Source: Pseudogymnoascus verrucosus | Lineage: Eukaryota | NCBI GenBank assembly: GCA_001662655.1 | Contig: KV460274.1 | DNA length: 64,000 bases | Direction: 5' to 3' (one strand) | In this document: positions 1 to 64,000 of the stretch, one piece after another | Position numbering within the stretch: the first letter of the stretch is position 1 | How the letters are laid out: each line of letters opens with the position of its first letter | The notes under the pieces: generated by a model | Databases searched by the model: none | The model's input: the letters and a program-made list of their open reading frames with translations, nothing else | Told to the model about the DNA's origin: nothing | Position numbers and translations under genes: made by a program

Positions 1-483
1 GGGCGTGCGGTGGGGGTGGGGGGGGGGGGGTAAAAATGGAAAGAATGGGGAGAAGGGGGAGGAAAGAGGGGAGGATCAGAAGGTGGGTGAGTGAGGGAAA
101 GAACGAGGAGGGGAAGGGGCGAACGAAGGGCGAGGAAAGAACAGGGGGAAGGAGCGATGGAAGGAAAAAGGGGAAAACGAAAAAAGAAAGAGCGTAGATG
201 ATAACCCCCGTCCCCAGAAAAGAAAAACAAAAGACATTCCAATGGCCAAAACTCACCAACTTCTACCATCCATATATCTCCAGCTGAGATGGCGATGGTG
301 GTTGATGCAAGCCGAGTCGCGCCAGAAAAGCTATTATCAATCTACGCCGAAGAGACGAGAAAAGTTGTTCCATAACCTGGTCTACAACTATACCGGCGGT
401 GTCAATATGGAACTTAAGTTTCCACATAATTTCAAGCGATAGAGATGAGTGAGTCGGGTGTATGTACGGCATAATCAAAATGT

Positions 484-606
484 CCTTTCTGTCACCGGTG
501 GCTCCTTTTTCTCACTGTCGTGGCATTTTCCTGTCGTCGTTAACTTAACTTACTGTCACCTCCGCATTTCTTGTCGTCACCACCCACCCCGTTTTTTCGT
601 CACTGC
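484..606 (+). repeat. dispersed degenerate GTCACC-array, copy A
   Basis: Motif cores at 491, 511, 533, 555, 576 and 599, most preceded by T-tracts; alignable by eye to 1697-1755 and to the reverse complement of 11085-11178. Confidence 0.65.
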
Positions 607-1292
607 TCTCCCCATAAAGGGACACATTCAGTTCTTTTGAGACAAATCGCAACGCTTCTGTTATCCTGTTATACATGGTCCACTTTGGGGGAGCGGGGAT
701 GTTGCGCATTTCATATGATCGGATGCCGTGGAATATCAACCCAGATCGAAGCTTCATCAGCGACTGAAAAGTACACGTAGGTGCATCGATTGCCCGGCCT
801 CGTGTAGATCTTGCTGCAAAGATCACAGATCTGTAGATGTTAGAGATAGAGTCTTATAGGTTGGAGATGGGGATGGGGCCATACATCCGAGTCTAGAGGT
901 ATAGCGCCTTTATATCCTCTGGAGACGCACACCTCATTGATTCTTCCTCGGTAGCCTCTTTTGGACAGATTCTAGTGGCCTTGGGGAATTCAATGTACCA
1001 ATGGAGAGTTCGGTCCTGCGTGCTTCGTGGTGATGCCTCAATGCAGTCATGCAGTCATTTGCCTCATCCTCGCCACTGCCGTTTAGCTTGCTAATATCAT
1101 TGAACATCCAACTTTGAAGTCCACCAAAGTAGAAGAGAATGACTTGCGATATCTCTCGTAGTCCTTTATATTCTCTACGCCACGTCTCCATCCTAGATCA
1201 CCCCATTTTATAAGATGTGTCTCGTCTTTTGTTATGATGAAACATCTTAGTCTTGACAAATAACCCCCCTTTTCCATCTTAGTAGACACCAT
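545..1292 (-). pseudogene. possible decayed spliced gene remnant
   Basis: Overlapping short minus-strand ORFs in different frames (1083-1292, 934-1191, 545-826) plus an intron-like segment at about 832-884 (GTATGG...CTAAC...CAG). No continuous frame and no recognisable domain. Confidence 0.2.
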
Positions 1293-1687
1293 GTTATAAA
1301 TGTCAAGGATCTAGGGGGAAGGACAAGGGCGATATCAAGGCAATAATTACAAACAAGCACACAGAGTAAATTCACAGAAGAGAGAGGGGGGACGACAAAC
1401 CCCAAGTAATCCACCATACAACCTCAAAACGCCATTAAATTCAAGCCCACCACCCGTTAAACTCCCACCCCCTCGCCTCATCAACCACACACACACCAAC
1501 AAATAGACAAGCCACCCTACTTAAGAGCCAGGTCCGACGAGTAGAATTGATCTGCCACACGTTGACATTGAGACAACGTTGCAGTGGCTAAGTGGCTAAA
1601 GCTCAGCAGTTTACGCCATGGCCATGCATCAACATCCACGACGGCGATGGTGGCTCTCATCAACCTACCTTTCTGAAATCGGGACCC

Positions 1688-1816
1688 CTTTTCCCCGTCA
1701 CCGTTTGCTCCTTTTTTGTCACCACTAGAACATTTCCTGTAGCCGTCAGCTTACAGTGAGGGCTTTTTTTTTCTCGTCACCGCTTCCCCTTTCTCACCAC
1801 CCCCCATCTCACCACC
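1688..1816 (+). repeat. dispersed degenerate GTCACC-array, copy B
   Basis: gtcaccgtttgctccttttttgtcacc...catttcctgtagccgtcagctta aligns with copy A; the 15-mer cccctttctcaccac (1786-1800) recurs exactly at 61091-61105. Confidence 0.65.
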
Positions 1817-4800
1817 GACCACGCCGTACAAGAAAACAGAGCCGCAGTTAACAAGAGAAACAACCCCTCCACGCCACCTCTCCATCCCCTTATCTCCTCC
1901 CCTTCACAAAATTCATGTCAACAGTTACGAGGTCAAACATCCCTGATAGGTCCTTTTCTCATTCAGTATCCCGTGCGTATTGACAACAAAAGCGAACCAC
2001 CCCCAACTCTTATATCCCATCTTATTCCCGGATTAGCCGCCCCAGCCGCGTCGCGGCGTCCCGAAGCGGTTCGCCGCTGTGCTCGCATGCTATGATGATA
2101 TATTGGCTATGGGGAAAAGGGGTAAAAGGGTTATGGGGTTATGGGTTCATTTTTGGCATACCGCGGTGTCCTGAAGTAGTCGCCGTGGTGGAATAGCTGA
2201 TGGAGATGAAGGGGTTGGGCAGAGCTGTCGGATACATGGATATCACAGCCAACACGGAGAGTGAGTGAGACCGAGGTAAGTTAGAATGAGAAGATGACCG
2301 AGAAAAAAAAACGACCCAACCTAGCTAGCCTCTCTGTAATGCTTGCAGCAAAAAAAAAACACAATAATCCCACTATCCCAAGGGATATCACACGCCGAGC
2401 ATACCGAACCTACCGAGCCCACCTCCCAGACCTACCTTCCCTCCGCGATTCTATTGCTACAGCAAAACTCGGTTGGAAAACAATGACGCATACACCCAAA
2501 ACCACCAAAACCAAAACCACCAACACCGACCGACAGACCGACCCACCACATAACCCGCAGCCCGGACTATCATCACCCCATCCCACCCCCCCACAACCCC
2601 CTGCATCCACGCCGCTTCGCGCGCTTGACCCGCTCCCTACGCGCCGGTATCGGGACAGCTATACCGAGTCGAGTGATCCGGCACGTGAAGTCCGTTCTTT
2701 TTCATCTTCCCGTACTGCCGTATGTACGGGTGTTATTCGGGGTGGGGTTTGATGTTGGTTAGCTAGTATTTCATCCGTAGTGGGTAGACGGGGCTGGGTT
2801 TGATGTATTCATCCGAAGTGGGTTGGGGAAAGATGGGGGGAGAGGGAACGTGGTATGCGGCTCGGATTGCTGATTAATCCCCCCCCGAATTGCAGGATTA
2901 GAAAGCGAGGGAGGATGGGGAGTGGAAATAAGCCTCGGATTGGAAATATCAAGCATCTTCCCCCCAAGACTGAAGTACTGAAGTGATAGTCGCGCGCGAT
3001 GGGTATGGCAAGGGTGATGGCGTCAGGGCGGGACGTGCGACGTACGTGAGATTCGAGCACGGGGATGGGCAGGGCAGGAGGGTTGGTAAGCTGGACGCGC
3101 CCTGTGTACGCCCTGTGGGATACAGTTTGTGGTGCGGTGTGTATTGTGTATTGGTTGTAGGCGGGGGGCATGTGGCAGGTTGGGGGGTTGGGTTGGGATG
3201 ATGGATGGGTGATGGATGGGGGTGATGGATGGGTTGGGATGGGATGATGGATGGGGCTCTGTCTGTATGGGGTAGCTACTACTGCTGCTGGTGATGCTGC
3301 TGCCTTGGGATTGTGGCTTGTGACTCTATTATTCTATGGGTGCCCTTGTTCTATTGTTAGAAGGGAAGAGACTGCGTGCATGACTCCTCGTGCGCCATCT
3401 TGACATCCTCACCGGCCGGTGTGTTTTTGATGCGTGCTTACATACCAAGAAATTCGTACTCGCATCCATTCGCATCGTCTCGCGTACAGTACCACTTCAT
3501 CGGAGATCTCGGCCCTGCCCTAACGACTTCCTGAGTCACCGAGGCTTCAGATCTGGATCTAGAACTGGGTATGCTTACTATTACTAGAACCAGAACTCTG
3601 CACACCTTACCAGAACTGCACACCACACCACTCTATCCCCTCAACTAGACTGCCGAAGACACACCGGGCTGGGACCACCACCCACCACCACCACCTACCA
3701 CATAACCACGCAGAACAGGGGTGCGGCCATGAGGTCGGCGAGCACAGGGGGGATCGGCGGAAAGCTTATTTTTTGTGTTAGGTTAGTGGGGGGGTTGGGG
3801 TGTGTGTGGTAGGTGTGGTAGGTGTGTGATGGGGCGTGGTGGGTGGGTGTGTGTTGGGGTGGTGGTAGGTGCAACGTACGTCTGAGGATTGACATGGGCG
3901 TACGCGTTTTTTTGAATTTTCTCCGTGGGTGGTGGTGTGTGGTGTGGGTTGGGGGATGGGTGTAGGGAAGGGGAAGGGGAAGAAGGGGAAGGGGACGGAG
4001 AGATACGGGGAGGGATGATAAGGGGTGATGGCGTGATGAAGAAATGGCACGTGAATGGCAGCTGACTTGACTGCTAGCGAAGGGGAAAGAGCTGTCAGAG
4101 ATGAGGCTGTGTGAAGGAAGTAGCTGGTGAAGCGAAGGTAGCTGTCAAAAGGGATGTATGTACTCCAAGCTGTCAAATAAAAGCAAGGACGACGCCTCGT
4201 TTCGTATATCGTATGTACGTATACAGTAGGAGCGTATAGGAGCGTATAGCAGCGTACCAAACTCTACTTGTCGTAGATATGATGTACAGTACAAACGGCA
4301 CAAACCACAAAAACGCCAATCACCAATGCCCATGGCTGACCATGGCTGATATCAACTAATCCCCATCACTAATCGAGTGCCCGCCAGGAGTCAATGCCGG
4401 TACCGCACGGGTCATCAATCACCCATCGGCGAGACAGCGACAGGCCATCGACAGGGCCTTCCGCACCAACATCCACCCTCCCCATCAATCCCATCAGTCC
4501 CCCATTCACCCACTAATACAAACCCCATCCTACCATTAATCCACCCGTCCAGTACAATCCCCATTACATCCTCATTACACCCCCATCACACATCACAGCC
4601 CCATTACCACGCCAATCCCATCTCCACCACTCCCCATTCCCATCTATCCCGTCCCTTTTCCTCTAGTATTCTAGGCTGACGACACTCGCTCTATGCCATC
4701 CCATTCCAGCTTCATGGTCTGACTCACCTACTACTTTATTACTGTATTGTTGTATTACTGTATTACTGTATTGACTTCATTACATTACTCTATTTCTGCA

Positions 4801-5034
4801 TACTGTACCATACAACCACTACTGTACCATACAGCCACTAACACTCACACCTCACACTTCACACCTTATATCCCAGGCCCCCATCACCAAAACCCTTCCC
4901 CATTCCCAGGCACCAGCCCTTCATACCTGTCATCTTCATACCCTTCCTTCCTACCCTTCCCACCCTTCACAATCCAGCTTACTAATCTTCCCACCCCTTC
5001 CACCTCTTTCACTCCTTCCCTTCCCTCCTCCTCC

Positions 5035-5130
5035 CCACTAAAACTCTCTCCACTAAACCACTAAACTCCCCTAAACTCCACCACACTCCACTAAACTCCA
5101 CTAAACTCCACTAAACTCCACTAAACCCCA
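5035..5130 (+). repeat. decamer tandem repeat (CTAAACTCCA)n
   Basis: Three perfect copies at 5091-5120 plus several degenerate flanking copies. Confidence 0.85.
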
Positions 5131-6726
5131 ACTAACGTCCTTCCCATCCTAGACCACCACCCGGTACCGGTGCTTCAATTCCCTCCTAAACACTCCTAAT
5201 CCCTCCTAATCCCTTCCCAAACTCCACTCACCTCCAGCCCTTTCTGACAGCTTGATGCTTGGATGCTTGGCTTGCTGTAGCTGCTTGGTACGAGGCTTCC
5301 CCTTCGTCTCTTTCGTCCCCAACTTACCTCCGATATCCATATGTACCATACTATTGAATAGTTAACTCGGCTCCATCGCCACCTGGCCCGTGTTCCATCT
5401 CTGGGCGCATTCTATGCTGTACATATTATACATATTTACACAGTACAATACATACTGTATTCTACATACTGTCTGGGCAGTCCGTACACGCTGCCCACAC
5501 GTTGTTATCCCGCAACCCACCTACCTACCTACCACCGGCCCATCCGTCCTTCCCTGTTCAGCGAACCACCCATTCCGGCCGATCTGTGCCAATGGGGAAC
5601 GAACGGCGCGTGTTAGCCGGAAATACCATTTCTGTGATTGGGGCCGCACCCATGCAGGGTTTAGGCCGTAGGGGACTTAGGGAAGGTGCTTGGTCGTTTT
5701 TGTCATCCGTGCCTTCCCCATCCATCATCCCTCAAGGTGTAGTGCGTGTGTGCCTTTCCCTAGACGCGACTACCATATCCTTGAGGGGGAGGTGGACGGA
5801 GATGATGGCTGATGGGGTGGAGGTGGAGGAGGGGGGGGTGGTGGAAGGGGGAGGGGGGGGGGGTCGAGGGGGTCGGTCCAAGGAGGGAAGGGGCAGAAGG
5901 GGTGGGGGAGGTGGTTTATAAAGAGAGTATCTTGTCCCCACTCCACTTGTGACTGCGTTTTGACGTTTCCTTCTTCCTACTACGTCTCTCCCTCTTCTAT
6001 TTTATCGATCCAGCCGTGCATTTGTCGCGGTTAACCACACTATGGAGTGAACTGTTTCGGCAATTCTCCACTTCTTCGCTTTTAGCAAGCAGACACCCTC
6101 GTAACGCCGGGAAAAAAAGGGTTTGCGTTGGATCGGACTGGGACTGGACTCGACGGGGATTGAGGAGAACGACCTGGTTAGCTCTGACGCCGGACGGAGA
6201 GAAGGAAGTGGGAACGGCAAAGAGAGTTGTTGCTGGTCTGAGTCAGAAGAGTGTTATTGACGACGACTGTGACTGACGACGGAGAGTGACGGGGTTGATC
6301 CTGTCTTTATATGAACGCGCCCCGGCGACCACACACGACGACGACAACGACCGATTAACTTGCCTCGGCCCTTATCTTCTCCTCATCTCTGGGTCGATTC
6401 TCAATACATACATCTTGATAAACATACGATAGATTTCAATTGATTCGATTCTCTTTCATCGTCGCAAAAGGAAACCAGATCCTTATCTGCGCCGCCCACT
6501 CAACTGCATATACACACTATCTTCATTGAGTCAACTACATATTCACGAAAGCAAAACAGCATCGAGTCGATCATACACACACGAAACAATCTATTCCATA
6601 CATTGAGCCAGCCTCACATACCTCGACAAACATACACACCCAAATATCGGCATTGAGTCATCACTATATTCTCCGAAGAATACACGACATACTCCCACAC
6701 GCCTACCCTCCATCCCACCACCCACC

Positions 6727-8104
6727 ATGCCGCTCCCATACTTCTTCCGCTCCTCCTCCCCACACTACTCCCCCTCCATCGACACCTCCGGCGAAACCGA
6801 CACGATCGCAGATACCATCGCCAGCTCCTCAACTCACCTCACGGTCCCCTCGTCACGCGCCTCCGTCTCCTCGTCCACCAGCAACTTTGACCACTCATCC
6901 TGCCCATCGCCATACCGCATCGACACACTCATCTCCCAGCCCATCCTCGAGAGGCATTACGAAAACATAACCACCCTCTCCATCAACATCGAGTCGCCCC
7001 CGCTCGTCTTCTATGGCGGCGCATCGACAAGTACAGGTGCCCTGCTGTCCGGTCAGCTGAAGCTCGATGTCGGAGACGATGAGATGGAGATCCAAGGCTT
7101 CGCCATGCGTCTCGCAGTCGACGTCAACATGAAGAAACCCTACAACGCCACCTGCCCCGATTGCGCAACCAAGTCCTCCGACCTCACATCATGGAACTTC
7201 CTCCCCGACACCACCATCCTCGGAAAGGGTAAGCCCTTTCCCATCCCTCCCTACCACAACCCCAACTAACACCAACCCAGGCGAACACCTATTCCCCTTC
7301 TCCTTCCTCCTCCCAGGCCAATACCAAGTCTGCACCCACAGTTCCCTCTCCTCCGTAACCTACACCCTCCGCGCCCTCCTCACACCCACCAACACCGCGC
7401 CCCTCCACCTCTCCCACCCCCTCTCCGTCCGCCGCGCTATCCGTCCCCCACTCTACCCGCGCCACTACATCCGCGACTTCCCTCCAACCAGCATCTCCGC
7501 ACACCTCGCTCTCCCGCCGCTGATCCACCCCACAGGCTCCTTCAACGGCGCCTTAAAACTCAGCGGTATGAACAACATCGTCCTCAAGCGCGTTAACTGG
7601 CGCCTCGACGAAACCCAAACCGTCTTCGCGCCCTCGTGCCGCCGACACACACCGCGCGCCGGCTACCTAAAAGGCGTCGTCCGCTCCTCCTTCTGCACCC
7701 TCGGCTCCGCAGAACTAACAAGCGGCTGGGCCACCCCGACCTCCTCCACCACAACCCTCGACTTCACCTTCGGCATCGCACCCAATAACACGGCGCTATG
7801 CGACGTCAAGACCGAAGACGGGACCGAGACCGCGCACGCCCTCGTCGTGGAGCTGCTGGTCGAGAGTAAAGCAGGCACGCGCCTGCTGAGGATGCGCTTC
7901 TACCCTGTTGTGACGGAGCGGGAGGAAGGGGGGGTGGCGTGGGACGAGGAGGCGCCGCCGGTGTATGGGGAGGCCGGGAAGCCGCCGCCGGGGTATATGT
8001 ATGTTGCTGGCCGCGGGGAGGTGCCGAGGTATGAGGAGGTTGTTGGGGGGAGGGGGAGGGGAGCGGGGGCGGGTATTATGGAGGGTGTTGCGCTGCATGG
8101 TTAG
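6727..8104 (+). CDS. LDB19/ART1-like arrestin-related ubiquitin-ligase adaptor
   Basis: Exons 6727-7228 and 7281-8104; intron GTAAGC..ACTAAC..CAG joins in frame. Motifs IESPPLVFYG..GALLSGQL, HLFPFSFLLPG and VNWRLDE, plus C-terminal PY-type motifs PPVY and PPGY. Confidence 0.75.
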
Positions 8105-9013
8105 ACGGGGTGGGGTTGTTATTATGGGTTGTGAAGACTTCGTGAAGGCACCTGGAAGACTACGGGTAGAGGGAGGGATTGTAAATTTCATTTCTGGGAT
8201 GGGGGCCTTTGCGCCGCCCATCTTTCATGGACATATATCATATTTGACAGGCGTCGGATGGGCAAAATACCAGGCGTTGAATTTGGGAGGGGGTCTTTCA
8301 TTTGTTTGTTTTAATTAACATTGGGCTAGGCTAGGGAGGTAGGGAGGGGCATCGGCATCGATCATGATGGGGGAGGGAGGGCATAGAATGGGGGTAGGAG
8401 GGTAGGGGGTGTTTTTTTATGTTATGTGTTCTATTTTTTTTTTGTTTTCTCGACAGTTTTCCAGGTGTTACTGTACATATTATTAGCCTGGGCTATATAT
8501 TTATACAAAGGAAATCATATCGTATAATCTGATATGGTATGAAGGATTTTTCTCATAGTTTGACTTCGGTGTTTTGAAATCCGGAGTTCTAGAACGCGGC
8601 TAGACCCTTATGAGTGTGTCACACAACACCACCACACACACAAATCCTTTACGCCCTGCGGGTAGCTCCCGCCATTGGGTCCGTTCGCTGAGGTCGGGGC
8701 ACCCCACTCCGGACTTTCTGCAGGTCTTGCTGCGATTTTGGGGTTTTGATGGTGTTTAAGTGCTTGGAGCTCTTGTGTCATAGGTAGGATGGGTAGGATT
8801 TTATTACAAAGAATTGGGTTTGCTTTGCTTTGAAATGCGATGCTTACCTATTTTTGGGTGGATTTGGGGGGACGCCCGGAGGGGGGAAGGGGGGGTATGA
8901 GGTCTTGATATAAGACTATGCTGATGAGCTGGTTGTTTCTTAAATTTGTGATACTCACGCAATACCGTTCACGTTTTTATCACTTTCCTGCTGCTGCTTC
9001 GAATATCAGGAAA

Positions 9014-10644
9014 ATGCCCACCATAGAACGCATCTCAGCCACCTGGCAAACCATCAAGTCTCCCCCCCGCTACCTCGTCGCCTGCGGCATCGTAGCAATG
9101 GTAGGACTCCTCAATGGGTATGCCACCCTTCCCCCCACAGTCCATTACCAAATATCTCATTAACACAAACCCCCAGCCTCGACACCGGTACAATCGGCCC
9201 CGTAACAGCAATGTCCTCCTTCGCCGCAACGTTTGGGGCATTATCATCTACCATGCACGGTCTCGTCGTCTCTTCAGTCCTCCTAACCACAACCCTCGCT
9301 TCCCTCTTCGGCGGCGCAATCTCCGACCGCATCGGTCGTCCCAGGACCATCGTTATCGGCGCGTGCCTCTTCGCTATCGGCGCTGCGATCGAAGCTAGTT
9401 CCGTGACGCTGGCTATGTTTATAGCAGGGCGCTGTATAGCGGGCTTGGGACAGGGCACGAATTTCAGTACGTTGGTTGTGTATATCTGCGAGATCAGCCC
9501 GCCGAGTAAACGCGGCCCGCTGGCGTCGTCGGTGCAGTTACTCATATGTATGGGGATTATGGTGGGGTATTTCATCTGCTACGGTACTGTTAATATCGCC
9601 TCTTCCCTCTCGTGGAGGCTGCCGTTGGCGTTGCAGGCTGCTATTGCTACTATAGGGGCGGCGGCAAGTGCGGTGTGGTTGCCGCATTCGCCGAGGTGGT
9701 TGGCGCATAAGGGGCGCAGGGAGGAAGCGAGTAGGGTGTGGGATCTTCTCGGGGTGTCGGCGGCGGAGAGGGAGAAGGATTTATTAGAGAATCCGGAGGC
9801 GATGGTTGCGGAGTCGAATGAACTTGCTGAGTTACCCGCTGTGCACACCACAGCGCTCGATACGGGGTTCCTCGCCCGCCTGCGCCGGAATGGCGAGAAG
9901 AGCACTTCGGTATTCGGGAGGGAGGGACGGAGACAGATGGTCTTGGGGGTGTTTATGATGGCTATGCAGCAGCTTAGTGGGATCGATGGGGTGCTTTACT
10001 ACGCCCCCCTCCTCTTCCGACAAGCGGGGATTTCGTCAGCGGAGGCGAGTTTCTTAGCTTCGGGGGTGTCAGCGATTCTCATCTTCGTGTCGACGATTCC
10101 GGCGATTCTGTTATCCGATATCTGGGGCAGGCGCGCGTCGACGCTGTGGGGGGGTGTGGTGATCTGTGCGTCTATGGCGTTGATTGGGAGTTTATACGCT
10201 AGTGATTCTGTGCATGCTACGTCTGGTGCAGGCCGCTGGGTAGTCATCGTAACGATCTACATCTTCGTCCTAGCATACTGCATGTCCTGGGCTGTGGGAT
10301 TCAAGATCTTCGCCTGCGAAATCCAACCCATAGCCAGTCGCGCGACGGCCACTAGTCTCGGGCAGGCGGCGAATAGTATTACGAATTTTGGGGTTGCGTT
10401 TGTGACGCCGGTGCTGTTGGCGAGGTCGAGTTCAGCGGTTTATTTTTTGTTTGGGGGCGCGAGTACACTGACGCTTGTGGTGTGTGTGCTTTTTATGCCA
10501 GAGACGAAGGGGAGGAGTTTGGAGGGGATTGGGGAGGCGTTTCGGGTGCATAGGGTGGGGGGAGGGGGGGTGGAGAAGGTTGTGAAGAGGGTTAAGAGGT
10601 GGGTTGGGTTTGGGGGGGTTGTGAGGGCGGGGAGGTGGGAGTAA
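9014..10644 (+). CDS. MFS sugar porter family transporter
   Basis: Exons 9014-9117 and 9177-10644 (GLLNG|LDTGTIG). Motifs SDRIGR, YICEISP..RG, QQLSGIDGVLYY, DIWGRR and PETKGRSLE. Confidence 0.92.
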
Positions 10645-11084
10645 GGGGGGAAGGGGGGGTGGGGGGGTATGTCAGTCAGAGATGTCGAGAAAATTATGGT
10701 GATTATGACGGGTAGTTCATTTCTTTGTAGCTAATGATGAAGGAAAAGGTTGGCGTCGGGTGTGTCCCCCCGTTAAACCTATTTTCGTGCATCTGCTTCC
10801 GGCTGTGAAATCTTGATATCAGCGGAGTTTATAGGAGAGATTTGAACGGCGGAAAAGCGCTAGGAATTGTTAGGAACAGTTTATCACGGATACGGGGGAA
10901 GGGGGGTTGTTATATATATTCTCCTGATTCTATGATGTGGGCTTAATCAGATATATGCAACCATTCAGTAGACTTTGATGGCCCTGTGAATGGGACCAGT
11001 GGAAACTGACTGGCCATATGTTGCGATGCGATGTCAGGGTGAATGGCCACGATGAAGCAGGACAGACGAACGGCATCAGTAGCG

Positions 11085-11178
11085 GGAAAACAAGGCGACG
11101 ACAAGAAAAATGCGGCAACAGTGAGTGACTCTCTCGGTGACAGAAAACGCGACGGTGGCGAGAAAAAGGGGTAACCGG
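11085..11178 (-). repeat. dispersed degenerate GTCACC-array, copy C
   Basis: Reverse complement ccggttaccccttttt-ctcgccaccgtcgcgttttctgtcacc...actgttgccgcatttttcttgtcgtcgcc aligns over about 90 nt with copy A. Confidence 0.65.
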
Positions 11179-11634
11179 GAATATAACTTCCTCGCCGCTC
11201 CCCTATCCGTACTTGGTCGTTCGCCAGCGCATTTGCATGTGCTGGGTCAACCGAAGGATATGTGCGCCTTAACACACAGTCGTGCGTACGCCTGGTTTGG
11301 AAACAGAGAGATGGCAGCGCTGAGGAGGAAACTGACTGGCGATGAGGGAAAATAAAGATGATGACCATGCCTTCCTCTCGTCTCAGCTGCCTCATTTTCG
11401 GTTAGGCGCTGTTCAACCGGAATGGGCTTTTGGAGTCAATGGAATAGAATGATTTTTGCTCTTGTTAGCCGATTCGGAAATGCGATTCCATCTAGCTTGA
11501 ATGCTACCTACTAATACCCCGTAGAAGAGTATTTAAATTCCCTGTCCTTCATAAAGTTAACTCCCAAATTAATGCCTCCCCCTTTATCCCGGCTTTATTT
11601 CCCAAATTTTTACCCATTTCCCAAAACCAATTCC

Positions 11635-13658
11635 TTACGCCCATTTCCCAAGCACCCCCATTAACACCAGTCCACACACCAAACTCACACCGGCAACCAC
11701 CGTCCTCACAAGCGGCGCATCCTTCAACTCGCCAAACAACCAATCGTGCGCCCACATACTGACCAAACCAACCCAGATCAAAATCCCGGCAGACAGCGCA
11801 TCAAGCGTCCCCAAGGCAATAATCGTAGACGGGTTATTCCCATTGAATTTATGCAAAACGCCGATTCCAATAGCCATGCCAATGGGTGTAATGACGGCGA
11901 AGGTGAGAGGCATAGCCCAGTTCTTCGTCTTGCGCCAGGCTGAGACGGTGTTCTCGCCATCTGAGGGGGTGGGGTCGAGTGCAGCGATTCGGGCACCGAG
12001 AGCGAGACCTTCGAACATTTGGTGGAAGAGGATGACGATGAATAAGGTAATAAACACCGAGTCCCCCGCGACAATCAAGGTAATCCCCAACAAGATCGAG
12101 TGGAAAATAATACCCGCCTCCAGAACCAGCACCGTCATCGTATCATTCGGGTTCACCTCCGAGCAAGGCTCGGTATTGTAATGGTGGCTCAGTGCCGCGA
12201 GGCCGGGGGAGTCAGAGTCGCTGTGCGAGGGGTGCCCTTTTATAATCTCACCTGCTTGAGCAGCGCCGGCCTCTTCTTTGGGGGTGGAAGCGGAGAGGGC
12301 TTGGGAGGTGATGGTACGGCGACGCCAGCTGGCGAGGCGGTGGCCGAGGTATTCGATTAGGAAGGCTATGAAGGCGCCGGCCATGGCGATGGCGGTTGTG
12401 GTGGCTTCGTATTTTAGTTTGCCTAGGCATCTGGGGGGTGTTAGTTTGGACAGGGTCGGGGGAGGGAGGCACGGGGGCTTACTCGTTGGCGAACATGAGT
12501 TCGGCATGTGTTAGGAGCTGGGGGGTGTTAGATTTTGGGTGTGTTAGAAGGTGGGGTGAGACGTACGTGGACGAAACCTGTGGCGATGATGACACCGGTG
12601 CCGAATTGTTTGATGATGGTGAAGACGATGCCGGAACCGTTCATCTTGAGCATCTTCTTCATGATTAGGGGTGCGTACACAGCTGTTTATTGTTAGTATT
12701 TCTCTTCGCCCCAACCACGAGTTTGGATTCTTACCAAGTGCGCTTGCAAACAACATCGGGAAGATGAGTCCGATACGAAGTTTGATGTTGTAGTCCCTAT
12801 CTTTCCTCTCGCAGGTAGCCTCTGCTGACCCTCCTACACAATGTCTGTGGGTTATGTATTAGTGAAGGCTCCTCAGGGTGGTTCAAGCAGCTTGACTTAC
12901 TCTACACCAGCATGGAAGTGACAACTTTCTCCAGATGCCCCTGCGGCGGATTCTCCCGCATGTTCGTCTGTGTGCTCTCCTTCAGCTCCAGCAGCTACCA
13001 CCTCCACCTCGGCTCCGTCGGGGGCGATGCAGAACCTTTAATGTATTAGCTTCTGTTCGTTGAGGGTGGTGATAGGATTATGTCTTCAATGGATCATTGG
13101 ATAGGAGGCTCGATAAGATAATAAACATTAACAATAGTAACTTACATCTCTGCGCCGTGCGAATGACATCCATTGTATGCTGTCGGTAAAGGAGTGTTTC
13201 CAGTCTGGGTAGCCATCACCTGGACTTCTTCTCCATTGCCCTTGATACAAAATCTGTCTACCGTCAGTATTGTCCTCTTGAAGACAGGATAGGAGATGTC
13301 ACTTACTGTGTTGTCTCATGACTATGGCAGCCTGTGATAGCAGTTGTCTGCGCAGCAGCTGTCGTCGTCGCAGCCACAGAGGTCGGCGCAGTAGGAGACG
13401 CGCTAACTAAAGAGCTCGTCGGACGGCCGATTTCAGTCTCCTCGCCGTTGGGGAGAAAACAATGTCTAGAGGTTGATGTTAGCCCTTACTACATTTGCAA
13501 AGACAGGCTTGGCAATAGAGCAACCGAAGAAGAGGGGGAGGGAAGGCTTACTCAACACCATCGTGCAAGTGACAGCCGGTCAGAGTGACCTGAGCAATGG
13601 CTGGCAGGGCCAAGCATTGAAGGACCACCGCAGCGATCGTCAGGGGTTTCGAAAACAT
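11635..13658 (-). CDS. zrfC: ZIP-family zinc transporter with long His/Cys-rich N-terminus (ZrfC/Zrt1-type)
   Basis: Multi-exon; starts MFSKPLTIAAVVLQ (signal-peptide-like). Four CHxH motifs (CHLH, CHSH, CHSH, CHFH), then a ZIP core with LEAGIIFHSILLG and FHQMFEGLALG, ending LGKWA. Confidence 0.9.
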
Positions 13659-13950
13659 CTTGTCTGACAAACGCAGACTTGACAGATGTGAAAGAGATGG
13701 ATTTGGATTCGGATGTAGGAAGGAAAATTCTCAGGCGGAACACGTTTTCATCTTATAAAAAGTGGTCTACAGAGAAGGAAAAGGGTCGACTTCGGAAGGA
13801 TTGATGAAAAAGGGTCCAACATACGATGATTCAACCCCCACTCTCTTCCGACCAGTAAATGTACAGCATGTAAAGCGTAAACCTAACAAACAAACTCGCT
13901 CACTTTGGGATATTTATGAGCTATACCCTAATCAACTCCAACACCTTCCC

Positions 13951-14317
13951 GCCAAGTGCAGTTTTGTCGCTTGGCCAGTCTTGGTAGGACACCTTGATGG
14001 ATAATATTTTCAGTTCTCGTTTGTGCGTATAATCGTAACCGATTATATGCTATTATATCTAATTGGATCATAATGGCAAAGGAATTGAAGTGTCCGCTCA
14101 GCCAAGCATAGGCATTTCTTGGGATTCTACGTATGAAGCTGTGCGTGGGGGGGATTGGCACAGGTAAGACGTTACCACGAGGTTAGCACGCCTATGAGGT
14201 TGCGGTACTACTAGCGGAACTACCGCCTTAGCGCGCCTGTCAACGTAACCCGGGTGTATATGTTAACAGGCGAGTAGAACGTGGGTGTCACGCAATTGAC
14301 CCACTGTCCAACAAGGT
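13951..14317. promoter_or_regulatory. divergent zrfC/aspf2 promoter with ZafA-type (CAAGGT) and PacC-type (GCCARG) sites
   Basis: ACCTTG at 13991-13996 (minus-strand context CCATCAAGGTGTCC) and CAAGGT at 14312-14317; GCCAAG at 13951 and 14101, CTTGGC at 13970. Confidence 0.65.
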
Positions 14318-14572
14318 ATCAATCCGTTTATAATTTTTGATACATACGATCTTTCCTCAATAGGAGGAATGGCATGAGGCTGTGAGAGAGAATGGAGTGG
14401 AGTGATTGGGATATATGGACTGTAGAGCGGAATGGATCTGAGGAGTGCAGCTGAGTATGCAGCTTGATCCTTGGGTATATAAACAGCTCCTCCTGCCCTT
14501 CGCAGATCTCGTTGGAAGCTGCCATCTCAACCCGTACAAGCTCCGTCTATCAATTCCTATCCGCCCTTAAAA

Positions 14573-15679
14573 ATGCGTCTTTCTTCGGTTCTCGTCGGGG
14601 TATCTCTCCAAGCTCTCCAAGCAGCAGCTTTACCCGTTGGCAGCTCGGAGTCTCCCTTCACATCTACCTCCCCGGCTCTTGCAAGCTCAACTGCCCCTCC
14701 TGTCTATGACTGGAGCTCAGGTTACGAGTCTCAATTCATCATCCACCCATCTTGCAACTCCACCGAGCGCCATGAGATCACATCTGGCCTCGAGCAAGCT
14801 GTGACCATCGCAAAGCATGCAAAGGAACATAGTATGGACGCACCGTCGTCACGTTATCACTCCTCTGTGATAATGTGACATGACTCCTTCGCACATCAAT
14901 GCTAACCATTCTTTAGTCCTCATCCACCGCAACAGCTCCAAGGTCTTCCAGAAGTACTTCGGACAAGGCCCAACCGGCCCTGTCATCGGATGGTTGGACA
15001 AGATCGCCACCGCGAACCGTGCTGGTGTTATATTCCGCTGCGACGACCCAGATAAGAACTGCGTAACCCAGGATGGTAAGTTGTCGTCTTGTCTTCAATG
15101 CAGACCTCTCTAACACAAACCACAGGCTGGGCAGGACACCACAGAGGATCCAACGCCACTTCGGAGACTGTCATCTGCCCCCTCTCATACACAACCCGTC
15201 GTCCCCTAACAGCCCTCTGCGCTCGTGGCTTTGACATGGCAACGGGTCGCACCAACGACTACTGGGCCGCGGATCTCATGCACCGCCTATACCACGTCCC
15301 GGCTGTCGGCGAAGATGAAATCGGCCACTACGCCGACGGGTACTCTGAGCTTCTGGAACTGGCGGTGGGCGCAAACCGCACCGACGCTGCGAGGAACAGC
15401 GCGTCGCTGTCGTATTTCGCGCTTGAGGCGTATGCGTATGATATCTCGGTTCCGGGCGAGGGATGTGCTGGCAAGGTGGTCGAGGAGGAACATGATCACG
15501 ATCATGATCACGATGCGAGCGCGACTAGCTCTGCTGCTGGTGCTGCTGCCACGTCAGTTAATCCAACGAGGGTTATTCCTGTGTCCACGACTGCTGCTGC
15601 CCCGGTAGCTACAGCAACTGGAGGCGGAGCTGGAAAGGAGTGCCATACTCATGATGATGGAACGGAGCATTGCACGTAG
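14573..15679 (+). CDS. aspf2: secreted zincophore, Asp f2/Pra1 family
   Basis: Signal-peptide-like start; introns at about 14832-14917 and 15075-15126. Motifs IHPSCN, FRCDDPD, GWAGHHRG and MHRLYHVP, a His-rich HDHDHDH tract and C-terminal CHTHDDGTEHC; divergent from zrfC. Confidence 0.92.
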
Positions 15680-16291
15680 ATAATTGTGGGAGGCCGCATC
15701 GTCGTGCTATAATTGCACTTTGTCACGAGCAACGAAAAATTATGGAGTCAACTTTATTTGATAAATGTAGCCTAAAATTAATAGATACACATCCCTTTTG
15801 CAATTGTTCGTGCCCCTTTTACCTCATCCCACAGAGAACAGTAATTTTTAAGTGTGTTGGCTGAGGTTGGGACATCCGGAGCACGGAGAATCCTACCCCG
15901 CGTGAAAATTGTGGCCCAAACGTTTGGAAGCTAAAAGTTGTAGATGTATGACATCATTCCCCCTCCATGGACGACGTCATGTACACCAGTACCACCATTC
16001 ATCAGGGCTGCTGTACTATGGTTAAGGGACGATCCAGACTAATATAGGGGAAAGATGGAGGTGAATCTGGCTGAATGGGGGTGAAGCAAGGCAGGACAGA
16101 CCGTCATTGCCGCATACATGGTCGACGTCAGCGATTCAAGGTCAAGGGGGGCAAGATATATGCCTCCTCCCCTCCCCGGATTTCGAGCCTCTTCTTCTCC
16201 TGGACATACCGACTATTTGATTGCATACCAAACCATTTGACCACTATTGTAAACAAGAAGCATTCAACCAACCCAACCAAGATTAGCAAAC

Positions 16292-17890
16292 ATGGAGACC
16301 ATCCACCGCGCCGCCAGCGCCGCCAGCGAAGCCCTCTTCGGCGAGCATGGAGAGCACGGGCAGACCACCCATGGTAAGACGGGTACTACCACACACACCA
16401 ATGTCGCGGGAGAGTATACCCACGAGCCGCTGTCGGGACGGACAGGGGATACAAAGGCAGGAGAGCCGTATGATGCTGGTAACTTAGGTGGTGCGTTTAA
16501 CCCCTTTCCGACAGTGCGAGATATAAAGGATATATGCTAACTGTTGAATAGAGTTGATCGTTAATTCATTATGATAATAGGAGAAGGAACTAACAACCAC
16601 AGACGAGAGATCTCAGCAGCGCATTGCCGCTTCAAGGGGCGAGCCCACCAACACCACTGGCACAGCTAGAGAATACACTTCCACCTCTGGCACATCAGGA
16701 GGGTATGCCCCCGCTACGTCTACTACCGGCACAGCTGGAGGATATGCTCCAACCACATCTACTACAGGCACAGCTGGCGGATACGCCCCAACCACATCCA
16801 CAACCGGCACAGCTGGTGGATATGCTCCAACCACATCCACTTCCGGCACAGCTGGCGAATATGCCCCCACCACTTCCACCACCAAGTCCTCCACCGGCGA
16901 AGGCGGACTCCGCCGCTCCTCCGACATCTCCCCCCGCTCCGGCCCAGCCGCAGGCACAATCCCCATCCCCTCCAACATTGACCGCCAAGCCGGCGGAGGC
17001 TCTTACTCTTCCGCCCGCGAGACCGCAGCGCGCGCCATGGGCTCAGCTGAGACGCCTGGCAGCGGTGCTGGTGCATATTTCGGCGCTGGTGCTGGTTCTG
17101 GTGCTGCCGCGGGAGGTGCGGGATTGTGGAGTGCGGGGCAGAGGAGGGAGGAGGCTGGTGCTAGAGATGAGAATGGGTATAAGCCTGGCGAGGAGGGGTA
17201 TACTGGTAAGGGGACGGAGCAGGCGGGGAAGGGGGGACAGCAAGCAAGATTTGCGGGTGAGGGTGGTGAGGCGGATGCAGCGGATGTGACGCCTTCCAGG
17301 GCACATGCTGAGGGGAAGAAGGTTAGGGATGTTGGCGAGAGTTCTACGACTGGTCCGACTGGTGCCGGTGCTGGAGCTGGACCTACCGGGGCTGCTCGTG
17401 GTCCTGGTGCTGGACCTATCGGGGCTGCTGGTGCTGTTGGCGCTGGCGCTTCTGGTGCCGGAGCTTCAACAGGTGGCGCCGCGGCCGGGAGCGCACCCGT
17501 CGGCCGTCGTCAGAGCTTGACGGCACACCTCCCCGGCGAGCCTGGCGGCGAGGGCTTGCGTCGCACGAGTAACGCGGGACAGGGAACGGGAGAGCAGTGG
17601 GTTAAGAGCACTGGTTTTAAGGCTGAAGGCGGGGATTTTGACGCCAGTGCTCCTGGTGCCGGAAGGGAGGCTGATCGTGAGTTTTCTCCTGTGTGTGTGA
17701 GTTGGGACAAGGGCTAACAATTGTGGCAGGCCTGTTGATGGAGAAGGGCATCAAGCGCTCCGGTGCAGATGAGAAGAAGGTAACGGGACAGATGGATACG
17801 ACGGCACCCAATGGGGGCCACAACAATGCTTCGGATAACCTAGGTCTGAAGGATAAGCTTAAGAATAAGCTGCATAAGGGCCCGCTGTAA
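16292..17890 (+). CDS. glycine/threonine-rich repeat protein of unknown function
   Basis: Exon 1 is 16292-16487 (or 16490), exon 2 is 16603-17676 and exon 3 is 17730-17890, all in frame. C-terminal block GTGEQWVKSTGFKAEGGDFDASAPGAGREADRLL looks like a conserved ascomycete motif. Confidence 0.75.
16689..16883 (+). repeat. coding 39-nt tandem repeat x5 (GTAGGYAPTTSTT)
   Basis: GGCACA unit starts at 16689, 16728, 16767, 16806 and 16845. Confidence 0.9.
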
Positions 17891-18505
17891 GAAGAGGACC
17901 CGATAATATGAATGGGGCTATGCGACGAGTTTTCTGCTCAAGCTCGTCGTTGGATTATGTTTTAGAATTTGTATAAGCTAGTTTCTATTGAATGATATAT
18001 TATGTTATTATTGTAACGTCTGGTTGCCGTAGTATCTGGATTCTTTGTCGAGAGTCCACCGCAAGATCCAAGTTGTAAGACTATATGATATAAAGTGGAA
18101 TTCTGATACTCTTTTTTTAATATAGACATCATTCAGAGCCTATGGTGATTATATTAATAATTTTTAATTTTTAAGTACTGAAAAATATTATCTTCGAAAT
18201 GTTGTATTGTGTTGATTAATATATTCAACCATTTAATACAGATTTATTTATATTTTCCCCCAAAAACATTATCCCCCATCGCTCCTTCCTTCTACGCGCG
18301 AAATTCTCTTCTTTAGCGTCTAAATAATTCCTGCGCTACCCCATCCTCCTCACACCCTCAAAATCAAATCCCAAGAATAACTCACGGCCCTCCGTCCATT
18401 TCATCAATCCTACAACCCAGATTCCGAGATGATGTCAAAATCAGGATATACGGGTTAGTTTGCTTATATCAAGGTCGATAAGCTATCCATGTACATCAAA
18501 CAAAT

Positions 18506-18619
18506 GTCTTCATGGCTCAGTTGGTTAGAGCGTTGGTCTCATACTTCAAGTATGACGTAACTGTCAAACAGTCATGTGATTCCATCCAAAGGTCGTGAGT
18601 TCGAACCTCACTGAGGACA
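18506..18619 (+). tRNA. tRNA-Met(CAT), elongator type, with about 40-nt intron (18544-18583)
   Basis: Acceptor stem GTCTTCA/TGAGGAC, D-arm GCTC..GAGC, anticodon loop CTCATA, T-arm GTGAG-TTCGAAC-CTCAC, downstream T-run. Confidence 0.93.
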
Positions 18620-19040
18620 AATCAATTTTTTGCTGTTTTTTGCTAATTTGTATGCAATGAGTGCTTTTTGTTTTGCTTTTGTGGCCCTAGAGAGGAGCAG
18701 GGTGGCTGTGTGTGCAGGGTGGAGGGGGTGAGCTGTGGTATTACCCTGTTCTGCTGGTGGTGGCGCCTGGTGGAGATGGACAGGGTGATTCTGCGCGGGG
18801 TTGAGGGGGAGTGGTACTCGTGCCGCCTACAAGCCCAAGGGAGAATGGATGGCACCAGTGATTGCAACAACTTTGGATGGCAACAGTGATTTCAGCAACA
18901 GTAATTCACACAAACTGTATACAACGGCTTTTTCTCTTCCTCCATCTTCGTCGCTCCTCATCACCATATGACCCTTGCTCCTCAACTCTCCTGCGATTAT
19001 TCCGCCTCCGTCACTATACTGCTGCTCGCCTCGCAGTGAA

Positions 19041-19799
19041 CTATTTTCCGCGACTTCGGTGACGGTAAGTCTCAAGTCTTGCCCGTAGCATCGCTTGCCA
19101 TATCCGGGTCCGCATGTCGTCGGGCGTCATATTCTTCCCAAAGAAAGCTCCTCGCGGATTCACGAAGTTGTGTTCCGTGGTATGCATAACGAATACGGCG
19201 AACCAGTCCATGGAGGTAAAGTGTTCAACCTGATACAACCGAGAGTATCTCTTGGCTCCGTTCTCCTCCTCATAGATTATGGCGTCCTTCACCCCGGCTA
19301 GTCGTATCGTTCTAATGGAGTATCCGCTACCTCCACCCGAAATTTTGTTGAGGTTCGTTAGCAGGTCAGAGTAGTATGGCCGAAACGCTTCACTCTTCAT
19401 CCAGGTGTCCAAGGCTTCGCCGTCAGAGAACCCGAAAGCAAGCGCGAGATGCTTTCTTGACCTGAATGTCGTTGCCGGGACTGGGCCACGAATTCCTAGC
19501 TCCGAAAGCCTCTGTTAGCTTTAATGCCCGTCAGTAGCTGTGGGAACCAGTATACCGATGGTGCCGCTGCCAGCTTCAACACGGACTTGGTAATTTTCAT
19601 TGGGTTGGACATTATCTCCATGGGCGACATCTGGCCCATCCGTTTCGCCTTGGGGTGCGGCCATTTCCCCTTGATTGTCAATGAGTCGTCGCTCTCCACT
19701 GTTGTGCGCCATTTCGAGGTTGCCATGCATCTCGCCTTGAAAGCTGGCCGTTTCCCCTTGCTTGCCAATGGGATCTTGCTCTCCACCGTTGTTCTCCAT
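19041..19799 (-). CDS. hypothetical orphan protein with N-terminal 29-aa duplication
   Basis: ORF 19799-19556 joins ORF 19495-19041 in frame through intron 19555-19496 (GTATAC..GCTAAC..TAG), giving SGTI-G-IRGPVP...; no known domain recognised. Confidence 0.45.
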
Positions 19800-20491
19800 T
19801 TCGAGGTCGTATTGAAAGTCTCAAAGGTAGACTCCACGGGCAGTACTTGTAGGCGGGCGGGGAATATGACGTTTAGCAGACGCGCTGTATCAAAGAGTGT
19901 GGAATAAACTCACTTGAGTAGAGATGCCTGCAAAAAAAAAACGGAAGGAGCAACCCACAAGTCCGCAACGGTCACTAAAGCATCCATCTCGCGTTCATCA
20001 GCTTTTTAAATTCCAATGTGTATGTAGATCTCTAAAAGCGGTTGATTGACGCCTTCATACCTAACAGGAACAATATGGAGTTGAGACGCCAACATGCCTC
20101 ATAACTGAACACCGAGACTCTCATCTGAAGAGCAATACCACAGAAATTGTTCTCTCACTGTTCAGGGCCGACCTCTCAAATCACCGGAGATAAAGTGAGA
20201 CTTGTAACAACTTACATCAATAAACAGTACTCAATACGACATGGTACATCCCGAAATCTTCAAAATCGGGTTTGAGCCGAATTATCCACAGTATCTCCTA
20301 TTCAAGAGCTATGGCGAGCTGATTAGAAAGAGGTAAAGAAAAAAACAAATAACAAATAACGCCAAAAACATCCGCCCAGTGATGTGAAATGCAGAACCAA
20401 CGATGCCGATGAAACTCTCTCTCCCGTTTGTACGATGGATATAGACAGTTCGCTCCGTGATATACTCCCTCTCTGCCCATCCGGTGATACA

Positions 20492-22517
20492 TTACTCTCC
20501 CTTTACCGCAGTGCCAGCGACCGCGGCAGCAGCAGAACTCCCCTCTCCAGCCTCTCCAGCGACATCATCGCCCACCTCCTTCTCCTTCCCCTTCTCCTCT
20601 TCCCCAAGGCCCTCACCACCCCCACCCAAAGGCTTCAGCGGATCGTACCCCACGCTCTTCACAATACCCAGCCCCTTCGTCCTGCCCTCTCTGAACAGCA
20701 ACCTATCGCCAGGAACCAGATACTCTGGCCTCTGCACAAACCGGAACGCCACCGTCGCGCGGTCTCCAGTACGGATGTGCGCTCGGTCAATGGCGATGAT
20801 GGTGCACGTCTGCGAGACGGGCCCGACGTGGAGCATAGCCTGGTACTTGGGCTTGATAGTCGTGGCGTGAGAGAGAATAAGGACTGTTAGAGTTAGTCTA
20901 CGAAAAGAAGAGTAAAAGGGGAGAAGACGTACCCTCCGCGACGAACTCGCGGAACACGCGCGGCGCATCAGCTGCATCCTCTGGCTTCGCAAGCACCACC
21001 ATCCCCTTCCGCACATCACGTCGCCTCACTCTTTTCAGCGCGAAGGACGCCGACTGCCCTGCCGATGTGGCTGGCACCGGTATTCGCTTCCGCTCGATGG
21101 AGCGGATCGTCGTCTGCGTGAAGTGGCCTAGCGAGTCCGGGCCGACGAGGACGTGGTCACCAGCGTGCACGACGCCGCTCTTAACGATGCCCGACACGAC
21201 GGTCCCGACGAATGGAACGGAGAAGGTATCGTTGATGTGAAACTCGAACGGCGCCGTGGAATCATAGTGCCCATGGTGCGGTAGGATGTTGAGGAACGTC
21301 CGGACCAGATCGAGGTTCTTCCCGGTGACATTCGAGACCTGGAAGATGGGGCAAATGCGCTGCGAGACGAACTGTGTGGCTGTGTTGATGCAGCTCTCGC
21401 GGTCGGAGATGAAGATGGGGATTTTGCGTGCGCCAGGAGATTTGAGGATCCGCGTTATCTGCGTGATAGTCTGCTCGAGGATGTGCGGTGGGCAGATGTC
21501 GATCTTGGTGATGACGACCATCACGGGTACGTTGAGCGCGAGCGCGATACCGAGATGCTCTTTGCTCATACCAATGAGGCCGTTATTCGCGGCGACCATC
21601 AGTAGGCAGTAGTTCGGGCTCGACGAGAGCATCCCGAACACGGTGGTGCGGAGATACCGCTCGTGCCCAGCGAGATCAGTGAAGGATATCACCTTCGCCG
21701 AGCGTTTCCCAATCTCCTCCCACGACAAGCTGCGGCCGGGGACATCTGACACGATGATCTTCCCCGACGCGCCAAATCCCATAATCTCCATGCCGACAGA
21801 GCTAGTCCGCCCACTCTCGATCTCATGCTTATGCCGGAAGAGGTTAACACGCGCCTTCCCCCTCCCATCATCTAGCCCTCCCTTGACCAGCACCCCAAGC
21901 ATGGTACTCTTCCCCGCATCAACATTCCCCACGACGGCTATCCGTGTCTCAATCACATCCTCCGCCGTCGAGGGGTTCTGCCTCACTAGGACCTTCCCAC
22001 TGGACTCTTTCTCCTTGTCATCAACCGTCTCCGCCTCAGCCTCTCCCCCGACGTTCTTTGTAAGCAGGACCTGGCACTCTGCACGCTCATTCGACGCTGC
22101 CTCACGCAGCCGTGCGAGTGCACCCTCCCACTCCTCCTTTGTAAGGTTCATGCACTCCCCACTGTTCTCGAAGCCGATATCGAAGACTGTCTCGCCGTGT
22201 CCCTCGAGGATGCGCGCACGCAGTACCTCTGCAAGCCGTGGGATCGCATCATCTGCATCGCCCAACAGCAACTCACGCAGCCGGACCTGTGGTGCTGAGT
22301 CTGCGAGGTCGAGGGAGTTGAGGATATCGAGCTCATCGTGGTCTTCGGTGGCGGAGCTACCCGCCGGGTACCGCGTCGCTTGCTGTTTCTCAACGTACTC
22401 GGCGAATTCGCTGAGGGCCTACGTGGGTTAGCTAGATCGCATATCCCATTATATAGTTACACATACTGATTCGCCTTTCCGCCGCTCATGGGGGAGCTGT
22501 TTCCCTTTGCTTGTCAT
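20492..22517 (-). CDS. GTPBP1: GTP-binding protein 1 (translational GTPase)
   Basis: G1 motif IAVVGNVDAGKST, then FRHKHEIESGRTSSVG, DLAGHERY and TKID. Introns near 22420-22466 and 20884-20932. Confidence 0.9.
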
Positions 22518-23067
22518 GATCTGGTGCGATTTGGTTCGTGGACGGAGTCCTATGTCGCGACCCGCCGTAGGGTTTGTACTTTAGTTAGAAGGTCGCCGTG
22601 TATTCGAATAATCATTTGGATGGTATAAAACCGCAAGGTATATGAGGGTTTGGGAATTGTTGGCGTGAGCTGTGGTGTCTGTCTATGTCATAGGTGCCTT
22701 CCGAGCTGGGCTGGATATGTGGTCTATATAGTGGGGGAGAACGCCTTATCGAGTCACACTCTAGGAAGCTGGCGGTGACGCACACGGCCAACACGGTCTT
22801 CAACTACAGAGTACATAGGAACGAAGCTTGGAGCTGAAGTTGCTTTGATTATGTATGGCTATGACTGGAAAGGTCATTCATTGAGCATTTTATTGCTCTG
22901 TTGGTTGGTTTGTGGCTGCGCGACTTGACGCCTTGCGCCCACCTGGTCCTCCAACAACGGCCTACAAGTCTCCATTTCCTATCAGACGCGTGCATCCCCT
23001 TATATTCCAGTTATTTCGAGATATGTTGTTCTCCGTGGATATCAGTCGGGGTCAATGTCGTGGTCGG

Positions 23068-23536
23068 TCATGACGAGGCTTGTGGTGATATGAGCACAAC
23101 GCTGTCTCCTACATTGGGCGTCAGTATTTCCGTAACCAAGAATTATGCGTGGTAGCTCGAATTATAGATAACTTACCTCGTACGAAAAGCATCTCCGACT
23201 TCTTGTGGATAGTCTGTTGTAATGTTAATGCCCGCCAGGTAGTGCAAGAAGCTTCCCCATAATACCTTCAACGTCTCTCCATCTTCATCATCCTCGTCGA
23301 CCACGTAGACTGTTTCTACTACATCTCCAAGCACCAAGTTGCAATGACTATCGTAGGCCTGTGCGACACGTCAGTATGGGCCCAGAGGTGCTTCTTTGGA
23401 CATAACGTACGTGGAGACGGCCCTTCAGTTCGCGGTCACCTCTCAGCTTGACAAAGACGATCTCATCCAAGGACAGGCGTACAAGATCAAGGGGCTCATC
23501 AATAGGAGCCCCGCGACCTTCATCAACATCAGCCAT
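23068..23536 (-). CDS. LSM3: U6 snRNA-associated Sm-like protein LSm3
   Basis: Four exons: [43 protein letters not shown]|..[15 protein letters not shown]. Confidence 0.95.
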
Positions 23537-24023
23537 TATGAATGTGTCGATCGTTGAAGCTGTGAGCTTGCTGGCGTGGTGCGGGTTATCAAAGATCGCG
23601 ATTTGACTAGGGCGGAAGTTGCCGCCATCGGCAGCCAGCCTTGAATAAATGTTTATGGACCCTTTATGGGTTTATGGGCGTCAACACCTTCTTTGAGCAG
23701 CTTCTTCTTTTGGAGGGAAGCAATGGAAATATACAATTCTCTAGAATCCCCATTTGCATGGTACTTCTAGCTGCCCTCACTGTGGCCGCCTCGAGTGACG
23801 TTTTTAAGCTTCTGCCCATCTCTTCAAATAGTAAAATACTAAACTGGAGATATTCTATTCAGAAAAAAATAAATGACCAAGAGGATATGTCCTAGCTGAA
23901 CCGCCATATTAAATCTACCTACTAAGTAATAGCAACGGAATTGGCAAAAAGATATAAAAAGATATCCAACATGAAAACAAAAAATATTGACTGATCTACT
24001 TGAGAGTAGATGGTTCTGAAATA

Positions 24024-24116
24024 TTCCGAACCGGGGAGTCGAACCCCGCGCAACCGCGGATTCATAATTCTTTCGAATGGTGAGAGGCGGATATGTTACC
24101 GATACACCAGTTCGGA
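24024..24116 (-). tRNA. tRNA-Glu(CTC) with short intron
   Basis: Minus strand reads TCCGAAC..GTGTATCGGTAACAT..CCGC-CTCTCA-[intron]-CGCGG..CGGGGTTCGACTCCCCG-GTTCGGA. Confidence 0.9.
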
Positions 24117-24464
24117 GTGGGGTTGTTGAAGATCGGAATCACTATTAGGGTATAAGTAGGGCAATAGGATCCCGTCGCATCCCTGACCGGAGTCGCCTCG
24201 CTTGTATAAATATTCAATGGGGCGGCCATGGACCATCTTTCACCCAGGTACCAGACTACTGAGCTCTTTGAAATTGAAGTGATCACATTTGCCCAGCGGC
24301 AATAAGAATATCCCAAGTTTGCTATGTGTCTTCCACAGCCTCCCACGATCACGCCTTGAAGTCCTCGAATAGTAGATGCCCAGTCGCATAACCCCTCCTG
24401 TATCCCATCTCTAAAGCAATATTAACACCCTCGCGCCTATGATACACCGCTTTCCCCTCCTCAT

Positions 24465-25441
24465 TCATGATATCTTCTCTAGGTTCAGGTCGTTTACAGC
24501 CATGTACCTGCTCAACCCGATCCAACCCCACCGGAACCACTTCATCTGGCTTATATGTGCGTCCGTCATCGCGCGCTGCGCCGTCCGGATCTCGCCCACC
24601 CCGCTCATGAATAGCAACGGGGAGGGGTGTGCGCCCACGCTGCGCTTCGTGAATGCGGCGATCATCATGCTCGTGATTGTATCGAGGATGCTCGCGTACT
24701 TGCGCACCACATTGACCGTGGACAGTGTGTATAAGTCGACGGGGCTGTCCCAACCTGGACGGTTCTTAATGAGGGACGCGATGAAGTGGCGCGCCCCGTG
24801 GTAGAGGGAGATGTGGTTTGGGTGCGCGGAGACGCCCGAGCGGTCGAAGGTGATGAGCACGTCGATTGTGGCGGTCGGCGCGTCGGCGGACTTGGAGGTG
24901 AGGGTATTGGCAAGGTGAGGAGCGAATGCGGAGGAGAGGAGCGAGGCGATCTTCTCTTTCGACCAAGTCGCCGTCATGCTATCTTGGAAGTCGCTGCGGG
25001 GCAAGGGGTCAGCGAACTGTGCGTTATCGCGGTGCGGGGGAAGGAAGGCGGGGGCTGACTTACGGGTTCTCGACAACGAACACGTCGTCTTCATTTCGTA
25101 GGCCGAGCAGCATGCCGCTCTTGACCAGCTCCTTCTTTCGTGTTTCGCCCAGCCCATCGGCATCGCCTGGCAGCCTGGTTAGCAACCTTCACCCAATCGC
25201 GACATTGGCAATACTTACCACTGCTTAAACACAAGATCTTGAGGTGGTTCCCCAACGCCGGGTCTGTCAAGGCCAGCAGCGCCGGCGCGAAGAACATGGC
25301 CTCATCGTCGGGGTGGGCGATAAGTAAACAGATCCGCCTGTTCTTCAAAGTCGGGAAGCGCCCCTTGACCGTCGCCACGGTATACAGCCACACGACGACG
25401 AGGAGGATAGGGAGAGTGGAAAGTGTAACCCAGAGCATCAT
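24465..25441 (-). CDS. GPI12: GlcNAc-PI de-N-acetylase (PIG-L)
   Basis: N-terminal TM segment; AHPDDEAMFF, ITFD..GVSAHPNH and H.SQMKWFR; two introns. Confidence 0.93.
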
Positions 25442-26154
25442 GGTGCGACGATTACACAGATCGGTTCCGCTGCAGTAGTGGAGTTCAGCACGAGGCTGTA
25501 GACGCGAATGCGAGGATGGAGGGGATGAAAGGCCACGGTTGCGACTTCGATACCGATTAGATTAGTGCCTCATTTGGAGATCCGGGGTAACGGTCGTAGG
25601 TGGTCAGGGCAGATTAGCAGATTAACAATGCCCCTGTAGTGTTGCTATAGTGTTACTTTAGTGGGGGGTAGTGGAAGGGGTAGACGGGAAGCGCGCCAGG
25701 AAACGGTATGGAAAGGGTGCGGGCCTGGCGTTTGCAGGGTATCAAAACGAAATAGGGGTCCAGTTATATTGTCGCCAGGTCGCCAGTAGCAATGTCGCTT
25801 GGACGTGCCAGTCCACGGCCAGACCAGAAGAACAACCCTGCCCACAAAACCTTAAAAAGACTGCCGCGTCAATGTAAGGTACATGCACTCTACCTTGCGT
25901 TATCAATTTAGCATTTGTGGTATTTGAGCGGGGTGTCACTTAAGAAATAGACGCCAGAACACGTGCTCAACAGTTTTTATATCTGTCTGACAAAGCACGC
26001 AAGTAGGAGACTTCTCTAAGGTGCAGGAACGATCCACTACTAACACAACGCCAGGCCACCACCGAAAACCCAACTTTGGAAGAGACCGGCTTTAGCTGGA
26101 GCTGGACATAGAACCCAACCTTAGGAGAGATCGGTTTTACCTGCACATAGAACC

Positions 26155-26838
26155 ATGGCGCGTCAACGCCGTCAAAAGGACGTATCGTCGTCAGACATCC
26201 CACTCGCCCATCCGGACAAATCCGGCCCTGGCCCCAGTAGGCAGACTCTTCTCGATCTAGCCGCTCAGCGAGGACTGCTCGACATTGAGACTGAGAATCG
26301 GAAGCCCGGAAAGCTCCCAGCTGGGTCGGTTCCTCTACGGGATGAACAGCCTATAATAGGGCGCTTTGGGGAAGCTGTGTTATGGAGCTCGAGCCTCGCG
26401 ATGCTCCATTTTACCCTTGATGTGCTCACTCAGCATCAATACGCTGAAGTGCTGTCCTGGCCGCGTGTCATCACGCAATCGCTGCAGGCCTTTGGCGGTA
26501 CGTTTTTACCATCGTGCCCAAATTGTTGTTGGTACTAATATACAGCAGTCATACTTGTATTCTTTTACGCGTTACACCCGCACTCGGTTCCGGCGGCCTA
26601 CTTTCCCCGCATCCCGTCACTCCTTCACCAAATTCTCTTCTTCGCAAGCAGTGTTGGGAGTGGCTGCTATCTGATCCACATCACCAACGAATACAGCTAC
26701 TACGCCGTCTTAAAGCAGGCTCCGCCGTTAGGCGTGATATGGATTTGGTCAGTCATCGAGCTCGATCTGCTATGGGCAGTGGGAAGTTTACTGGGTTGCC
26801 TAGCCTACTTGTGGCTGGGAGGATACTCTTTTATGTAA
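26155..26838 (+). CDS. conserved fungal membrane protein of unknown function
   Basis: Two exons (intron about 26498-26547) with hydrophobic segments LHFTLDVL..HQY and YYAVLKQAPPLGVIWIWSVIEL. Confidence 0.75.
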
Positions 26839-27231
26839 TATTATATAGAGCAACGCAATATAGAGAGAATCTCTGTTCAGTCCTTCTTGCAAAAAGGAGA
26901 GGCCGGGAAAAGGAAAGGCCGGGGTAATAGTTGTCCGTGCGATCACCTGAGTGTCACGGGTAGGTCCGCCGGGCTGAGGCGGCGAGGCGTCACCGGCTCG
27001 GGTCACTGGCTCCGGTCCGCGGTCGGGGCCAATCAGGGTAAGAAGGTTAATGCTCACAGTGATACGAGATGTGAGACACGTATATATACACTATAATCGA
27101 AGCTATGGTTCTTGGCTTGAAGGCTTTCACGGAGTACGATCTCAGAATGCACGCCAGCCGCAACACAGCCCTGCTCATGTGAGGAATTGATCAGTTGGCA
27201 TAACGTTGTAGATTTATAACAAACTATCAAG

Positions 27232-27706
27232 ATGGCGGGTAAAGGCAAGGTCAGCCTCTGAAATTCACCATCACCCACTATCGCAAGCCCCAACATACAC
27301 ATAAAGATTTTATTAAGTGGATCGTTGAGGGCCACCTTCCTCTTGCTATTCCCGTCTTCAAGAAGCACGGAATCCTTGGCTATACACTTGTGAGCGTTCT
27401 CTACGTTAGATCACTATAGTGCTGATATCAGGCGTCCAGTCCGTCACGCCGCCAACGCTGAATAGCGCCATGAAGGAGGACCTTGGAAGGTATCGACCCG
27501 CCTGGGATTTTGCTGACTTTGACTGCTTTATCGAGTATGTGGTGTCTGATACGCAGTCGATCAAAAACGTAATGGCAGATCCAGAGTGGCTGGGAGCGGT
27601 CAAGGACGAAGAGCACTGGGTGAACACGTCGAAGGCGTTAGCTACTGTGGGATACGCGACTCAGTACTTATTGCCGAGCGGGGAGACTGTTAACTTACCG
27701 AAATGA
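27232..27706 (+). pseudogene. EthD-like (dimeric alpha/beta barrel) gene with N-terminal frameshift
   Basis: The ATG at 27232 meets TGA at 27259. A shifted frame reads LKFTITHYRKPQHTHKDFIKWIVEGHLPLAIPVFKKHGILGYTL, then intron 27390-27439, then SVTPP..DFADFDCFIEY..ADPEW. Confidence 0.6.
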
Positions 27707-29411
27707 CGGGGAAGGATACCCTTCTTTACAAGGAAGAGCTTCTGTTAATGTCTTATTGATTTTATGTATTTTCAAATAGGGTTTGAGCAGGGTACCAATA
27801 TCCCTTTTTATCCCAAGGTCCCTATGCCGAAATCCGAACGAATCGTGAAACTCATTCAAACTGCTCTCCATGGGTTCGTTTCTGATAACATTCGGTCTAA
27901 TACGGCAAGATCGACTCCTCGATCGATCGGTTTTCTACCGGGCACCACCCGCACGGTACAAATTTGCAGAGTGGGGGTTCGCTGCCAGTCACTACCCTAA
28001 CAACAAATATCAGTGTGTTTTGGTAACCTATATTGGTGTGGTGAAAGTCTCGACTCTATTTCTAGTCATGCCGGGGGGTTGGGTGAAACATAAGAGGTAA
28101 CGTAACGGTTGTTTCGTCGGTTCGGTCCGTGACGACAACGATCGAGCGGAGATGCTAATGAAGGGGATTGTGATTCATACCGCGCGGACCGCGATAGGGC
28201 TCCGGCTGCCCTTTCCCCGTTCTATTTTAATCTCGTGAACAGCATAAATAAGGCCCCAGATCGTACCATATGAAGTCGTTGTGATCCGCCTTGTCTAGAC
28301 CCGTCTGTCACTGGGTCTAGAATCCGGATGATGAAAGTGCGTGAGGCCCGCAGAACGCAGGTCTCACATGATGCTAGCGGGGTTACAGCCTCATCGCATA
28401 ATGACTGCTAGTAAACATAACGGTTTTATGCGAATGTCTTACCTGCAAGCCACTAGAAATTATAGCTATGAGTGCCTGCAAAATGATACACTGCGATTGG
28501 TCTACTAGGTTGTCACCGTTAGCTACAGCCGCTGCGCCGCCGCCATGGAGGTGGATACTGGCCCCAAACTAAACATGCACAGGGAGTCACCCAGCCCTAT
28601 ACAAATAACCCTTTTCAATAGGATATTTTTTCGATTTCGATCCATCGTCATAAAAACCGTCTGATGGTGCACATGAGCATAAGTACTATGTACATTATTC
28701 TGAATGGAGAGAATCACCTGGGGATCTTCGGAGGCTGTGCTTCGATCCCATGCATTACCACAGACAAGAGGGAGACACTTGTAAGGGACAATGACGATAA
28801 AGCGGACTTATATGTAAATACCGGGTTAAAGATCAGATAAGGGTTCCCACAAATGACGCCCCCCTGCTGTGTCAGGGGCCAAATATGAATATTTATCGCC
28901 CCATCTCTCATAGAATGGTCTAGAACTGTTAGGATTGTAGTTGCAGAGGTTCTTTTTGTTTTTAAGTCTAGAGACGCTATAATGGGCTAATATACTTGAC
29001 TTTGCGTCAGAGCGCGGAAAAGATGTCTTGGATATTTAGACTTATTACGAAGCAGTTAAACTAGACCGCCTCAATGAAATCTACTATAGATGTCAGCCGC
29101 CGACTTCAAGCGCGCTGCTGATGAGGCTGGAGAGGTCCCGTGTATGTAAAGAGTCTCTGACTAAATGTAGAAACTCCTATTGGACTGCTGCCGCCCGCTC
29201 GTTGACTTTAACGCAAAATTCCTTAGGATAGACGGAAGGAATTCCTATTAGCTCTGCCTAGTTGCAAAGTGGATTCTCATCGAAATCGTATATATGAGAT
29301 GCCTGTCGTAAAGTTTGCCCTTTTTGGATAAATACTGTCTCTGCCTTCGCTCAAATTCTAGAACATTTATCAGCGCTTGATGCCCCCTTGTTTTTAAAGG
29401 GTGTATTCATA

Positions 29412-31260
29412 ATGCCCACCGCCGATAGCAAAACGTCGAGCGATACTGCAAGCATGTTCAAGAGAAGCACGGCTAGCAGCGAATCCAACAATGAAAAACA
29501 TACAACTATTCTCAATCGACAAGATGGTGCTAAAAGGGCGGCACTCGTTGAGAAATCGATGACTCTGAAAGAATGCGTCGTGGGGTTCCGAAAAGCTGTC
29601 GCCATGTCTCTGACTCTCTCTCTTGCCTGCGCGATAGTAGGCTACGGCCTCGTTCTGCTTGCGAGCTTCGTCACCTTGCCAGTCTTTCGACGCGACTTCG
29701 CCTGCCCTGGGGCTTCCCTCACCGAGGTATGCCAGATTCCAGCATCGTGGCAATCCAGCGTAATCCTCGGCCCTATGGCTGGACAAATCATGGGGTTATT
29801 CTTATCCGGCTGGGTTGTGGAGAAGTTTGGCTACAAAAAGACGATATTAGCAGCTCTGTCTTTGCTATCGGGATTCACCTTTATTACGTTCTTTGCCACA
29901 TCGCTCCCTATATTCCTAGTCGGCTCGTTGCTTTGTGGTATCCCTTGGGGGATTTTTCAAACCATTACGACAAACTATGCTTCCGATATTTGTCCAACTG
30001 CGATCCGAGGATACGTTACTGCTTGGACCAACGTTTGCTGGATTATTGGTCAATTGGGCGCATCCATTGTCCTACAAGTTCTAGTGAAGAATTCGACGGA
30101 GCTCTCGTATAAGCTTCCACTTGGTCTGCAATGGGCATTCCCACTCCCGCTTTTCGTCGTTGCTATCATCGCACAAGAGTCGCCATGGTGGCTTGTACGC
30201 CACAACAAGATCGAAGAGGCAAGGGTAGCTCTGAGCAAACTTGTTAGCAAGAAACATATACCTGCGGGATACTCAGTTGACGACCACCTCGATTTAATAA
30301 TAGAGACGAACCAGAACAACATCAACAGCTCGGATAATGGTGTGGGATATATTGATTGCTTCCGGCCCGCGAATCTTCGGCGCACCGAGATTACCGTTGT
30401 TTTCTGGACGATTCAAAACGCATGTGGCACTGCCCTCATGCAATGGTCTGCCTACTTCTTTGTCGAAGCGGGCCTTACCCAGGAAAAGGCTTTCATGATG
30501 CAAATTATGCAGGCAAGTAATTTTTATCCATTACATCTAACACAATCCTGCCTTTTGATAGTACCAAGTTCTTTCTTTTACTCAACCTTAATTGTTTACG
30601 AATAAGAACTAATTGTCATTTTAGTACGTCGTTGGATTTGTTGGTTTTTGCGGAAGCTGGGCTTTTATTGGACTATACGGCCGCCGAACCATTGAGCTTA
30701 CAGGCCTTGCCTTGCTCTGCTTAGTCCTTTGCAGTGTGGGCACAGTAGCCTCTCTCTCAATCTCTATAGAGACGTCGGGTTGGGTTAAGAGTGGCCTGCT
30801 CCTCGTTTTCACCTTTGTATACGGATCCAGCGTCGGGCCTATAACTTATACGGCTGTCTCCGAGATATCCTCAACACGTTTAAGATCCAAGACAATGAAC
30901 ATTGGATGCATTGGATACTTATCCTTCGGTGTTTTCAACAGCATTATTACTCCCTTTATGCTTAACACCACTGCCTGGAACTGGGGAGCTAATGCGGCTT
31001 GGTTTTGGGCAGCCTCGTGCTTCCTTTGCTGCATATATGTTTACTTCCGAGTTCCAGAGCTGAAAGGCCGTACATTTGGAGAAATAGACTGGTTGTTTGC
31101 CAACGGCATTAGCGCCAGAAACTTTGCCAAGACAGTCGTGCCACTATACGAAATTGGCGAAGCCGGGATTGTCCAACAATCACAAGATGCAGACAGCGTG
31201 GATTCGGCGCCACACCTCCCATCTCCAGTCCGGGTCGCACCTTCAGGTGCCGAAGTTTAA
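29412..31260 (+). CDS. MFS alpha-glucoside/maltose permease-like transporter
   Basis: Motifs IPASWQ, EKFGYKKT, LCGIPWGIFQT..YASDICP..RGYVT.W.NVCW, ESPWWLVR, RRTEI, EISSTRLR and PELKGRTFGEID. Intron probably 30513-30624 (GC-AG). Confidence 0.9.
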
Positions 31261-31956
31261 TTTTTTGGTACTTTTTTATTCATGATAGTCAGTACCCTTC
31301 TACCCCTCGATGAGTGAGTGTTCCACTCCTTTTCGAATATCTCTAGCTTTGCACCAGAAGCCAAAGCGATAAGAGAGACTTAAACTGACCACACAATAGA
31401 ACCTTAACCTTTCTTCTGGCTCATCAGCCAAATCCGAAATATAGGGCCGCGAACTCTGAGCAGCCATAAACTAAATGAGCGGTGGAAAAGTTATAAGAAG
31501 ACGATTTTCAATAATGGCCGCACTGTACGTCTGTTGAGCTATAGTATATTTTGGTTTCATTATGACAGCAATTTTAGTTGCAAGTGTGTTTGGTTAAGCA
31601 TAGCGGTTTTTGTTTATCTTCTGAGTCTACGGTTGTATGTAGAAGTTAGCCTTATATTGTAGTATAATAAACTAGCAAGAACATGAATGCACACAAAACA
31701 ACTCTCTTGCACTGAAAACCGTGGGTAATAGCAATGTATTCACGAGCGATCAAAGCTGGGCTTGAATAAATCTATGAGACTTTGGACACAGGACGGGACT
31801 AAGGCTACGCAAAGATGCTGGCGATGTACGAACACACAAAGATATCTACAATTCCCCCTAAGCGCAACCTTTGCAACGACCTAGTGGCACGCGCTGAGCT
31901 ATCGATTCACTCAAGGGACTTTCCATTTATCTACCCCACTTACACCACCATCTAAT

Positions 31957-33285
31957 TTATATCTTCGCAGCTGGGACTGCCGGGACTGCTGCTGCGGCCT
32001 TTGCCGCGACAGCAGATTGGGCACCGACAGATAGCAAGTTATTGAAACCAGGGGTATTCTGTGGATACCGAGCGTTGAATCCGATGACAGAGCGCACCTT
32101 TTCGAATGTTGCGGTTTGTATTTTCAACTTTTGTGTCGAGACGAGCCACGTTACGCCTTCACTGCAGGGAGGGGTAGTCAAGGACCCAGAGTAACTACAT
32201 CACCACTGGTCAGCATAACTTCGGATGGCAGGGCATGCTTTATTGTCTCGGAGATTCTTTCGCATTAATATCAGGCTCAACCATCTGCTTACCTCTGGAA
32301 TGATCCTGCGAGAAGAGTATTGACGACTTCAGACATGACAAGCGGCTGAGTCTTGACTACCGATCCGGGGCTAGCTACTTCAGCCACCTGAGAAAAGACG
32401 GTTTCCAGAAGGGCGGACGAAGTGCCAGTCGTTGTAGCAAGTGATGATGTAAGAAGCTGAACAATGGCGCTGAGGTGGCTATCAGCTCGTGGTGCGGAAG
32501 CGGCCTCGCCACGGCGGGAGTGTGGATGACGGCCAAGGTCACGCTTCGCCGCCGGCGGCGTTATTACTTGAGCGGTAGCAGCATCGGCAGCGGCGGCGAC
32601 ACCGGTGTCGAGGTCCACGAAGACACCGACGACAGCGATATCCTCTTCTGGTGTCTGGAATACCATATGCATTTCCACTAGGTGATGTCAGCTTTGTTCC
32701 TCTCATTACTATAGTCCATCAGGTGCGGCCATACTGGCAATGCTAGTCCCATTGTCCAGATGCTCACTCGGCAAATGGAAGTGAAACTGCTTGAACTCGT
32801 ACGTCTTTCCACCAACTTCAAGTGATCCACCCTTGCTAACCACCTCGACGGTTGTACCCAAGTTTTCGAACTCAGTTCCCTCTGGCATATCGTTGATTTG
32901 AAGCTTCACATCGGCAGCGGTCAACGTCTTAAAAACGCCATCAACCATGTCTATAGGCGATTGGTTCTTTCCAGTTGCACACAAGACGTTCGCGGAGCCT
33001 CCATCGAGTGCAGCCCAGTTTAATGGCCCCTGGTAAATGAATGTTTAATTAGTAACGGTATTTTGTCTGGAAATATATCCAAACGATGGTAGAGTATAAT
33101 GGAGCAAGGTAAGTTAGTGGTGGATGGGGATATCGTACAATGACACCCGTGTACCCAAAGGTATTAACTTCAATAGGGGCTCCCTCCTCCGCACGGGGGG
33201 ATAGATGGGTTCCGTACGCGCACGACGCCGATGCATGCGTCACAGACGCAGCGATCATCAAGATCCGGGCAATAAATGTTGACAT
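31957..33285 (-). CDS. secreted alpha-class carbonic anhydrase
   Basis: Signal-peptide-like start; GPLNW, NQSPID, QFHFHLPSEH, EMHMV and YSGSLTTPPCSEGVTW; three introns. Confidence 0.93.
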
Positions 33286-33611
33286 TGCAAGACCTGCTTA
33301 CTTCGACAACGATAGATGATATGTAAAGAACGGAAGTATATGTCCAAAAAAATCAAAGTGCTTGAAAACGTGATATAAACGAAAAGTAAACAAGTAGCAG
33401 AGGCAACGATGATAGTATATACTGAATTATTGGAAAAGGAGAAGTCAAGAAGAAATATACTCATTGAGGCGGCCATCCCATCATATTTGTGTGCCATCGC
33501 TGCCGCGGCACTGGCCGGACGACTTTGCGTCTAGCTCATGGAATCTCATAGTCATACGATATTATTGCGTGGCTTTCGGTATCGTCGCCAGCAGATCTAA
33601 AAAAAAACGAG

Positions 33612-33893
33612 GCCAAGGAATTTGTGACGGTCTTAAAACTGGAAGCTATGCCAAGGTGTAGCATCAGGTATTGCGCCTCGTGATAAGCCTTCCCCAAAAG
33701 GCTTTGGCCCGACGGTCGGTCAATAGCCAAGTCAAACATACGGGGCACTCACTGATAAGACCCGTGATGGCCATTTCATTCGTCTGTTCTCTGACTAAAT
33801 ACACTTATCCACAGAAATCAATTATCGTGGGAGAGCGATCCCTAGCATCTTGGGCGTTTTAGGGGTAATTCGCCAAGCTATCCCTTTCTTGGC
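33612..33893. promoter_or_regulatory. cluster of PacC-type GCCAAG sites upstream of alpha-CA
   Basis: GCCAAG at 33612, 33650, 33726 and 33872; CTTGGC at 33888. Confidence 0.5.
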
Positions 33894-34530
33894 TCTCACA
33901 TAGCGCTTACCACTTCCCGTTCGTCGATAGGTGGCTGGAACAAATGTCCAAGAACATCAATCAAAATGACCCTTACGACATGATTGGCAGAAGCTTGTGT
34001 ATCACCTGGAAAACAAGATGCCCAATTGTTTTGAGCCAATTATGGTCGGCTTGGATGCGTGTTCCTAGTATCTGTAGATGGTGGTTTAAGGTTGGCGAAG
34101 TCGGTCGAAAAGCGGGCCGGGGCGAAGTCCAGTGCGATCTACAAGGGTCCCCGCTCATAATCTCCGGGGATAAATTGGAGCCTCGATCATCTGAGGAAAC
34201 TATTGTAATTCTCATGGGGCGTCCAGAGCCACATGAGCCAATCGAGAAACCGAACAAATCTCTAGAGTGCTACAGAGCCACCACCACCAGCTGCTATCAC
34301 ACAGTTGCGTTAGTGGTAGCCTCCTTGCCAAGGGTATTTCGTCTCACTGTGCTTCACGTGTGGAATTCTAGATTCATACCGTATCCAAAGTTTAATTTAA
34401 ATTACAGTATCCAGAGTCGTTCCAGCGTTATTCTTTTCCCTAATAACGACCCGCCAAAACAAGGCCCCTTCATGAATATACCGGCCCTGAGAATGTACCG
34501 CCCCTGCCAGATCAAATCCAGAGGCGGCAC

Positions 34531-37500
34531 TTAGCTAAGGAGCTCCTTAATATCCTCGAGGCGCTGTACTTTCTTTTCCTCGTCGCTCATCATGCCTAGA
34601 GAGCTCGCACTGCACGCAACAGGTCAGCCTTTCGATCTCTAATCTTTCATTCACCGAGGCCCGTCAGGCCAACGAATGAGAAAGTCGAAAACAGCAAAAA
34701 AAAAACATACAACAGTAGGTATTCGCTGGTGGTCACCCACCCAACTACTAATCTACCGATTTCAAGCTTGTGTATGGCAGAGCGGACGGGATGCCCAATT
34801 CTCTTGAATCTATGGTCGTATGTGAAAGTTGTGGACGTATCCATGCTTTTGAGGTGGGTGGGCATGCGCAGGATAGGGATAATAGGCTGGACTTCCCACA
34901 CCCTTACCCCCACCACATCACAAGCCCAACTCTAACGCACATAAACGCGCAATAAAATAAAGAGAGATAGTAAAACTCACATAAACTTCTTCCGCTCCTG
35001 TATCCGCAACATCCGTTCCTCCACGCTCTCTCGCACGATAAACCGCTTCACCTCCACCTCTCCCGTTTGCCCCATTCTATGAACGCGATCAATGGCCTGC
35101 GCCTCAACCGCATAACTCCACCAAGGATCCATCATATACACCCTTCGCGCCATGGTGAGGTTGAGCCCCACCCCTGCAGCCCGAAGACTAAGTAGTATGA
35201 CGGTGAATCCCTTTGCGTCGCGGAAACTTTTCAGCACGGCTGCCCGCGCTTTCATCGCCATCGTCCCATCCAGCCGCAAGAAGGCCACTCCAGCACGTGT
35301 CAGCGCTGGCTCAATCAGAGACAGGAACGACGTGAACTGGCTGAATATAACGCTCTTCGTGCCTGGGTGCTCGCGTCGCAGGGCCTTGAGTTGACTGATC
35401 AGCGCCGTAATCTTAGCACTTGAGTTTGAACCAAGACGCTGCAATGCAATCCGTGGCTTCGCGTCTGGAGCATCGGGGTCGACGTCATGCTTGACAACCT
35501 CGAAGATGTCGCGCGTATTGAGAGGTTCACGGCAGTTGAAGCAGCGTGGCGCATCGCCCTTGTCTACCTGGTGCGAGATATAGTCTAATAAACACTTCTT
35601 GCATGCCGAGTGCCAGCATCCAGTGACGGTTTGTTCGATCATTGGCTCTTCGCTGCAAATGGGGCATTCGTTATCCGCCTCGTCTCTGATTTGCTCGAGG
35701 ACGTGCGCACCAAAAGCGTTGGCATCTGCGCTGTCATCTGTCTCGGCTGTGAAGCGCTCGATGAGACTTTGTAAGTCCATATCGTCACCAAGTCCGCTCA
35801 CAGCGTCAGCAGCTTCGTCAGCTTCCAATTCATCCGCAACAATGTTTTGCTTCCGAACTAGGATTGGGTGGCAGCAAGTCTGGCGGAGCCGGAGGATCTG
35901 TGCGAAAATTGACGTATACGCTTTCATTACTGTGCCTGCCTCAACGTTGGCAGCAAATGCGCGCTTCGCACGAAAGAATATATGCTCGTAGACTTCGCGC
36001 TCGGCCTCAGATAACTCTACATCCACAATCTCTATCGTCTTCGGCGGCAGGGGAACGAGGGCCTCACCACTCGGCGTCTTCATATCCTTCGTTCTGCGCA
36101 GCACAAGCGGTTCAAGGACCGTCTGCACAACGTCAAGAGCACGCATAAAGTCTTTGCTCTCAAATGGCACACTGATGAATGTTTTCCAGAAGGAAAAGTT
36201 GCTCCATGGCTCAACTCTTAAGAACCTAACCAACGAAAAGAGGTCTTCGAGGCGGTTGACAATTGGCGTGCCAGTCAGGACCCATCGATGCTCTGCCTCG
36301 ATTTCGTAGCACGCTCTTGCCGTTTTTGATTGTCGGTTCTTGATGTGGTGCGCTTCATCTAGGATAACCCTGAAGAAGTTCAACGAAAATAGGCCACCAT
36401 GAGTGCCTCTGTCGCCATTCCTTGCTGCCACCTGGTTGAACTCCGATAGGACTACACCATAACTCGTGATGATAACATTTGGCGCAGAAGCAGCATTGGC
36501 TGCGCAGCATAGACTCTGCAAATTTACAGCTTTCTCATTGCCATAGTATACAACGCTCTTCAGTGTTCCTTCTTTGGACGCATTCTCAGCTTCGCTCTGC
36601 CATTGTGCCAAAAGTGACATAGGGGCAACGACGAGAGTGGTGCATGGGGCTCTCTCGACGGAAGAGAACGTTTGCAGCCTAGGCAAATGGTTGACAGAAG
36701 TTATCGTAGGCTCTCCGTCTTGTAATTTCATCGCGACATCAGATTTATGAGAGTGGATCAGACTCATCATCTCAATCGTCTTTCCCAAGCCCATCTCATC
36801 GGCTAAAATCCCTCCCAAGCAATGCTGCTCTTGTACAGGGAATTCGACCGACAGTTCGCCAGAGTAGGGATTGAGATAGAAATTATCTATGCCCTCTACT
36901 GATGGCAATTCTTGGTCGTCCATATCCTTCACCGGCCATACATATTCTTCCCACAAAGGATGCATAGATACCTCTTTTTTCTCTGCCTTTTCATCTTTTT
37001 CCTTTGCCATCATCCAGTGCAGCGCTTGCTTCTGGTAAGGCCTTAGGTCCATCGCAAATGTATCCGCCGGCTCCGCTTCAGGGGCACTGAAGTCAAAAGA
37101 TTGGGCCTTCCTGTACAAGGTATCCAGCTGGTCCTGTTCTAATTCCTTGCCTTCCTCGGTATCCGATGACGGCGAAGAGCCAGGTTCCCCTCCTGACTTT
37201 TCGTTTTTTGCTGCCTCCTTTTCATATTGCTCGGCTACCTCAGCAGCTTGAAGAAGGCCCTGACGCTTGTGCTTTGTAGTAGTCTCGCTCGTTCTTGAAG
37301 GGAGAAGATTCACCTCCACCAAGAGTTTAACCAGTGCAACTTGCCGTAAGCGCAGGTCTTTTTCCTCGGAAGTCTCCTTTTCCTCAAATAGACCGGTCGT
37401 TCTATTATCTGGTGGTTTGAATCCAGTGTTATCGAATGCAGATTTTAGTAGCATGCAACGCAACTGTAAGAAAATGGTATCATTTGTTCGCACCCTATCC

Positions 37501-38333
37501 GGGGCATAAACGCAGACCCCCTCGAAGCTGCATACTTGTTGGTCAATTAGAGTCGAGACCCAATTTGCCGTCTCTCTCGAAAGCCTTCCAACCTCCTCGC
37601 CCCTAGAATTGGTAAACCGCACAATAACATCTATTCTCCGGGAAGCAGCGCCCTTTGTCTTTGGTGTAACTTGCAATGGAGCGATTTTGTTCTTGCCTAC
37701 CTTAACTGGCGGAAGCTTTGGTGGCTGAATTTTCTGACGCTCGATCCGCACTCTCTCCCCATGCTTAATAAGGGCTGTGCCACTTCTGGTGGCCCACCCC
37801 TCTACGCCAAAAGCGCCTATATACCGGGACTCGGGTATCCGCCGAAGATTTGCAATCGGGTGCAGGGTTTGTTTTGAGCTTCGCCCAACATTGGGCACTT
37901 CTGGTTTCACAGGGTTTATCGTCAAGGGCTGTAACGCAGCGGCGCTCGGAGTTGAAGCCACTGCTACTGTTGGGCCTTTCCATGACCCATCAAAGTACAT
38001 ATTTATCGCCCTTTCCATATTATCTCCAGACGCTTGCTTCAGTAGTCGCCAGGTGTCGGAATCGATCTTGTCGCCGATGACGAGCTCGAATGTTTCCCGG
38101 TCAGAGACCAGTGCGCTCTCGGAGCTCGTATGATGTTGCACGTTCGTTTGCGCATCGCGGTCGTCTAGAATTGCTGCTCTGGGACTTCTGTGTCCTGCTT
38201 CAGAGGCAGTGGTATCAAGCTCGGTAGGTCCTGGGGTTGCTGGACTGGATTCATCGACCTCAAGCTCTTCAGGCTTATCCGTAAAGAACCTTCTCTTCTT
38301 CGCCGGTCGTCCGTCTGAATCAAAGGAGTCCAT
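34531..38333 (-). CDS. RAD5: DNA repair helicase/E3 ligase Rad5 (HIRAN, SNF2, RING)
   Basis: GGILADEMGLGKT, DEAH, RING CPIC..CWHSAC..C..CFNC and QAIDRVHR. Exon 1 is 38333-34981, intron 34980-34610, and last exon 34609-34531 gives ...KKF-I-ASSLGMMSDEEKKVQRLEDIKELLS*. Confidence 0.96.
34705..34823 (-). rRNA. 5S rRNA gene (dispersed type), inside RAD5 intron
   Basis: Minus strand reads ACATACGACCATAG...GCATCCCGTCCGCTCTGCCA...TTAGTAGTTGGGTGGGTGACCACCAGCGAATAC..TGTTGTATGT, about 119 nt with paired ends, followed by a T-run Pol III terminator. Confidence 0.95.
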
Positions 38334-38752
38334 TATCCAAACAACCGCGTAACGCCTCGTCTTAAGTGTTAGGTCATCGAAATTGTGGTTTGATCGTCGG
38401 GTTCGACACGCGAGTCGCGTAAATTGCTAATCGCATCTAACTTGGGCCGGGTTGGCTAGAATGTGGTTTTGGAGATCGCCATACCAGCTCTATAATTTTC
38501 ACTAATTCATGTTCTTGAGAAGCTCACAATCGGGTATATCAAGGGGATTTATTCGTATAAAAGTGTCGGCGACAACTAATCGTCGTTGTAGAATGACGAT
38601 TCTCTTTCAAGTGTGTCACGTGCCTGCGTGTGTAATTCGTGTAAAGCCGTAGACAGGGTGTGGGAAAGACGAGTTTGCTCTGTTTGCTATATTTAATGAA
38701 AGTATGTCAAAGGTCCATAGGCATCAAATCCCCAGCTCCTTAACCAATAACC

Positions 38753-39991
38753 ATGTACTCTACTCGAGCCAGTATTAGGCTGAAATATACGGCTCGGCGG
38801 GTTTCAACGGCGAAATGCGCATATGCGACAACGTCATATAGCTCGCCGGCGCCAAATGCCTCCCGGTTGACAGACCAGGACATCAGCTCAGCGCGAAGCT
38901 ACTGCTCAACGCTTGTCCAGTACCTACCCTATCCCTAACTTGCGCTTGTCCATTTGAGCTAATGCGTGTTCAGAAAATTTGACTCGCCTTCATATACGTT
39001 ACAGACGTTCATCCCGGCTCCAACCCGCGATGCCTACCTCGCAATCCGTGCCCTTAACATTGAGCTCTCGCGCATTCCCGACCTGGTCTCAAACCCTACA
39101 ATTGGCGCCCTGCGCATGCAATTCTGGCGCGACAACATAACACGGACGTTTGCGAATACGCCGCCGAAAGAGCCGGTGGCTATTCTCCTCCACCATGCAC
39201 TCCAGTCCCTCAAAGAACGCCACCCGAATGCGCCCACATCGAGTTTAAAGGCCTGGTTCATGAAGGTCATAAACGCCCGAGAGCAGTACATGGATAATCG
39301 CCCATACCCGACCATGGATGCGCTGGAGAACTATGCTGAGGCTACCTATTCAACGTTGATGTACTTAACGCTGGGATTCCTTCCCCTTCACTCTATGTCA
39401 ATAGACCATTTGGCCAGCCACATTGGTAAAGCGGCAGGGATATCAGCTGTGCTTCGCGGGATGCCTCTCATTGCCTTTCCGCCTCCACCTAATCACCATA
39501 GTAATAGCGGAGCATCAGCAGGATCTTTAGGGGGCGAAGGTGGTGCTCGCCAAGGAGCAGTTCTGCTTCCGCTTGATGTCATGGCAGATACAAATACGAA
39601 GCAGGAGGACGTTTTGCGTCAAGGTGCCAATGCGCCGGGCCTCAAGGACGCTGTATTTCAGGTCGCAACTCGGGCAAATGATCATCTAATAACAGCGAGG
39701 AATATGCTACAGCGTCTTCAGGAAGGGAAAGACATGGGTCACGACTTTGAGCATGAGGGAGAGGAAGGACACGACTATGGAATGCAAGGCCGAGACTTGA
39801 ATGAACCGCAAAACTCTGCGGCTGAAGAACTTGCCAGGGGATTCGGCGTGCTCATGCCGGCAGTGTCGACAAGGCTTTGGCTGGAGAAGCTTGAGAAGGC
39901 GGATTTTGATATTTTCAGGGAGGAAGTCAGGGGACGGTCCTTAAGTTTACCTTGGAGTGCGTACTGGGCGTACAAGAGGACGCAGCTATAG
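38753..39991 (+). CDS. NDUFAF6-like complex I assembly factor (squalene/phytoene synthase fold)
   Basis: Mitochondrial-presequence-like start; intron 38920-38973; AIRALNIEL, LRMQFWRD, LENYAEATYS and ASHIGKAAGI. Confidence 0.85.
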
Positions 39992-40420
39992 ATAATATGT
40001 ATTATATGCGCCATATTCTTGTAATTATATGCAATAACTGATGATTTTAGATCTAAATGAATCTCAACTCCCAGTACTCATTGGGATATTTGCACGTATG
40101 TAATATTGGGACACGTCAAAATTAAACAACAGCCTTATGCCTTGGCGACATTAGTGCCTATTTAGCTCAGACAACAGTCGTGCCAAGGAAACGCATTGGA
40201 GATTCCGAAATGTGGATGACCGCTTGAAGGTTTAGATTTCTCGACGGTCACCTCGAATATTGCTGGCGCAAGCGATGGATATATATTTGTATTATTAGTA
40301 CAATTGCTTGGTACCCATGCGTTCATGAGAATCGTGCTTGATGCTGGCTACAGCCGTTGTATCAACCCCTCCAAGATTCAGGTCCCCAGGCGCGACAAGG
40401 CGCGACAAGGCGCAACAATA

Positions 40421-42323
40421 ATGGCCGCATCCAGGGACTTCGCCCCTGGATCGCCTTTAGGAGCACAAGGCGAAATACCAATAGCCAACGATGGGCCTGA
40501 TATTGAGGCGGGAAGGAAGAATTCTCTCTACCCTCCGCTACATAGCGTTGATACCCAAACGTCCATCGCGACTGAAGCCGACAATCACAACGTTGCGCCT
40601 ATACTCCGACAGCGGAAGAGCCACATTGGAACATATTGGGGAACCTTCCCAGCTGTGGTCGACAACCCACGCCGGCCGCTATGGAAGCCTGGCCAGGAGC
40701 CAGGACTCGATCCTGCGAGGCCCAATGGAGGACGGGAGCAGCTTCTCCCTCTGCGCGCCGAGTGCGATATCACGGTCGTAGATTACAGTGAAGACGATAT
40801 GGTGATGCGCCGTTTGACAAACGAAACACTGCCATTGTGGCTGGAGAGGACAGAGAAAATGGAAAAGGAAGGGTCGGAAGAGTTGGCCTGGGCAAAATGT
40901 CGATGGATCAATGTCAACGGACTGAGTTGGGACGTTATTCAGGCATTGGGCAAATATAAGAATCTCCACAGTCTTGCCATAGAGGATATGGTCAATACGA
41001 AGAATAGAACGAAGGCAGACTGGTAAGCTACCCAAAACTACTAATGGAAACTCTGTGCTGATATAATATAGGTATTCGGATCATACTTTTCTCATCTTAA
41101 CTCTCCAGAAGCTCGTGAAGTTGCCTGAAGACTGTGATTCTGACAGCGATTCCGACGAGGAGAGCGACCTCTCAAAATCGCCCACAGGCAGTGTCAAGGA
41201 GAAACGGGGCTGGTTGTCAAAGCTCTTGCACAGACTCAGCCGCCAAGACCCCTCAGTCGCCAGAGCGAGGGCAGCAGTTTCCTCCGAGTCTCCAGAGGAT
41301 ATCATGACAGGTCACAGTGCGCGGTACAAGCGTGCTGGCTCCCAACTGCGAACACTACAGCGTTATGGCGGGGGCCCAAATCCAGAGTTCATGACCTTCA
41401 TGGAACGGAACTCGGCCATGACCCGCAATGGTCTCGCCGTTTGCGCTGAGCAGGTTTCTGTCTTTCTCCACGGTTCCAACACCGTGATCTCTTTCTTTGA
41501 GCAGTCTGCGGATGATATCGAGGCGCCGATTCTGCGGCGTCTCGCAACACCCGAAACTATTCTTCGCCGCTCTTGCGACGCTTCTATGCTGGTCCAATCC
41601 ATTCTCGATACGATAATCGATCACGCTGTGCCCATCGCCACAGCCTACTCCGAGATTATTCAGGAGCTAGAGCTTGATGTCCTCACTGAGCCCGACATCA
41701 AACATACCCGCGAGCTGTACCTTCTCACCTCCGAGACCGCCACTATGCGCAACTTCATCTCCCCAATTGCGACACTTATCCGCGCCCTCCGCGACCGCAC
41801 CGTGGCTCCTAACTCTCCTGCCGCTGCTAACAACAACAACACGCTCACTCGTCATGAATCGGGGCCTTCAGTCTCGCATACCTCCACTGTTGACATCTCG
41901 CCACTGGCCCACACGTATCTCGGGGATGTGGAGGATCACTGCCTCAGTATCCTGTCGGAGCTTGACCAGATCGCCACGTCGGCATCGGGCCTAATAAGCC
42001 TGATTTTCAACACAATCTCAGCATACCAGAATGAGTCGATGAAACAATTAACGGTTGTGACCGTTATTTTATTGCCGTTAACTGTGATTACGGGGTTTTA
42101 TGGGATGAATTTCACGGACTTCGATGCGCTTAATAACAATACCAACTACTTTTGGAGCATTGCAGCGCCGGTCGCTGTTGGTATGGGGCTACTAATGATG
42201 CGAGAAATGATAGTGAGGTGGTTTAAGAAAGTAATTTTGAAGTGGGGTAGAAGGAGGAGGCGTGAGAGACGCGAGAGAAAGGAGAGAGAGAGGAGGGAAA
42301 GGGAACTGAGGAAGAGAAGATGA
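40421..42323 (+). CDS. CorA-family Mg2+/metal transporter
   Basis: RWINVNGLSWDVI, LH.LAIED, EQVSVFL, NESMKQLTVVT and GFYGMNF signature; intron 41023-41071. Confidence 0.9.
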
Positions 42324-42967
42324 ACTGTGATAAATTATTTTGTAAGGTTTGAAGATGAAAGGGGCGCATTAAGTTCTGTTGGAGTTAGCCGGGTTTTTAT
42401 TTAGATACCATTGTCGGATAGATTTCGGCGCTTGAGAACTTACTCAACACAAATGCAGTGTCGCTTGTCATATTTCTACCTGAACTCCAATAGCGTATTA
42501 ATATATTTGAGTATAAAGGGCGACAATGAGAAGCGATGAGAAACGCGCTTACAATGAATGATCCCCCAAAAAGAATCAAAAAGGTAAAAAAAAGCAAAAA
42601 TGAAAGGTACAGTACTAATGAAGAGTCTTCAATTCAGTGAACAAGAAACATCATATGATCATACGTACTAAGTCATGAAGCCAGGCGACTGTTTGGATAA
42701 TGGAGGGAGGGCGCTTAGCGGGGGTTATGTGTTTAAGCGATCTAGGTGGGGGGGAGCGCGCTTACCTTTAGCGTGACGCTTGTACGCTAAACCCAGCTGG
42801 ATCCAGCGGTGGCAGAAAAGTGTCCAGGCAGGTCGCCATCGTCTTCACATTTCGATGCGACTTCTTGAACTACGCGTTAGATATATTCACATTCGCTCCA
42901 ACTCTTCCTCGATATTCTCGATAGTTCTTGCTACAAATTCCTTTGCTATTTCAAGCTCCTTACAGCC

Positions 42968-43957
42968 ATGCCGAAAGACGACCTTATGGAGCATGCCTCC
43001 TCCACCGTCGACTTCTATGCCCTTCTCGGCGTCGAATTCGAGTCCTCATCTTCAGACATCCGCCGAGCCTACCGCAAGACAGCCTTGAAATACCATCCCG
43101 ATAAACTCGGTGCTGCTTTTGACCCCGAGAAATTCCATCTCCTCCAGGTTGCGAACGATGTGCTGAGCGATCCGACCGCGAAAGCGGCCTACGACAATGC
43201 GCGCTATGCGAGACTGCAGAAGGTGAGGCAGGAGCAGCTGTTTGAGGGGCGGAGGAGACAGATGAAGGAGGAGTTGGAAGCGAGAGAGAAGGGAGGTGTG
43301 GGAGCTGGGATACAGGTTGGGGGGAAGAGACCGAGGGAGGAGGAAGATGAGATGGGCACAGAGATTCGCCGCCTGGCGGAGGAGGGGAAGAGGAGGAGGA
43401 GGGAGATGGAAGAGAAGATACGGGCGCAAGGTGGATCTGCACCATCGTTTGCTGAACCTTCCGCGTCGACACCTCCACCCAAACGGCCAGCCGATATCAC
43501 CCCTAAACCTGCCGCACCGACCAAACCAGAGCCAGCACAAACAGCAGCAGAGGAAGCTGAAGAGGAAGATGAAGTCGCCCGACTCGAGCGCCGCATCCGA
43601 GAAATTGCCGAAGCCAAAGAGAAGCGTAAGGCTGACAAGCGGGCGCGGAAAAGTGGTGTCTACGTCCCGGCTGATACCCCATCTGCATCTCCTGCGGGTG
43701 ACTGGAAGGCGAGGTTGAAGGAGAAAGGCATCCATGACCAGAAGGACACCAGTACACCAGTGAAAAGACCCGATTTGAACGGACTTAAAGCAGGCGAGAA
43801 ACCGCTGTCCTCGCCGAAGTTCTCGTTCTCCCCAAAGCCAAGGCTTGTGCCACAGGCGAAGGATGAATTTGCAGCAACTATGGACCGCCTGAAGGATGCC
43901 GAAAAGAAGAGATTGGAGGAGGAGATTCGGCGGAAGGAGGCTGACAGTCCTCTGTAG
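42968..43957 (+). CDS. CWC23: J-domain spliceosome factor Cwc23/cwf23-like
   Basis: N-terminal J domain (DFYALLG..IRRAYRKTALKYHPDK) followed by RRQMKEELEARE coiled coil. Confidence 0.75.
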   Translation: MPKDDLMEHASSTVDFYALLGVEFESSSSDIRRAYRKTALKYHPDKLGAAFDPEKFHLLQVANDVLSDPTAKAAYDNARYARLQKVRQEQLFEGRRRQMKEELEAREKGGVGAGIQVGGKRPREEEDEMGTEIRRLAEEGKRRRREMEEKIRAQGGSAPSFAEPSASTPPPKRPADITPKPAAPTKPEPAQTAAEEAEEEDEVARLERRIREIAEAKEKRKADKRARKSGVYVPADTPSASPAGDWKARLKEKGIHDQKDTSTPVKRPDLNGLKAGEKPLSSPKFSFSPKPRLVPQAKDEFAATMDRLKDAEKKRLEEEIRRKEADSPL

Positions 43958-44181
43958 GGACTCCCTGTGCATATTGCATTTCAGCGTTGGCGTTTGGGGC
44001 ATTTAAGTTTATGATACCATGTGTTATATGTAGATTAAAGCATACAGAAAGCGAATCAAAGATGAGATTCATATATACTATATCGTATACTCCTATTCGT
44101 ACATTGCCCAGTCTCTCACCAAGCTTCCAGCACTTCAACGTACAAGTCTATCGTAACCAATCTTAACGTACAACAGCCTTT

Positions 44182-45399
44182 CTACTTCGACAGGTGCCAC
44201 GCAGGCACAAATGCCTTAACCTTGACCAAGTTCTCCGCTCCATCCTCAGTCTTCCATTCGAATTTAAACTCGTCCCCTTCTTTGTACCCCGCTCCTTCGC
44301 CCTGCATCGCATTCGTCATAATTTCCAGTCGGCACAGTGCCAAACCCACATTGCCTACCCCCTTCAACCACTTCCCAGCGCTTCGTCCCCTCTTCTCAAA
44401 GCGCCCAATCTGTGTCTCCGCGGGCGGCGCCGCAATCTCCACCTCCGGCTTATACTCTAGAGTCTGTGGTTCGTCCTCTTTAGCACCATACAGCTGAACA
44501 GGCAAGATACGCTTCCGCACAACTCCAGTATGGTGTGTGCGGATTGTCAGTTCCTGGCCCACATAGCAGCCCTTGCGGTAGTCGATACCGGACATGTAAT
44601 CGATGTTGCTTTCCTGCGGCAGAGCAGATTCACGCAAGATCTCGTCCTGGCCCTCCGCAACGCCCTTCAGGTACCGCCGGATCGTGTAGCTCATCTCATC
44701 TGTCTCCACCAGCCCCTCCGTGTCTTCTGCCGGTGGCTTGGAGCCGCCAAGAAGCAACAGTCGCTTGCCCATCTCCGGGGCCCGGATGTCGACGCACTCA
44801 ATGTGACCAGCTGGGGCTGGGACGGTCTCGGTGGGGATAGTGTGTGGCGTCCACCCCATCCCGACCTCCTTTGACTTATCCTCCTTCCACAAGCTCCATG
44901 TCTGCATCTCGTCTTCAGGTAACAACCTAATATCGAATTTCGCCCTCAGCCTAAACCGCTTCAAGTGCTTATACAGCGTCTCCGCCGCCTGCGCATCAAC
45001 CTCCACGATCCAATTCTCCCCTCCACTCCCATCATACTTCCCCTTCAGCAGATTGTTCGAATCGGGGTAGATGAAGACATCATTCAGGATTCGGCCCGGC
45101 GCATTGAGGAAAGCAGCGTAGAACCCGCTCGTGCGCGGCGTCGACGGCGCGATGTTGGCGGTTATGACACCCTGGAGGAAGTGCGGCGCGTCGGGTCCCG
45201 AGAGTGAGATCAGGCGCCGCGAGGGGAGGAGGGCGTAGCTTGATTGCGGAGGAGGTGGGGGGTTGGCATTGAGGCGGGGGCTGGTGGAGAAGCGGGCGCG
45301 TCGGGATTGGAAGCAGGAGGTGCAGATGTATGGATTGGTGAGTGTGCGGGTGGGGGATTGAAGCTGTAATAGCAGGCGGGTGGAGAGTGGACGCTTCAT
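44182..45399 (-). CDS. IBA57: mitochondrial Fe-S assembly factor Iba57/Caf17 (YgfZ family)
   Basis: G.DA..FLQG, FLNAPGRIL.D and KGCYVGQELT signature. Confidence 0.93.
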   Translation of the reverse strand: MKRPLSTRLLLQLQSPTRTLTNPYICTSCFQSRRARFSTSPRLNANPPPPPQSSYALLPSRRLISLSGPDAPHFLQGVITANIAPSTPRTSGFYAAFLNAPGRILNDVFIYPDSNNLLKGKYDGSGGENWIVEVDAQAAETLYKHLKRFRLRAKFDIRLLPEDEMQTWSLWKEDKSKEVGMGWTPHTIPTETVPAPAGHIECVDIRAPEMGKRLLLLGGSKPPAEDTEGLVETDEMSYTIRRYLKGVAEGQDEILRESALPQESNIDYMSGIDYRKGCYVGQELTIRTHHTGVVRKRILPVQLYGAKEDEPQTLEYKPEVEIAAPPAETQIGRFEKRGRSAGKWLKGVGNVGLALCRLEIMTNAMQGEGAGYKEGDEFKFEWKTEDGAENLVKVKAFVPAWHLSK

Positions 45400-45769
45400 T
45401 GTGGTATGGAGGGCTGGGAGTTGTTGTCACGGAGAAGAGATGAGCTCCGCGAGCTGCGTCCCGTTAAGGTTCGTCATGTCGGAATGCACGGAGGTTTTTG
45501 TGCTGTGGGGGGGTAGCTTTCATTACGGTAGTTGGCCCAAATGCCGGTTCGACAAAAGGGTTCAGTAAGCCGACTCCATGAAGGACCCATGATCAGTTCT
45601 GAGTACGACTATAATATATAATATGGTTATTACCTACGTTCATAGTTTTGTTGACTGCAAAGTCATAATGGCAAATCAAAATACACTACTGAAAATTATG
45701 CAAACAATCGAAAGGCCTAAGATGTGACTAATCAGGAAGGAGTGAGACGATAGGGGGAGAAGATGGGAT

Positions 45770-45915
45770 GGACAGTGAGGAGAAGATGGGACGGTAACAA
45801 GAAAAATGGCGAGAAGGTAAGCTTTCTTATCCCTTTCCTGATTCATGTTACCATCTGCCACATTTTTTTGTCACCGCCCTGTTTTTCATTACCGTTACAC
45901 CCATTCCCTCGTCAC
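45770..45915. repeat. imperfect inverted repeat built from the GTCACC-array motif (copy D)
   Basis: gggacggtaacaagaaaaatggcgagaaggtaa (about 45788-45820) pairs imperfectly with ttaccatctgccacatttttttgtcaccgccc (about 45848-45879). Confidence 0.6.
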
Positions 45916-46209
45916 TATAGACACTACGTTGTGGTGGAGAAGCCTTCGAGAATGATTGGGGCAAACAATGACAGGAAATGAAGTCTTCTACGAGTGCTAT
46001 CTCAGATTGAAACTGTTTCAACTTTCATCCCTTACACGGCAGTTTATAAGTGACCTATGCATGCTTCTTTGAATGTATTCATATTTACTCCGAACTCAAC
46101 GCAACCTGCAATAACTATCACTATGATCCCAATATCCCCCTTCCAATGCCTAAACCCATCACTATATAACAACTATCGCTAACAACCGCTGAAGTCCCAT
46201 ACCCATCAT

Positions 46210-49090
46210 CTAAAGTCCACCTTTGGCAATAGTATCAAGATATCCCAATAGAAATCCCTTATCCGTTGGGGACATAGGCGCCTGGTTGCTGGTCCTTCTG
46301 GAACCCCTCGCTCCAGTATTCTCTCCGCCAGACGCAAATGGCCTCTCAGCACCAAGCTTCTGCTGCTGGGAGGGTCCCGGTGACGCTGGCTCAGGTAATT
46401 TCTTGAACAGCGAGAGTAGAGCCTGCTTGTGCGCTTGAGGAGGCGTAGGTTGAGCTGTATGCTGTGACTCGATAGTTGGCAACACTGGTGGTGATACTCT
46501 AGTCGGGCTGATACCAGAAAGTTCTGCGGGCATGTGAGGCATTGGAACGCCTTGCGCCGGTCGCTTCAAGATCTGAGGCGCAAAGGGTTTCGGTGCTTGC
46601 TGTGGTGCCTCAACATCAGCCTGGCGCTTCGGAGTACCTCCCGCTTTCCTCGCTCCCTTGCCATTGGCCGGTGGTTGGCGATGCTGCTGAGGTTGCTGAG
46701 CCTGCTGAGCTTGCGAAGGCTGCCGCGGCTGCGGAGTGGAAGGTTTCGAATTTGCCTGGGGAGGACGTGATAGGATAGCAGTCGGCCTAAATGGCTGTTG
46801 TTGCTCCGGTGCGCGAGGCTGAACCTCAGGTCTACCGTCAGGCTTTGGCCTAGCAAGAGCTAAGTTGCCATCAGGAAGCGGTCCACGGGCCCTTGTAATG
46901 GAAGCTGGAGATACTGCAGGCCGAGTATCCATTGCCGTTGGCATTGGAGGAACCTGGGGAGGCTCTGCAGAAGTTGGTTTTGCCATACGAGCAGCAGGAG
47001 CCGTAGGAGTCTTAAACAGACTTAGAAGTGCTGATTTATGCACATCGGCTGGCGGCGATCCGACGGGCAAGTTGCGATAATCTTGCTGTGGCGGCCTTTG
47101 CTCGTAGCTTGCTACAGGGCGACTGACATTTGGTTGCTCTTGCAACAGGTGCTCGCTTGGAAGCTCTTGAAGCTGTGTGGTAGGAGTTACGTGCCCCTGA
47201 GTGTATCTCGATAGTGGATGACCGTTTGAAACTTTGCTATCTGGCACCACCCTATCTTGACCACGAAACGCGTTCAAGAGGGCCAAGGAGTGGCTGGTCA
47301 ATTGGGGTGGCGTTGGTTTGGGTGGTGATATTACAGGTTCGTGTGCGTTTGGTAGATTCGGTTGCGTTGGAGGAGAGAATTGAGATGGGCGCTGCTGAGG
47401 AATCTGTGGCATATTCTGCTGACTAGCCTGCTGCATAAACTGAGCTATCGGATTGTGGCCCTGACCACCACTGAATACGCCTTGCTGGACTTGCGGTGGG
47501 AGTGGTTGGGGATGTTGCAAGAACTGCGGGTGGCGTCCAAACTGAGGCTGTACTTGTGGCCCAGGAATTTGAGCGCCCGAAAAGTAAGAAGGATCAGCAG
47601 CATAACTTGCATTCCCTTGCATAGCAGGATGTTGTTGGCCAGCGCTAGGTGCTGGGTTCCCAACTGTCCCCATCGCCTGAGGGTTGGCTATACGCATACC
47701 ACCAGACATTGGGTTGGGTAACTGATGATGCTGAGTAGGGTAATTATAATTCTGTTGTTGTTCAATTTGCATCCTGTTGTCCAAGCCAATGGGAGCGCCA
47801 TTGTATGGTTGAGGATTTGACTCCTGTGGGTTCATTGGGTACTGGTGCTGCGGATTCCGCTGTGTTGGAGCCGAATTGTATGCAAAGTCTGCCGGGCCAC
47901 GGGGCAGTTGAGTTTGAGCTTGTTGGGGTGGAGCTTGTTGTGCTTCGCCTTGGGGCTTTCCACGTAGTATGGCAAGCAGGGCGTCACCGGTGTTCGCTGC
48001 TGGGTATTGGGCAGCGCTTGTAGGGTTTGGCTGCAGGCCCTGCGTCGCAGGCTGTATCTTCAATAGTCTATGAAGAGCTGCCGTAGCTCCTTCCATAGTA
48101 TTCAACTCCGGAGCTGATGCTCCATGAACATTTGAAATTGGCATTTCAAAGCCCTCGATTGCGCTTCTAAAGCCCTCTTCCTCAGTCTGACCCTCGTCTG
48201 CATATTGAGACAAATACTGATTGCTTGTAGCACGGTCAGAGTCTTTCTTCTTCTGCTGCTGAACCCATTTCTTCAGTGGCACCAAGAATGGTGCTACCAT
48301 ATAGAATTTATTCGCGTTCTTTGCAACCTCGGCATCATTGCCTGTTTGGTGATTTTTCTTCCTGAAAGCAGGGAGATCTGATAATCGGTACCACTCAATC
48401 TTGCTGATTTCTTTTCTTGTTCTTGGTTCGAAATGAGTGTCCATAGGGACATCTCTGAAGACGTACAGCCTGATATGTTGCTCGCGCATAGGGATATCGA
48501 TATATTTCACTTCTTCTGAATCCGGGACCAGGCCAGCGGCCCTGATGTCGTAGCCAGTCTCTTCGTATACCTCACGCACAGCACAATCAAGATCATCTTC
48601 ATCCTTGTTGATCTTCCCTCTGGGAAAGCTCCAGTTCGCTCCCTTTTTCCAGCCCTTGACAAGCACGACGGCGTCTAGCGCTTGGTTCAGCATTATGGCA
48701 CCTCGAACAGGCACGCGCGTCTTGTATAGAAGGAATTCTTCAAAGGCTCGCATGTGATTGTCAATCGAAAATGCGGATAGTAAGGGACAATGTTGGAATA
48801 TCCTGAGGCAGAAGCTGCGGAGGGACATGGATGGGAGAGACGGATCCAACGGCCGGATGAAGTCTTCGTAAAACCATTGTGCCTCTTCGACTTGGAAACA
48901 TATCCTCGCTACTGAGGATAGATCCTCCTCTGGTAAGTTGATAATAAATCGAACACATAAATCATCGAGCCCTGTTCCAGCATCGTCTTGTCAGCCCTTG
49001 TCGCGTCAATGATAGCGGGTAATTCCAGTCCACTGGCTGGTCTTTCATCCTGTACTCACAGTCTTCTAGCTGCATTTTGGAGTCTGTCAT
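46210..49090 (-). CDS. DCP2: mRNA decapping enzyme Dcp2
   Basis: Exon 1 MTDSKMQLEDW, then Box A LDDLCVRFIINLP and Nudix FPRGKINKDEDD.DCAVREVYEETG; long P/Q-rich tail with LLxLF helical motifs. Confidence 0.95.
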
Positions 49091-50055
49091 CTAGGCTATA
49101 CTGTGCTAGCATATCCACGACTCGAAAAGACTTTGGGGTGTTTCTTGAGGATAAGAATATCCAAAGCAGGCGGAACCGTGAAGTGCCAAGGTGTCGCGGC
49201 TAGGAAACACGTCGGTCGATATCACTCGCGGAACCAGTACCTCAGAGTTGCGTAGTATCCCGGATCAGAGGTTGGAGGCTCAGAAACTGATGGAAATAGC
49301 GGTTCAGATAATGTGCTTATATCATGGTAGGTGTATCTTCAATGACGATGTTTGCCGCGCTTTGTCTTTGCACCAACCAACATACCACGGATACAGCGAC
49401 AGTTTGGCGCTGTGGCAGTGCATATCTGTGGCGCAGGTGTGGCGCAGCCGTCTAAGCTTAAACAACAAGCACTTGCTCATATTAGTACTAGCGTCCTTTG
49501 TACCTTACCCTGTCAATGACGTTTGGTTGGCATTAAACAGCAAGGGGCTGGGCATGTGCTGGCTGTTGGGTCGCCGGCAAAATCAAGATAAACGCGACGG
49601 CAACCCCTTCATGCGCCAGCAGAAACTGTACATATACGCATTGGTGATTGCTATATATACTTGAATCTGGCTGGCATTATTTGCTTCTTTTAGTCCTCAT
49701 TTCTAGCCATACGCGGGCTGATCATTCTAATCCGTCCCTGGAACTGCATATATTTACTTCAGAAAGTTACCCTGTGTCATATTGGATTCCGACAATCACA
49801 ACGCTGGCTACCAATAGTCGCGCTTAATCCGCAAAGGACTCAGCAAGACCAGGTGCTGTGCTGGAAGCCAATTGACTCACCACCGTTTCACGGCCAAAAA
49901 TAACACAAAGCGCCTCCTGAAACAGACACAACTCGCGGTAGACCTATCAATCAAAGAAAGCCAAATTCGACGGCGATACCGTCAGCCACAAAGAGACTCA
50001 ATAAATCTCACGTTTCCCGCTCCAGTTTTATCGACTATCGATAATCATCGCCAAC

Positions 50056-51093
50056 ATGACTTCGCTGCTGGCCAAATATGTTAGCAAGAAATTCCTAGGG
50101 GAGTCGTTGCAGAATAATTTCGGAACAGAGGTTTGTCTCATGCAAGAATTGACACTACGACGTACTAACTCTCTCTATAGGATCCTTATTTCGAATCTGT
50201 CCCCGCTACACGACTAAATGGCAGGCCCTCGAAGACGAAAATGAAGAAAGTCCGAAAGGCATTACCACCAGGCATATCTGAGCATGATGGGAAGATCCTG
50301 ACGAAGGTCAAGCGCAGGGCTTATAGGCTCGATATGAGCTTGTTCAACTGCTGTGGTATAAGGTTTGGCTGGAGCAGTGTCATTGGTATAATCCCCGGGT
50401 GAGTTTCTATTTTCCGCCGTTTCCTGGGACACTTTTAACGTATTGCATTAGCTTTGGTGATGCGCTGGATGCATTCATGGCAATGATGGTATATCGGACG
50501 TGCCAGCAGGTTGAGGGTGGCCTCCCTGCTACTGTTCAGTCGCAGATGGTGTTTAACATCGTCATTGACTTCTTTATCGGTCTTGTTCCTTTTATCGGCG
50601 ATTTGGCAGATGGTAAGTTATGGCAAGCCCTTATTCCATTCCATCGCTAATAGAAGTGACAGCTGTTTTCCGCGCCAACACCAAAAACGCTGCTGTACTG
50701 GAGAAACATCTTCGCGCTAAGGGACAGGCCAGGCTCAAATCCCAGGGCGCCGCGTTGCCCACAGTCGACCCCAGCGACCCCGATGAGTTCGACCGCCTGA
50801 TGGCCGGCGGTCCACCTCCAGTGTATACTGCAAACGAACCATCACAACAGCCTCCAATGCGTCAAACAGCTCCACCGGGAACTCAGCGTGAAAAACCTTC
50901 GGGCACGACTAATACGGCCACAACAACAACTCAGAGTGGCGGCGGGTGGTTTAGATTTGGAAAGAAAAGCAAGCAGCCAGACGTCGAGAGCGGCAGCGCC
51001 GGCCAAAGGCATGGCGATACGCCACTCTCCAACTTGCCGTCCCGTCCCGCCAGGGAACCAAGCACGCGTCAGAAACCAGCTCGTACTCGGTAG
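50056..51093 (+). CDS. DUF4112-like membrane protein
   Basis: Four exons; KVKRRAYRLD..CCGIRFGWSSVIGIIPG.GD and DFFIGLVPFIGDLAD..FRANTKNA. Confidence 0.8.
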
Positions 51094-51418
51094 GTGTTTG
51101 CAATGAGGGTATTTGGTTATTAATTATGCGGTGCCTTAATGTTAATTTATGTTTGTAACTTTTGTAAAGACTTGGAGATAGATACCACGGTAAAAATTAT
51201 ACAGTTGAATATAACAGCAATAAATGTCAGCATTGAATTTGACCCCGCCTCAATCTTAGACACGGTAATGAGTGAAATATATGCTCCCATGTTTACAAAC
51301 GAACTCGTTGGCTGGACATCCAAAAGCCCAGCAAATGAGTCAGAGGAAGCCCCATTGCCAAGCTGATTGCTGAGCTTTACTAAGTTTACTAAGACGTGTT
51401 ATGACTTAAGCTGGGACA

Positions 51419-51810
51419 AACGCGCGTGCATGGCTGTGGATAAAAGATCCATCTTGTGGATACGGGTAACTGTATCCTTGGACAGCTGCCTGCGCGTTGC
51501 CTACGCGTTGCCAGGTTAATCTTATCAGATCATCTAGCGTGAGGGGTCTCTGTCCACACAAATGCGACAACATGGGGCAGTTTCAGGGAATTCTTTCAGT
51601 TCGATCCAACGGAGGCCGGGAATACGGATCTAGAGGCGTACAGAGTGGAGTTTTGGTGTCTTGGTACGGTTAGGCTGTGTTGTAAAAGTGTCGGTGCGAA
51701 CCCCAGCCTCTTCCCTTTAAAGTGCAAAACGCGTAAAGTCGCGTCACGTGAGGGAAAACGCGCTTCCGAGAAACAAACTAGGGTGCAGACGGGGACTACA
51801 AAGGACGCGC
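51419..51810. promoter_or_regulatory. MCB (ACGCGT/CGCG) cluster in RNR2 promoter
   Basis: ACGCGT at 51503 and 51729, TCGCGT at 51739, ACGCGC at 51420, 51758 and about 51805. Confidence 0.7.
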
Positions 51811-51947
51811 TCTTCCCCTCCACCACCTTATTCTTCACGTCACCATCAACACATCCAATTCCTCTTTACTCTCTCTCACTCTGTACCAAAACTACAAGAA
51901 CATCTACATTAACTCAATTGATCTCACTATCCTCATACAACAATACA

Positions 51948-53318
51948 ATGGCAACCCAAATTACGCCGTCGAAGAAGGTATGTAATCTCTTGCCACCATC
52001 ACTGTCGTCGTGGGATAGCTTCTAATGAATGATACAGACAGCGTCTTCCCTCGAGAACTTGAAGATGAACGACTCTCCAGCTAAGAAGCTTGACTTCGCC
52101 GCTGTTGGAAAAGAGAACCTCCCATTCGACGCCCAAGCACCAGTCGATGACGTCGTCGAGACCAAGAAGCCAATCGTGGCAGAGGCCGATTTGAGCTTGA
52201 TCGCACCTACAATTAAGCCAGAGGAAGCCGATGAGCCACTGCTTCAGTCAAACCCGAACAGATTCGTCCTGTTCCCAATCAAGTACCACGAGGTATGTGA
52301 TCACGTCGCGTCAGCACGGACGCGTAACGCGTAAAGTGGACTTTGTACTGACAATTTACAATAGATCTGGCAGATGTACAAGAAGGCGGAAGCATCTTTC
52401 TGGACAGCAGAGGAGATTGATCTCTCCAAGGACCTTCACGACTGGAACAACCGCCTCAATGACGATGAGCGCTACTTCATCTCCCACGTTCTCGCTTTCT
52501 TCGCCGCGTCCGATGGAATTGTCAACGAGAACCTCCTCGAGCGCTTCAGCAGCGAGGTCCAGATCCCAGAAGCCCGCTGCTTCTACGGTTTCCAAATCAT
52601 GATCGAGAACATTCACGCCGAGACATACTCCCTCCTCATCGACACATACATCAAGGAGCAGGCTCAACGCACATACCTCTTCAATGCCATCGAGACCATT
52701 CCTTGTATCAAGAAGAAGGCCGACTGGGCAGTTAGGTGGATCCAAGATAAGGATTCTACCTTTGCTCAGCGTCTCGTTGCCTTCGCTGCTGTCGAGGGTA
52801 TCTTCTTCTCCGGCTCCTTCGCCTCCATTTTCTGGCTCAAGAAGCGTGGCCTCATGGCTGGCCTGACCTTCTCGAACGAGCTCATCTCCCGTGATGAGGG
52901 TCTCCACACCGACTTCGCCTGCCTCCTCTTCTCCCACCTTAGACACCGCCCAAGCAAGCAGGCCGTCCAAGACGTCATTACCGAGGCTGTCAGCATCGAG
53001 CAAGAGTTCTTGACTGAGGCACTTCCCTGTGCGCTGCTCGGCATGAACGCCAACTTGATGAAGCAATACATTGAGTTCGTCGCCGACAGGCTGCTGCTCT
53101 CCCTCGGTAACGAGAAGTACTACAAGTCGACCAACCCATTCGACTTCATGGAGAACATCTCCCTGGCAGGAAAGACCAACTTCTTCGAGAAGCGCGTCGC
53201 CGACTACCAAAAGACTGGTGTCATGGCATCTACGGTCAAGAAGCACGAGGATACCGCTGCACAGATCGAGTCGAAAGCAGAGAATGGCGGAGACTTCAAC
53301 TTCGATGAAGACTTCTAG
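51948..53318 (+). CDS. RNR2: ribonucleotide reductase small subunit
   Basis: Introns 51978-52037 and 52293-52364; [46 protein letters not shown] and C-terminal FDEDF. Confidence 0.97.
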
Positions 53319-54335
53319 ATGCTCCACATTCTTTGGTTCGTCTCTTATCATGTATTTATGCGAATGGTTCCATCGGCGTTGCTTTTGCTTTAAATTGACC
53401 TGAAAGGTTGTACAACTTGGCACGGGTAGCTCTGTTGTGGTGGGTGGGTGTCTTGAACATATTTTTTCTTTCATATACCTGGCATAGAATGCTAGCGGGC
53501 TCGGCCGTTAATCATCAGGAGATCACTCTTCTCATTGTGGAGTTTTGGGAGTTGTTTTGTAACATGTGGATAGGATTGGAAAGGGGTATGGCTATGCCAC
53601 GAAATGTGGCATGAAACAATAAGATAGGATTAAGTAGTTGAATAAGTTATATCAAAACTACTTTCGTGGTTACTTCTCATATAAATTGCTTGACCGTGGT
53701 ATTAATAGTCATATTTGCCATAATAGTATCGAGGTCGACGGAGCCAGTCAGGTGGATTCATTGTTCTCTTTGACATATTCCCGTTAGCTTTGGTTGATAC
53801 TGAAATCCTAGTATTCACGAGGACACTCGAATTTTTCGAACCATAGTACATGATGTAGATGAAATCTTCAATTAGTTACTCTATATCAGCAATCCACTGA
53901 GAGAGAACCTCACCTAGCTATTAGATTGAGAGAAATCATGTTGGAGAGTTCGAATTTCAATTCTCTATTTCTAAATTCCACCTCCGTCGACACCAGTCTA
54001 TACCAGGGACCTTCTGGCGTGCCACGGCAAAACCAGACTATATGCAGAGACCAAAGCACACGCATTTCGGTTCCGGCTTCTCATCTCTTCCCATCGCTCA
54101 AACGCCTTCGAAAAAAATATCAACCGCCATCGACACTTGTCGCCCAGGGTATCCTTTTCCGGTTTCTAAACTCCAACTCCGCGCTGTCCAATAACATTAG
54201 GAATATTTTCAAAAACAAAAAAAAATACAAAAAAAAAAGAGCATGGGCAGTGACTGAAGCACGCCAGTATCATCAGAAGAAACCCGATAACGGAAGATCC
54301 GAAGAAATGCCAGTACCAGTTCGATGAATCTCCAG

Positions 54336-57270
54336 CTACTGAGCGATGTCAAAGTCGGTCCAATTATCGAAACCCATGTCGGAGAAATCCATATCGGTGA
54401 AATCCACGTCGGCCATAGAATCGAATTGGCCACCCGTCATGCTGAAACCATGGCCAACAGGCTGGGTCTCATCATAGACGCCGACGCCGACATATTCGCC
54501 ATTAGGCGCTATCCCTGGTGTGTCCAGGAAATTGAAAAAGCCATCCAGGGGGTCGTTGTTGAAGTCGGTTGGTTGAGAATCGTCGGGTGTGGCAGCCTCG
54601 TTGGATGCGGAAGGCTCAAGCTCTGGGGTTGCAATGGGGCCGAAGAGATCATCAAGCTCATCGTTATCAGCAGTAGTCAGCTCACTCTCCGTGGACGCGG
54701 AGATATTGTTGGTTTCATCAGTGGACCCAGGTGGAGGAACTGCCGAGGGCTCAGAAGCAGTCTCAAGATCAGATGACGAGGAAGTAATCTGCATGTTGCT
54801 CTCTGGGAAGTCCAGTGGTGAAATGGTGGGCTGTGTTGTCTGAGCAGTAGTCGTTGAGGAGGCTTGAGAAGCAGATGCGTCAAAGCTCGAGGAGCTAGAG
54901 GTTGCCACGGGAGACGACTCTGGAGACGGAAGTGGAGGAAACGTCAACTTGGTGGTAAGTGACTCGACTGCTGAACGGGTAATAGCTGAAACGGGTGCTG
55001 GCATGTTCAGAGAAATTGGGTTGACTTGTGATTCATTGGAATATCCCGGATTCTGAACGATTGGGAATGAGGCATTTGGCTGCGCAGCACCGACAATGGC
55101 CTGGCTGGTTGATGGAACAGGAATGCTTGTGGGAAACAGAGCACTTGCAACATTGGCAATAGCACAACTGGAGGCAGAACTGGAGGCAGCACTGGACTTC
55201 TTCTTTGTGGTAGTCTTCTTTGATTTTGGCGAAGTCTTCGTGGCGGTACCCTTGGCTGCGCCAGCCGGTGAAGTGCTGCCCTGAGCATTTGGCCCAATGG
55301 ACAGTTGACCTGCGGAGTTCGGTAGCTGCACCTGATAAAAAGGTACAACAGGTGTGTTAACGCCATGGTAGCCAACAGCTTTGGGTGCGGTTGGGCTTGT
55401 ACCGTGCTCTGTTGGACGGCCAGCAATGTCAATCATCACCGCATTGCCCTTCTGGGATAAAAACACCGGATTGGCGCCCGAGATGTCCGCAAATTTCATG
55501 GGAAATCCATCGCCAGTTGGTGTATGACCGCCGAGAGAGTTGTTAGGAGGCGATCCATTGGCAGCCTTTGCCGCAGCATCTTTCTCGGGATCTTTTTCCC
55601 AGTTTACACCATCAAAGGCGTTAATCAAGAAGGAAGGTGGTGCCGAAGGCAAATTGTTGATTGCTCCTTGTAGGTTTCCCAAGCCTGGACCTGACATTAC
55701 CATTGGAGGCAGCTTTGGATAATTTGGTACGTTTGGTACTGGCAACCCACGTGCACGAAGATCAGCGTGCTGGCGTCTCATGGTGGCTGCCCTAAGCTGG
55801 GCTTCTGCAACTCTAGCCGCATGACTCAAGGTTGGAAGCACGAAGTTCTCGCCCTGGTTGGTGTTGTTAAGCTGGCGACCAGATGGTAGAGAGTATGTAG
55901 TCGTGGAGTTTTGTTGACCCATGGAATTGAAGGTCTGGTTGACATTTGTACCGTATTGCTGAGGGACATGGCCAAGAGCACCCGGAGTTAGCTGGTGCAA
56001 ATTGAAATTTCCATTTTGGTGACCACCAAATGCAGGCTGTAAATTAACAGTCATGAGCTGTCCATTGACCTTGATTTGCTGTTGATAAGCTCCGGAAGTT
56101 TGCATGTTTGACGATTGATAACCGGCCATGGTTGGCATGTTTTCAAACATATTTTGTTGCTGCGGTATCAGCTGACCGCTGGGGCAAACGATGAAGGAAG
56201 GAATTTGTGAGCCAAATTGAACTGGTTGGCCCTGAGGATTCTGCATAGCCATTTGCTGGAAGTTGGCATTTTGGGCAAGCGGAGAAAATTGTTGGTTGAA
56301 ATTCGACAGATTATTAAAATCCATCACGTTTTGCGCATGTTGGTATTGCGCGCCATTGTGCACACCATTGCCTTGCTGCTGGATGCCAAATGATGGGGTT
56401 GCATCGTGGTTTTGAAGCTTGATAGCATGCGAACTGTTCAGTTGAGCAACCGCAGATTGTTGGTGGTCACGATCCTGCTTCTCTGCAAAGAGAACGACTC
56501 CAAACTGCTCTGGCGAGAGTTTTGCAAGCCACTTGCTTTGCTCGTCTTCACCCCAGGTTAGAAAGTCTCTCATTTTTCTGAGGTCATCATCCTCAAGCGA
56601 TTGATCAGTCGATATTTTCTTGAAGTGCTTCAAGCCAGCAGCGAAATCTTCAGGGGAGAATACAGATTCGCCGAGGACAAGAGTTCGTGAGCGTGGAATA
56701 GGGAGTGTTGCCTTTGCACTGGGGCCCTTACGAGCACGCTTCTTGGGTTGGGTTTGGTGATTGCCAGCATTATCTCCTGACTGTCTGTCTGGAGAGCTCA
56801 TCATCTGAAAGTTAAGTCAGTAAGAGTAAATCACAACTATCACCTGATTGGAGAGTAATATCAGGTTTAAGGGAGGGTAATTGTTGAACACATCAATGAT
56901 AGCTGAGGCGCGATATGACGCGTCTCAAGCTTTCACTCCTGGTTTAATCAAGAAAAAAATGAAGATAAAATCATACCTGATCATGTGAAAGCTGGCGCTT
57001 GTTGCTGGCAGGAGTAGGAATAGAAGGTGCAATTGAAGCACGGTGGCCAGTCTTGTACTGGTCGAGGGTGAGGCCGATCATGCCGCCAGCACCATTGATG
57101 TCGTGCTCAGGGTTGAGGTGGTAAGTGGAGATTGGAGATGTCAGAGCAGGGTTGATGAGGTCCGAAGTAAAAGCTTCAGTATCGTCCGTCGCGTAGGAAG
57201 CTGTGTTGGGATTGAATGGTGGGTATTGAGGTTGGCCAATTTGGACCGAAGGCCAATTGTGAGAACTCAT
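54336..57270 (-). CDS. large low-complexity Q/N/S-rich hypothetical protein
   Basis: Exon 57270-56977, intron 56976-56805 (GTATGA..CTGAC..CAG, phase 0), then an 822-codon exon; NLS-like PKKRARK and acidic-aromatic C-terminus. Confidence 0.7.
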
Positions 57271-57905
57271 GTTGCAAGAGAGCAAAGTTGAGAAGGTAAA
57301 AAGAGAATTGATTACCACAATGGTAATAAAATGAAGAAGCAAGGTTTGAATTGATTGAAGAATTGTTGTTGAAAGCGTTTTGTAATTGTTGGTTGAATGT
57401 CGAGGTTGTGGAAGAAAAAAAAGTGGTGGGGGGAAGTCGGTGAAAGTGAGGTTATACCTAAGCGGCGGAGTATATCAATGAATTCACAACTGGCGGGCAA
57501 ATCGAGGCAGGGCTGAGCTTGGACCCCAAGCTCAAATTTCCTAATCTGGTAAAAACCTCCAGCCACCCAAAATTCAATTCGGATTGGAATCGCCAACTAT
57601 TTTGTCGCGCAGTGAATTTAACAGTTAGGGGTAGTATAATCCCACAATTTCTCCCATGATATTTCACTGCACCCTCTCAAGTTCGGGAAGCTTCAGCAAA
57701 GTGTTACCTTGACATATATATTCCTCCGTGATAAATCAACGTCTAATAATTACTCACGTATATCCCCGCGAAAGTACAGCCATGCAATGTAAATGATTTG
57801 CCCAAACTATCAGGCTCACTTGCGATATGTTCTAATCGTCATATGGGAATATCGCTCGCTCTTAGAAATATAAAACATCATACCTTCTTAAAGCATGTTG
57901 CTTTA

Positions 57906-59454
57906 TCAGTTATTCCAATTCCTCCTTGTCTTCTCTTTCCCCACCAGCGACCGTGCCGTTGGGCAGAGCCAGATATCGGGCCCTTTATCAGAGTCGCATT
58001 TTCGACCATTTTCAACCAGAGTCTCGATCTCCTTTGCGACAGTCCTATTGCTGCTTATAGTTGTCATATCATTTGACCAGCCATATAAGAACACGGATTG
58101 GTTGATCACAGAGAGTACTTTCGATACTTCAATGGCCATCGGTCCTATGCGGCGTTCCATACCAGGGATATCCACTTCAACAACATCAATCGGTAGCTTC
58201 AGCTCCTGTGGTATTCTGTGAGTTGAAAGCTCTTGCAAGCCAGAAACACGCTGTTCGCATGTTAACTCCGCTGTGCCATCTCTATCCAGGATAAAGTCTC
58301 TTCGACGTTTTTCCGAGTCCGTCCCTATCAGATCGACAATCTCATGCATACGTTGTGCTGCCTCTCGAGTACACAGAAGTTTCCTTGGACCACAAGCAGG
58401 CCAGAGGCTCTTGGGCAATAGTTGATCGTCCCTCTCCATTTCGATTTGCCTCTTAACTGCCCGGTGATGCCATTCCTCAGTCTCGACCGGGCAATGCGAC
58501 AAGTCGCTCACAAGGGCAAGTAGGATAGTGCAATCAATATTGACAGGGTCCGTAAAGTCTGCAAATGGATTGACAGCAACTTTATCCAACACATCTGCCA
58601 ATGGAGGTGCTGGTTGCAAATCTTCAGATCTTTGAATTTGGATACCCATTCCTTCGATCTGGCCAAGAATTGCTTCCACTGCTCCTACACAGCCCCGAGG
58701 GATCTTGGGTAACACCATGCGAATTTTCGGGTGACGATATCGCACCCTAGTTGCACGAGATGCTGCTACTAATCCCTCTGCCTGTTTCAATAGGCCTTCT
58801 GCCTGGACACTGCTGGAGCTGTCTGTTCCGCTGTCATACTCCTCGTCGCTGGACGAATCAACAATCCAGCCAGCTTTGGCTATGTCAAATAGTATCCGTT
58901 TCTCAGTCAACGTTGATACCTTTACCCACTCTAATCCATCCTGGGCGACAATATCAACCAGAACATTGGAGCGCTTGTGGATCGAGCCTGGGGTACTCCG
59001 AACTTTCTCTCCATCGCGAAGGTTCACGGGAGAGGGCCAGTGGAAGCGTTTCCCCAGCGCCACAACGCCCGTACAACCTTTCGCAGCATCCCAAACTGCA
59101 GCATAAAAAGGGAAATTGCTAGACCTTAATGTGTGGGCAGTCTTTGGTACTGTAGGATCTGATTTGCAAAGCTGGGTATGAGTCAGAGAGGTCCGGTTTA
59201 CGATAAATACGGCAAAGAAGCACCTTTCGAAGTAATTTATACTCTGTTTTCACACTGCTCTTAAAGTGCCGCAGCTCAGCAGTTTCCTTTTTCTCGTCCT
59301 GGAGGTAGTTTTGGAACACCTCCAGTTCATCAACAAGGACGCGGCATCGGTCTAGGAGATCTTGTCCTTGCTCTGCCCCTCCTTCAAGATCCAATTTTGA
59401 CAACTGTGAAGAGACATCAACCAACGAGTCTTGAGGCTCGTTATTTTCGCTCAT
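57906..59454 (-). CDS. DUF1308 (UPF0415/C7orf25-like) protein
   Basis: Intron about 59172-59223; HTLRSSNFPFY, VDIVAQDG.EWVKV, VNIDCTILLALVSDLSH and TISSNR..ARSL. Confidence 0.8.
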
Positions 59455-60126
59455 CGTCTCCTTTTTATTAGGATAAAATATAAACTTGAATGTCTCGGGG
59501 ACCGTCGTCTTCAATGGTGATCACCCTAGCTAGTGCTGCCGCAGAGCCGCACCTTATTTTTCAACTCCTATGCACGCGATAAGTGCGAAAGCCACGAGAA
59601 CTAATAAAGGAAATTTCAATATTAAAACAATGTATGAAATCGCTGTTTAAATGGACACAGCTAAGTTTTACTCATGCTCAAAGGTTTGCAGGTTGGGCAA
59701 TGACAATGATATTTTTTGACATATCTCAAAGCACGTGACTATGATGGATCTTTGTTCCCCACCATGCCCTACTATGGCAAGAGTCGTTCAAATTGGGGAA
59801 CTTCCACATTTGCGAGGGAAACACAAAAGTTCTTGAAAATGTTAATAATGTAGGTTAGAGTATATACTACTGGAAGTAATATGTAAACGTCCAATTTTGA
59901 CCTGTATAATCAAAATTTACCAACTCCTCTGTCCAATCCGCTAGCGGCCACCGCACTAGCAGCTCCAAACTTGTCACTTTCGTGGGGTCGCCTATCTGGA
60001 CACCTCAATCTCACCCCGCTGGAAAGCTACAGATCCCACTCCCGCCACATCTCGCAGCCTCGCCCGCATTACCACAGCACGAGCAAGTCATTCCTCCCTC
60101 ACGACCTCGATTCGCCGACATCCAAA

Positions 60127-60631
60127 ATGCCGTACCTCCCCACAGCCCAAGAGTGGCTCACTCAATCCGCCCTCCTCCTCCAGGCGCGTCCCACAACCGT
60201 ACGTCCCTCCTTGCGATGCCCATACCCGTCTCGCACAACCCCGCTGCTACCCCCCCTTGTGCAAGCCTCAAACTGATCACCGCAAATAGTCCCGCATAAC
60301 GACAAAATACACTGTCAAACCCTCCACGCGCCGCGCAACGGCTGAAACCGCCGCCCCTGCTCCAGTTGCTTTCCTGACGCTCAAAACCTACGACCCGGCT
60401 TCAGGCACAACCCTCAAATACCGCACCGACAAAGCCGCAGAGGTCGGACGTCTCGTGCTCTCCTTGTCCCGGCTCGGGCGCGAGATGGCTGGCCTGCCGG
60501 AGCTGAAGGAGGAAGATGTTAAGATGGAGGAGGCCGGGGATGCGGTCACTGGAGCAGCGGCGCCAGTGCCGGAGAAGGCTGGGGCGCAGCCGGGTGGAGC
60601 CAAGAAGGGAAAGAAGAAGGGGAGAAAGTGA
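60127..60631 (+). CDS. SRP9: signal recognition particle Alu subunit SRP9/SRP21
   Basis: MPYL..AQEWL.QS.LLLQARP, intron 60199-60289, then RITTKY..LTLKTYDP.SG.TLKYRTDKAAEVGRL; ends KKGKKKGRK. Confidence 0.88.
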
Positions 60632-61037
60632 GAGAGAGTTACATGGAGCCAGATGGGACGGGGGATTGTGGGTGGGAGGCATTATAGGCGTTTTGGGCAT
60701 ACTGTTAAGCGATGTTTGAAAGTTGGGTTGCGGAAGATGGGAGCCATAGTGGGGTATAATGTGGCAGGCGTGGGATGGGATTAGATTTCATCATGGGACA
60801 GATACCTGAAGCTAGATATCCAAAGGCTTAGATCTCTCAACGTGCTTCATGAGATGTGCCCTTAAAGGATACGAAAATATAGGAGCCTTTAACCAAGAAT
60901 CCCGCAATTGGTTCAACGAGCTGAAGAGATCATACCACAACAGAGAAATCGAGCACCAAATCACAATTAGCGAAGATGTAGCTGGATCTAATCGAATCAC
61001 CTCGGCTGTCGGACATGATGCCCACTCTCAGAACCAC

Positions 61038-61150
61038 TACTGTTACCGCCACTCCATTGTCGCCGTCGTAATGACTTCCTGTCGCCCCACCCCCTTTCTC
61101 ACCACTGCTGGTAATACCACCGTCACCACCAATCCCCTGTCACCGTCACA
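61038..61150 (+). repeat. dispersed degenerate GTCACC-array, copy E
   Basis: Cores at 61042, 61059, 61081, 61098, 61122 and 61139; shares an exact 15-mer with copy B. Confidence 0.55.
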
Positions 61151-61516
61151 CAATACGCGCACACGATCACGTAGGTGGAATATTAGTCCCAACAGTCCGT
61201 AGACGCTAGGCAAGCTGCCTGTATTATCAGCGACTAAACATGCTGATATAAGCGGGTCCTTCTCGAATTCGACGGGAGCATTGATTCTAGTTACTCTTCC
61301 TCGATTTCCGTCTCTTAATCAAGCTGAAGACAGCTAGCATAGCAAATCTAGTCACATATCCGTAGTCGTGAGAAACTGTTCATGAATTACATTGCTCTGA
61401 GTCCCTAAAACTCGACCTAGCTTTGCTAGCGCTGTGAGACCTCCTCATCTCTTCCCCCGAAGATCTCATCTCCAAGATCAAACTTTATCAGAAACATAAA
61501 ATACAGATAAATCTAT

Positions 61517-63302
61517 CTACGCATCCTTTCCAGGCTTGCCCACCAACTTCTTCTTGTCATCATCATCATCCGCCTCGTCGTCGCTCCAGCCTGCCCCGTC
61601 ATCGCCAACAGCAAAGATAGTTTCGCCATCTAGCGACTGCCTCGATGCGCTCGGGGCATCATTTGGAGCCTGTGCCTTCGTTGGCGCGGATTTCGGTGCA
61701 GCATCGTATCGTGGACCTTCAGTGCCGCGCTCATCGCGGGCCTCCTCTTCGTCTCCGGAATCATCCGCTCCAAAGTCTCCAATCTCGAAACCTTCATCAT
61801 CTTGTGCGATCTATTGGTCACGTTAGTACGTATATCAGGTGTATCCACATATTCTCTACTTACCTCGTCACTCATTGCGAATCTGCGGTTGTTTGCCGTT
61901 GGCAGCCACATGTAGCAAATAAATGCAACGTCGGCGAAATAGACAATGTTCAGCCATCCGTCAAGTATGAACCATCTTGTCTTCCAGTGCCCTGGAACGA
62001 AATCCGGGTCCCTGACACCAGCAAATGTGACACTGTTGAAGAAGAAGAATGCGAAGATGACAGCAATGCTTAGGAGAATGCAGATCCAGAGCTTGCGGTA
62101 CATGCTGGCCTTGACGTTTTGCTTACGCTCTGTGAGATCCTTAATCGTGTGCGTCAGGGAGTTAAGAGTCCACACATAGAAACCAGTGAGAGTTCCGGCA
62201 AGAGGTAGAATAACAAAGAGGACAATGGGTCCTGCATTATCCGGGGTGACTGTCAAACTCGCGATGGCGTAAATGAGGCCAAAGACGAAGTGGGCAAATG
62301 CAAGCCAGCGAACGTAAATCATCGTCTTCCCAAGAGTAGGCTTGACAACTCCGTAGCCCATACAGACGATCAGGAGAAGGAAGAACGAGAAAGAGTTGCG
62401 GCCAGCGTTCAGAACTGCAACGACAATCATCAATACTTTCGAGCCGACGTTGCTTCCATTGCGGTTTTGGTAATCGTAGAAAAGCCATGTCATCAGCATC
62501 TCGACAATCAAGAATATTACGATGGCCGTAATATAGTTCTGAACAGCGAGAATATCGTGCCTATGCTGAACATAGAAGAATCCCCAGAAAACTGCTAGTA
62601 AGGCATATACGATAGTCAGGCCCCCGTAAAACGGTAGCTTGGCAATCTGAGCACCATCCAGTTCTCCATAAGCGTTTCGAAATTCCACGACTGCTTGATA
62701 ATCAACGCCATCCTCGGCATCTGTGCTAACACAGTAGTATCCCGTGGTTTTGATCAAGTAGTTTGTTGCTGCTATATTCTTCAGATCAATTGCGGTGGTC
62801 TTGAGTTCGGATGTCGACGACTCGGTCGCATTTGGCGCCAGAATATATTTGTTCAGATCTGCCTTGTCGCAAAGCTTCCTCTGGACATTCTTTTCGGTGC
62901 AAATATATTCTTTCTGAGAGATAGGTTAGTAACGGTTCAGGGGTATAGAACATTGACGTTGTGCATACGGGGGTACCAGGAGCAGCCCCCTCGGGGAACA
63001 CTCCAACAAGCTCCTCATCCTTCCACTCGAATATCACAAGACTGACGGATGCCGCCTTCTGCTCAGCAGGAGGCTTCAGAAATTTGACCAGGATGAATGG
63101 ATCCACGCTGCCTCCCCAAGACTTCCGGCTGTACATTCCAGCGCATTTTAATCTGTTGTCCTCCTTCTGATCCTGCGAATCGAGATTAGCTAACAATCCA
63201 TTATTCCGCCTTGGAATGGATACTAACTAATACAACTTCTCCTGCATTGACCGATGTCAGCAGAAGCCCAGCTAACAGGAGTCCATTTTTCCAGGCCCTC
63301 AT
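61517..63302 (-). CDS. PTM1: Ptm1/TMEM87 (lung seven-TM, GOST family) membrane protein
   Basis: Signal peptide; C.GMYSRKSWGG.VDP, TGYYCV, FRNAYGEL, LLLIVCMGYGVVKPTLG and RWFILDGW; three introns; stop codon at 61517-61519. Confidence 0.9.
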
Positions 63303-63722
63303 GTTGACTGTGCAGGCCGCGTCGCCTTGTAACTAGGCCGGTGGTTTCGGTCCGCAATGCTTCGAGATGCTTTCGAAGCTTAGGTGTCAATCTCGCAGGA
63401 GAAGCTCATCCAGAGTCGGGCTTCGTAGTATAATCAAAGTAGAGCCAAAACTATGTTGTGCCTTGGCATTCAAACGATGTTAAATTATCGATGGACTTGA
63501 CACGACAAGCTGAGGTTAGGTACGTCGTAATAGCTCCCAAGAGGCCCACTGCGCCCCTAAGGCAAACCAAAGCCGGAACCACGGAACAACCCACAACCCG
63601 CCGCTGACGCCACATCCCTGTCAAAACCGAGGCTGACAAAAGATATTTCAGCCTTGACAGCCCCCACTGACAAAGTCAAGAGGCAACATTAATCTATAAT
63701 ATCTACAGCCACACGATCAAAA

Positions 63723-64000
63723 ATGGCAACTCAGATTATTGATCCGGGGAAGGCAGTTGCTGAGGCTGTATCTATTTGCAAGCGCTGCAATAAAGACGAG
63801 GCTACTACGAATATTCGATCTGAGCCAGTCTGTCTGTGAGTAAATGACCCCTCTTCTACCCAGCCTCGCTGACCTCAAAAGGCAATGCTTCACGTACTAT
63901 GTGAACACCAAAGCCATTAAGCGCCTAGAGACTTATAAAGATCGCAACCGGCAATCAGAGACAAAGCGATATTTGCTCCCCCTCTCGTTCGGCGCATCTT
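63723..64000 (+). CDS. NCS2: cytoplasmic tRNA 2-thiolation protein 2 (5' part, truncated by window edge)
   Basis: CKRC..IRSEPVC, intron 63836-63881, then QCF..YV.TK.IKRLE..LLPLSFGAS. Confidence 0.8.

What the first reader, a model, noticed from the sequence alone, without database searches (positions are those of the whole stretch)
16488..16602. Candidate nested spliceosomal twin intron with the outer donor split as GTG|AGT ([D3,4]-type stwintron)
Seen: 16491-16551 is a complete 61-nt intron (GTGCGT donor, GCTAAC branch, TAG acceptor). Removing it alone leaves an in-frame stop, but it fuses GTG (16488-16490) to AGT (16552-16554). That creates a perfect GTGAGT donor for a second, 54-nt intron with its own ACTAAC branch and CAG acceptor at 16602. 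The second excision gives AAC TTA G|AC GAG, which is in frame. One-step removal of 16491-16602 is also in frame but adds one Gly. Known: fungal stwintrons interrupting the outer donor at other positions (e.g. [D1,2], [D2,3], [D5,6]) are described; I cannot confirm whether a [D3,4] case has been reported. Inference: ordered two-step splicing, possibly with an isoform differing by one Gly.
Basis: partly seen in the sequence, partly recalled or inferred. Interest (0 to 1): 0.88.

Follow-up and report, generated by a model that had tools for sequence, protein, structure and literature searches.

The report
Candidate [D3,4] nested twin intron
The first intron of a fungal gene of unknown function looks like a small intron sitting inside the start signal of a second one, so it is probably removed in two cuts; transcripts show the predicted end product but not yet the halfway product.

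Summary
The anatomy is exactly as described. It lies in a three-exon gene (16292-17890, +) for a disordered protein conserved in Ascomycota, in a Pseudogymnoascus-like fungus.

- **RNA evidence:** spliced contigs from 3 of 3 RNA-type runs, each from a different study, remove exactly 16488-16602, giving AACTTAG|ACGAG. None shows the 112-nt one-step (+Gly) form. The 16490/16552 intermediate was not seen, but contigs cannot show rare forms.
- **Motif search:** a published stwintron search model adapted to [D3,4] hits only three places in 125 kb. These are this intron and the homologous introns of two diverged metagenomic relatives, L016 and L005. Their intron sequences are otherwise unalignable.
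- **Relatives:** a spliced ORF of an L016-like fungus has the same Gly-less junction.
- **Against:** U1 pairing does not disfavour direct use of GT 16488. Some relatives have plain introns or +Gly mRNAs.

Verdict: probably a real stwintron (about 0.6). [D3,4] is not among the types listed in the sections I read. This scan's unchecked earlier notes report [D3,4] candidates in ypt1 of other fungi.

The parts
16292..16487 (+). Exon 1 (ATG at 16292; ends ...AAC TTA G, phase 1)
   Evidence: Sequence and translation. RNA contigs end their first piece here. The N-terminal peptide is conserved in many Ascomycota.
16488..16490 (+). GTG: first three bases of the split external donor, and the 5' end of the whole 115-nt intervening sequence
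   Evidence: Sequence. The mature junction in 3 of 3 RNA-type runs places the 5' splice site at 16487|16488.
16491..16551 (+). Candidate internal intron, 61 nt: donor GTGCGT 16491-16496, branch element GCTAAC 16536-16541, acceptor TAG 16549-16551
   Evidence: Sequence. All three elements fit the published fungal motif lists. Read-through ORFs of 6 relatives keep the GGT-GGT head, and 4 have ends compatible with a kept CTAAC. Its separate excision has not been observed.
16552..16602 (+). Rest of the external intron, 51 nt: AGT 16552-16554 completes GTG|AGT; branch element ACTAAC 16589-16594; acceptor CAG 16600-16602
   Evidence: Sequence. The 3' splice site at 16602|16603 is confirmed by RNA contigs. 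The regenerated donor TAG|GTGAGT has the best predicted U1 pairing, -10.6 kcal/mol.
16603..17676 (+). Exon 2 (Thr/Gly/Ala-rich; contains five copies of a 39-nt repeat at 16689-16883)
   Evidence: Translation, RNA contigs, homologues, tandem repeats.
17677..17729 (+). Intron 2, an ordinary 53-nt intron (GTGAGT ... GGCTAAC ... CAG)
   Evidence: Sequence. A joint 17676->17730 that skips 53 nt is seen in X1 and X2. It serves as the control showing that these runs hold spliced RNA.
17730..17890 (+). Exon 3, ending ...KDKLKNKLHKGPL with stop TAA at 17888-17890
   Evidence: Sequence and translation. The C-terminus is conserved in homologues.

Best explanation
The 115-nt interruption 16488-16602 is a donor-disrupted spliceosomal twin intron of type [D3,4].

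Proposed mechanism:
1. By intron definition, the spliceosome first pairs the good donor GTGCGT (16491) with the nearest branch site and acceptor (GCTAAC...TAG, ending at 16551). It removes a 61-nt internal intron.
2. This joins GTG (16488-16490) to AGT (16552-16554) and creates a perfect donor, TAG|GTGAGT.
3. The new donor is used with ACTAAC...CAG (ending at 16602) to remove a 54-nt external intron. The result is AAC TTA G|AC GAG, read as ...GNL-D-E...

Shown: the anatomy, the final junction, and the recurrence of the layout in homologues.

Inferred: the order of events and the existence of the intermediate.

A share of transcripts may also be spliced directly from GT 16488, which gives the same mRNA. 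The layout most likely arose from an older plain intron at this position, by duplication of the first three donor bases together with the emergence of an internal 3' splice site.
For: 1. **Final junction.** In 3 of 3 RNA-type runs from 3 studies, spliced contigs skip exactly 115 nt with GT..AG ends (16488-16602). None skips 112 nt (16491-16602) or 61 nt. Two of these runs (X1, X2) also skip intron 2; X9 had no cover there.
2. **The DNA holds the intron.** A DNA-like contig of the same lineage (X19 record 6) is contiguous over 16150-16956 and so includes the whole 115 nt. It shares SNPs with the mRNA contigs.
3. **Donor quality.** The only one-step route to this product needs donor GTGGTG, which lacks G5 and is not among the 24 hexamers used as genuine fungal donors. 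GTGCGT and GTGAGT are both in that list (PMC9024468 section 2.1). That route would also have to skip a canonical proximal branch site and acceptor. GT 16488 paired with that proximal TAG would give a dead-end product: the frame reads TTA GAG TTG ... TGA and no donor is regenerated (sequence).
4. **Motif search.** The published motif model adapted to [D3,4] hits 3 places in 125,395 bases on both strands. All three are the homologous intron of homologous genes:
   - window 16488-16602, GTG|AGT
   - L016 355-496, GTA|AGC
   - L005 455-578, GTG|AGA
5. **Divergence.** The three introns are diverged to background (alignment z 0.5-2.0), whereas exon 1 gives z 6.5-8.1. The signals have therefore persisted while the sequence around them randomised.
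6. **Interior shuffles.** They give the inner 3' site plus a donor-completing triplet in 0.8-2.3% of trials per intron.
7. **L016-like mRNA.** P0082 is an intron-less full-length ORF, 92% identical to L016 in exon 1 (48 of 52). It reads GNS-D across the junction, as the two-step or upstream product does.
8. **Family junctions.** No Gly follows GN-x in 10 of 10 cDNA-like loci or in 38 of 44 spliced ORFs.
9. **Unit sizes.** Each half (61 and 54 nt) has the size of an ordinary intron of this family: intron 2 is 53 nt, and the plain homologous introns are 60-79 nt.
10. **Relatives' heads.** 6 of 8 short ORFs of Pseudogymnoascus relatives read GNLGG[A/T], so they keep the tandem head. By peptide inference, 10 of 39 read-through ORFs across the family are compatible with a tandem GTN|GT... 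head.
Against: - **No intermediate.** No contig with the 16490/16552 joint was seen in any of the 4 runs. Only assembled contigs were available.
- **No intermediate peptide.** None of 8 short ORFs in the protein collection shows the intermediate's peptide.
- **U1 pairing.** Predicted pairing does not disfavour direct use of GT 16488: -6.6 kcal/mol upstream against -4.8 downstream. The calculation was not register-constrained, and the U1 5' end was recalled from memory.
- **Weak donors may work here.** A diverged homologue in run X19 has a plain 56-nt intron at this boundary, apparently with a donor lacking G5 (GTAATT). There is no RNA for that copy.
- **The window-wide motif count is not significant** under the broad model: 0.25 expected, 1 observed.
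- **L005's outer donor** would be GTGAGA. It meets only the lax criterion.
- **A relative without the upstream GT.** P0058, 76% identical to L005, reads GNV-E-G-E-F, which suggests it lacks the upstream GT.
- **The extra Gly is tolerated.** 6 of 44 spliced relatives carry a Gly at the junction. Two of them are about 90% identical to Gly-less ORFs (P0095/P0104, P0093/P0105). The downstream donor can therefore be joined to the distal acceptor in some fungi.
- **No orthologue DNA.** The intron DNA of named Pseudogymnoascus genomes could not be fetched. Conservation within the genus rests on peptides.
Confidence: 0.62

Rival explanations
1. It is an ordinary 115-nt intron with a tandem GTNGTN donor. 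The upstream GT (16488, GTGGTG) is used directly with the distal ACTAAC..CAG in one reaction. The inner branch site, the TAG and the AGT that follows are not used.
For: - This route gives exactly the observed mRNA.
- Predicted U1 pairing of the upstream register is no worse than that of the downstream one: -6.6 against -4.8 kcal/mol. The exon side, TAG|, matches the consensus.
- Tandem donors in which a weak intronic part is offset by a good exonic match are known from animals and plants (PMC1779574, passages).
- A diverged homologue appears to use a donor lacking G5 (GTAATT) at this same boundary.
- No intermediate has been seen.
Against: - GTGGTG fails three of the six consensus positions (GURWGY). 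It lacks G5, which the fungal donor lists treat as strict.
- It would have to beat a listed donor 3 nt away and also skip a canonical proximal 3' splice site, in organisms that splice by intron definition.
- In human tandem donors the downstream site is usually the stronger and more used one.
- This reading does not explain why the inner 3' site plus a donor-completing triplet recurs in three homologous introns that are otherwise diverged to background.
Confidence: 0.28
2. The functional intron is 16491-16602 (GTGCGT to CAG, 112 nt, one step). The protein then carries the extra Gly, and the Gly-less form is minor.
For: - GTGCGT is a listed donor, and the product is in frame.
- +Gly mRNA-type ORFs exist in 6 of 44 spliced relatives of another clade.
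Against: - None of the 3 RNA-type runs has a 112-nt joint; all 3 have the 115-nt joint.
- None of the orthologue gene models reads GNLGDE.
- A minor +Gly isoform cannot be excluded, because contigs drop rare variants.
Confidence: 0.04
3. The nested look is a chance arrangement with no consequence. Any long AT-rich fungal intron may hold a second CTAAC..YAG.
For: - 18% of interior shuffles contain some inner branch site plus YAG.
- The broad motif model gives about one [D]-type hit of some kind per shuffled window.
Against: - The added requirements are met in only about 1% of shuffles: a donor-completing triplet right after the inner acceptor and a GTR right before a listed donor.
Confidence: 0.06

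Closest known systems
Donor-disrupted stwintrons of fungi: [D1,2] (lipS and many Xylariales genes), [D2,3] (bioDA), [D4,5] (Lipomyces lipofer reticulon-like gene), [D5,6] (rtnA)
   Same: A canonical small U2 intron sits inside the six-base donor of a second canonical intron, and the complete donor exists only after the first excision. Both units have ordinary fungal size. The position is held by a plain intron in other lineages. Basis: PMC5639578 Background, PMC7138796 Introduction and Results section 6, PMC9024468 Introduction, PMC12403724 Introduction.
   Different: The split lies between donor bases 3 and 4, a position not listed among the demonstrated types in those sections. Because the offset is 3 nt, the one-step mis-splice stays in frame (+Gly), whereas in [D1,2] it shifts the frame. 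The intermediate, which those authors always show by RT-PCR, has not been shown here.
Lipomyces starkeyi [D6,7] stwintron sensu lato, with abutting donors and an alternative one-step splice
   Same: Two donors lie close together at the 5' end, with an internal 3' splice site in the middle. The two routes give proteins that differ in frame by a few residues. The authors propose origin by donor duplication ('stwintronisation'). Here the 3-nt head equals the first three bases of the inner donor in all three cases (GTG/GTG, GTA/GTA, GTG/GTG). Basis: PMC7138796.
   Different: [quoted passage not shown] Here the upstream donor is incomplete until the inner unit is removed.
GYNGYN tandem splice donors (Hiller et al. 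2006, PMC1779574)
   Same: Two GT dinucleotides 3 nt apart, with products differing by one residue. +Gly and Gly-less ORFs occur among close relatives.
   Different: Tandem donors need no internal 3' splice site and no donor-completing triplet, and they are spliced in one step. The study covers animals and plants, not fungi that splice by intron definition (passages).
Recursive splicing at ratchet points in long animal introns (recalled, not looked up here)
   Same: A first excision regenerates a 5' splice site at the new junction, and that site is then used for a second excision.
   Different: Recursive sites lie in very long introns and regenerate the donor from exon-end plus intron bases. 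Here both units are about 55-60 nt and the donor itself is split.

Membership tests
Stwintron sensu stricto, [D] class | Internal unit is a canonical U2 intron (listed donor, DYTRAY branch element, HAG acceptor 4-20 nt downstream, length at least 42 nt) | tested here: met
   GTGCGT ... GCTAAC, then 7 nt, then TAG; 61 nt. It matches the published motif model.
Stwintron sensu stricto, [D] class | The internal intron interrupts the six-base donor of the external intron, so no complete external donor exists before the first excision | tested here: met
   GTG|AGT is split between bases 3 and 4. The uninterrupted hexamer at 16488 is GTGGTG, which is not among the 24 listed donors and lacks G5. Whether GTGGTG can nevertheless function has not been tested.
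Stwintron sensu stricto, [D] class | After the first excision the external unit is a canonical U2 intron | tested here: met
   GTGAGT ... ACTAAC, then 5 nt, then CAG; 54 nt.
Stwintron sensu stricto, [D] class | The mature mRNA lacks the whole intervening sequence, with the 5' junction at G1 of the external donor | tested here: met
   A joint skipping 16488-16602 is present in 3 of 3 RNA-type runs.
Stwintron sensu stricto, [D] class | A splicing intermediate lacking only the internal intron exists (the experimental criterion used in the stwintron papers) | tested here: inconclusive
   No 16490/16552 joint was found in the contigs of 4 runs. Contigs drop rare forms, and no raw reads could be laid. 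None of 8 short ORFs shows the intermediate's peptide.
Stwintron sensu stricto, [D] class | The same architecture is kept at the same position in orthologues or homologues | tested here: met
   L016 and L005 keep all five motifs at the homologous position, with intron sequences unalignable to the window's. 6 of 8 Pseudogymnoascus read-through ORFs keep the tandem head. Other homologues have plain introns.
GYNGYN tandem donor (one-step alternative 5' splice sites) | Two GY dinucleotides 3 nt apart at the exon end | tested here: met
   GTGGTG at 16488-16493.
GYNGYN tandem donor (one-step alternative 5' splice sites) | Both donors are seen joined to the same acceptor in transcripts | tested here: not met
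   Only the upstream junction was seen; no run has the downstream one. Rare isoforms cannot be excluded from contigs.

The most novel reading that the evidence does not exclude
This is an old, selectively maintained [D3,4] stwintron, present in Pseudogymnoascus and in Helotiales-like relatives, within a gene family whose ancestral state is a plain intron at the same site. It arose by a 3-nt donor duplication. Because the split is exactly one codon wide, failure of the two-step route yields a viable +Gly protein instead of a frameshift. The locus would then act as a natural switch for 3-nt intron sliding. That would explain why relatives about 90% identical to each other differ by exactly one Gly at this junction. 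It would also fill the missing [D3,4] slot in the series of donor-disrupted stwintrons.
Probability: 0.35. Interest if true: 0.7.

Novelty: new variant of a known kind. Interest (0 to 1): 0.58.

Why it matters
Stwintrons are the clearest natural evidence that filamentous fungi choose splice sites by intron definition, and they serve as models for how introns are gained, lost and shifted. The group that defined them states that almost all known cases are [D1,2] and that other types are rare (PMC12403724 Introduction).

A [D3,4] case would add a new split position. Its particular interest is that the one-step mis-splice stays in frame, so this type can tolerate errors. It could drive one-residue protein variation, or a 3-nt shift of an intron position, between close relatives. 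The family studied here shows both Gly-less and +Gly junctions.

The locus is also directly testable. The two units are short, the end product is known, and a single RT-PCR would decide the question.

Tried and rejected
- **Own genome:** none is held, so donor usage could not be measured in this organism.
- **First metagenome scan**, using exon 1, found no relative. The second, using exon 2, gave 21 loci, all more distant than the genus. The intron DNA of named Pseudogymnoascus genomes could not be fetched with any tool.
- **Read laying**: no 16490/16552 intermediate joint and no 112-nt joint in the contigs of X1, X9, X2 and X19. Contigs drop rare forms, so this says nothing against either. 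Differences inside the intron between the window and the X19 DNA contig could not be read, because 60 rows of that table were not shown.
- **Protein collection as a proxy for an assembled intermediate:** none of 8 short ORFs has the peptide expected from the intermediate.
- **Micro-exon model for L016** (two introns around a 39-nt exon): open in frame but rejected. Its second intron would be 36 nt, below the 42-nt minimum used for fungal U2 introns. Its first intron would need the unlisted donor GTAGTA.
- **Window-wide enrichment of the motif:** significant with my strict pattern but not with the broad published model. It was not used as an argument on its own.
- **U1 duplex energies** do not separate the two main readings.
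- **Host protein:** Pfam and the protein Atlas give no family for it.
They are called mRNA-type only because they run uninterrupted across both intron positions.
- **Literature:** terms containing a comma cannot be searched, so '[D3,4]' could not be looked up as a string. The statement that it is not described rests on three things:
  - the 12 papers that hold 'stwintron';
  - the sections read in five of them;
  - a phrase search whose 15 listed papers (of 387 matching) included none on stwintrons.
  The first stwintron paper (2013) is not in the library, and no supplements were read.
Full report
**What is there.** The coordinates and motifs of the finding are correct.
- The gene starts at ATG 16292.
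- Exon 1 ends ...AAC TTA G at 16487.
- Next come GTG (16488-16490), GTGCGT (16491-16496), GCTAAC (16536-16541), TAG (16549-16551), AGT (16552-16554), ACTAAC (16589-16594) and CAG (16600-16602).
- Exon 2 runs to 17676.
- An ordinary 53-nt intron follows (17677-17729).
- Exon 3 ends with TAA at 17888-17890.

A script confirmed the frame statements:

| Removed | Result |
|---|---|
| 16488-16602 | ...GNLDERSQQ..., open frame of 476 aa |
| 16491-16602 | ...GNLGDERSQQ... (one extra Gly) |
| 16491-16551 only | ...GNLGELIVNSL followed by stops |

**The host gene.** Its best relatives are hypothetical proteins of Pseudogymnoascus species, 83-88% identical over exon 2. No Pfam family matches. The protein Atlas model of an orthologue is disordered, with pLDDT 0.38. 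The N-terminal exon (MET...EP.SG..G....EPYD.GN) and a C-terminal block (GTGE.[WY]VKSSGMKADGGDFDA) are conserved in many Ascomycota. Named examples come from Chlorociboria, Stipitochalara, Tricladium and Sarea.

**RNA evidence.** No run holds more than half of the sampled words. Four runs were laid at 82% likeness or more.
- *The joint.* Each of the two metatranscriptomes (X1, X9) and the RNA-like run X2 has a contig almost identical to the window. In X1 there is 1 other letter in 252 and 5 in 361. These contigs join 16485 to 16601, skipping 115 nt, and the cut fits equally well 2 nt further right with GT..AG ends. The excised piece is therefore 16488-16602 and the mRNA reads AACTTAG|ACGAG.
- *Control.* X1 and X2 also skip intron 2 (17677-17729), so these are spliced RNAs. 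X9 had no cover there.
- *Forms not seen.* No run shows a 112-nt skip (the +Gly form), a 61-nt skip, or the 16490/16552 joint.
- *The DNA.* X19 behaves as DNA. One contig is contiguous over 16150-16956 with 10 other letters, carries the whole 115 nt, and shares the SNPs of the mRNA contigs. The spliced RNAs therefore come from a lineage whose DNA has the complex intron.

The predicted mature junction is confirmed. The intermediate remains unobserved, and contigs cannot show it.

**Why two steps are the better reading.** Only two routes give this mRNA: direct use of GT 16488, or the nested route.
- The hexamer at 16488 is GTGGTG. It fails positions 4-6 of the fungal consensus GURWGY and lacks G5.
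- The stwintron group searches with 24 donor hexamers, each above 0.6% of genuine donors and all with G5. GTGCGT and GTGAGT are in that list; GTGGTG is not (PMC9024468 section 2.1).
- The direct route would also have to ignore a listed donor 3 nt downstream.
- It would further have to skip a canonical proximal branch site and acceptor, in fungi that pair the nearest sites by intron definition (PMC7138796 Introduction).
- If GT 16488 were paired with that proximal TAG, the product would be a dead end with a stop and no new donor (sequence).
- The nested route uses only listed signals and two units of ordinary size, 61 and 54 nt. For comparison, intron 2 is 53 nt and the plain homologous introns are 60-79 nt.

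**Comparative evidence from DNA.** Exon 1 was found in 18 of the 21 metagenomic loci.
- *cDNA-like loci.* Ten loci lack the intron and read GN-x-[E/D/A/T].
- *Plain introns.* L009, L013 and L007 have plain introns of 62, 60 and 79 nt at the identical phase-1 position. The cDNA-like L010 and L008 show the L009/L013 splice.
- *Long introns with a tandem head.* L016 and L005 have introns of 142 and 124 nt.
- *Motif model.* The published model adapted to [D3,4] hits exactly three places in 125,395 bases on both strands:

| Locus | Span | Head and inner donor | Inner 3' site and triplet after it | Distal 3' site |
|---|---|---|---|---|
| Window | 16488-16602 | GTG, GTGCGT | GCTAAC..TAG, then AGT | ACTAAC..CAG |
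| L016 | 355-496 | GTA, GTAAGT | GCTAAC..TAG, then AGC | GCTAAC..TAG |
| L005 | 455-578 | GTG, GTGAGT | ACTGAT..CAG, then AGA | GCTAAT..CAG |

- *Frames.* In both loci the two-step product is open through to the conserved C-terminal block, while excision of the inner unit alone runs into a stop.
- *Divergence.* The three introns align no better than shuffles (z 0.5-2.0), whereas exon 1 gives z 6.5-8.1. The signals persist in sequence that has otherwise randomised.
- *Shuffles.* Given head and tail, interior shuffles produce an inner 3' site followed by a donor-completing triplet in 1.3% (window), 0.8% (L016) and 2.3% (L005, lax criterion) of 20,000 trials.
- *Head and donor.* In all three loci the 3-nt head equals the first three bases of the inner donor. 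This fits the donor-duplication route to stwintrons proposed for Lipomyces (PMC7138796). This last point is inference.

**Comparative evidence from proteins.**
- *Genus.* Of 8 short ORFs from relatives in the genus, 6 read GNLGG[A/T]..., so they keep the GGT-GGT head. The ends of 4 of them (IYTNR*, IYTNA*, DIC*, DTH*) are compatible with a kept CTAAC when compared with the window's frames. Codons were not seen, so this is inference.
- *Gene models.* Five orthologue gene models (P0005, P0007, P0008, P0013, P0017) read GNL-DE.
- *Family read-through ORFs.* By peptide, 10 of 39 are compatible with a tandem GTN|GT head (GGK, GSK, GGE, GGA, GST, GCE). The rest fit single listed donors.
- *L016-like mRNA.* P0082 is a full-length ORF without either intron, 92% identical to L016 in exon 1 (48 of 52) and 83% overall. 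It reads GNS-D across the junction, as the L016 two-step or upstream product does.
- *Spliced ORFs.* Of 44, 38 have no Gly after GN-x and 6 do. Two of the +Gly ORFs are 90-91% identical to Gly-less ones (P0095/P0104, P0093/P0105).

**Evidence against, and limits.**
- *Intermediate.* It has not been seen.
- *U1 pairing.* It does not disfavour the upstream GT: -6.6 kcal/mol against -4.8, and -10.6 for the regenerated donor. The calculation was not register-constrained, and the U1 5' end was recalled from memory.
- *Tandem donors elsewhere.* In human tandem donors the downstream site usually wins and U1 pairing energy predicts usage (PMC1779574 passages). That argues weakly either way here.
- *Plain form in X19.* A diverged homologue has a plain 56-nt intron at this boundary that lacks roughly 16490-16545. 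Its donor appears to be GTAATT, which lacks G5, so weak donors may work at this site.
- *Other plain relatives.* P0021 also seems to lack the inner unit. P0058, a relative of L005, seems to lack the upstream GT.
- *Motif statistics.* Under the broad motif model, a [D3,4] hit somewhere in a shuffled window is expected 0.25 times. The pattern alone proves nothing.
- *Missing DNA.* Genomic DNA of named orthologues could not be fetched.

**Comparison with what is known.** In the sections I read, the demonstrated types are [D1,2], [D2,3], [D4,5], [D5,6] and [A2,3], plus the sensu lato [D6,7] and [D7,8]. The 2025 paper says that almost all known cases are [D1,2]. [D3,4] is not listed. I could not search that string directly, the 2013 founding paper is not in the library, and no supplements were read.

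This scan's earlier, unchecked notes report [D3,4]-type candidates in the ypt1/Rab1 gene of other fungi. I did not test those. If they hold, the present case would be a second gene with this split position.

On membership, five of the six defining features are met by sequence or RNA. The sixth, the intermediate, is inconclusive.

**Verdict.**
- Best reading: a real [D3,4] stwintron, confidence about 0.6.
- Main rival: a one-step tandem-donor intron that gives the same mRNA, about 0.3.
- Novelty: a new variant of a known kind.
- Interest: moderate to high for intron biology, because the case is testable with a single RT-PCR and because its mis-splice stays in frame.

Noticed in passing
window 18506-18619 (+): A tRNA gene 114 nt long, so it probably carries an intron. 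Rfam RF00005 scores 55.2 bits. ARAGORN found nothing in the same stretch.
   Followed up: partly
window 15080-15679 (+): The end of the upstream gene matches PF13933 (HRXXH putative peptidase family, E 2e-53). It is followed by an HDHDHDHD run and a Cys/His-rich tail...CHTHDDGTEHCT. From recall only, this resembles Pra1/Aspf2-type zinc-binding proteins.
   Followed up: partly
window 16689-16883 (+): Five tandem copies of a 39-nt unit encode 13-residue repeats (TTSTTGTAGGYAP-like) in exon 2. The repeat region differs in length between orthologues (alignment).
   Followed up: no
window 17084, 17452-17471: Close relatives in the laid runs carry in-frame insertions in the Gly/Ala-rich part of exon 2: 6 nt behind 17084, and 21 nt behind 17452 or 17471 (table 4).
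   Followed up: no
window 16278-16956, second contigs of runs X19, X1 and X2: Each of these runs also holds a more diverged homologue, 82-88% alike. These are X19 record 7 (DNA, with a plain 56-nt intron), X1 record 2 (spliced, reading GNLDEISQQ) and X2 record 11. They may be a paralogue or a second species in the sample.
   Followed up: partly
proteins P0095/P0104 and P0093/P0105 (relatives of L016): Pairs of full-length, intron-less ORFs 90-91% identical to each other differ by exactly one Gly at the exon 1/exon 2 junction (GNLD.. against GNLGD..). This could be alternative use of tandem donors or a 3-nt intron shift between close taxa.
   Followed up: partly
proteins P0134, P0140, P0157: These ORFs read in frame from exon 1 through what looks like a retained plain intron (GNAGTYF.., GNAGKAF.., GNAGTVP..). 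P0134 and P0140 continue into exon 2.
   Followed up: no
window 33109-33291 (+): The only other hit of the adapted stwintron models in the window is a [D4,5] pattern, with 0.32 expected per shuffled window. By eye it lies in a stretch that looks non-coding, so it is probably chance.
   Followed up: partly
L017 and L019, 297-459 and about 3330-3520: A [D1,2]-pattern hit lies at 297-459 in both loci. In the homologous gene, a 190-nt first intron starts three codons downstream of the usual position with a single GTGAGT donor. It was not analysed for nesting.
   Followed up: no

Follow-up and report, generated by a model that had tools for sequence, protein, structure and literature searches.

How did a complete 5S rRNA gene come to lie, in sense orientation, within the last intron of RAD5, is it still functional there, and does it matter to its host gene? 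We addressed these questions for a 64,000-nt stretch of Pseudogymnoascus verrucosus DNA (the window). The answer that we moderately favor is that the intronic copy is a functional passenger, i.e., a weakly expressed Pol III gene that undergoes birth-and-death evolution and is neutral for RAD5.

Anatomy of the RAD5 locus and of the 5S gene

RAD5 and the 5S gene are located on the minus strand, and the locus contains the following features:

34981..38333, minus strand: RAD5 exon 1 (UBA, HIRAN, SNF2, RING, and Helicase_C domains), with the 3′ end ...RKKF + AT
34975..34980, minus strand: RAD5 5′ splice site GTGAGT, within which lies the TGA that ends the unspliced form after KKFM
34610..34980, minus strand: RAD5 last intron, 371 nt, GT-AG, phase 2 (AT/T, Ile), with an exact joint in run X16
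34704..34823, minus strand: complete 5S rRNA gene (RF00001 model positions 1–120 of 120), variant U16, A63, A70, U107
34696..34705, minus strand: run of ten T resembling a Pol III terminator, its first two T within the Rfam match
34623..34628, minus strand: branch-site consensus GCTGAC, as read from the sequence
34610..34612, minus strand: RAD5 3′ splice site CAG, from the sequence and the X16 joint
34531..34609, minus strand: RAD5 exon 2, the last 26 residues and the stop

Exon 1 is a single ORF that starts at 38333 and closes at the TGA of the donor site. The encoded protein has the Rad5 architecture (HIRAN, SNF2 with an inserted RING, and Helicase_C) and is 99.9% identical to a P. verrucosus Rad5 that is annotated with exon 2. 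The exon 2 peptide, IASSLGMMSDEEKKVQRLEDIKELLS followed by the stop, is exactly the C-terminal sequence found in annotated Pseudogymnoascus Rad5 proteins. The preliminary description of this DNA placed the break of the RAD5 frame at GTGAGT (34980) and its resumption after GCTGAC..CAG (34610), and all of these coordinates were confirmed. An ORF of 221 codons on the plus strand (33869–34534) has no Pfam match.

The same description claimed a complete same-strand 5S gene with a T-run in the 371-nt intron. The Infernal scan with RF00001 bore this out: the match was full-length and scored 75.8 bits (gathering cut-off 38, E 3e-14) on the strand of RAD5, with the ten T after it. T-rich tails also follow other 5S copies of the genome. 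Neither ARAGORN nor Rfam found a tRNA upstream of the intronic 5S gene. Elsewhere in the window, Rfam detected a tRNA gene with an intron of ~40 nt at 18506–18619 on the plus strand (55.2 bits), which was missed by ARAGORN; the latter instead reported an undetermined tRNA at 24024–24116.

Compared to the major 5S type of this genome, which is represented by 30 identical copies, the intronic gene carries the changes C16U, G63A, G70A, and C107U, a combination found in this copy alone. The four changes form two Watson-Crick swaps, C16-G63 to U-A and G70-C107 to A-U, in helices II and V. In an alignment of seven 5S sequences, all 22 tested pairs of helices I, II, and V were standard, two of them via a double change; helices III and IV, which are outside the 22 counted pairs, do not differ from the major type in sequence. 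Under a null of C>T and G>A changes, for which a generous count of 25 pairs was also used, four changes would form two pairs by chance with a probability of 2e-4 to 6e-4. RIP was rejected as the sole cause of the four changes because they pair up. MFE folding did not single out the 5S gene (z −1.5 and −1.8), and the pairs were counted on the alignment instead. A70-U107 was seen in all three complete fungal-type 5S genes that were found in contigs from other records, and the variant may therefore be partly ancestral. Fungal-type 5S genes occur on contigs filed in bacterial genome bins (L137–L140), which probably represent contaminating fungal DNA. The internal control region (A box, IE, and C box) is present, with a C box of the major type and differences only at 63 and 70; the box limits were taken from the Xenopus numbering in the available part of PMC6204057.

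Origin of the insertion and its effect on RAD5

The last intron of RAD5 was compared across 80 RAD5 loci from metagenomes, a set that includes several near-duplicates. Orthologous GT-AG introns of 48–116 nt (median 53 nt) were present in 69 of these loci, whereas three had no intron and eight were non-orthologues. The intron analyzed here is about seven-fold longer (371 nt vs the median of 53 nt, n = 69). A 5S search over all 80 loci found none, and Rfam detected no 5S in the 20 loci to which it was applied. The comparison of RAD5 orthologues that the preliminary description had proposed thus has a clear outcome, i.e., the 5S gene is absent from all 69 introns outside the genus-level group. 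Its view that a 5S insertion enlarged an older short intron is upheld by these intron lengths and by the lack of 5S in all 80 loci. Together with the exact joint in run X16 (described below), the short 5S-free orthologous introns indicate that the 5S gene entered a pre-existing short intron and that splicing was retained. Around the insert we found no convincing direct repeat that might represent a target-site duplication, and no terminal repeat; the insertion is old.

The relatives' evidence consists of assembled contigs of runs X14 and X16 (organism J) and X7 (organism F). Contigs of all three runs pass from RAD5 exon 1 or exon 2 via the intron flanks into the 5S gene, which is therefore present in the RAD5 intron of three organisms (this one, J, and F). 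The intron flanks differ from those of J at a minimum of 26 of 251 sites (at least 10%) and from those of F at 12 or more (at least 5%). An X16 contig with a depth of 58.2 skips exactly 34610–34980, with CT..AC ends and a shorter side of 30 letters; that X16 is RNA is the tool's guess. The 34981/34609 junction, for which an RNA check had been suggested, was thus seen in one contig of a relative. No spliced joint was found in X14, which has the same organism code J, or in X7, and X12 had no coverage there.

It could be argued that a 5S repeat was mis-joined into RAD5 during assembly, since 5S is a 40-copy repeat. We regard this as practically negligible: the copy has four private letters, the X16 joint skips exactly 371 nt, and in two other organisms contigs connect both flanks with a 5S gene in the same intron. 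The misassembly that the preliminary description had named as a way to refute its claim is therefore excluded.

The relatives' copies are not identical to the copy analyzed here. An X16 contig shows a 3-nt insertion near 5S position 76 in the copy of organism J. The X16 and X7 contigs terminate at 34747, i.e., 30 letters from 5S position 107, and one X7 contig starts at 34778, i.e., 30 letters from position 16; the X14 contig terminates at 34732 and thus carries no position-107 signal. If the assemblies used 31-letter graphs, the relatives would carry non-major letters at 107 (X16 and X7) and 16 (X7), as deduced from contig ends rather than from directly read letters at 16, 63, 70, and 107. 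The intronic 5S copy of organism J may be decaying. Since it carries the 3-nt insertion, an intact 5S gene is perhaps dispensable for the intron.

A role of the 5S gene in RAD5 expression had also been proposed, in that Pol III/TFIIIA occupancy could affect elongation or splicing. In this reading TFIIIA/Pol III, or the folded 5S, would slow elongation or splicing and tune the ratio of full-length Rad5 to the KKFM form. The seven-fold longer intron with its T10 run agrees with such a role, and X16 contains unspliced contigs that cover the intron (depths 20.6 and 29.7) beside the spliced one (58.2), which is a hint only, as contig depth is a poor measure and gives no retention rate. X16 had no contig over the downstream intergenic DNA that X14 covers. 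However, retention of the intron leads to a stop after KKFM or KKFL in 60 of the 69 short orthologous introns as well. This stop is a by-product of the phase-2 GT(A/G)A donor. The predicted end of the protein at KKFM upon retention was correct, but it is a generic feature of this intron. Moreover, exon 2 is both conserved and in use, a relative splices the intron, and the 5S gene was not retained in other fungi and seems damaged in organism J. No test showed an effect of Pol III or TFIIIA on RAD5, and nothing measured ties the 5S gene to it. We consider a regulatory role very unlikely.

The KKFM end is also frequent in public gene models. Among the 120 homologues listed, 38 proteins end with the exon 2 peptide, 76 with KKFM, and 6 otherwise; the KKFM-ending class of these listed homologues consists mostly of unspliced gene calls on fungal contigs. 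Models stopping at KKFM make up 7 of 18 scorable Pseudogymnoascus Rad5 proteins vs 0 of 34 from other named fungi, after two Pseudogymnoascus and four other proteins were dropped as truncated or fused. The 5S-bearing intron thus coincides with frequent gene-model errors in this genus. The public Pseudogymnoascus models that miss the last exon are P0005, P0007, P0128, P0130, P0131, P0133, and P0134. They provide a weak hint at a genus-wide long intron. The proteins with the missed exon are scattered over the protein tree and do not form one clade, and the pattern is therefore unusable for dating the insertion; it may reflect annotation pipelines.

The genomic 5S family and the flank of the intronic copy

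The genome contains at least 43 RF00001 matches, which are distributed over many contigs and almost always differ in their flanks. This confirms that 5S genes are dispersed in this genome, as the preliminary description had assumed from other filamentous ascomycetes. Gap-free alignment was possible for 42 copies, 30 of which are identical (the major type) and five of which form a second type. The latter is defined by C26, T54, and C57 (L033, L034, and L035; G000:C31, C59, and C27). Two copies of the second type form a direct tandem at a contig end, spaced by 205 nt, another two form an inverted pair, and no matching partner change for C57 was found among those tested. Isotypes of 5S rRNA also exist in Neurospora. 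In L040:1585 and L041 (G000:C44:66884 and C20:317614), the first 19 nt are swapped for the same unrelated upstream sequence, and L039 (G000:C102:59-178) is a RIP-like pseudogene in which most of the 14 changes are C>T and G>A.

Forty-one loci were screened for intronic location. In 14 cases, a coding ORF terminates no more than 450 nt upstream of a 5S gene: in RAD5, a donor site lies at the ORF end, one other ORF has a natural HDEL end, and one has a weak internal motif. The RAD5 copy is the only one shown to be intronic among the 41 loci, in a screen that is weak because it misses UTR introns and small exons; its coding-score version missed RAD5 exon 2.

The intronic copy also differs from the others upstream of the gene. 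The other intact copies have a TATA-like block at −30 to −24, with a literal TATA in 26 of the 39 intact copies, whereas the intronic copy has lost its TATA-like box, which is eroded to TCAAAA at −29 to −24. Of the 39, it alone has no TA step between −36 and −20, and it lacks the T(−26) that is kept in 35 of them. With a fixed-position matrix, two other copies score below the intronic copy, their box being shifted. The −15 A, −7/−6 AA, and −1 C of the other copies are kept.

The sequence immediately upstream of the gene is shared with other loci:

34824..34916, minus strand: shared 5′ flank of ~90 nt, 85–87% identical to L135 and L136 and more weakly similar to L145 and L144

L135 consists of this flank and 5S positions 1–41 with T16, and L136 of the flank, a 5S head, and a SINE3-like body; L145 and L144, where the flank match is weaker, both have T16. 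T16 therefore occurs in three of the four flank-sharing loci, none of which contains a full-length 5S gene, and no intact 5S copy screened shares the flank. Since the flank is common to these sister loci, the gene moved together with it and not as a bare 5S retrocopy. The flank could have been transferred with the intron as either recipient or donor. Judged from sequence, the intronic copy represents an old 5S sub-lineage without a TATA box, of which no other intact member was found. A hairpin in the 5′ flank was considered and rejected (z −1.6 here and −0.1 to −1.2 in the sister loci).

Matches to the 5′ end of 5S number 84 in the genome, about twice the 43 RF00001 matches. In most of the ten such loci examined, a 5S head is joined to a common body that contains GGGTGAG repeats. 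They belong to a SINE3-like family (L123–L132, L136, L144, and L147; e.g., G000:C13:439939 and C40:218008) in which 5S positions 1 to ~62–76 are followed by this body and by a repeated T-rich tail. The body is also seen as loose ends in the relatives' runs. This build matches that of AfuSINE3 as given in the available part of PMC5063351, and TRIM elements (Helenus/Ajax), as far as described in the accessible text of PMC10886601, do not fit. The intronic copy itself was rejected as a SINE3 element, as it has the full 120 nt followed by the T-run and no SINE body. In the SINE3-like element L128 (1426–1460), 34 of 35 nt are identical to the flank upstream of the intact 5S gene L002, which suggests that 5S heads may exchange or copy flanks by recombination.

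A further 5S remnant was found near RAD5, outside the intron:

33989..34047, minus strand: decayed 5S head, model positions 7–62, ~480 nt past the RAD5 stop

This relic has an E of ~0.001 in the window, a score not reached in any of 500 shuffles, and carries the major C16. No other close match to it was found in the genome, and organisms J and F have this region as well.

State and significance of the intronic copy

Whether the gene is alive was judged from its conservation. Since the split from organism J, ~6 changes would be expected under neutrality, and the rough probabilities are 0.05 for two or fewer changes and 0.002 for none; the same test for organism F gave 0.048, likewise rough. These values point to continued purifying selection on the intronic 5S gene in this lineage, and hence some Pol III transcription from the internal promoter is predicted.

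The copy could instead be silent, i.e., a young pseudogene that was a functional 5S gene at landing, has since been deprived of its TATA box, and is still undecayed here. Its upstream box is the most eroded among the 39 intact copies, its sister loci are all broken, the J copy has the 3-nt insertion at ~76 and probably further changes, and the four changes of the copy here are all in the RIP direction (C>T or G>A). On the other hand, no change breaks a pair, although the flanks differ by 5–10% or more from those of the relatives, and the eroded box is common to the sister loci and therefore predates the period of conservation. We consider a silent copy rather unlikely.

Another reading couples the 5S gene to its host: Pol III would act only when RAD5 transcription opens the locus, or the RNA would be cut from the excised intron. 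A minor 5S isotype would then rise with RAD5, e.g., after DNA damage, and the intron would explain the survival of the sub-lineage. The copy is indeed the only one of 41 shown to be intronic, the only one without an upstream TA step, and the only intact member of its sub-lineage, and it is oriented in the same sense as RAD5. In C. elegans, intronic tRNA genes respond to host promoters (PMC4999229, available in part), and a processed, TFIIIA-independent 5S exists in Yarrowia (PMC2566860, likewise available in part). Against this reading, it is a single copy of ~40 that is absent from 69 of 69 other orthologous introns, is apparently decaying in organism J, has kept its own T-run terminator, and has no conserved flank structure (z −1.6). 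Host coupling is accordingly improbable, and we are similarly doubtful, if slightly more so, that a TATA-less 5S isotype survives only by sitting in RAD5, with its synthesis coupled to RAD5 transcription.

For the functional passenger, the following course of events is proposed. A dispersed 5S gene with ~90–110 nt of 5′ flank and its T-run would have entered the last RAD5 intron, which is old and measured ~50 nt, in an ancestor shared by several Pseudogymnoascus species. Since the intron ends kept their splice signals, the spliceosome would remove the enlarged intron and Rad5 would be normal, as seen for the relative. The sister members of the old sub-lineage were truncated or turned into SINE3 heads, as their sequences show. 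The intronic copy would stay folded, would probably be weakly transcribed from its internal promoter despite the eroded box, and would add a minor isotype to the 5S rRNA; in one relative, decay of the copy seems to be under way. It would be a passenger without a role in the control of RAD5. What speaks against this reading is that no read shows the variant as RNA, that the conservation statistics are rough, and that this copy alone of the 39 lacks the TA step and has lost T(−26), while 5S transcription in Neurospora reportedly needs a TATA box (Tyler 1987, as cited in PMC6204057). In addition, sense intronic tRNA genes are less occupied by Pol III in C. elegans (PMC4999229, in its available part). 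Transcription is probably weak because of the eroded box and this tendency of sense intronic Pol III genes. Birth-and-death evolution of 5S has been described in filamentous fungi (Rooney and Ward 2005, as cited in the available part of PMC5555474). If it is a passenger, the copy is a clean example of the birth, divergence, and death of a dispersed 5S gene, in which an intron shelters the last intact member of a sub-lineage. If host coupling were true, a sequence-marked minor 5S rRNA would be made when a damage-tolerance gene is on.

In either case, the four private letters make the copy directly traceable in reads and ribosomes. They are a natural tag for two questions: does a fungal 5S gene that lacks its TATA box produce RNA in vivo, and is a nested type 1 Pol III gene driven or suppressed by the promoter of its Pol II host?

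Our literature search, thin on subscription journals and supplements, found no publication that describes a 5S gene within a spliceosomal intron of a fungus. Several known systems are partly similar. Like snoRNA-like intron-encoded RNAs, the 5S gene lies in sense orientation in a spliced intron, but its host position is not kept (0 of 69 introns outside the genus-level group). Fungal SINE3 elements (AfuSINE3 and SINE3-1_AO; PMC5063351, in part) resemble the 5S-headed elements of this genome, and L136 and L144 share the flank of the intronic copy, which, however, is a full-length 5S gene with a T-run and without a SINE body. In the dicistronic tRNA-5S genes of Yarrowia lipolytica (PMC2566860, in part), dispersed 5S genes also occur in an unusual transcriptional setting, possibly without the normal upstream context; here there is no upstream tRNA, and the upstream unit is a Pol II gene. 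The intronic tRNA genes of Caenorhabditis (PMC4999229, in part) are likewise Pol III genes in Pol II introns that are kept in the orthologous introns of relatives. In contrast to these, the gene here is a 5S gene (TFIIIA, type 1 promoter), a single case vs a large share, and conserved only within the genus. All sequence tests identify the copy as a 5S gene, and its closest features are those of dispersed ascomycete 5S genes, with scattered single copies, major and minor types, relics and pseudogenes, and a T-run terminator. These genes have a TATA-like box near −30, as do the other copies here, whereas the intronic copy does not; it further differs by its place in a coding-region intron, its single-copy isotype, and its two compensatory swaps. 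The two swaps, the most eroded box of 39, and the flank family are new beside the position of the gene and were missed by the preliminary description. What is particular to this locus is the coincidence of an intronic place, a lost TATA box, a private compensatory isotype, and the status of sole intact survivor.
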